This document shows positions 1 to 28,278 of a DNA stretch of 28,278 nucleotides, one piece after another (within the stretch, counting starts at the first letter, position 1; each line of letters opens with the position of its first letter). Origin of the DNA: Gemmatimonadota bacterium (GTDB taxonomy: Bacteria; Gemmatimonadota; Gemmatimonadetes; Gemmatimonadales; GWC2-71-9). The position numbers were made by a program, and so were the translations under genes. Below the pieces are notes generated by a model that saw nothing but the letters and a program-made list of their open reading frames with translations, ran no database searches and was not told where the DNA came from. Location: positions 1 through 28,278 of the forward strand of contig JBDHDE010000034.1 of assembly GCA_039591655.1 (NCBI GenBank). The letters are read 5' to 3'.

Positions 1-1
1 C

Positions 2-184
2 CGCCTGGGTGGGGGCGTGAAGGAGGAGCGGGAGCGGCTCGTCGAGGCCGTGACGAGCCTGCGTGACGAGGTCCGCATGTTGCGGGAGGAGTTCGGAGAG
101 CTGTACGAGCGGGTGGAGTTCGCCGAGCGGCTGCTCACGCGGGGCCGGGCGGACGGCGAGCTGGGTCTTCCGCCCGAGGCCTGA
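2..184 (+). CDS. 3' end of a small hypothetical coiled-coil protein (partial, starts before the window)
   Basis: Frame 2 is open from the window edge: RLGGGVKEERERLVEAVTSLRDEVRMLREEFGELYERVEFAERLLTRGRADGELGLPPEA*, with TGA at 182-184, heptad-like amphipathic pattern and GC3-rich codons. It is absent from the ORF track because it has no start. Confidence 0.75.
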   Translation, partial: RLGGGVKEERERLVEAVTSLRDEVRMLREEFGELYERVEFAERLLTRGRADGELGLPPEA

Positions 185-293
185 CCGCATCGGGGCTCCG
201 TCTATCCGCGGGGTGTACCCCGGAGTAGATTCTGCTGCTCGCGGACGCCAATTCCACCTTCCCACACGCTGCTGACCCTAGCTAGGAGCGGCC

Positions 294-611
294 ATGGAAA
301 AGATCGGTAAGTACTCCTTCATAGCGGGTCTCATAATCTCTGCCCTTGCCGGGATCGGGCTCACCCAGAGCTGGGTCCCCTGGGTGCTGGCCGTGCTCGG
401 CCTCGTCGTCGGATTCCTCAATGTCGCCGAGAAGGAGGTGCAGAACTTCTTGCTGGCCGCAATCGGCTTGATTATGTCGGCCTCGGCCATTGCGGTTCTC
501 CCCTTCGTCGGAGGTATGCTCACAGACATCCTTGGATACCTGGTCGTGTTCATCGCGCCGGCTGTGCTCGTGGTCGCGGTAAAGGGCCTGTTGGCGACTG
601 CCAAGGACTGA
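294..611 (+). CDS. Small multi-pass (about 4 TM) membrane protein of unknown function
   Basis: AGGAG Shine-Dalgarno just upstream of ATG; 105 aa, almost entirely hydrophobic, with a GLVVGFLNV..KE...FLLAAI motif. Confidence 0.85.
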   Translation: MEKIGKYSFIAGLIISALAGIGLTQSWVPWVLAVLGLVVGFLNVAEKEVQNFLLAAIGLIMSASAIAVLPFVGGMLTDILGYLVVFIAPAVLVVAVKGLLATAKD

Positions 612-744
612 GCAGCAAGGGCCGTAAGGCGTCCGCCACGGCCGCGGCAGCTAGCCCCCTTTTGAGTCTGGCCGTGGCTGAGCGTTGGCCACCGGCGCGG
701 CAGGGAGCCGCGCCGGTGAGCGTTTTGTCGCTATCTTCCGGGTC

Positions 745-3081
745 GTGTTGGTTGTCCCCCTCCTTCTAGCGCTTCAGGTAACTGGACCGCAGGCGGCCGT
801 CTATCACGGACGTCAGGGCCAGCTCGCGGTGCGGGCGCCACGCATCGAGGCCGAGGCCGCCATCGACGGCGTGCTGGACGAGGCCGCGTGGGCCCGGGCC
901 GCGAATCTGACGGGGTTCTCGCAGTACATGCCGGTGGACGGGCGCGCCGCCGCCGACTCGACGGAAGTTCTGGTGTGGTACGCACCCACGGGGATCTACT
1001 TCGGTGTGCGGGCGTACGAGGCGCACGGGGTCGCGAACGCTACCCTGGCTGACCGCGACCGGATCGACACCGACGACCACATCCAGATCCTGCTGGATAC
1101 CTACAACGACCGCCGGCGTGCTCTCGTCTTCGGCGTGAACCCCTTGGGCGTGCAGGGCGACGGCGTCCGCAACGAGGGCACCACCGGATCCGCCGGCGGG
1201 CCGGGGGCCGGGGGGCGATTCGACAATGTGGATCTCAACCCGGACTTCGTGTACGAGTCGAGGGGACGTCTCACCGAGTTCGGTTATGAGGTCGAGGTCT
1301 TCGTACCCTTCAAGAGCCTGCGATACCAGCGGGTCGACCCCCAGACCTGGGCGATCAACGTAATCCGAAAGGTCCAGCACTCCGGCTACGAGGACACGTG
1401 GACCCCCGCGCGCCGGGCGAACGCCTCCTTCCTGGCGCAGTCCGGCACGCTGGACGGGATGACGGGTCTGAAGCGTGGGTTGGTCATGGACGTGAACCCG
1501 TTCGCCACAGGCAAGGCTCTGGGCGCTCCCGCTGTCCGGGGTTGGCATTACGACGTCACCCCGGAGGTTGGTGTGAACGGGCGATGGGGCATCACCCCCA
1601 GCCTCACGGCCTCCGCCACCCTCAATCCCGATTTCTCCCAGGTGGAGGCGGACGTCGGCCAGGTAACGGTCAACGAGCGCTTCGCGGTCTTCTTCCCCGA
1701 GAAACGCCCGTTCTTCCTGGAGGACATCGAGCAGTTCGATACCCCCAATCGGCTCATCTACACGCGGCGTATCGTGAACCCGTTGGGGGGAGCCAAGCTC
1801 ACGGGAAAGGCAGGTCGCCTCAACGTCGGTGCGTTGTCGGCCGTCGACGACCGCATGACCTCCTTGTCGGAAGACGATCACCCCTGGTTCAATCTCCTCC
1901 GGCTGCGCTACGATGTGGGTGAGAACTCGACGATCGGCGGAGCCTACACCGACCGGATCGACGGCAACAACTACAACCGTGTGGCCTCGGTCGACGCCCG
2001 ACTCGTCTTCGCCAAGCTCTACTACGCCCAGGTGCAGATCGCGCAGAGCTTCACGCGAATCGCGGGGACGGAGGTGCAGGGTCCCCTCTGGGAGGTCACG
2101 GCGGACCGCACCGGACGCAATTGGGGATTCCGCTACAGCGTGACGGGCATCCACCGTGACTTCGTCGCCCAGAGCGGGTTCGTGCCGCGCACCGGCATCG
2201 TCCGGCCGGACATCACCAATCGCCTCACGGCCTATGGAGCACCGGGCGCGCTGTTGGAGAACTGGACCGCCTTTTTCCGCATGGATGGCGTGTGGGATTA
2301 CGACGATTTCTTCGACCTTCGGAGCCCGCTCGAGACGCAGGTGGCGGCGACCAACTTCTTCACCCTGCGCGGCGGCTGGCACCCCTCGATCACTCCGGCA
2401 TGGGAGACGGCGGCCTTCGATCCGGAGTTCTACGCGAACTACTACGTGGAAAGCACGGAAGGTGCGGTCACCGACACGGTGTCGTTCACCGTGCCCGGCC
2501 GCGTGAACGACGTCCTCTCGCTGGGCGCCAGCATCTCGACGCCCGAGTTCCCGGGTTTCTCAGCCAGTGTCGGGGCGGAGTTCGGCAAGGCGGTGGCGTA
2601 CTTCGAGCCGTCCCGGGCCGACCACCGGGCCTTCAATGCGACGCTCACCTGGCGGCCCACCGGCCAGCTGCGTGCAGAGCTGCGGTATGTATACGACGCG
2701 TTGAACCGGGAGCGCGACGGAACGCGGTTGTCGACGGCTCACATTCCCCGACTCAAGATCGAGTACCAGATCTCACGGCCGATCTTCGTGCGGTTTGTCG
2801 GTCAGTACATCGCCCAGAAACGGGACGACTTGCGCGACCCGGAAACTGACGATCCTATCCTGCTGTTCGACCCCGTGAACGAGGAGTTCATCCCCGCGGC
2901 CGCGGTCGCCGCGAACGACCTGCGGGTGGACTGGCTGTTCTCCTTCCGGCCGACTCCGGGAACCGTGGTGTTCGTCGGTTATGGGGCGAGCCTGACCGAA
3001 GCGGAGGCCTTCGGCTTCGGCGGCCTGGAGCGGGTCCGGGACGGCTTCTTCGTGAAGCTCAGCTATCTGTTCAGGCTGTAG
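745..3081 (+). CDS. Carbohydrate-binding family 9-like/DUF5916 outer-membrane protein
   Basis: Signal-peptide-like N-terminus (MLVVPLLLALQ) and CBM9/DOMON-like IDGVLDEAAW...DTYNDRR..F.VNPLGVQ.D. Also NPDFSQVEAD and FFPEKRPFFLE motifs and a beta-barrel-type C-terminus FFVKLSYLFRL. The frame is open from TTG 685, but GTG 745 is preferred because 690-718 is a hairpin. Confidence 0.85.
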   Translation: MLVVPLLLALQVTGPQAAVYHGRQGQLAVRAPRIEAEAAIDGVLDEAAWARAANLTGFSQYMPVDGRAAADSTEVLVWYAPTGIYFGVRAYEAHGVANATLADRDRIDTDDHIQILLDTYNDRRRALVFGVNPLGVQGDGVRNEGTTGSAGGPGAGGRFDNVDLNPDFVYESRGRLTEFGYEVEVFVPFKSLRYQRVDPQTWAINVIRKVQHSGYEDTWTPARRANASFLAQSGTLDGMTGLKRGLVMDVNPFATGKALGAPAVRGWHYDVTPEVGVNGRWGITPSLTASATLNPDFSQVEADVGQVTVNERFAVFFPEKRPFFLEDIEQFDTPNRLIYTRRIVNPLGGAKLTGKAGRLNVGALSAVDDRMTSLSEDDHPWFNLLRLRYDVGENSTIGGAYTDRIDGNNYNRVASVDARLVFAKLYYAQVQIAQSFTRIAGTEVQGPLWEVTADRTGRNWGFRYSVTGIHRDFVAQSGFVPRTGIVRPDITNRLTAYGAPGALLENWTAFFRMDGVWDYDDFFDLRSPLETQVAATNFFTLRGGWHPSITPAWETAAFDPEFYANYYVESTEGAVTDTVSFTVPGRVNDVLSLGASISTPEFPGFSASVGAEFGKAVAYFEPSRADHRAFNATLTWRPTGQLRAELRYVYDALNRERDGTRLSTAHIPRLKIEYQISRPIFVRFVGQYIAQKRDDLRDPETDDPILLFDPVNEEFIPAAAVAANDLRVDWLFSFRPTPGTVVFVGYGASLTEAEAFGFGGLERVRDGFFVKLSYLFRL

Positions 3082-3122
3082 GGCGGCGAGGGACCCAAGC
3101 CCCCTTGGACCTCGACGAAGAG

Positions 3123-3150
3123 AAGGCCAGCCCGATTCGGGCTGGCCTTT
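3123..3150. terminator. Probable bidirectional intrinsic terminator
   Basis: 12-bp perfect stem AAGGCCAGCCCG-att-CGGGCTGGCCTT between convergent genes. Confidence 0.75.
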
Positions 3151-3211
3151 CCGGTGCCGTACGTCCACTGAGTAGGAGGTGTCGGTCCGGCACCCCCCTC
3201 AGGCGGGATGG

Positions 3212-3676
3212 CTAACGCCGCCGGCCGAAGATCCCGATGCCGAAGTAGCAGGGCTCGCTGGAGCACTCGTACATCCGCACTTCGATCGTGTACTCTTCGG
3301 ACCGCCGTGGGCGGCACGAGATTATCGGGACGTCGTTCGTGCTGACATCGGAGTCGATTTCGTCGCCGTCCTCGTCGTGGAGGTACAGATCGATGTCGGA
3401 GCAATCCTCGTCGCAGAAGCTGACGATGCGATACTCCCAGCCCTCCCGGAAATCGCCGGTGAAGGAATCTGTCTCACCGGCGTCGAGCGATCCGATCTCG
3501 AAGTCGTGGGTCTGCTCCCAACCGGTGCTCTCAGCGAAGGTCTGCACGATGCCCAGCTGAAAGCGCACCTGGTTCTCGTAGTCGGACTGAGCCTGGGCAG
3601 GGGCCGCCAGCAGTCCGGCGCCGATGAGGAGAGTGATACCCGCGGCGGACGCGGCGCGTAATGTGGGTCGTAGCAT
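3212..3676 (-). CDS. Secreted acidic Cys-containing protein with a PPC-like beta-sandwich
   Basis: AAGGAG SD before ATG 3676; signal peptide ending AQA-Q; CDEDCSDIDLYLHDEDG and YTIEVRMYECSSEPCYFG motifs. Confidence 0.8.
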   Translation of the reverse strand: MLRPTLRAASAAGITLLIGAGLLAAPAQAQSDYENQVRFQLGIVQTFAESTGWEQTHDFEIGSLDAGETDSFTGDFREGWEYRIVSFCDEDCSDIDLYLHDEDGDEIDSDVSTNDVPIISCRPRRSEEYTIEVRMYECSSEPCYFGIGIFGRRR

Positions 3677-3829
3677 GGCTGACTCCTTGCGTCTGGGTGT
3701 CGCCACCATCGCCGGGTCCACCAGAGGGCTCAGGCCCGGTGTGGGAGGCCAAGGCCCAATTATCCCTGGTCCCGTGCGGACAACAGTGACGGGAGTCACT
3801 GGAGTGAACCGGGGTGGTCTGAGGCTTGC

Positions 3830-3858
3830 TTGACCCCCTGGTTCGACCCCTGTATGTT
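3830..3858 (+). promoter_or_regulatory. Sigma70-type promoter for the tRNA pair
   Basis: TTGACC (3830-3835), 17-bp spacer, TATGTT (3853-3858), about 30 nt upstream of tRNA-Leu. Confidence 0.7.
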
Positions 3859-3888
3859 CCTTCGCTGCCGGAGGTTACGCCTCCCCGG

Positions 3889-3971
3889 GCCCTGGTGGTG
3901 GAATCTGGTAGACACGCTGTCTTGAGGGGGCAGTGGCGCAAGCCGTCCCGGTTCGAATCCGGGCCAGGGCA
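3889..3971 (+). tRNA. tRNA-Leu(GAG)
   Basis: Acceptor stem GCCCTGG/CCAGGGC, anticodon arm CTGTC-TT-GAG-GG-GGCAG, long variable arm and GGTTCGAATCC T-loop. CCA is not encoded. Confidence 0.97.
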
Positions 3972-3977
3972 CTCAAG

Positions 3978-4049
3978 GCCACCGTAGCTCAGCGGTAGAG
4001 CTCTCGATTCGTAATCGAGTGGTCGTCGGTTCGATTCCGACCGGTGGCT
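3978..4049 (+). tRNA. tRNA-Thr(CGT)
   Basis: Acceptor stem GCCACCG/CGGTGGC, D-arm AGCTCAGCGGTAGAGCT, anticodon arm CTCGA-TT-CGT-AA-TCGAG and GGTTCGATTCC T-loop. CCA is not encoded. Confidence 0.97.
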
Positions 4050-4057
4050 CTATCAAG

Positions 4058-4083
4058 AAGCCCAGCGATGCTGGGCTTTTTTT
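4058..4083 (+). terminator. Intrinsic terminator of the tRNA transcript
   Basis: AAGCCCAGC-gat-GCTGGGCTT, running into a T tract. Confidence 0.9.
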
Positions 4084-4159
4084 GTGGCGCTATGTCTGGG
4101 TAGCCTTATGGGACTGTGATCGATCTCAGCGGGTCACCGCCACCATCCGAGGGAGACCC

Positions 4160-5113
4160 ATGCGGTTCCGCGCCACGCTCCTGAGCCTTACCGCCCTTGC
4201 GGTACTTGCTGCCCCACCGGAACTCCGGGCCCAGGGGCAGAACCCAACCATCGCCAGCCACACGTTCGTGCCCAACACCCTGGTCGAGGGGCCGTTCCTC
4301 GCCACCCACTTCCGCTCGATGGTGGGGTTGGCGAACGCTTTCGGTTACAGCATTCTGACCGTCCCGACGCCGGGCGACACCGTCATCTCGATCGATGGTA
4401 AGATGACATGGGTACTAGTCGAGTTCGCACATCGGCAGAAGGTCTCGAGCTGGCTCTCCCTGGAGGGTTCGCTGACCGGCGGCGCGCGGGTCGGCACCAA
4501 CACCGCCAGCGCCATAGCAGACGGCGTCTCGGTAATCACCAGCGTCGAGGCCGGCGGACTCGCTCGGGTGGTCGAAACCGAGAGGGTCACGGCCTCGGCT
4601 AGCCTCGACGCGCGATGGTCCGGTCTCACTCTGCTCAACATCGTGGGGTTCGTCGAGGAGATCATCGACAGTGTTGAGTCGGGCGGTCCAATCGACTCCA
4701 TCTCCCTGAGCTCCAATAGCGGCGCCCTGCAGATGCGTGGGGGATTCCGCCTCGCCTACGCGCCCGCCCCAGTGGTGGGCTTCACCTTCCTGAGCGAGGT
4801 GGGTGTCGGGCAGGACTATGCGGAGATCGAGGAGGCGGCGCTGGACCTGACGCTCGGTGCCACGGTGAGCTTCAACCTCCATTCCATAGAGAAAGCCCCG
4901 CTGGGCTTCGTGGCGGGTTACCGGTTCAGCACGTTCTCCGACCGGTCGGAGACTTCTGATGGCCAGAGTCACATTGGCGTGGTCGGCGTTTCATACGTTG
5001 GGAAGGGGGATTTCACCGTCGGCGTCGAGTTCCAGTGGCAGCACACGCCCCTGGCTGACGGGGACAACCTGAGCCTCCTGGGACTCGGCGTTAGGTCGCG
5101 GTACTACTTCTGA
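4160..5113 (+). CDS. Exported protein, probable outer-membrane beta-barrel
   Basis: GGGAG SD before ATG 4160; signal peptide MRFRATLLSLTALAVLAAPPELRA-Q; alternating amphipathic strands; C-terminal GVRSRYYF, resembling a BAM beta-signal. Confidence 0.75.
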   Translation: MRFRATLLSLTALAVLAAPPELRAQGQNPTIASHTFVPNTLVEGPFLATHFRSMVGLANAFGYSILTVPTPGDTVISIDGKMTWVLVEFAHRQKVSSWLSLEGSLTGGARVGTNTASAIADGVSVITSVEAGGLARVVETERVTASASLDARWSGLTLLNIVGFVEEIIDSVESGGPIDSISLSSNSGALQMRGGFRLAYAPAPVVGFTFLSEVGVGQDYAEIEEAALDLTLGATVSFNLHSIEKAPLGFVAGYRFSTFSDRSETSDGQSHIGVVGVSYVGKGDFTVGVEFQWQHTPLADGDNLSLLGLGVRSRYYF

Positions 5114-5186
5114 GGCGGTCTGGGGGGCCTTGCGTGGCAACCAGCTCGTCGGTTTGTCTGTCTAAGTGGGTGGAGGAGGGGATGGG

Positions 5187-5723
5187 ATGGCTCGGCGAAG
5201 CGCGGCGCTGACAGTGTCTGCCGTTGTGTGGGCCGGACTGAGCTCCGCCTGCCTGGACCCATTTGGCGGCTGCCCGACCGAGGCCCGCACAATGCGCGTG
5301 GAGTCGGGGCTCACGGCAGATGCCGTGGTTCCGGGTGCCGCGACGAACGACAGCGGCTCCGCCTCCGTCAGCTTCCTCCAGTTCCAGGGCGGCAAGGAGA
5401 ATCAGAAGAGCCTGAGCTGGTTCATTCGCGCCAGCGTATCCGCCGACTCGGTTGAGGCGGTGCACATACATCACGGACAACCCGGCGAGACGGGGCCGGT
5501 GCTCTACACGTTCCGCGGGGGGTCTTCCGGGCCGGATGACGTGATCACCCAGCGCGGCCCTACTCTGTGGGGAGGGAGCACCGAGGGGTACGAGGAGCTG
5601 TTCGAGGCGGTTCTCGCGGGCAACGCTTACCTGGACGTTCACACGACTGCCGAGCCGGACGGGATAGTACGGGGACAGCTCTCAGTCGTGATGCACTCCG
5701 ACTGGCACGACTCCTGTACCTAG
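5187..5723 (+). CDS. CHRD-domain lipoprotein
   Basis: GGAGG SD; lipobox-like LSSA-C; CHRD motifs AVHIHHGQPGETGPVL and GNAYLDVHT...PDGIVRGQL. Confidence 0.85.
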   Translation: MARRSAALTVSAVVWAGLSSACLDPFGGCPTEARTMRVESGLTADAVVPGAATNDSGSASVSFLQFQGGKENQKSLSWFIRASVSADSVEAVHIHHGQPGETGPVLYTFRGGSSGPDDVITQRGPTLWGGSTEGYEELFEAVLAGNAYLDVHTTAEPDGIVRGQLSVVMHSDWHDSCT

Positions 5724-5724
5724 C

Positions 5725-6318
5725 CTAGGGAAGCAGCCTCGGATTCGGCTGTCCCTCCTGCGGCCAGAGCTCGAGCCGCCAATCCCCCTCCGCGGTAAAC
5801 GCGGTATCGACCCACCCTCCCTCCGTGATGTCCAACGGGGCGCAGATCCAGTGGCCGGATCCCAGGTCGGTGTCACTCCGCGCGCCGGCCAAGCGCCGCA
5901 GCTCACGCCAGAACCTGCCCTCGGTGGGATCGTCGGGGCCGAGGATCAGCTCAACACTGTCCTGAGAGAAGCGAGCCATGGTCTCCGGCCAGTAGACGTC
6001 GGCAAAGAAAGCCATACCCGCCCCCGTGCTGTCCACGACGCTTCGACCCACGTGGCCGCCGTGCACCCCAGCATACTCCACCACGTTCGAGTCGCGAAAG
6101 GTCTCGGTCCGGAGCTCCATCGTCAGGTCCAGCACGCAATCGACGGTACCGCCGTCCGGTCCGGTACCGTTCGCTCTTCCGGTGATGCTTAGCAGTGTGG
6201 GGGGCTCGGGCACTCCGGAAGGGTCGGTTGCCGATTCGCCACATGCGAAGACGAGGTACGCCGCCCCGAGGGCGACGAGGAGCGATCTGCTGTACACGAC
6301 AGCGCTCCAGGGAAGCAT
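5725..6318 (-). CDS. Hypothetical lipoprotein
   Basis: Hydrophobic stretch with lipobox VFA-C followed by GESATDP. The start is ATG 6318 or GTG 6297; the longer ORF-track version overlaps the upstream gene. Confidence 0.7.
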   Translation of the reverse strand: MLPWSAVVYSRSLLVALGAAYLVFACGESATDPSGVPEPPTLLSITGRANGTGPDGGTVDCVLDLTMELRTETFRDSNVVEYAGVHGGHVGRSVVDSTGAGMAFFADVYWPETMARFSQDSVELILGPDDPTEGRFWRELRRLAGARSDTDLGSGHWICAPLDITEGGWVDTAFTAEGDWRLELWPQEGQPNPRLLP

Positions 6319-6382
6319 CGAGGTTGTCGGGTAATACACTGCGCAGGGGCTGTGGTGCCGCCCGCCGGGGCGGTGAGGCAGT

Positions 6383-7375
6383 CTAGCCGACCGCGACCGC
6401 CTCCACCCCGATCTCCCGCACGTCCAGTGGGATGCCCTTTCGCTCGTCCCGCACCAGCTCCATGGCGCCGGTGTCGCACTGCCCCTCGCACACGCCGCAG
6501 CCCATGCACTTCTCCCAGGTGACCACGGACAGGTCGTCCATGACGTGCACCGCTTCGAAGGCGCATGCGTCCTCGCAGTTGCCGCATGCGATGCAGAGCT
6601 CCTCGTCCACCTGCGCCACATAGCCCGACGACGCCACCATCGGCACACCGTGGTTCAGCATCGCGTCCAGCCCGCCGCAGCAACACTTGCAGCAGTTGCA
6701 GATGGCGTAGAACTGGTTGTTCATCGCGTCCTTGAAGTAGGCCGAGTGCACGTGACCACGCTGGTGCTCTGCCTCCAGCAGCTCCAGCGCCTCGTCCTGA
6801 GAGATGCGCCGCGAGCGTTGGGGGTGGTGGTCCGCTAGGAAATCGCCCTTGCCGATGATCATGCACACATCGGTGGGGGTGCAGGGGTTCTCCTGCGCGT
6901 GGCGGCAGGGGCACTCGAGGAGCGTAACGCCGGTCGGGGCCTTGAGCACGATGTCCCGCGCCGTGGGGTAAGGGATGATCTGCTCGAGATCGGTACGCGG
7001 GATGTCGTGGTCCAGTGTGATGATCGCCTTGGCCAGCTCCGTTGGCAGGACCTTACCGTGGTAGTGGTCGGCCCACCACTGCTTGAGCCGCGGCGAAGCG
7101 ATCGGCAGCAGCTTGTGAACGCAGAAGTCGATGTACTGGTAGGGCCAGCGGCCGTACACGTAGCCGTGCAGCCCATTGAGGATGCCACCCCGCGCACGCG
7201 GACGGCGGCTCCCCAACGCCCCCCCTCTCGGGCGGGGCGCTCTGGAGCGCCGCTTCCGCAGGGCCGCCCGGGTGGATGGGAGCATCAGGTGCCCCCGCTC
7301 GCCGATGAGCCACAGCGTCGCCAACGCCGCCACCGGCACGAGAAGGACCGCCAGCATCACGATCAGCCACACCAT
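6383..7375 (-). CDS. Membrane-anchored 4Fe-4S dicluster domain protein
   Basis: GGAGGT SD; N-terminal TM helix; CPCR, CTPTDVC and ICNCCKCCCG motifs; C-terminal CIACGNCEDAC and CMGCGVCEGQC ferredoxin motifs. Confidence 0.9.
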   Translation of the reverse strand: MVWLIVMLAVLLVPVAALATLWLIGERGHLMLPSTRAALRKRRSRAPRPRGGALGSRRPRARGGILNGLHGYVYGRWPYQYIDFCVHKLLPIASPRLKQWWADHYHGKVLPTELAKAIITLDHDIPRTDLEQIIPYPTARDIVLKAPTGVTLLECPCRHAQENPCTPTDVCMIIGKGDFLADHHPQRSRRISQDEALELLEAEHQRGHVHSAYFKDAMNNQFYAICNCCKCCCGGLDAMLNHGVPMVASSGYVAQVDEELCIACGNCEDACAFEAVHVMDDLSVVTWEKCMGCGVCEGQCDTGAMELVRDERKGIPLDVREIGVEAVAVG

Positions 7376-7546
7376 CGCCCACCTCCCAGACGCCTTCCCT
7401 GAATCACCTCAATACTGCATCAAGCGTAACGGAATCGACAGGCCAGACCGCAACCCATTGACCTGCAACGCGATGCAACAACGCGGGGGGGGCTTGAAAC
7501 TTCCCCGCCGCGGTGTTTCGTAGTGAGACACAAGGAGGACGACCTC

Positions 7547-7828
7547 ATGGAATTCGTGGACCTGATCTGGGTCGGCGTCACCGGCGCCGCGAGCATCTTC
7601 GGCTACATCCAGTCGCGTCGCTTCGTGCGGCGCAAACTCCGCTTCGTGGACGCCGTGCAGAAGCCGGTTGCTCCGGTCGTCGCAGGCGGTACCGCAGCAC
7701 TCCTGGCAGCTCCGGTGGTGTGGTTGCTGCCGATCATCGGGGCCGGGACGGCGGTGATCTTTGGGTTGGGGATCGGCGCCGGTGTGCACCATGGCGCCAG
7801 GGACGTCAAGCGACTGCCGGGAGCCTAG
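7547..7828 (+). CDS. Small membrane protein of unknown function
   Basis: AAGGAGG SD before ATG 7547; three hydrophobic segments around a basic RRFVRRKLRFVD linker. Confidence 0.8.
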   Translation: MEFVDLIWVGVTGAASIFGYIQSRRFVRRKLRFVDAVQKPVAPVVAGGTAALLAAPVVWLLPIIGAGTAVIFGLGIGAGVHHGARDVKRLPGA

Positions 7829-7872
7829 CGAGCGGCGGGCGTGCCCCGCCGCTAATCAACTCCACAGCCTCG

Positions 7873-8433
7873 CTAACGCAGCAGTCGCCCGGTCACCCTG
7901 CGCGTGGCTCGGGCGATCACGTCCTCCTGCGGCACGAAGCCGATGAACCGGCTGTCGGGCCAGCCCAGCATGTCGCGGGTGTCTGCCAGGAGCAGCACCG
8001 AGTCGGACGGCACGATCCACGGTCCCCAAGTGAACAGGTTCCGCGTCAAGGCGAGGGCGGACCACGATGCCGCGGGCTCGAGGATCTGGTGAGGCCAAGA
8101 CTGCCGCGTGCCGTTCACCACGACCGTGCCGTCCTCCATGGCTACCGTGTCGCCCGGCAGGCCGGCTAGGCGGCGCAGCACGTGGAATACCTCCTCCTCA
8201 TCCACGAACAGGAAGATCACGAGGTCGCCGCGGTCGAGTGCGCCCGGCGGGCTCCACGCGAGGAAGTACTTCTCGGCGGCGATGGTGGGCTCCATCGAGG
8301 GACCGGTCATGTAGTAGATCGACGGCCACCGGGTGCCGAAGCGGGTGGTCCACAATACGCCGAGTACGAAGAGAGCGATGACCGCCCAGAAAGCCATCCG
8401 GATGTTGGGCCAAAGCGATCGCTGCTTCGTCAT
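7873..8433 (-). CDS. Signal peptidase I (S26) homolog with the catalytic Lys replaced
   Basis: GGGAGG SD; one TM helix; box B PSMEPT, box C RGDLVIF, box D VLRRLAGLPGD (canonically KRxxGLPGD) and box E ADTR...DSRFIG (canonically GDNR..S.DSR). Confidence 0.85.
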   Translation of the reverse strand: MTKQRSLWPNIRMAFWAVIALFVLGVLWTTRFGTRWPSIYYMTGPSMEPTIAAEKYFLAWSPPGALDRGDLVIFLFVDEEEVFHVLRRLAGLPGDTVAMEDGTVVVNGTRQSWPHQILEPAASWSALALTRNLFTWGPWIVPSDSVLLLADTRDMLGWPDSRFIGFVPQEDVIARATRRVTGRLLR

Positions 8434-8507
8434 GATTTGAATCTCCCTCCCCGTTGAGCGGCGCGCATCGCCGGTGTGATGTACCGGCTACAGCGCCTCA
8501 GCGTCAC

Positions 8508-9416
8508 TCACGCCCTGAACAAGTCGGCCAGCGCGCCGTCCAGCTTCGGAAACTGGAACTTGTATCCTGTTTCGAGAGCCCGTTGGGGGACGACACGCAG
8601 AGACCCCAGTAGCGAATCCGCCATCTCTCCCAGCATGAGACGCAGGGCGAACTCCGGCACCCGTAGCAGCGCCGGTCGGTTGAGCGCGGCCCCGAGGGCC
8701 TTGGCAAACTCGTTCACCGTCACCGGATTAGGCGCCGTGAGGTTCACCGGGCCCGGGATGTCGTTGTCGATGGCGAACAGTATGAGCCCGATCTGGTCCG
8801 CCAAGTGGATCCAGGACCACCACTGCTCGCCGGAGCCCCAGGGGCCCCCAAGCCCGAGCTTGAACAGCGGCACCAGCGGCGCCATGGCGCCGTCCTTGGG
8901 ATCGAGCACCAACCCCGTGCGAAGCAGTGTGACCTGGGTATGTGACTCGACCTCACGGGCCTCCGCCTCCCACTCGACGGCGAGTCTGGCGAGGAAGTCG
9001 TCACCGGGGGGCGTCGCTTCGTGGAGCACCTCGGCGCCTCGGTCGCCGTAGTAGCCGATGGCGGAGGCGCTGATGAGCGCGCGAGGAGCTGTTGCCGCGG
9101 CGCGGATCGCCGCGACGCACTGGCGGGTCGCCTCGGTACGGCTCTTGCTGATGAGCTGTTTGCGCGCTTCGGTCCACCGATGCGGTGGTTCGACGATGCG
9201 GTGTCCCGCGAGATTCACCACGAAGTCCGCTGAGGCGACCTCGTGATGCCAGTCTCCCGGTTCGGTAGGGTTGCCGCGGACTACACGAACCCGTTCGTGG
9301 TGCCAGGGGTCACGTCCCGCGCGGGACAACACAACGCAATCGTCACCCCGCGCAGCAAGCGCGCTCACGACACGTGAGCCGATGAATCCAGTGCCTCCGG
9401 TCAGAAAAACGCGCAA
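8508..9416 (-). CDS. TIGR01777 family NAD-dependent epimerase/oxidoreductase (YfcH-like)
   Basis: GGTGFIG Rossmann motif, VVNLAG, ASAIGYYG, LRTGLVL, GSGEQWWSWIH and GPVNLTAPNPV; TTG start. Confidence 0.92.
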   Translation of the reverse strand: MRVFLTGGTGFIGSRVVSALAARGDDCVVLSRAGRDPWHHERVRVVRGNPTEPGDWHHEVASADFVVNLAGHRIVEPPHRWTEARKQLISKSRTEATRQCVAAIRAAATAPRALISASAIGYYGDRGAEVLHEATPPGDDFLARLAVEWEAEAREVESHTQVTLLRTGLVLDPKDGAMAPLVPLFKLGLGGPWGSGEQWWSWIHLADQIGLILFAIDNDIPGPVNLTAPNPVTVNEFAKALGAALNRPALLRVPEFALRLMLGEMADSLLGSLRVVPQRALETGYKFQFPKLDGALADLFRA

Positions 9417-9593
9417 TCGTAAGTCCTTGAGAGTGCTGACACTACGCGAGTGCTGTAATGCCGCGACTTCCCAATGGTCGTTTCGGCCACTAGCTTGAAA
9501 GTTAGCAAACGCTAACGGAAATCACATACGCGAGGCAAGGCTACAGCATACGACGGAATGCAGTACCCAACCCGAGCTCCTATAGGAGGGGCA

Positions 9594-10781
9594 ATGAAGG
9601 TTCGCTACATCACCCGCCTATCGAAGCTCGACGGCCTCACCGAGGAAGAGCGTCGTCGATTGGAGCCCGTAGCCGAGCGCTACGTATTCCGGCTCAACGA
9701 TTACTACAGCCACCTCATCGACTGGGATGATCCCAACGATCCGCTGCGACGGCTGGTCGTGCCGCTGGAAAGCGAGCTGAACGACTGGGGGGAGCTGGAT
9801 GCGAGCAACGAGGCGAGCTACACGCCGGTGCGCGGGTGCCAGCACAAGTACACCGACACGGCGCTGCTCCTGGTGAATGAGGTCTGTGGCGCGTACTGCC
9901 GCTATTGCTTCCGCAAGCGGCTGTTCATGAACGACAACGACGACGCCACCCTAGACTACAAACCGGGTCTGCGCTATATCGCCGAGCACGAGGAGATCAC
10001 CAACGTGCTGCTTACCGGCGGTGATCCCATGATCATGTCGACGCGCCGGCTTGAGCCCGTCATCAGTGACGTCGCAGCGATCCCGCACGTGCGGATCATC
10101 CGCATCGGCAGCAAGATGGCGGCGTTCAACCCGTACCGGGTACTGGACGACCCTGATCTGTTGCGGTTGATCAGGGAGCACTGCAATACGAAGACGCAAA
10201 TCTACATCATGAACCATTTCGATCACCCCCGCGAGCTCACCCCCGAGGCGCGGGAGGCGGTCAGCCGGCTGCGGCAGGCCGGCGCGCAGACGGTCAACCA
10301 GTGCCCCATCGTGCGAGGTGTGAACGACCGACCGCAGACGTTCGCCGGACTGTTCCGCGAGTTGTCCTTCATGGGCTGCCCGCAGTACTACGTTTTTCAG
10401 GGACGCCCCGTGGCAGGGAACGAGGCGTACGAAGTGCCCATCCTCGAGGGACTCCACATCGTCATGGAAGCGAACCGGCACCTCTCAGGCCTGGCGAAGC
10501 GGGCACGGTTCGCCATGTCGCACCGCACGGGCAAGATCGAGATCCTTGGCGCCGACGACCGGCACCTCTTCATGCGCTACCACCGGGCGCACAAGAAGGA
10601 AGACTACGGGCAGATCATCGTGGCGAAGCGGGACGATCGGGCGTACTGGCTCGACCAGCTAACGGTGATCTCGGGTCCCGAGTCGGCGGTGCAGTCGGCG
10701 GCCCATTATGCGCCGTACGACTGGCAGGACGAGGCCGCGGAGCGGCGACTGGATCGTGAGGTGCGTTGGCGGAGACGGTAG
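9594..10781 (+). CDS. KamA-family radical SAM/PLP aminomutase-like protein, substrate uncertain
   Basis: AGGAGG SD before ATG 9594; NDPLRRLVVP, HKY, CGAYCRYCFR (CxxxCxxC), LLTGGDP, NHFDHPREL, NQCPIVRGVND and a GK motif at the PLP-lysine position. Confidence 0.9.
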   Translation: MKVRYITRLSKLDGLTEEERRRLEPVAERYVFRLNDYYSHLIDWDDPNDPLRRLVVPLESELNDWGELDASNEASYTPVRGCQHKYTDTALLLVNEVCGAYCRYCFRKRLFMNDNDDATLDYKPGLRYIAEHEEITNVLLTGGDPMIMSTRRLEPVISDVAAIPHVRIIRIGSKMAAFNPYRVLDDPDLLRLIREHCNTKTQIYIMNHFDHPRELTPEAREAVSRLRQAGAQTVNQCPIVRGVNDRPQTFAGLFRELSFMGCPQYYVFQGRPVAGNEAYEVPILEGLHIVMEANRHLSGLAKRARFAMSHRTGKIEILGADDRHLFMRYHRAHKKEDYGQIIVAKRDDRAYWLDQLTVISGPESAVQSAAHYAPYDWQDEAAERRLDREVRWRRR

Positions 10782-10807
10782 CGCGCTGGCGCGTAGTGAG
10801 GCTGTCG

Positions 10808-10835
10808 CATCGGCCGCGGTTCGCCGCGGCCGATG
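10808..10835. terminator. Hairpin between convergent genes, probable terminator
   Basis: 12-bp perfect stem CATCGGCCGCGG-ttcg-CCGCGGCCGATG. Confidence 0.65.
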
Positions 10836-10886
10836 GCGTTTCAGCGAGTGGTGTGGTCGGAGCGGGGAGCTCCGGCCCACGGAGCG

Positions 10887-13082
10887 TTAGGAATCGGGGT
10901 CGGCACTCACCTGCACCCGCGCATCGATGGCCACGGCTCCCTGCTCCAGCGAGATGAGCGGGTTGATGTCCATCTCCTCGATGCGCGGATGACGTTGCGC
11001 GAGTTGGGAGATGCGGAGGATCGCGTCGGCGAGCGCTCCTAGATCGCGAGGCGACTGCCCCCGCACGCCTTCGAGGAGCTGATACAACTTCACGTCGTGG
11101 ATCATCTCTTCGGCGTCCACATCATGCAGCGGGCTGAGGCGCAGCACGACGTCTCGCAGGGCCTCGACGTAAATGCCGCCCATGCCAAACATCACCAGCG
11201 GTCCCACGCGGGGCACCCGCGTGAGCCCCACGATCGTCTCGAGCCCGCCACCCGCCATCTGCTGGACGAATATCCCTTCGATACGAGGCGCAGGCTCCGC
11301 GGGCTTGGTGGTGGCCTTGCCCTTCTTCTTCCGCGCCGTCTTGCTGCTCGCCCCCTCGTTCCCGGTCGTGACCCGTTTGACCATATCGCGCACCGCGCGC
11401 TCGACCTCCGTCTTGCTATCCAATCCAAGGGCCACCCCGCCCACATCGGTCTTATGGGTGATGTCCGGTGAGACGACCTTGAGGGCTACGGGGAAGTCGA
11501 GATCGACGGCGGCCTCGGCGGCGGAGGTGGCCAGCGCTCCCGGACCGTCCTTCGACACGAAACGCCACGGCAGTACCGGAATCCCGTACGCCTCCAGGAC
11601 GCGCATCGCATCGGGTTCGCTCAGCTTGGCGTGACCCTGTTCGAGGGTCTGGTCCACGATGCGTTCCACGGCGGCGTCGTCGGTCTTGAACTTCATTACC
11701 TGGCCCGCCCGGCGGTTCTGGATGCGGCGGTAGCGCCACATGGCCCCCAGGGCGCGCGCCGCCGACTCGGGAAAGATGTACGCCGGGATGCTGGCGTCGT
11801 GCAGCTCGGCCAGTCCGGCCGGCAGGCCCTCGCGTCCCATCAGCACGGCGAGCAGCGGCTTTTCGGGATGCCGCTCGTTGACGCGCACGATAGCCGCGGC
11901 TACGTCCCGCGTCTGGATACCTAGCGGAGGGACAAAGGCCGCGATCGCTGCGTCCACGTTGGGGTCGTCGAATACGCATTGCAGCGCGAACTCGTAGTTC
12001 TCGGCGCTCGCGCTCGCGATCAGATCCACCGGGTTCTTGACGCTCGCCTCCTCCGGCAGACGCGTGCGCAGGAGATCCTCCGTCTCGGGCGCGAGGTGCA
12101 CCACACTGAGCCCGTTGGCCTCGCAGGCGTCGGCCGCCATGATGCCCGGGCCACCCGCGTTGGTCACGATGGCCACCCGATTGCCGGAGGGCAGCGGCTG
12201 GTTGGCGAACGACATCGCCAGGTCGAACAGATCCTCGACGGTCTCGGCGCGCAGGGCGCCAGCCTGCGCGATGAGCGCGTTGGTGGCCAGTTCCGTGCCC
12301 CCCAGGGCGCCGGTGTGCGAGGCAGCCGCGCGAGCCCCGGCGCCGGTGCGACCCGATTTCACCACGCAGATTGGCTTGTGCCTGGTCATCTCGCGGCCGA
12401 TCTCGACGAACTTCCGGGGGTTGCCGAAGCTCTCGAGGTACATCAGCACGACCTGCGTGTTGGGGTCGTCGCGCCAGTACTCGAGGACGTCGTTACCGCT
12501 CACGTCGGCCTTGTTCCCGCTGGAGACGAACATTGAGATGCCGATGTTGAGACTCTCGGCGTAGTCGAGGATGCTGGCGCCCATCGCACCTGACTGGCTC
12601 ACGAACCCCACGGGGCCCACGGGCGGCCGCGCAGGCGCGAAGGTGGCGTTCATCGCGAACGCGGGGTCGTTGTTGATCACCCCGAGGCAGTTGGGGCCCA
12701 CCATGGGCACGCCCGCTTGCTTCACGATCTCGAGCAGCTCCCGTTCGCGCTCGACGCCCTCGCCGCCGACCTCCCTAAAGCCCGCTGAGATCACGACGAG
12801 CCCCTTCACGCCTCTGTCGACGCACTGCTGGGTGACCTCCGCGACGTACGCGCCCGGCACGACGATTACCGCCAGGTCCACCGACTCTGGCACCTCGGCG
12901 ATCGAGGGATAGGCCGGCATCGAGTGGATGGCGGAGGCCTTCGGATTGACTGGGTACACCGGGCCGGTGAAGCCGACACGGAGCAGGTTGTCCAGGATCT
13001 GCCAGCCGATCGTGTGCTTCTGGCGTGAAGCGCCGATGACGGCGATGGAGCGGGGTCGGAGGATGGGGTCGAGGCTCGGCAT
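10887..13082 (-). CDS. ADP-forming acetate/acyl-CoA ligase family protein (fused alpha-beta subunits)
   Basis: CoA-binding PRSIAVIGAS, GPNCLG, SQSGA, GNKADV, phospho-His motif ASHTG, TNAGGPG, NPVDL and ATP-grasp HKTDVGGV...EMDINPL. There is no GNAT domain. Confidence 0.93.
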   Translation of the reverse strand: MPSLDPILRPRSIAVIGASRQKHTIGWQILDNLLRVGFTGPVYPVNPKASAIHSMPAYPSIAEVPESVDLAVIVVPGAYVAEVTQQCVDRGVKGLVVISAGFREVGGEGVERERELLEIVKQAGVPMVGPNCLGVINNDPAFAMNATFAPARPPVGPVGFVSQSGAMGASILDYAESLNIGISMFVSSGNKADVSGNDVLEYWRDDPNTQVVLMYLESFGNPRKFVEIGREMTRHKPICVVKSGRTGAGARAAASHTGALGGTELATNALIAQAGALRAETVEDLFDLAMSFANQPLPSGNRVAIVTNAGGPGIMAADACEANGLSVVHLAPETEDLLRTRLPEEASVKNPVDLIASASAENYEFALQCVFDDPNVDAAIAAFVPPLGIQTRDVAAAIVRVNERHPEKPLLAVLMGREGLPAGLAELHDASIPAYIFPESAARALGAMWRYRRIQNRRAGQVMKFKTDDAAVERIVDQTLEQGHAKLSEPDAMRVLEAYGIPVLPWRFVSKDGPGALATSAAEAAVDLDFPVALKVVSPDITHKTDVGGVALGLDSKTEVERAVRDMVKRVTTGNEGASSKTARKKKGKATTKPAEPAPRIEGIFVQQMAGGGLETIVGLTRVPRVGPLVMFGMGGIYVEALRDVVLRLSPLHDVDAEEMIHDVKLYQLLEGVRGQSPRDLGALADAILRISQLAQRHPRIEEMDINPLISLEQGAVAIDARVQVSADPDS

Positions 13083-13208
13083 GGGACTAAGATAATCGGT
13101 CGCCTCGCTTCAACTGACGTTCGCTCCGGCAGCCCCCTCCCGCTCGCTCCCACCCGTTTGTCGCGGAAAGCCTGGACATCCGTCCAGCGATTCGGGAATA
13201 TTGGGGCA

Positions 13209-13727
13209 ATGCTCCCCCTCCTCAAACTCCTACAGTCCATGGTCCGGGCGCTCCACTCCGAGGGGACGCCCGAGCAGGTGGCGGCGGGAATCGCGCTGGG
13301 CGCGGCCCTGGGCCTCACCCCCCTGATGAGCCTCCACAACCTGCTCGTCGTGGCGGCCATCGCATTGCTCAGGGTGTCGGTGCCAGGGGCGATCCTCGGC
13401 TGGCTGGCGGCGATCCCCGCAGGCTTCCTGCTCGACCCGCTGTTCGATACGGTGGGGGGCGCCCTCCTGCTTGACGCGCGCCCCTTGGAGCCCGCCTGGA
13501 CCGGGGCGTACAACACTCCGGTGGTGTCCCTGGCCCACTTCAACAACTCCGTCGTGTTGGGGAGCCTGGTGGGCTGGATGGTGCTGGCTGCCCCCATTTA
13601 CCTCGCCGCGCGCTGGGGAGTGTCGCGCTATCGGGCGACAGTGCACCCCCGGGTGGTGCAATGGAGGGTGGTCAAGACGGTGCGGGCCTCGAAGCTGTAC
13701 AACCTCTACCGGTTGTTCCGGCCCTGA
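13209..13727 (+). CDS. TIGR03546 family (DUF2062-like) membrane protein
   Basis: LHSEGTPEQVAAGIALG, HNLL, DPLFDTVG and YNTP...FNNSVVLGSL motifs; hydrophobic; paired with the downstream gene. Confidence 0.85.
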   Translation: MLPLLKLLQSMVRALHSEGTPEQVAAGIALGAALGLTPLMSLHNLLVVAAIALLRVSVPGAILGWLAAIPAGFLLDPLFDTVGGALLLDARPLEPAWTGAYNTPVVSLAHFNNSVVLGSLVGWMVLAAPIYLAARWGVSRYRATVHPRVVQWRVVKTVRASKLYNLYRLFRP

Positions 13728-15583
13728 TGGCGCGCCGTAGGGTCTTCCGCTGGCGGGCCATCGTGCCACTGCTGGTCTTCCTCACGCTGCTGGTGCTTGT
13801 CTGGTTGCTGCTGCTCGATCGCCTGGCGGAGCGGGGCATCGAGGCGGCGGCGACCCACCTGGTAGGGGCGCGGGTGGACCTGGCGGAGGCCGATGTGAGG
13901 CTGCGGCAGGGAGCCGTGATACTCCGCGGCCTCGAGGTGACGAACCCCGACGAGCCAATGACCAACCTGTTCGAGGCCGAGGAGATCGTCGCAGACCTGC
14001 GGGTGCTGCCGCTCCTCGAGCAGAAGTTGGCCCTCGACACGGTCGCCGTGAGGGGACTCGAGTTCGGCACCGAGCGCGAGACCTCCGGGGCAGTGGTGGA
14101 GCGGAGCCCCGAGAGCGCCAGGGTGGCGAGGCAGGTCTCGGCCTGGGCCGACGCTTTGCGCTTCCCGTCGTTCAGCCTCGAGGGGCTGGGGCAGGCGGTC
14201 GATGTTGGGGCGCTGAGTCCGGAGAGCCTCCAGGCGGTCGCCCGCGCCGAGGCGCTCGTGGAGCAGGTGGATGCGGTGCGCTCGGGTTGGGACCGGACCC
14301 TGCGGTCTCTCGATCCGCAACCGACGATCGACTCCGCTCGCGCGCTGGTGACGCAACTGCGGCAGGCCGACCTGGGCCGACTGGGACCTGTGGGCGTCGC
14401 CCGTCTGGTGAGCTCCACCCGCACGACGATCAACTCGGTGGGCGAGCTACAGCAGCGTGTGGAATCCCTCGACGACATGGCCCGCTCCGATGTGGCGGAG
14501 CTGCAGGGCGCCCTGCGAGGCCTCTCGGCGGCGCGGGAAGCCGATTACGCATACGCACGGAGCCTGCTCCAGCTTCCCTCCCTGGAGGCGCCGGACATCT
14601 CCCCGGCGCTGTTCGGCGAAGCGGCCGTGGGGTGGATCAAGCCCGTGCTCTACTGGCTCGGAATGGCGGAGCAGTTCCTACCACCCGGCCTCCAGCCCAG
14701 GAGGTTCGCCCCGTCCGGACGCACCCGCCGGGCCGGAACCACCGTGACGTTCCCCAAGGAGGGCGAGCGCCCTGGTTTCCTGTTGGAGCACGGGGAGGCC
14801 TCTCTCGAGCTGGGCGGCGAGGGAATCGAAGCCGGACGCTACCTGGCTGTGGTCAGTGGCCTCACGTCGGCGCCTTCCCTCTACGGCAAGCCCCTCCGGT
14901 TCTTGATCGAGCGCACCGGTGCGGCGGTGGGACCCGGCGACATCGGGGTCGACGTGTTGCTGGATCACGTCACGACGCCGGTACGGGACTCGGTCCAGGC
15001 GCGCCTGGGCGGCATCGAGCTGTCGGCCCTCGAGCTGCCATCGCTGGGAGCCAGGCTGCTCCCGGGCCAGGGTACGATGAGCCTCTCCCTCGAGCGTGTG
15101 GGAGACGCCCTTGCCGGGCGGTGGGTGTGGCGCTCGGCGCGTGTCACATGGGAGAGGATGGGAAGTGGGAGCGGGGAAGGGGAAAGGGAGGCGGCGCAGG
15201 TCGGGAGCGGTGCATGGGCCGAGGACTTTCTCTGGCGTACGGTCTCCGCCATCCGGGACGTCGAGGTGGCCGTGGAGCTCTCCGGCACGGTGGACGGCCC
15301 CTCGCTGGCGGTGCGCTCCAACGTGGGCGATGCGGTGGCGCAGAGCCTGCGCCGCGAGCTGGGGCGCGAGATCGCGCGGGCCGAGGAGCGAGTGCGGGCA
15401 CAGGTGGATGCCCTGGTGGGGGACGGGGTGGCGCGGGCCCGCGCCGGCGTCCGAGAGCTGCAAGGCACGTTGCTGGAGGACATCGGCGGCCCGTTGGGCG
15501 CCCTGGAAGGCGTGCGGCAAGAGCTCGAGCGCGAGGTGGAGCGGCTCGGCCGCCGACTCCCCGGCGGCATCCGGATTCCTTAG
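13727..15583 (+). CDS. TIGR03545 family protein (N-terminal anchor, AsmA-like start)
   Basis: The ATG overlaps the upstream TGA (TGATG). N-terminal TM helix, then VGARVDL...LRGLEVTNPDEPMTNLF and FGTERETSGA, coiled-coil segments and a C-terminal L.VRSNVG motif. Confidence 0.8.
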   Translation: MARRRVFRWRAIVPLLVFLTLLVLVWLLLLDRLAERGIEAAATHLVGARVDLAEADVRLRQGAVILRGLEVTNPDEPMTNLFEAEEIVADLRVLPLLEQKLALDTVAVRGLEFGTERETSGAVVERSPESARVARQVSAWADALRFPSFSLEGLGQAVDVGALSPESLQAVARAEALVEQVDAVRSGWDRTLRSLDPQPTIDSARALVTQLRQADLGRLGPVGVARLVSSTRTTINSVGELQQRVESLDDMARSDVAELQGALRGLSAAREADYAYARSLLQLPSLEAPDISPALFGEAAVGWIKPVLYWLGMAEQFLPPGLQPRRFAPSGRTRRAGTTVTFPKEGERPGFLLEHGEASLELGGEGIEAGRYLAVVSGLTSAPSLYGKPLRFLIERTGAAVGPGDIGVDVLLDHVTTPVRDSVQARLGGIELSALELPSLGARLLPGQGTMSLSLERVGDALAGRWVWRSARVTWERMGSGSGEGEREAAQVGSGAWAEDFLWRTVSAIRDVEVAVELSGTVDGPSLAVRSNVGDAVAQSLRRELGREIARAEERVRAQVDALVGDGVARARAGVRELQGTLLEDIGGPLGALEGVRQELEREVERLGRRLPGGIRIP

Positions 15584-15589
15584 CTTGGG

Positions 15590-18500
15590 ATGGATGAGGA
15601 CCGACCCGACCAGATGACCACCATCCCCGACCTGCAGGATCTCTCCGGGCTTTCCCCGGAGGAGGTGACGGCCCGCGTCGCCGGCGCTCTCGAGGAGGCG
15701 GCGCGCGCGCCCACCTCGGAGGAGTCGCTCCGGCTCGACCGCGCGACGGTGCAGGCACTTCGCGCCTCGCGGCACGTGAGGAGGGTGGTGGAGCACCTCG
15801 AGCCGCGCCACTTGGCGGACCTGCTGGAGCGCTGCGTGGCGCGACTCGAGGCGGGGGGTGAGTCGCGGGATAGCGACCTGCGGGTGCTGACATGGGACAC
15901 CCTGGACCTGGTGCGCCGTCGCGAGGTGCTGCGCCGCATCGAGCGGGCAGCGGTTCCCGAATGGGCGGACCGCCTCCTGCGGGCGGTGGATTCCTCGGAC
16001 CTGACGGTGGGACCTCTGTTTCGGCAGCGCGCAGCGACCTACGGGGCCAAGATCCTGTTCGAGATCCCCGAGGCCGGGGGAAGCCGCCGAATCACATGGG
16101 AGCAGGCGGCACGGCAGGTGGATACGCTGGCCAGGGGCCTGCTGGCCCTCGACGGTCCGGAGCGCACGGCCCCCGTCGCCATCCTGTCCGAGAACCGCAT
16201 CGAGATGGCGCTCCTGGATCTGGCGTGTCTCACGTCGGGGATTCAGAACGCGATGGTGCCGGCCAACTCCACGGAGGCGGACGTGGGCTACATCCTGCGT
16301 CATGCCGCGGTGGGAACGGTCGTCGTGTCGGATCGGAGGCAGCTCCACAAGGTGCAGAAGAACCACGGGGAGTTGCCCGACCTCAGACGCATCGTGGTGA
16401 TGGAGGCGCTGGAGGCGCCCGGGCCCGATGTGATGACACTGGAGGACGTCGCTGCCGGGGCCGCGCAGGTATCTAGCGAGACGGTGCGGCAGCGGTCGGA
16501 GGCGGTGCGGGTGGGCGACCTGGCGACGCTCATGTACACCTCCGGCACCACCGGGATGCCCAAGGGCATCGCCTTCTCACAGCGCAACCTCGTGTTCAAG
16601 CGGTTCGCCCGGGCCCTCGCCCTGCCGGAGCTTGGCGAGGGGGATGTCTTCCTCTCGTACCTCCCGCTGTTCCACACCTTCGGCCGGTACTTGGAGATGC
16701 TGGGATGCGTCTTCTGGGGCGCGAAGTACTGCTTCTTGCTGAACCCGTCGGTCGAGGCGCTGGTGGAAGGCATGCGGCGCTACCGGCCCTCGGTCTTCAT
16801 CAGCGTGCCGCGCAAATGGATGCAGCTGTACGAGGCCGTCGGGCAGCGGGCCGACCCTCTACAGGCGAGCGATGAGGAGCTGCTGGCGGTCACCCGGGAC
16901 CTGACGGGCGGACGGCTACGCTGGGGCCTGTCGGCTGCCGGGTACCTGGATCCCGAGATCTTTCGGTTCTTCTACCGACAGGGGGTACAGCTCCTCAGCG
17001 GCTTCGGCATGAGTGAGGCCACTGGCGGGGTCACAATGACGCCGCCGCACGGGTACAAGGACAACTCCCTCGGCGTGGCCCTGCCGGGCATCGACATCGA
17101 GCTCGCCGACGACGGGGAGCTGCTGCTCCGTGGACCGTACGTGATGCTGGGATACCACGATCCGCCCGATGGGGAGCCGTCCTTCGACGAGGACGGCTGG
17201 CTGCATAGCGGCGACCTGATGCGAATGGACGAGGACGGACACATCCAGTTGGTGGATCGCAAAAAGGAGATCTACAAGAACATCAAGGGGCAGACGATCG
17301 CCCCTCAGCGGATCGAGAACCTGTTCCGAGAGTTCGAGTCGGTGGGGCGGGCGTTCCTGGTGGGCGACCACCGGGAGTACAACACGCTCCTCGTGTATCC
17401 CAACCCGGACTACAAAGACCAGGACTTCGCAACCATGTCGCCCCAGGAGGTTTGGGACCATTTTCGGTCCCTCGTCACGTCGGTCAACAAGTTCGTGGCG
17501 CCGTTCGAGCGCATCGTGGACTTCGCCGTCATCGATCGCGACCTGGATGACGACCGCGGTGAGCTCACCCCCAAGGGCACGCCGCGCCGCAAGGTGGTCG
17601 TCGAGAACTTTGCCGACGTCATCTCCTCGCTGTACCGCCGGACCCACGCGACCGTGGGTGGCGTGGAGCTGACGCTCCCCAACTGGCTGTTCCAGATCCT
17701 GGGACTCACCGCCCAGGACGCCGCCATCGACCGGGACCGGATCACGCTGCCCATCGGGCCGACTCTCACGGTGCGGCGTCTGGAAGGGTCGCGGGTGCGC
17801 GTCGGCTCGTGCACGTACACCATTCCCGGGGAGACGCTCGACCTGGGCGCCATCCTGGCCACGCCGCGTCTCTGGCTCGGAAACGACGAGCTCGTCGACT
17901 TCGCCCCCCTCGACATGGGTGCGCGCCAGCGACCGGGGCGGTCGCAGGCCGGGATCGAGTGGGCCGGACGCGCGGAGCCGTATGCGCCCACCGCCGACGA
18001 CGGAGAGCACCTCAACGAGGCGCTGCGGCACAGCGAGTGGGATCTGCTCGATCTCCACCGGACCGCCAGGTTGCTCGCCTCCACGGAGGAGGATGCGGCG
18101 CTGAGCGCCGTGCGGCTCCTGGAGCGCGTCATTGGCTCAGAGGACGGTCCCCTCATCGACCCCGCGCGCCACCTCCTGGCCCGGGGTGCCCGGGTCGAGT
18201 CGGCGGAGGTGCGGCGCCGTGCTTTCCTCACGCTGGTTCCGAGCGAGCGGGCCTCGCGCTTCGCCGCCACACTGAAGCGGTTCTTCGCCAGCGATCCGCT
18301 GCTCCTGGACACCGAGACGTCGGAGCTGCTGTGCGAGCGCAGTCTACCCGACGCGAAGCTCGAGGCGTTCATCGGGCTGGCGGAGAGCGCCTGCTCGAAC
18401 GGCGCCGGTGGCAATCAGGCCGACCAGCTCGCTCTCTCACTGTTGAGCTTCCTGGCCGAGTATGGAGCGGCCCATCCCATACGCTACCGGCGGATCCGAG

Positions 18501-20377
18501 CCTTCCTGGTGCGCATGAGTCTGTTTGCGCTGGGCCAGGCGACGCGGGTCCATGCGGCGGGGGCGCGCGTCACCCTGGAGAACGGCTTCCGCCAGTGGCT
18601 CGGGCCCACGTCCAAGATCGCCGTCGACACCGAGACGGGGCAGGAGTATCGCTGGGAGGACGTGGTGGTGTTCGAGGAGTCCATGCCCGACGACCACCAG
18701 CGCCGCTTGCTCTCGGCCATCAAGAGCACGCCGTTCCTCCGAGAAGCCGTGTTCCTCTTCTACCGCGGGACGGTGATCCGGCTGAACGACATCCCGCCCG
18801 GGGGGGTGTGGATCCGGCTGCTCGGTGCGCGGCACGGCAAGTCGGTGTACCGCATCACGATCCAGACGCGCACACAGGACACCTACGACGTAGCGGCGAA
18901 CCTCATTGAAGAGCTCCCCGCCGAGCAGGTGCAGGAGGAGATCGACTGGCTCATCCTGTGCGGCGAAGCCGCCAGCCGCGCACCCGTGGTGGAGGACTTC
19001 GGGGGGCACATCCCGGAGCAACACCTGTGGAGCGAGGAATTCGTTACCGGCGATACGCTGGATCGCGAGCTGCGGCGGCTCCAGCGCCGGTCGCCGGAGC
19101 AAGAGGGCCTGCGGCAGATCTGGCCGTTCCTGGCCTGGAGCGCTCTCTCGGCCTACGTGGACTTCTGGGATCGGACGGGACGCCGCTGTGAGATCGCCGC
19201 GCTGGACCCTGCCGACATCGTGGTCCCGACACACGATTACCACACTGGCTCCCGTATCGTGTCGCTCTCGTCGCGGCGGTCCCATGGCGGGCTGTTGGCC
19301 ATGGTGCGCGCGTTCAGGGAGGGGTTCGTCGACGCAGTTGAGGAAGCGCATCCGGACGTGAAGGGGCTCGTGGGGTGGGATGTAGTCTTCTCCGCGGTGC
19401 TGGAGGTCGTTGGTGAGCAAGCGGGGCTGGCGGCGTATGAGCAGGCCCTCGCTGCCGAGACGTCCATCCCGCAGGACCTGCGGAACGCCCTCGGGGAGTA
19501 CCTGTTCACCGTCCGGCGCAGAGGGTTCCTCCCGCGGCGGCTCTACTTTGCGGGCAAGCGCTATCGCCGGTGGGCCAAGCTGAATGCCGATGCCACACCG
19601 CAGGCCCGGGCGGCGACGCTGCAGGAGTTGTACGAGACCTACGGCCTCGACCGTCTCTCGAAGGTCCACCCGGAGGTGCGGCTCCGCTTCTTCCGGGAGA
19701 CGGTGTTCCGCAGCAGCTCCAACGAGCTGCAGCACGGCCTAGACGAGTTGATCGCCCGCGTTCGGAGCGGTGAGCTGCGCAACGGTGATCTTGCCACGGC
19801 GATCGCCGACTTGCGGCAGCGGCTCGACGTGGGCGAGGACGACGACTACTTCCTGGCCCGTATCCCATTCGCCCACCTGCGGCCCGAGGATGCAGTGGGG
19901 TTCGTGTCAGCTGACTCGGGGGCCGGCTCCCAGAGCGAGATCGTGGTGGCCCTCGAGGACAGCGACGCCAATCTGTTCCGGGTGCGGCACGCCCTGGTGC
20001 CCAAGGAGGTCGAGCGGTTGCACCGGCTCTTCCTCTCCGCCCGGCTCGAGGTTCGGTTCGGGCCCGAGCACCGCTACCTGGTTGGGATCAATGAGCGTGA
20101 CCAGATCATCGGGGGCATCTACTACGAGATCGCGGAGGGCGGTCGGCGGGCGCACCTGGAGAAGATTGTGGTCGCCGCGGGGTATCGTCGCAAGGGTGTG
20201 GCGGAGGGGCTCATGAACGACTTTTTCAACCGCCTGCGGGCCGCCGGCGTGAAGCGCGTGACCACCGGGTTCTTCCGCCCCGAGTACTTCTACGCCCACG
20301 GCTTCAGGATCGAGAAGCGCTACGCCGGGCTGGTGAAGTCCCTCGAGGAGGAAGCGGAGGAGGCCGAGCCGGCCTGA
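15590..20377 (+). CDS. 1595-aa multidomain protein: long-chain acyl-CoA ligase (AMP-binding), helical region, kinase-like domain and GNAT acyltransferase
   Basis: Adenylation motifs YTSGTTGMPKG, YLPLFHTFGR, SVPRKW, GFGMSEATG, GWLHSGD and DRKKEI; C-terminal GNAT motif HLEKIVVAAGYRRKGVAEGLM...YFYAHGF. It starts 6 nt after the upstream stop. Confidence 0.9.
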   Translation: MDEDRPDQMTTIPDLQDLSGLSPEEVTARVAGALEEAARAPTSEESLRLDRATVQALRASRHVRRVVEHLEPRHLADLLERCVARLEAGGESRDSDLRVLTWDTLDLVRRREVLRRIERAAVPEWADRLLRAVDSSDLTVGPLFRQRAATYGAKILFEIPEAGGSRRITWEQAARQVDTLARGLLALDGPERTAPVAILSENRIEMALLDLACLTSGIQNAMVPANSTEADVGYILRHAAVGTVVVSDRRQLHKVQKNHGELPDLRRIVVMEALEAPGPDVMTLEDVAAGAAQVSSETVRQRSEAVRVGDLATLMYTSGTTGMPKGIAFSQRNLVFKRFARALALPELGEGDVFLSYLPLFHTFGRYLEMLGCVFWGAKYCFLLNPSVEALVEGMRRYRPSVFISVPRKWMQLYEAVGQRADPLQASDEELLAVTRDLTGGRLRWGLSAAGYLDPEIFRFFYRQGVQLLSGFGMSEATGGVTMTPPHGYKDNSLGVALPGIDIELADDGELLLRGPYVMLGYHDPPDGEPSFDEDGWLHSGDLMRMDEDGHIQLVDRKKEIYKNIKGQTIAPQRIENLFREFESVGRAFLVGDHREYNTLLVYPNPDYKDQDFATMSPQEVWDHFRSLVTSVNKFVAPFERIVDFAVIDRDLDDDRGELTPKGTPRRKVVVENFADVISSLYRRTHATVGGVELTLPNWLFQILGLTAQDAAIDRDRITLPIGPTLTVRRLEGSRVRVGSCTYTIPGETLDLGAILATPRLWLGNDELVDFAPLDMGARQRPGRSQAGIEWAGRAEPYAPTADDGEHLNEALRHSEWDLLDLHRTARLLASTEEDAALSAVRLLERVIGSEDGPLIDPARHLLARGARVESAEVRRRAFLTLVPSERASRFAATLKRFFASDPLLLDTETSELLCERSLPDAKLEAFIGLAESACSNGAGGNQADQLALSLLSFLAEYGAAHPIRYRRIRAFLVRMSLFALGQATRVHAAGARVTLENGFRQWLGPTSKIAVDTETGQEYRWEDVVVFEESMPDDHQRRLLSAIKSTPFLREAVFLFYRGTVIRLNDIPPGGVWIRLLGARHGKSVYRITIQTRTQDTYDVAANLIEELPAEQVQEEIDWLILCGEAASRAPVVEDFGGHIPEQHLWSEEFVTGDTLDRELRRLQRRSPEQEGLRQIWPFLAWSALSAYVDFWDRTGRRCEIAALDPADIVVPTHDYHTGSRIVSLSSRRSHGGLLAMVRAFREGFVDAVEEAHPDVKGLVGWDVVFSAVLEVVGEQAGLAAYEQALAAETSIPQDLRNALGEYLFTVRRRGFLPRRLYFAGKRYRRWAKLNADATPQARAATLQELYETYGLDRLSKVHPEVRLRFFRETVFRSSSNELQHGLDELIARVRSGELRNGDLATAIADLRQRLDVGEDDDYFLARIPFAHLRPEDAVGFVSADSGAGSQSEIVVALEDSDANLFRVRHALVPKEVERLHRLFLSARLEVRFGPEHRYLVGINERDQIIGGIYYEIAEGGRRAHLEKIVVAAGYRRKGVAEGLMNDFFNRLRAAGVKRVTTGFFRPEYFYAHGFRIEKRYAGLVKSLEEEAEEAEPA

Positions 20378-20428
20378 GGCGGGCGTACGAGGCGGGCGGC
20401 GCCGGCCCCGGCCACGGGGACCAGCGAA

Positions 20429-20454
20429 GAGGGGGCACCGGTTGGTGCCCCCTC
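20429..20454. terminator. Probable bidirectional terminator
   Basis: 11-bp stem GAGGGGGCACC-ggtt-GGTGCCCCCTC between convergent genes. Confidence 0.7.
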
Positions 20455-20479
20455 GTTGTGTGGTCGCGGCAGCGACCGC

Positions 20480-21814
20480 CTACTTCTTGGTGGTACCCGC
20501 CAGCTCTGCCGCCGAGACGCCCGCCACTTCCTCCAGCATCGTCGTCGTGACGGACTTGGGCCGCTCGATCGGATAGCCGAGGGCGCGGTCCCAGGTAATG
20601 TTGGCCAGCACGCCGATGGCGCGCCCGATGCCGAACAGCACAGTGTAGAAGTCCCACTCGGTGAGGCCGTAGTACCACTGGATGACGCCGGACTGGGCGT
20701 CCACATTGGGCCACGGGTTCTTGGCCTTCCCCTGCTCCTGGAGGATGTCCGGAGTCACCTTGTAGATCGTGCTGATCAGCTTGAACAGCGGGTAGTCCGG
20801 CAGGTGCTTGAGGCAGAACTCCCGCTGCGACGTGTAGCGCGGGTCGGTCTTCCGCAGCACGGCGTGGCCGTAGCCGGGAATGACCTGGCCGCTGTTCAGG
20901 GTGTCCCACAGCGCCTGCTTCACGTCGTCCTCGGTGTAGTCCTCCTTGCCGAGCTTCTCCATGAAGTTCTGCGTCCAGCGCAACACCTCCTGGTTGGCCA
21001 GACCGTGCAGCGGACCGGCCAGACCGTTGATGCCCGCAGACAGCGAGTAGTAGCAGTCCGACAGTGCGGACGCCACGAGGTGGGTGGTGTGTGCCGAGAC
21101 GTTGCCCGACTCGTGGTCCGAGTGGAGGATGAAGTACATCCGTGCCACGTCGTCGTACGGTGGGTCGATGCCCATCTGGTGCGCGAAGTTACCGCCGAAG
21201 TCGAGCTTCTTGTCCGCGGCGATCTGTTTGCCGCCCTTGTACTTCATGCGATAGATGTACGCGCCGATGGAGGGGAGCCTCGCGAGGAGATTGCTGCAGT
21301 CCTCGTACACCGGGTCCCAGTACTCCATCTTGTTCATGCCCGCGTTGTACCGCTTGACGAACTCGGACTCCCGCTGCATCGCCAGGATGGCCATCGAGAA
21401 CAGCGCCATCGGGTGGCTGTCCTTCGGCATCTTCTCCAGCACGTCGAACACGTACTTGGGTACCTCGCGGCGTTTCTGGAAGTCCTTGACCACCTCCAGC
21501 GCCTGCTTCTCCGTGGGCACTTCGGCCGTGAGAAGGAAGTACCAGAAGGCCTCGACGTACGGGTAGTCGGACTTGGGCGCCTTGGGCAGCGCCTCGAAGG
21601 TCTCCGGGATCGTCTTGCCGCGGAACCGGATGCCCTCGAACGGATCGAGGTACGAGATGTCGGTCACCATCATCTTGACGCCGCGGGCGCCGCCGATGGC
21701 CTGGCCGATGGTCACCTCGCCCACCTTGACGTCGCCGTACTCCTTGAGCAGCCGCGTGGTGCGCGGGCGATGCTGCTCGATCTTCTTATGCAGGGTTTCT
21801 TTGAGCGTCGACAT
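20480..21814 (-). CDS. gltA: Citrate (Si)-synthase, eukaryote-like type
   Basis: GGARG, LDPFEGIRFRG, HSDHESGNVSAH, LAGPLHGLANQEVL, PGYGHAVLRKTDPR, NPWPNVDAQSG and IERPKS; GAGGA SD. Confidence 0.96.
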   Translation of the reverse strand: MSTLKETLHKKIEQHRPRTTRLLKEYGDVKVGEVTIGQAIGGARGVKMMVTDISYLDPFEGIRFRGKTIPETFEALPKAPKSDYPYVEAFWYFLLTAEVPTEKQALEVVKDFQKRREVPKYVFDVLEKMPKDSHPMALFSMAILAMQRESEFVKRYNAGMNKMEYWDPVYEDCSNLLARLPSIGAYIYRMKYKGGKQIAADKKLDFGGNFAHQMGIDPPYDDVARMYFILHSDHESGNVSAHTTHLVASALSDCYYSLSAGINGLAGPLHGLANQEVLRWTQNFMEKLGKEDYTEDDVKQALWDTLNSGQVIPGYGHAVLRKTDPRYTSQREFCLKHLPDYPLFKLISTIYKVTPDILQEQGKAKNPWPNVDAQSGVIQWYYGLTEWDFYTVLFGIGRAIGVLANITWDRALGYPIERPKSVTTTMLEEVAGVSAAELAGTTKK

Positions 21815-21873
21815 GCGTCCTCTCCTCCTTTACCCCCCGCCCCGTTTGACAACTACCTTTGGCAGGCGTGACT

Positions 21874-21899
21874 GTTAACTCGACAGTTAACCAGGTTAA
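21874..21899. promoter_or_regulatory. Palindromic putative operator upstream of gltA
   Basis: GTTAACT-cgac-AGTTAAC (21874-21891) overlapping TTAACC-a-GGTTAA (21887-21899); AT-rich in a high-GC background. Confidence 0.45.
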
Positions 21900-21921
21900 A
21901 GATACCAAGGAAACCCCCACC

Positions 21922-22224
21922 GTGCCTAGGCCGCTCGTTCCATTGCTGAGTATTCCAGTCGCTCTCGTGGTGCTCGCAGTCACGCCTGTTGAGGCCCAGG
22001 TCACCACCTTCCAGCAGGTCACCGGGCACGAGTTCGGATAGCGGATCACGCTGCACCACCAGATGGTGACCTACCTCCAGCGGCTGGCTGAGGCCGCGGA
22101 CCGGGTCACGGTGGTGGAGCAGGGCAGGAGTTGGGAGGGGCGGGAGTTCCTGCTGGCCGTCGTGACTTCCCCCGAGAACCACGCCCGGCTCGAGACGATT
22201 CGGGAGACCTCACTGCGGCTGGCA
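21922..22224 (+). pseudogene. Remnant of a secreted M14-family zinc carboxypeptidase
   Basis: AAGGA SD, GTG start and signal peptide ending VEA-Q. The frame then reads VTGHEFG*RITLHHQMVTYLQRLAEAADRVTVVEQGRSWEGREFLLAVVTSPENHARLETIR, with an in-frame TAG at 22039-22041. Resemblance ends near 22224, before any Zn-binding HxxE motif. Confidence 0.75.
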
Positions 22225-22293
22225 ATCACGAGAATATTGGTCGTGTACCGAGCGCGCAGTAACGTGTGTCGGCGGTGGGGCGGCCCTTCCCCC

Positions 22294-23076
<783 letters not shown>

Positions 23077-23173
23077 GGGCGCTTCCTCGCGCAAGGCACG
23101 CGGCTGGGCCGCGGGTCGGGTCGATCGGCGTGGGCGGCTGAAGCGGTGGGGAAGCTGGCCTGGGGCCGCCCGC

Positions 23174-25111
23174 TCACTCGGCGTTGCGGATGGCGTCCAT
23201 CGCGTCGGGGTTCTGGACCGATGAGAGGTCGCCCGGCTCGCGTCCGAGATAGGTGTCCCGCACCAGGCGCCGCAGGATCTTGGCGCCGCTGGTCTTAGGC
23301 AGGTCCGCCACGAAGAGGACCTTATCGGGCCGGTCGACTCTGCCGAGGCGGCCCACCACCGCGTTGACTAGCTCCTCCCGTAGCTTATCGGACGGAGCGT
23401 GGCCCTCCTGTGGCACCACGAAGCAGACGATGGCCTCGCCCTTCACGTCGTGGGGTACTCCCACGGCCGCCGCTTGCGCCACCTTCCCTCCGGCCATCAA
23501 GGCGCTCTCCACCTCCGCCGGACCGATCCGGCGGCCCGCGACCTTGAGCGTATCGTCGGCCCGGCCCTCGAGGAACCAGTAACCGTCCTCGTCGATGCGC
23601 GCCCAGTCACCGTGGTTCCACACGTCCTTCCAGGTGGACCAGTAGCTCTCCAGGTATCGGTCGGCGTCGTTCCACAGGCCTCGAGTCATGGACGGAGCCG
23701 GCTTGGTGGCCACGAGGTACCCGACCTCGTTGCGCACCGACTCCCCCTTCTCGTTCCACACGTCCACGGCCATCCCCAGACCCGGGCCCACGAGACTGCA
23801 CGGCTTGAGCGGTTGAGTCGGGAGAGGTGACAGGAAGCACCCGATGATGTCCGTCCCACCGGAGATGTTGATGATGGGGCAGCGGCTGTCCCCTACGTGC
23901 TCGAAGAACCAGTACCACGAGGCCTCGTCCCACGGTTCCCCGGTGGAGCCGAGAATGCGCAGATGCGAGAGGTCGTGACGGCGCACGAGCTCGGCGCCCG
24001 AGCGCATGGCTACACGGATCGCGGTGGGGGAGATCCCGAAGACAGACACGCGGTGGCGCTCCAGGAATGACCAGAGGCGATCGCGCTCCGGCCAGTCCCA
24101 GGCCCCGTCGTACAGCATGACCGTGGCGCCGTGGAACAGGCCGCCCAGGATCGTCCAGGGGCCCATCATCCAGCCGATATCCGTCAGCCAGAAGAAACGA
24201 TCCTCCGGCTTCAGGTCGAACGCATATCCCGTCTCCTTGGCGATCTGCACCAGGGCGCCGGCGTGGCTGTGCACGGTGCCCTTGGGACGGCCGGAGGTAC
24301 CGGACGTGTAGAGGATGAGGGCGGGGTCCATGGACGCCATCATCTCCGTGTCCGTGCCGTCGGACGATCCCGAGGCGAGGAACTCGGGCCAGGCCACGTC
24401 CCGCTCGTGCCGCCACACGATGTCGTCGTCCGTGTAGCGCGCCACCACCATCTGGGTGACGCTCGGGACCTCCGCCACCGCCGCGTCCGCGTTGCCCTTG
24501 ATGGGCACCGTCTGGCCGTTTCGTATCGAGCCGTCGGCGGTGAAGAGCAGCTTGGCCCCCGCGTCCCGCAGACGCTCCGCCACGGCTGCCGGGGCGTATT
24601 CGCTGACGATCGGAATGAAGATGGCGCCGATCTTGAGGGTGGCCAGGAGCTGCACCACCACCTCGGCGGTCATCGGCATGTACGCCGCGACCCGGTCCCC
24701 ATGCGCGATGCCTCGCCTCCGCAGGGCCGAGGCGCAGCGGTCCACATGCTGGGCCAACTCCCGGAAGGTGAGTTGGGTGAGGTGGCCGTCCTCCCGCTCG
24801 GCGATCAGGCAGACCGCGTCCCCCCGCGGCCCTCCTGCGTGCCGGTCGAGGCAGTTGGCCGCGATGTTGAGCCGGCCTCCGACGTACCACTCTGTCCACG
24901 GGGCCCCCCGGCTCGCGTCGAACACCGCGCCGTACGGGTGGGCGAACCGGATTCCCAGGTCCTCCACCACGGCATCCCAGAACCACTCCGGCTCGGCGGC
25001 GGAGCGCTCGACGAGCGCCTGCACGTCGTCCATACCGTGCCTGCGCATGAAGCGGGTCACGTTTGCCGCAGCGGTGAGCTCGGGCGTTGGACGCCAGGCG
25101 AAATCGGACAT
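23174..25111 (-). CDS. AMP-forming short-chain acyl-CoA synthetase (Acs/acetoacetyl-CoA synthetase-like)
   Basis: GGRLNIAANCLDRH, YTSGTSGRPKG, DIGWMMG, NISGGTD, WNHGD, GRADD, GRRIGPAEVE and PKTSGAKILRR. Confidence 0.92.
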   Translation of the reverse strand: MSDFAWRPTPELTAAANVTRFMRRHGMDDVQALVERSAAEPEWFWDAVVEDLGIRFAHPYGAVFDASRGAPWTEWYVGGRLNIAANCLDRHAGGPRGDAVCLIAEREDGHLTQLTFRELAQHVDRCASALRRRGIAHGDRVAAYMPMTAEVVVQLLATLKIGAIFIPIVSEYAPAAVAERLRDAGAKLLFTADGSIRNGQTVPIKGNADAAVAEVPSVTQMVVARYTDDDIVWRHERDVAWPEFLASGSSDGTDTEMMASMDPALILYTSGTSGRPKGTVHSHAGALVQIAKETGYAFDLKPEDRFFWLTDIGWMMGPWTILGGLFHGATVMLYDGAWDWPERDRLWSFLERHRVSVFGISPTAIRVAMRSGAELVRRHDLSHLRILGSTGEPWDEASWYWFFEHVGDSRCPIINISGGTDIIGCFLSPLPTQPLKPCSLVGPGLGMAVDVWNEKGESVRNEVGYLVATKPAPSMTRGLWNDADRYLESYWSTWKDVWNHGDWARIDEDGYWFLEGRADDTLKVAGRRIGPAEVESALMAGGKVAQAAAVGVPHDVKGEAIVCFVVPQEGHAPSDKLREELVNAVVGRLGRVDRPDKVLFVADLPKTSGAKILRRLVRDTYLGREPGDLSSVQNPDAMDAIRNAE

Positions 25112-25288
25112 GGCTTCCTGTGGGTCAATCCGTCCCAGATGGGTCCGTCCTATAGTACAGACCTAGCGAGACGGCGGCAAAACCGGGCTCGGCGGAGAGC
25201 GTGACTTACGGCATATCCCGTGCTTGACGGGCACCCTATGATGCCGCATCGTTCCGGGAATCTCCGACCACTGATTTGCGAGGTAGCT

Positions 25289-26881
25289 GTGCACCGCATG
25301 CGCCGGCATCTCATCGCCGCGAGCCTGCTGGTATCGGCGGGTATTGCGGCCTGCCTGTATCCCACGGAGCGCTCCGGGGAGCTGGAAGTACGTATGACCC
25401 AGATTCCCACGCTGTTCCTCAAGGACAGCCTCGAGCTCCAGGCCCGGGTGGTGGACGCGGACGGCGAGGCGGTCCCCAACGCCGTCATCACTTACTCCTC
25501 AGGCGACCCGGCGGTCGCCATCGTGGATGCCAATGGGCTGCTGCGGGCCGTGGCTGTGGGATCGACGACGGTGTCCGCTACGGCCGTGGAGTTCGCCGAT
25601 GCGCAGGCGGTCTCGCAGCCCGCCGTCGTACGCGGCCTGATCGAGCTGGACAGCGTGGTGCCGACGACTGCGAAGTTCGGCGAGTTGCTGGAGATCTACG
25701 GGGTGGGCCTGATGCCCGAATCGCTGTTCGCTGTGGCCTTCGGGGGCGTCCCGGCAGAGATCTTCGACTTCACGCCGGTCGATCCGCAAGAGCCCCAGCA
25801 GTTGGGCAGCATTCGCGTATGGATGACGCCCCCTGCGGGGCGCCGCTCGGCGCTGACCGTTCTGGGCTTCAACGGGGGGGTGGTGTTCCCCGACACCGTG
25901 AATGTGACGCAGCGGGACGTCTACGAGCCCAACAGCTTCATGCCATCCGCCCTCGGAGCCGTGCCTCTGGGGTTCCAAAACCCGGCGCTGGCGTTCGAGG
26001 TGCGGGTGCGGGACGACACCATCCCGGCGGTGGACTGGTACACCTTCACCAACGCCACGACCCAGGACCGCACGCTCGCCCTGTTCTCGGAAGGTGCGGG
26101 GGCTGAGACGTTCAGTGTGTTCCTCACCGACTCCCTCGCCTTCGATCCCTTTTTCGGCTACTTCATCGGCTGGGACTCCTGGACCATCGGGCCGGAGACC
26201 TACTTCTGCGGCGGGTTGGGGTTCACCGACGAGTTCGGCGACGAGTTCATCCTCTCCGAAGTGCCGTTCCCCTTCACCCTGATCGCCCTCAAGGACCTCC
26301 CGGCAGGCGAGTACCATATCTTCGCGCCGTACACGCCCTCGGGTGAGCCGCTCCGCTACGAGATGGGGATAGGCTCCGAGTACCTGTCGGTGCTGCCCCC
26401 GGACGCCGCGGAGGAGAACGACTACTGCGACGTGGCGACTCCCCTCGGCAACGTCCCGAGTGGAACGGCGCTCACCATCGACAACTTCCGGGACATCGAC
26501 TGGTACCGCTTCAGTGTCGTCCCGGCCGGCGGCCAGAGCCTCACGCTGAGCACGAGCTCCAACGAGGTCGACTCCGACCTGGACCTGTACGTGGTCAAGA
26601 ACGACCTACCCTTCGAGCTCCCCATGATAGACTACGCCCTGTCCGTGGGGCCCGACGAGACGCTGACCATCGACTCGTTGGGGGCGGGGGACTACTTCCT
26701 CATCGTGCTGGAATTCGAGGGCATCCCAACGAACTACACGCTGAACTACTCCTTCGGGGCGGTCATCCCCTCGCCCCGGGCTCTCGCAGCGCCCGCGGCG
26801 AGCGCCCGGCAAGCGGCTCTCGCGGCCAAGCGGGAGCGTGCCGCCGCCAGCGGGAGGACCCGGCCGACGGTCCGGAGGTAA
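25289..26881 (+). CDS. Lipoprotein with Ig-like (Big_2), IPT-like and two PPC-like domains
   Basis: GAGGT SD before GTG 25289 (ATG 25298 is an alternative); lipobox IAA-C; YSSGDPAVAIVDANGLLRAVAVGSTTVSAT; repeated D.YEPN/D..EEND and DWY.F motifs, plus DLDLYV. Confidence 0.85.
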   Translation: MHRMRRHLIAASLLVSAGIAACLYPTERSGELEVRMTQIPTLFLKDSLELQARVVDADGEAVPNAVITYSSGDPAVAIVDANGLLRAVAVGSTTVSATAVEFADAQAVSQPAVVRGLIELDSVVPTTAKFGELLEIYGVGLMPESLFAVAFGGVPAEIFDFTPVDPQEPQQLGSIRVWMTPPAGRRSALTVLGFNGGVVFPDTVNVTQRDVYEPNSFMPSALGAVPLGFQNPALAFEVRVRDDTIPAVDWYTFTNATTQDRTLALFSEGAGAETFSVFLTDSLAFDPFFGYFIGWDSWTIGPETYFCGGLGFTDEFGDEFILSEVPFPFTLIALKDLPAGEYHIFAPYTPSGEPLRYEMGIGSEYLSVLPPDAAEENDYCDVATPLGNVPSGTALTIDNFRDIDWYRFSVVPAGGQSLTLSTSSNEVDSDLDLYVVKNDLPFELPMIDYALSVGPDETLTIDSLGAGDYFLIVLEFEGIPTNYTLNYSFGAVIPSPRALAAPAASARQAALAAKRERAAASGRTRPTVRR

Positions 26882-26887
26882 CAGGCC

Positions 26888-28278
26888 ACGTCCCCCGTCA
26901 ACTGCGTCCACTGCCACACGCCGCTGCCCGACGGCAGCCGGTTCTGTCCCGCGTGCGGCGCCGACACCTCGGATCCGGGGTCGGGGCCGCGTACCACGCC
27001 GATGTCGTCCGGCGACATGTTCGAGCGGCTCGGCGCGAGCGTGTCGGGACGCTACGACGTGATGGAGCTGGTGGGTCGGGGCGGCATGGGGATCGTCTTC
27101 CTAGCCAACGAGCGCTCGCTGGATCGGCCGGTGGCGATCAAGGTGCTCCCGACGGAGCTGGCACACGACGAGAAGTTCGTGCAGCGGTTCGAGCACGAGG
27201 CCCGCACGGCGGCGAAGCTCGACCACCCCAACATCATCCCGATCTACGCGGTGGAGAGCGACGACGATCTCCACTACTTCGTGATGAAGTTCGTCACAGG
27301 CCGGGCCCTGGACGAGATCATCGAGTCCGGCCCCCTGCCCATCGATAACACCCAGCGGATCTTGTGGGAGGCCGCCTGCGCGTTGGGGCACGCTCACACC
27401 CGGGGCATCGTGCACCGTGACATCAAGCCCGCGAACATCATGATCGACGACGCCGGCCGCACGATGCTCACCGACTTCGGGATCTCCAAGGCGCTCCAGT
27501 CGGCGAGCCAGTTCACGGCCACCGGCCAGGTGATCGGCACTCCCCACTACATGAGTCCCGAGCAGGCCAAGGGGCAGGAGGTGGACGGCCGGAGCGACCA
27601 GTACTCCCTGGCGGTGGTGGGCTACCGTATGCTCGCCGGACGCCTCCCGTTCGAGGACGAGTCGGTCCACACCATCATCTACAAGCACATCTTTGAGGAG
27701 CCGCCGGCGCTCTCGGGTCTGCGCCAGGACGCGCCGCAGCACGTCGTGGAGGCCTTGCACCGAGCGCTGGCCAAGGATCCCAACGATCGCTTCGGTACGA
27801 TGGAGGAGTTCGCCACCGCCGTTCTCCCGACGCATCCGGTGACGAGCTCCATGAGCTCCGCTCCCGTGATCACCTCCGGTGCGGCGATCGATGTGGCGAC
27901 AGAGATCACCCCGATGCCGCCCACAGGACCGCAGCCCGTGCCGCGCAAGCGGCGGGGCATGGGGGTCCTGCTCACCATCGTCGCGCTGGCTGGTGGAGCC
28001 GGCGGCGTGTACTGGGTGATGAGCGGCGGTGGGGCGCCCGGGGCCGAGGTGGGGGAGCCGCAGGCACCGGTGGCCGCCGCGGTGGAGGACACGACCGCCG
28101 CCGTGACGCCGCTGGACACGGCGACTGCGGAGGACACCGCCACGCAGGTCGCGCAGACGCCTGCGCCCGTCGTGCAGGAGCCGGAACCGCAAACCCAGCC
28201 CCCGAGGCAAACCGAGACCCAGCGGCGGCCGGCGCAGCGCCCCGCGGCTCCGCAGGTGGGGTGGGTGACGATCGACGC
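26888..28278 (+). CDS. Hanks-type Ser/Thr protein kinase with N-terminal zinc ribbon and TM helix (runs off the window end)
   Basis: The frame reads CVHCHTPLPDGSRFCPACG, VGRGGMGIVF, VAIKVL, HPNII, HRDIKPANI, TDFG, GTPHYMSPEQ and DQYSL, then TM GVLLTIVALAGGAGGVYWV and a Pro/Thr/Gln linker. It is absent from the ORF track because there is no stop. Apparent start ACG 26888; the first ATG is at 27002. Confidence 0.92.

Follow-up and report, generated by a model that had tools for sequence, protein, structure and literature searches.

Gene and domain organization

The window, meaning the whole stretch of 28,278 nucleotides analyzed here, carries a single unbroken open reading frame on the + strand at 15590-20377 that encodes a protein of 1595 aa, hereafter the giant. 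The features of the gene and its immediate surroundings are as follows.

13158-15583, + strand: TIGR03546 and TIGR03545 genes, directly upstream (13-14 of 56 loci)
15590-20377, + strand: giant gene; 1595 codons when counted from the first ATG, 1587 aa from the probable start, Met9 (15614)
15590-16006, + strand: N-terminal extension, residues 1-139; the least conserved part (3/139 columns at least 85% conserved; dN/dS 0.48), with no NCBIfam match
16019-17641, + strand: adenylation (ANL) domain of ACSL/FadD15 type, residues 144-684; P-loop, A4 His362, A5 Glu476, A7 Asp542 and A8 Arg557/Gly567 intact
16598-16612, + strand: family-specific basic triad K337, R338, R341 (K-R-x-x-R) on the helix following the P-loop; each in 60/60 diverse homologues
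17561-17590, + strand: variant A10 loop; Thr664 in place of the canonical catalytic Lys, conserved Lys662 two residues before
17657-17989, + strand: small beta-rich domain, residues 690-800 (model secondary structure)
17993-18601, + strand: helical-repeat (HEAT-like) arm, residues 802-1004 (AlphaFold model, fold matches)
18677-19564, + strand: protein-kinase-like fold, residues about 1030-1325; predicted pseudokinase (model, fold matches)
19565-19984, + strand: helical subdomain and beta-hairpin running into the GNAT (AlphaFold model; dN/dS 0.185)
19985-20344, + strand: Gcn5-like GNAT; motif A reads R1533-x-x-G1536-x-A1538, and E1524 is the acid on beta4 (Pfam, homologue columns, dN/dS)
20480-21814, - strand: eukaryote-type citrate (Si)-synthase, convergent neighbor; PRK09569 above cut-off, the sole citrate synthase match in the genome

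The uninterrupted 1595-codon frame described in the earlier note is real and a misassembly is excluded: one gap-free contig of run X2 covers the entire gene with 13 substitutions and 0 gaps, and no indel or joint appears in the tables of four public runs, all from one study that is possibly the window's source. Translation probably begins at Met9 (nucleotide 15614) rather than Met1, because the Met9 column holds Met in 99/106 close homologues versus 3/106 for the Met1 column. A promoter and terminator scan of the locus gave nothing noteworthy beyond chance, and no RNA run containing it was listed. The Pfam scan identified AMP-binding at residues 144-523 (E 1e-64), AMP-binding_C_3 at 565-684 and GNAT at 1489-1559 (E 2e-8), which confirms the GNAT with an RRKGVA motif read earlier from the letters (residues 1533-1538, nucleotides 20186-20203).

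Distribution and conservation of the family

Hundreds of relatives, down to ~20% identity, keep the domain order of the giant; the carriers are mostly uncultured bacteria, and the protein is ~1590 residues long. Among the homologues searched, whether as shorter C-terminal or as shorter ligase matches, the fusion has no recurring split form, and no naturally split giant was found. Among the best 120 of 161 C-terminal matches, 119 (the window's own fragment removed) start at scattered positions between 615 and 1280; the starts do not cluster where the ligase ends, and none of these matches brings in an unrelated domain at its N terminus. Of 2055 shorter ligase matches, the best 120 have scattered ends, and those passing residue 685 continue either with beta-domain sequence or with tails that look like frameshifts. 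The ligase of the family was never seen as a stand-alone protein in the searches made.

Conservation was scored as columns at least 85% conserved across 60 diverse homologues. By this measure conservation is highest in the ligase (128/550 columns versus 9/125 for the GNAT), and only 8/235 columns are conserved in the kinase-fold region. When dN/dS was computed per domain over 10 Gemmatimonadota genes, purifying selection was found on every domain, with values of 0.11 for the GNAT (the lowest), 0.185 for the helical subdomain and beta-hairpin, and 0.48 for the N-terminal extension. A targeted search of mainly non-subscription literature returned no published description of the fusion and no characterized enzyme of matching architecture, as the earlier note had supposed; the conclusion that the architecture is conserved and without published description holds up.

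An adenylation domain with an altered active site

The giant carries the ANL hallmarks, namely the AMP-binding fold, the P-loop (A3), the A5 Glu, the A7 Asp and the A8 Arg and Gly, and it retains the CoA-tunnel glycine. The P-loop, His362, Glu476, Asp542, Arg557, Lys563 and Gly567 are each kept in 59-60/60 diverse homologues. Fold, A3-A8 motifs and C-terminal subdomain family are held in common with the ACSL, FadD15 and FadD11 long-chain synthetases (PF00501 + PF23562), and the C-terminal subdomain is 35% identical to the same genome's own ACSL. Unlike these enzymes, the giant has its A10 Lys replaced, a Lys two residues earlier, an invariant K-R-x-x-R and a fused chain. Thr664 aligns, ungapped, with the A10 Lys of the genome's own ACSL; the position is Thr or Ser in 106/106 close homologues, 58/60 diverse homologues and 134/135 loci, and Lys662 is kept in 106/106 close homologues, 59/60 diverse homologues and 133/135 loci. 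What the giant lacks is a lysine invariant in 374/374 ANL enzymes, whose loss lowers activity by 96% (FadD13) to 500-fold (CBL), according to PMC6122825. The giant would represent a natural ANL domain without a residue regarded as invariant, and Lys662 could stand in for it. The A10 lysine is also the usual acetylation target on such ligases (PMC8388817).

In a sequence alignment, K337, R338 and R341 correspond to H204, S205 and A208 of the Thermus thermophilus long-chain ligase 1ULT, and the genome's own ACSL has N-V-x-x-A/L at this position. We take H204 to line the fatty-acid tunnel of 1ULT; from this placement and the alignment, the basic triad is a candidate for facing the acyl tunnel.

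The ligase scores under every NCBIfam cut-off. Its nearest models are FadD11 and long-chain ligases, with a best score of 233 bits against a cut-off of 950 (FadD11) and 188 against 476 (PRK06187). The label "long-chain-type" given to this module earlier is right as to ancestry and wrong for two active-site features, the A10 Lys and the basic triad; on sequence grounds, the domain is not an ordinary long-chain enzyme and is of long-chain type by ancestry only. A fatty acid is probably not its ligand, given the lost A10 lysine, the invariant basic triad and genomic links that lead to aconitase, isocitrate dehydrogenase and citrate synthase. We give little credence to a fatty-acyl version, in which the ACSL domain would make or sense long-chain acyl-CoA, the GNAT would fatty-acylate proteins or lipids, and citrate synthase would be targeted as acyl-CoA signals carbon supply. 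The nearest models, all below cut-off, speak for it, as do a FadR-like TetR gene adjoining the giant in 5/20 Calditrichota loci (match below cut-off) and a YihG-type acyltransferase adjoining one copy (G147). However, the invariant K-R-x-x-R occupies a site where long-chain ligases carry uncharged residues, the genome already encodes a separate canonical ACSL, and, save for a thiolase/3-hydroxyacyl-CoA dehydrogenase pair near the giant in 3/80 loci, no beta-oxidation genes were seen to recur beside it.

A predicted scaffold and pseudokinase

For the region between ligase and GNAT, residues 690-1470 were modeled with AlphaFold (pLDDT 92, pTM 0.86); a single-sequence fold of residues 686-1595 (pLDDT 45) was set aside as poor. 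The beta domain at 690-800 gave no fold match in searches that barely probed that region. The helical arm matched the Rtt103 CID and a PP2A-complex chain at Z 9.7-9.8, matches of a kind that is unspecific for helical bundles. HEAT clusters in the ESM Atlas (score 0.76) are a lead only, as are all ESM Atlas matches to the giant (<0.9), and a weak HEAT_2 match (E 3e-4) was obtained in 1/30 homologues.

The predicted model of the next domain has the bilobal kinase fold, matching the structures of Bud32 (Z 11.4, rmsd 4.0, 215 residues aligned), Rio1 (Z 11.1) and homoserine kinase (Z 11.1), with a Foldseek E of about 1e-4; the Pfam scan of the giant listed no kinase family at E<=0.1. The kinase-like segment assigned earlier to 18800-19280 is accordingly recognizable by fold and not by sequence, and it extends further, over about 18677-19564. 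Bud32/PRPK, Rio1, homoserine kinase and APH have this fold in common with the giant (Z 11, ~205-215 residues aligned); unlike them, the domain of the giant, 9-15% identical, is without the catalytic Lys or the metal-binding Asp and lies between a helical arm and a GNAT. With motif columns placed by motif spacing and model secondary structure, Asn1104 stands for the beta3 Lys, Ala1204 for the catalytic Asp and Ser1225 for the DFG Asp. The domain is predicted to be a pseudokinase, which would place a bacterial pseudokinase inside a metabolic enzyme. The "regulatory hub" suggested for it earlier would have to mean a scaffold or an allosteric relay, because the catalytic motifs are absent.

It is very unlikely that the kinase fold is instead an active atypical phosphotransferase, or that signals flow in reverse, with the GNAT as a mere CoA-binding sensor controlling the ligase. 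In favor of activity, position 1204 is D/E in 98/106 close homologues and the alphaC Glu is kept in 104/106. Against it, all homologue columns examined are without the beta3 Lys and the DFG Asp, the giant itself has Ala at 1204, a position that varies among diverse members, and few kinase columns are conserved. For the sensor variant, the far stronger long-range conservation of the ligase than of the GNAT is set against the GNAT's lowest dN/dS in the near clade.

The GNAT domain

Motif A, R/Q-x-x-G-x-G/A in the form given in PMC8556138, is present in the GNAT of the giant. G1536 is found in 54/60 diverse homologues and an acid (D/E) on beta4 in 56/60. The best solved relative is Tetrahymena Gcn5, a weak match (E 0.004) in which the Gcn5 catalytic Glu aligns with His1522, two residues off E1524. 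Position 1525 on beta4, Lys in the giant, is K in only 26/60 diverse homologues, so that beta4 shows no basic residue common to the family that could receive an anionic donor, and the GNAT sequence varies between giant subfamilies.

Self-feeding acylation, one of the two mechanisms offered earlier (feeding or sensing), is the main rival to our preferred reading and in our judgment somewhat less likely than it: an active ligase, with Lys662 for the A10 Lys, would make a TCA-type acyl-CoA or adenylate, for example from citrate, and the GNAT would place the acyl group on protein lysines. The constraint on the ligase, its CoA-tunnel glycine and Lys662 fit an active enzyme equally well, and the near-invariance of the catalytic motifs and of Lys662, the basic triad and the citrate-gene links all favor it. 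With its lysine shifted, the ligase would, moreover, no longer carry the motif at which GNATs usually acetylate such ligases to turn them off. Against this stand the lack of any precedent found for catalysis with a shifted lysine, the variation of the GNAT with no shared basic beta4 residue, and the 780-residue scaffold, which a diffusible CoA ester does not need for hand-over.

Genomic association with citrate metabolism

The giant is repeatedly associated with citrate enzymes. A eukaryote-type citrate synthase lies <=10 kb from it in 36/55 loci, in both orientations. The giant-adjacent eukaryote-type synthases fall into three separate clades (AU p 3e-44; 12/21 rows tested), and the giants adjoining them all fall in one. 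In a distant subfamily, the giant lies between aconitase and isocitrate dehydrogenase in 15/80 loci, seven of which also have a bacterial-type citrate synthase. One locus adjoins a homocitrate-synthase-like gene and one a DASS transporter. No citrate synthase, aconitase or isocitrate dehydrogenase neighbor was found at 65/80 distant-subfamily loci or at 20/20 Calditrichota loci examined with flanks of only 1.5 kb.

Co-occurrence of the giant with the eukaryote-type synthase, counted over related and hence non-independent genomes, is 7/7 versus 14/144 in its own phylum and 13/14 versus 54/187 in Acidobacteriota, with a weak contrast in Calditrichota (31/37 versus 25/34). Most genomes with this synthase are without a giant. 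Strict dependence on it was rejected, as other synthase types accompany the giant, and in the giant-bearing genomes G415, G257 and G258 they are the only types; with the queries used, no citrate synthase was found in giant-bearing G190, G199, G208, G209 and G221. TIGR03545/03546, an ADP-forming ligase, KamA and TerC were considered as a family core and represent local synteny only (10-15/56 loci). The genome also encodes a member of the SIR2 family (sirtuin).

Citrate synthase as a co-adapted target is unsupported, because no residue separates the synthases of 41 giant-bearing from those of 40 giant-lacking sources (largest frequency gap 0.43). This result, together with links to enzymes of three kinds that make citrate or homocitrate, which point to a metabolite and not to one protein surface, would suit the synthesis of a small N-acyl amide, such as an N-citryl amine or amino acid, with the acid activated by the ligase and joined to a small amine by the GNAT, and with citrate synthase as the source of the precursor. 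We see only a slim chance of this, given that no transporter, tailoring or amine-supply gene recurs among the neighbors of 135 loci, that the best solved GNAT relative, albeit a weak match, is a protein acetyltransferase, and that the large scaffold is left without explanation.

Proposed function and comparison with known systems

Our preferred reading, tentative at a probability of roughly 40%, is that the giant is a metabolite-gated protein lysine acetyltransferase at TCA entry, whose ligase senses a citrate-like acid and ATP and gates the GNAT. The ligase-like domain would bind ATP or AMP plus a polyanionic acid through K337, R338 and R341, most likely citrate, a related di- or tricarboxylate, or a CoA ester thereof. 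Without the canonical A10 lysine, turnover would be slow or nil, and domain rotation would report the ligand level. This state would be relayed by the beta domain, the helical arm and the kinase fold with its degenerate catalytic site, which may also dock targets, and the GNAT would move acetyl from acetyl-CoA onto lysines of TCA-entry enzymes; the sirtuin of the same genome could undo this acetylation. No published description of acetylation control of this kind at Krebs-cycle entry was found in mainly non-subscription literature. In several phyla that have received little study, the family would connect the citrate node with enzymatic acylation of lysines.

A bolder alternative, to which we assign low odds, is a one-chain, ATP-driven "citrylation" writer: the relocated Lys and the K-R-x-x-R pocket would make a CoA ester of citrate or of a closely related tricarboxylate, and the pseudokinase scaffold would direct the Gcn5-like domain to modify TCA-enzyme lysines. 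The targeted search of mainly non-subscription literature gave no description of an AMP-forming citrate ligase. A ligase that supplies the GNAT with a tricarboxylate would imply a new post-translational modification and, if citrylation is true, citrate synthase would be under direct feedback by its product in many phyla of bacteria.

The acetyltransferase reading has parallels in known proteins. Salmonella Pat and E. coli PatZ/YfiQ are likewise large; they have a GNAT at the C terminus and, at the N terminus, an acyl-CoA-synthetase-like domain from which one catalytic residue is missing (PMC8556138 and PMC11254643); their synthetase domain binds acetyl-CoA and regulates the GNAT (PMC8556138). 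The sensor reading parallels Pat in that the A10 Lys is lost while the other nucleotide-binding residues stay 60/60. However, the synthetase domain of Pat is of the unrelated NDP-forming type, whereas that of the giant is an AMP-forming ANL domain, and Pat, at ~900 residues versus ~1590, is without a HEAT-like arm or kinase fold. CoA_binding, Succ_CoA_lig and ATP-grasp_5 were not found in the giant by the Pfam scan that detects them in the neighboring gene at 10887-13082.

Type III GNATs (MtPat cAMP-GNAT, ACT-GNAT, NADP-GNAT) likewise have at the N terminus a domain that binds a ligand and is proposed to gate the GNAT at the C terminus. Their sensor is a cNMP, ACT or Rossmann domain of 300-400 residues, whereas that of the giant would be a whole ligase plus a 780-residue scaffold, and Pfam scans of the giant and 30 homologues found no cNMP, ACT or NADP-binding N-terminal domain. 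In the AcuA-AcsA and Pat-Acs pairs, a GNAT is also physically partnered with an AMP-forming ligase (PMC11255334), but in those pairs the ligase is a protein of its own and the target, acetylated on its A10 lysine, whereas the ligase of the giant lies in the same chain and is without that lysine. Five types of bacterial protein acetyltransferase are distinguished, and those that reviews describe contain neither an AMP-forming ligase nor a kinase fold; the giant family would be a sixth architecture, arrived at independently of Pat.

Gene integrity and conservation of the architecture

The fusion gene, which we call the giant, lies in a single frame, as uninterrupted as the earlier note had claimed:

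15590-20377 (+): 1595 codons, encoding a ligase, a beta domain, a helical-repeat arm, a kinase fold and a GNAT

Counting residues from the first ATG, the probable start is Met9 (nt 15614), a column occupied by Met in 99 of 106 homologues. Pfam places AMP-binding at residues 144-523, AMP-binding_C_3 at 565-684 and GNAT at 1489-1559, with no match between the latter two. The misassembly that the note had considered finds no support: one contig of the public sequencing run X2 spans the whole gene with 13 substitutions and 0 gaps, and the tables of four runs from one study (possibly the window's own source) list no indel or joint in it.

A protein search with residues 690-1595 scored 7987 candidates and yielded 463 proteins at E<=0.001; of the 120 listed, most have 1500-1610 residues and the giant's Pfam set. 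With residues 690-1470 as the query, 351 representatives clustered at 50% identity were matched, and the 150 listed reach down to 20% identity. When 30 of these representatives were scanned with Pfam, the ligase was present in 29 and the GNAT in 29, the exceptions being two proteins, one short at its N-terminus and the other at its C-terminus. Shorter matches behave as fragments, given their scattered start and end positions and the lack of any foreign domain among the matches listed, rather than as the separate genes into which homologues might have been split. Record titles and source names assign family members to Gemmatimonadota, Acidobacteriota and Calditrichota, and partial proteins extend the family to Ignavibacteria, Marinimicrobia, Anaeromyxobacteraceae, Bacteroidales, Planctomycetes and others. 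The giant is patchily distributed across the sampled groups, occurring in 12 of 61 relatives, 7 of 151 genomes of its own phylum, 14 of 201 Acidobacteriota (three candidates scored per genome) and 37 of 71 Calditrichota. The family's ligase domains are separated from two ordinary ACSLs by a 100% branch (FastTree, 79 rows), and distances of the other domains track those of the ligase (rho 0.5-0.8).

Ligase domain

No other domain is as conserved as the ligase (128 of 550 columns among 60 diverse proteins). PMC6122825 describes five residues as invariant across 374 ANL enzymes; by motif mapping, four of them (E476, G515, D542, R557) are kept in 60/60 homologues. The fifth, the A10 lysine, is missing, so that the giant shares the ANL fold but not its invariant lysine: in an ungapped loop alignment with the genome's own ACSL, the lysine pairs with Thr664 and a threonine with Lys662. 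Thr or Ser occupies position 664 in 106/106 close homologues, 58/60 diverse ones and 134/135 loci, and Lys occupies position 662 in 106/106, 59/60 and 133/135, respectively. According to the same paper, losing the A10 lysine costs FadD13 96% of its activity and makes CBL 500-fold less efficient (PMC6122825); regulatory acetylation, too, usually falls on this lysine (PMC8388817). Turnover by the giant's ligase may be poor because the A10 lysine is missing. A close rival of the gated acetyltransferase proposed below, which we regard as rather unlikely, is a working ligase in which Lys662 serves as the substitute lysine and which supplies an unusual acyl-CoA.

In the helix after the P-loop, K337, R338 and R341 are each kept in 60/60 diverse homologues and align to H204, S205 and A208 of the T. 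thermophilus long-chain ligase, where H204 presumably lines the fatty-acid tunnel. The first two positions are uncharged in the genome's ordinary ligases. We infer that the giant's ligand is anionic.

Middle region and GNAT

The AlphaFold model of residues 690-1470 (85-row alignment) is confident (pLDDT 92, pTM 0.86) and comprises, in order, a small beta domain, a helical-repeat arm, a bilobal domain, further helices and a beta-hairpin. Foldseek matched it to kinases, including Rio1 and Vps34/PI3K (E about 1e-4). In VIA-align, Rio1 scored Z 11.2 over 208 aligned residues (rmsd 5.5) and PRPK Z 11.1. Run on a set of 48,161 representatives, it returned Bud32 at Z 11.4 over 215 residues (rmsd 4.0), and Rio1 and homoserine kinase at Z 11.1 each; these matches bear out the kinase-like segment of the earlier note. 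With motif residues placed by motif spacing on this predicted model, Asn1104 stands at the beta3 Lys, Ser1225 at the DFG Asp and Ala1204 at the catalytic Asp, a position that is D/E in 98/106 close relatives and variable in diverse ones; 8 of 235 columns are conserved at 85% among 60 diverse proteins. The domain is a predicted pseudokinase, and an active kinase or a reversed signal flow is very improbable.

GNAT motif A is intact by the consensus in PMC8556138, beta4 carries D/E in 56/60 diverse homologues, and among solved structures the closest in sequence is Tetrahymena Gcn5 (E 0.004). Across 10 Gemmatimonadota genes, dN/dS is lowest in the GNAT (0.11, against 0.19 in both ligase and kinase fold), figures that are rough because dS is near 0.9-1.0; over long distances the GNAT is less conserved than the ligase.

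Proposed function and comparison with known systems

We tentatively read the giant as a metabolite-gated protein lysine acetyltransferase (probability about 40%). The ligase domain would bind an acid resembling citrate, together with ATP or AMP, and its state would control the GNAT via the scaffold of helices and pseudokinase. This reading is modelled on Pat/PatZ, in which the lack of one residue leaves the synthetase domain inactive, yet able to bind acetyl-CoA and to regulate the GNAT (PMC8556138). Biosynthesis of a small amide, another use for a ligase and a GNAT in one chain, seems improbable.

Five bacterial acetyltransferase types are described in PMC11254643 and PMC8556138; the acetyltransferase proposed here would work like type I or III, yet it fails the defining domain tests of both. 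In the known ligase-GNAT partnership, AcuA-AcsA, the ligase is the target (PMC11255334). A full-text search, mostly outside subscription journals, found no published description of this fusion or of AMP-forming citrate ligases, in keeping with the note, which did not recognise the architecture as characterised.

Association with citrate synthase

Genes around the giant in the window include:

9558-10781 (+): radical SAM gene of the KamA family, in synteny at about 10 near loci
10887-13082 (-): ADP-forming acetate-CoA-ligase-like gene without GNAT, in the same place in 14/55 related loci
13158-15583 (+): uncharacterised TIGR03546/TIGR03545 pair, separated by 6 nt from the first ATG of the giant and kept upstream in the near clade only
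20480-21814 (-): eukaryote-type citrate synthase (model match), convergent with the giant
23174-25111 (-): AMP-forming acetyl-CoA-synthetase-like gene

ADP-forming ligase-like, AMP-forming acetyl-CoA-synthetase-like and citrate synthase genes thus occur together here. The synthase is the sole citrate synthase match in the genome. Of 55 related loci, 36 have this type <=10 kb downstream of the giant (24 convergent, 12 co-directional), and some of the other 19 stop at a contig edge. Among 61 relatives, the 12 giant-bearing genomes are exactly the 12 with a eukaryote-type synthase, a match that reflects about two events and whose negatives include the unpublished genome G023. The synthase is present in 7/7 giant-bearing genomes of the phylum and in 14 others without a giant, in 13/14 giant-bearing vs 54/187 giant-lacking Acidobacteriota, and in 31/37 vs 25/34 Calditrichota. 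One of the seven in the phylum, G147, has a distant giant (26%) on a contig other than that of the synthase. Three giant-bearing genomes have other citrate synthase types only, and in five none was found with the queries used. The eukaryote-type enzyme is common, occurring in 21/151 genomes of the phylum, 56/71 Calditrichota and 67/201 Acidobacteriota.

Giant-adjacent synthases fall into three clades (a test of 12 of the 21 rows together with 20 others rejected monophyly at AU p 3e-44), and the giants adjoining them into one. This suggests that giant and synthase were paired anew once the synthase had been replaced; the pattern would equally fit a synthase exported repeatedly without the giant. 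The synthase appears to have moved between phyla. At no position did a residue separate citrate synthases of giant-bearing and giant-lacking sources.

Other neighbours

In the distant subfamily, aconitase adjoins the giant in 15/80 loci, with isocitrate dehydrogenase on the opposite side in 10 of these and a PRK14032-type citrate synthase in 7; the nine tree-placed loci form one clade and therefore one event. Citrate synthase, aconitase and isocitrate dehydrogenase are absent beside the giant in the other 65/80 loci and in 20/20 Calditrichota loci (1.5 kb flanks). PEP carboxykinase adjoins it in three loci, and a DASS transporter and a succinate CoA transferase in one each. Given these mixed neighbours and counterexamples, the genomic link seems to be with the citrate node rather than with a single protein family. 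Further neighbours, in locus coordinates, are:

L116, 1709-3046 and 7710-12671 (both flanks of a distant giant): upstream, a homocitrate-synthase-like gene, below cut-off; on the other flank, a protein of 1654 aa whose C-terminal part is a PEP-synthase/PPDK nucleotide-binding domain
L073:5091-5678, L075:605-1219, L077:5091-5729, L078:5111-5719, L079:5097-5687: FadR-like TetR genes
L066:844-1458: macrodomain (O-acetyl-ADP-ribose deacetylase-like) gene directly 3' of a Calditrichota giant
L058:4970-5977: YihG-type lysophosphatidate acyltransferase, convergent with the distant giant of G147
L038:6005-7276, L042:5902-7287, L051:5986-7266, L053:3579-4838: glucose-1-phosphate adenylyltransferase-like genes (judged by eye), upstream of the giant in these four Acidobacteriota loci

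In 5/20 Calditrichota loci the FadR-like genes converge on the giant; the model that fits them best is Bacillus FadR, with scores below cut-off. The giant fails the long-chain ligase models as well as the invariant-lysine test of ANL enzymes. A fatty-acyl version of the mechanism seems improbable. Elsewhere in the window's genome are a SIR2-family gene (contig C17, 18952-19491) and, on contig C26, an open reading frame with an HDAC-like motif (motif match only).

Follow-up and report, generated by a model that had tools for sequence, protein, structure and literature searches.

The locus raises the question of whether a degenerate protein-kinase fold lies hidden within a large protein in which standard annotation sees none, and what such a domain might do there. 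The window, i.e. the whole analysed stretch of 28,278 nucleotides from a Gemmatimonadota bacterium, contains an open frame on the plus strand (positions 15590–20377) encoding a protein of 1595 residues, homologues of which have the same Pfam layout. Its domain order is an AMP-forming acyl ligase, a β-rich domain, helical repeats, a predicted kinase-fold pseudokinase, a helical linker and a GNAT domain. Pfam recognizes the AMP-binding domain (residues 144–523), its C-terminal domain (565–684) and the GNAT (1489–1559), and nothing between them. A sequence-only reading had proposed that seven peptides in the unassigned part follow the order of the kinase motifs. All seven were found in that order between residues 1078 and 1227 of this frame: LGARHGKSVY (1078–1087; nt 18821–18850) for the glycine loop, VAAN (1101–1104) for VAIK, QEEIDWL (1115–1121) for the αC glutamate helix, PVVEDF (1132–1137), HLWSEEFVTGDTLD (1145–1158) for the hinge, EIAALDPADIVV (1201–1212) for the catalytic loop, and RIVSLS (1222–1227; nt 19253–19270) for DFG.

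That standard annotation would miss such a domain was expected and proved correct: Pfam has no family for the region, and 46 diverse members likewise gave no kinase family. Searches of PDB sequences with the domain (phmmer and hmmsearch) gave no kinase match, hhalign of the domain against the kinase encoded in the same window returned a probability of 0.3, a family profile of 56 rows scored 22.7 against kinase, below the best shuffle (22.9), and the family HMM recovered no kinase among the open reading frames of its own genome. Because these results are all null, single sequences and shallow profiles cannot show the kinase likeness. A deep profile of 397 rows, in contrast, was aligned by hhalign to 84 kinase domains of the same genome and the kinase of the window with an E-value of 0.0032 and a score of 28.1 over 94 columns, above all 74 column shuffles (maximum 20.7) and above the reversed control (14.2). 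Membership of DUF6206 (PF19709) was considered and rejected, there being no Pfam match in the own genome or in the 46 members and no significant hhalign alignment to one DUF6206 member. In the ESM Atlas the feature similarity between DUF6206 and the domain is 0.94.

AlphaFold2 models were built without templates for residues 686–1595 and 1030–1315, neither of which includes the ligase. The 910-residue model of the former (pLDDT 88.9) has a pTM of 0.83, and residues 686–1595 are therefore regarded as one packed unit; its Foldseek matches were kinases and GNATs, and a VIA search with it returned GNAT rows only. The model of the domain alone (pLDDT 93.3) has strands at residues 1073–1081, 1084–1092 and 1098–1106, a helix at 1111–1125 and a further strand at 1146–1150, followed by the helices of the C-lobe, and the two models concur on the order of strands and helices. 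The seven peptides sit on the expected elements of the domain model, and their reading as kinase elements is borne out by the predicted strands and helices together with the deep-profile alignment. The place given to the domain was right, but its span was too short, the predicted domain covering approximately residues 1030–1315 (nt 18677–19534, plus strand). Foldseek of the domain model against the PDB gave at least 500 matches at E ≤ 1e-3; among the matches listed there were only kinases, with a best E-value of 8e-7 and TM-scores of 0.32–0.45. Matches in the viral library were mostly kinases. VIA-align against 48,161 chains placed Bud32 first (Z 13.6, rmsd 4.3, 219 residues aligned), followed by Rio1 (Z 12.9), YihE and Rio2, and its best 50 rows were all kinase-fold entries (Z 10.6–13.6, about 180–235 residues). 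The identity of the domain to kinases is 6–17%. The check by AlphaFold and Foldseek that had been proposed for the fold thus returned a predicted bilobal structure with kinases at every listed rank. The term protein-kinase fold holds in the sense of kinase-like, but the nearest structures are of the Bud32, RIO and small-molecule-kinase type and not PKc-type Ser/Thr kinases. As judged from these models, residues 1030–1315 almost certainly adopt a protein-kinase-like (PKL) fold with a five-stranded N-lobe including αC, a hinge and a helical C-lobe.

Catalytic positions were counted in a set of 297 domains made non-redundant at 90%, in which motifs assign 252 to clade A and 45 to clade B, the registers of β3 and DFG being taken from spacing and predicted strands, not from a residue-level structural alignment. 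The β3 lysine is lost, as had been claimed: Asn1104 (nt 18899–18901, plus strand) occupies the lysine position of VAIK, where clade A has asparagine in 193 and lysine in 7 of its 252 domains and clade B has no lysine in 45, i.e. lysine in 7/297 overall. Glu1117 (nt 18938–18940, plus strand), in the modelled helix 1111–1125, is aligned by the deep profile to the kinase αC glutamate; the position is glutamate in 237/252 domains of clade A and threonine in 38/45 of clade B. The hinge glutamate (Glu1150) is kept in 225 of the 252. In the catalytic loop (nt 19199–19216, plus strand; hhalign register), Ala1204 is found at the HRD aspartate and Asp1209 at the loop asparagine. The supposed loss of HRD holds for the 1595-residue protein itself but not for the many clade-A homologues that keep the aspartate (138/252; glutamate in 55), the residues seen at position 1204 being D, E, N, A, R and S. 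At position 1209 clade A has asparagine in 141 and aspartate in 73 of 252, and the loop asparagine is present in all 45 domains of clade B. The loss of DFG could be extended to the whole family: Ser1225 (nt 19262–19264, plus strand; register from spacing and strand order) replaces its aspartate, with serine in 238/252 domains of clade A, 44/45 of clade B and 282/297 overall, and aspartate at positions 1224–1226 in none of the 297.

Lys1084 (nt 18839–18841, plus strand) is the first residue of the predicted strand β2 and takes the place of the third glycine in the glycine-loop alignment of the sequence-only reading. The position is basic in 238/252 domains of clade A (205 K and 33 R) and is not conserved in clade B. 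It is presumably the exact positional equivalent of WNK1 Lys233, and Lys1084 would then be a WNK-like substitute lysine on β2. K/R1084, E1117, D1204 and N1209 occur together in 89 of the 252 domains of clade A; clade B lacks K/R1084, E1117 and E1150, yet has the same architecture. A pseudokinase is defined at the sequence level, in the available excerpt of PMC12599244, as a kinase fold without at least one of the β3 lysine, the HRD aspartate and the DFG aspartate; with all three absent, the predicted domain is a pseudokinase by that sequence definition, and it is very likely non-catalytic.

A search with residues 1000–1400 gave 444 homologues at E ≤ 1e-3 (8000 candidates scored), of which the best 120 share the Pfam layout; there were 285 matches among 50%-identity representatives, the best 150 of which were listed. 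A stand-alone form of the kinase-fold domain was not found among the homologues, the shorter matches being colinear fragments of the same architecture except for eight with unmatched ends. Members with a named source belong to Gemmatimonadota and Acidobacteriota, and also to Marinimicrobia, Ignavibacteria, Bacteroidota and Calditrichota, the latter four from 20 representatives looked up. The spread is patchy, with the protein in 10/301 Gemmatimonadota genomes (close-clade profile) and full-length matches in 25/401 Acidobacteriota genomes. In the midpoint-rooted FastTree tree of 56 representatives of at least 1450 residues, clade A (32, including the 1595-residue protein) is separated from clade B (24). 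Every full-length member examined has ligase and GNAT on the same chain. The identity of the pseudokinase domain to the 55 other representatives is 16–53%, that of the GNAT is similar (20–57%), and no part of the protein is as well conserved in the 56 representatives as the ligase.

The ligase (residues 144–684; nt 16019–17641, plus strand) is an adenylate-forming domain of the long-chain-acyl-CoA-synthetase type (PF00501, E 1e-64; PF23562, E 2e-13), its best NCBIfam match being FadD11, below every NCBIfam cut-off shown. Motifs A3, A4, A5, A7 and A8 are intact and near-invariant in the 56 representatives. Motif A10 is altered to ELTPKGT (nt 17573–17581, plus strand), in which, by ungapped alignment with the paralogue ELTPTLKVKRR of the same genome, Thr664 occupies the position of the catalytic lysine and Lys662 lies two residues earlier. 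The pattern was read in 300 of 328 family sequences (28 unread), with lysine at 662 in 298/300 and threonine or serine at 664 in 296/300. The ligase thus departs from the canonical A10 register Px4GK given in the accessible part of PMC8388817. The A10 lysine is catalytic in the ANL superfamily and is also a site of acetylation, as described in passages of PMC8388817 and PMC4053389. Since this lysine is shifted by two residues, the ligase may use a relocated lysine or be weakened.

Between the ligase and the pseudokinase, the secondary structure of the AlphaFold2 model indicates a β-rich domain (approximately 687–794) followed by stacked helical repeats (approximately 802–1004; together nt 17645–18601, plus strand). 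In the ESM Atlas the best similarity of this region is 0.77, to clusters of the HEAT type, and is a lead only. The GNAT acyltransferase domain at the other end (residues 1451–1588; nt 19940–20353, plus strand; PF00583, E 1.8e-8) has the motif A pattern R-x-x-G-x-A, with R1533 and G1536 present in most of the 56 representatives, and position 1524 is acidic (E/D) in 52 of them. His1522 occupies the position of what is assumed to be the catalytic glutamate of Gcn5. The best PDB sequence match is Tetrahymena Gcn5 (E 0.0035), and the best fold matches by VIA are YhbS (Z 16.6) and Gcn5 (Z 15.1), with protein, N-terminal and small-molecule acetyltransferases tied. Because small-molecule and N-terminal acetyltransferases are among the matches at tied Z, protein-lysine specificity can be ascribed to the GNAT only tentatively.

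A candidate substrate is indicated by the gene neighbourhood. Convergent with the ligase-GNAT gene lies a gene for a eukaryote-type citrate (Si)-synthase (nt 20480–21814, minus strand; NF007128, E 2.4e-227). Among 143 sampled loci, which form 30 groups at 60% identity with 90 loci in one group and many loci incomplete, citrate synthase is the top neighbour (59/143 loci, 11/30 groups), and the next-commonest families reach only 5/30 groups. The two genes occur in three layouts, with the citrate synthase downstream and convergent (as in the window), downstream on the same strand or upstream on the same strand, and the distance between them is often no more than roughly 200 bases. In one group out of the 11 the citrate synthase is of a different type. 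No citrate synthase is adjacent in the nine clade-B loci. Across genomes, an NF007128 citrate synthase is present in 10/10 carriers versus 18/291 other Gemmatimonadota, the 18 non-carriers having no full-length family member on recheck with a broad profile, and in 23/25 carriers versus 100/376 other Acidobacteriota, tallies that count one unpublished genome as a no-match row. Both phyla together give 33/35 carriers; the two Acidobacteriota exceptions, G463 and G548, have citrate synthases, none of which matches NF007128 at the cut used. Most genomes with the eukaryote-type enzyme lack the ligase-GNAT protein, and Fisher values for the co-occurrence are overstated because related genomes are not independent. 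When linked citrate synthases and ligase-GNAT proteins are compared by pairwise identity, the correlation is only modest (rho 0.31 over 39 loci, with non-independent pairs), and for that reason it is not used as evidence. The TIGR03546/TIGR03545 pair upstream was rejected as a linked partner, being local only (14/42 and 16/42 loci, all Gemmatimonadota). The citrate synthase is a putative partner or target of the ligase-GNAT protein.

Tentatively, and at somewhat less than an even chance, the protein is read as a regulated Pat-like protein acyltransferase in which the pseudokinase is a non-catalytic coupling module and the neighbouring citrate synthase the likely target. The ligase domain would bind or activate a fatty acid with ATP and so sense or make the acyl donor, although with its shifted A10 lysine it may be a slow enzyme or a sensor, comparable to Pat's dead synthetase domain. 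The pseudokinase would be packed against the helical arm on one side and the GNAT on the other, and may in clade A bind an adenine nucleotide via Lys1084, Glu1117 and the hinge; it would couple the state of the ligase, and possibly nucleotide binding, to the GNAT and set its activity. Acylation of lysines in citrate synthase would then tune the entry of acetyl-CoA into the TCA cycle. There are precedents for such control in excerpts of PMC8556138, according to which bacterial GNATs of types I–III are controlled by fused sensory domains and in Pat the GNAT is under the control of a fused domain that is synthetase-like or binds a ligand. For human citrate synthase, PMC12616816 reports that an acetyl-mimic at K393 raises the Km for acetyl-CoA about 30-fold. 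Counted against this mechanism were the tied small-molecule and N-terminal acetyltransferases among the fold matches of the GNAT, the histidine in place of glutamate at the Gcn5 base position, the lack in the 1595-residue protein of the loop aspartate that many homologues keep, the retention of the architecture in clade B without the supposed nucleotide-binding residues, the nine clade-B loci without an adjacent citrate synthase, the concentration of 90/143 loci in one group, the two carriers without an NF007128 match, the many NF007128 genomes without the protein, and the kinship that inflates co-occurrence. A bolder version is judged rather unlikely; in it, an undescribed class of lysine acyltransferase would read fatty acid or acyl-AMP through a relocated-lysine ligase and ATP/ADP through a pseudokinase with an independently evolved WNK-type β2 lysine, and write onto eukaryote-type citrate synthase as a dedicated switch of TCA entry.

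The protein could also be a self-contained acylation enzyme, in which the ligase makes acyl-CoA, the GNAT acylates a small molecule or lipid, the kinase-fold domain is a rigid spacer and citrate synthase only a metabolic neighbour. The near-invariant motifs A3, A4, A5, A7 and A8 of the best-conserved part of the protein would suit this, as would the small-molecule acetyltransferases among the top fold matches of the GNAT and clade B, with its identical architecture but neither nucleotide-site residues nor adjacent citrate synthase. It is nevertheless of limited likelihood, given that no biosynthetic gene set is widely shared around the loci (next neighbours in 5/30 groups only), that the canonical A10 lysine is replaced in 296/300 sequences, and that a spacer leaves the conserved K/R1084 and E1117 of clade A unexplained. 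Alternatively, the GNAT might acylate its own ligase, for example at Lys662, as a built-in feedback with the pseudokinase as a hinge, as AcuA does with AcsA or Pat with Acs; GNATs that acetylate the lysine in the active site of CoA ligases of the AMP-forming kind are described in parts of PMC4053389 and PMC8388817, Lys662 is near-invariant, and every full-length member examined carries both domains in a single polypeptide. The absence of the Px4GK context around the lysine argues against self-acylation, which also leaves the linkage to citrate synthase unexplained, and it is judged clearly unlikely.

The kinase-fold domain itself admits two further explanations. In clade A it might be an atypical active enzyme, performing WNK-like phosphotransfer or nucleotidyl transfer of the SelO/SidJ type by means of the β2 lysine, the loop aspartate and the loop asparagine. 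The joint retention of K/R1084, E1117, D1204 and N1209 in 89/252 domains points this way, as does the activity without a β3 lysine of WNK and of PRPK/Bud32 (excerpt of PMC4718504), Bud32 being the top fold match; activity is nonetheless very unlikely in a family with a DFG aspartate in 0/297 domains and free variation (D, E, N, A, R, S) at position 1204, which is alanine in the 1595-residue protein. The other explanation, that the kinase likeness is due to chance or a modelling artefact, could appeal to the missing Pfam and PDB sequence matches, the 6–17% identity and the Foldseek TM-scores of only 0.32–0.45. It has next to no chance of being right, since two template-free models concur on the order of strands and helices, the best 50 VIA rows are all kinase-fold entries at Z 10.6–13.6, and the deep profile exceeds 74/74 shuffles.

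Literature searches found no description of the family, and neither did searches by terms in PMC12599244, PMC10870513 and bioRxiv 10.64898/2026.09.18.752743; supplements, the KINtaro family table and subscription journals lay outside their scope and could list it. In the text covered of PMC12599244, the review of 2025, a search by terms found neither 'GNAT' nor 'acetyltransferase'. As predicted from the models, and with its function inferred, the pseudokinase family is judged to be real and new, and so is the GNAT architecture to which it belongs. What is added is a family of kinase fold that standard annotation misses, present in six or more bacterial lineages that are mostly uncultured, and a regulatory architecture without counterpart in the accounts of type I–IV GNATs, as far as the available excerpts go, while the genomic link names citrate synthase as a concrete and assayable candidate substrate. 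If the Pat-like reading is true, the protein would be an enzyme dedicated to the control of a mitochondrial-type citrate synthase through acylation, and would exemplify the gating of an acyltransferase by a pseudokinase in the same polypeptide.

Among known systems, the domain is most similar in fold to Bud32/PRPK (PDB 4ww5) and RIO (1zp9), with Z-scores of 13.6 and 12.9 and a short segment after the DFG equivalent in the model. Unlike these active enzymes, to which it is 11–12% identical, it has serine at the DFG aspartate and forms part of a longer chain with a ligase and a GNAT. With bacterial pseudokinases such as EssB/YukC and MviN, degraded kinase folds in non-catalytic use according to excerpts of PMC12599244 and PMC4718504, it shares the degradation of all three catalytic motifs, but those proteins are membrane or secretion scaffolds. 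WNK kinases have a β2 lysine in place of the β3 lysine, as stated in the available parts of the same two sources, and the domain resembles them in the replacement of the β3 lysine and, presumably, in the K/R1084 of 238/252 clade-A domains; WNK is an active kinase, whereas the DFG aspartate is absent from all 297 domains here. Pat of types I/II (SePat, PatZ, SlPatA) and the type III GNATs (MtPat, Rv0998) likewise have a GNAT fused to a large region that is sensory or resembles an acyl-CoA synthetase. The fold matches include the GNATs of SlPat and MtPat, and the GNAT with acetyl-CoA motif A by which Pat is recognized is present (PF00583; R1533, G1536; fold Z 16.6). In contrast to the inactive NDP-forming synthetase domain of Pat, the ligase here is AMP-forming with mostly intact motifs and is accompanied by a pseudokinase and a helical arm. 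The AMP-forming nature of the fused domain places the protein outside type I/II Pat. The ligase itself is similar to the long-chain acyl-CoA synthetases of the FadD11/FadD15 type (ANL) in PF00501 and PF23562 and in motifs A3, A4, A5, A7 and A8, and differs from them in the A10 lysine shifted by two residues and in the approximately 900 extra residues of the protein.

The lysine of motif A10 in the ligase part of the giant protein is displaced throughout the family, the motif reading ELTxKG[TS] (window 17573–17581 for the shifted lysine site) as against ELTPTLK in the ligase paralogue of the same genome. In L011, L023 and L042, three loci of the family, the giant gene was matched by tblastn as two or three separate pieces, a split that may reflect a frameshift, an assembly error or decay.

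Directly 5' to the giant gene and on the same strand lie genes of the TIGR03546 and TIGR03545 families (window 13158–15583), a pair retained beside it only among close Gemmatimonadota relatives. The gene of a KamA-family radical SAM protein (window 9558–10781) is linked to the giant gene in 9 of the 42 close loci. Elsewhere, squalene/phytoene synthase and flavin amine-oxidoreductase genes adjoin the giant gene (8 loci in 5 groups at 60% identity), as seen at L143:7599–10573 and in similar loci. In locus L043, a clade-B giant gene is followed by ORFs that by eye resemble a lipid acyltransferase, a nucleotidyltransferase and a phosphotransferase (L043:10888–14043).

The Ser/Thr kinase of the window (27002–28276) is part of a large kinase expansion in its genome, G000, where 84 kinase domains were found in 3.3 Mb. 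A DUF6206 (PF19709) member at L144:1360–2274 displays, by eye, a Gly loop, a β3 lysine and a catalytic-loop-like Asp/Asn; hhalign with this member gave no significant score. Judged from these motifs, DUF6206 could be a kinase-like family in its own right, so far unannotated as such.

The giant-gene locus is flanked on one side by an NDP-forming acyl-CoA ligase lacking a GNAT domain (window 10887–13082) and on the other by an AMP-forming acetyl-CoA synthetase (window 23174–25111). Linkage of the latter to the giant gene is rare in relatives (1/42 loci); acetyl-CoA synthetases that form AMP are a classic type of substrate for Pat.
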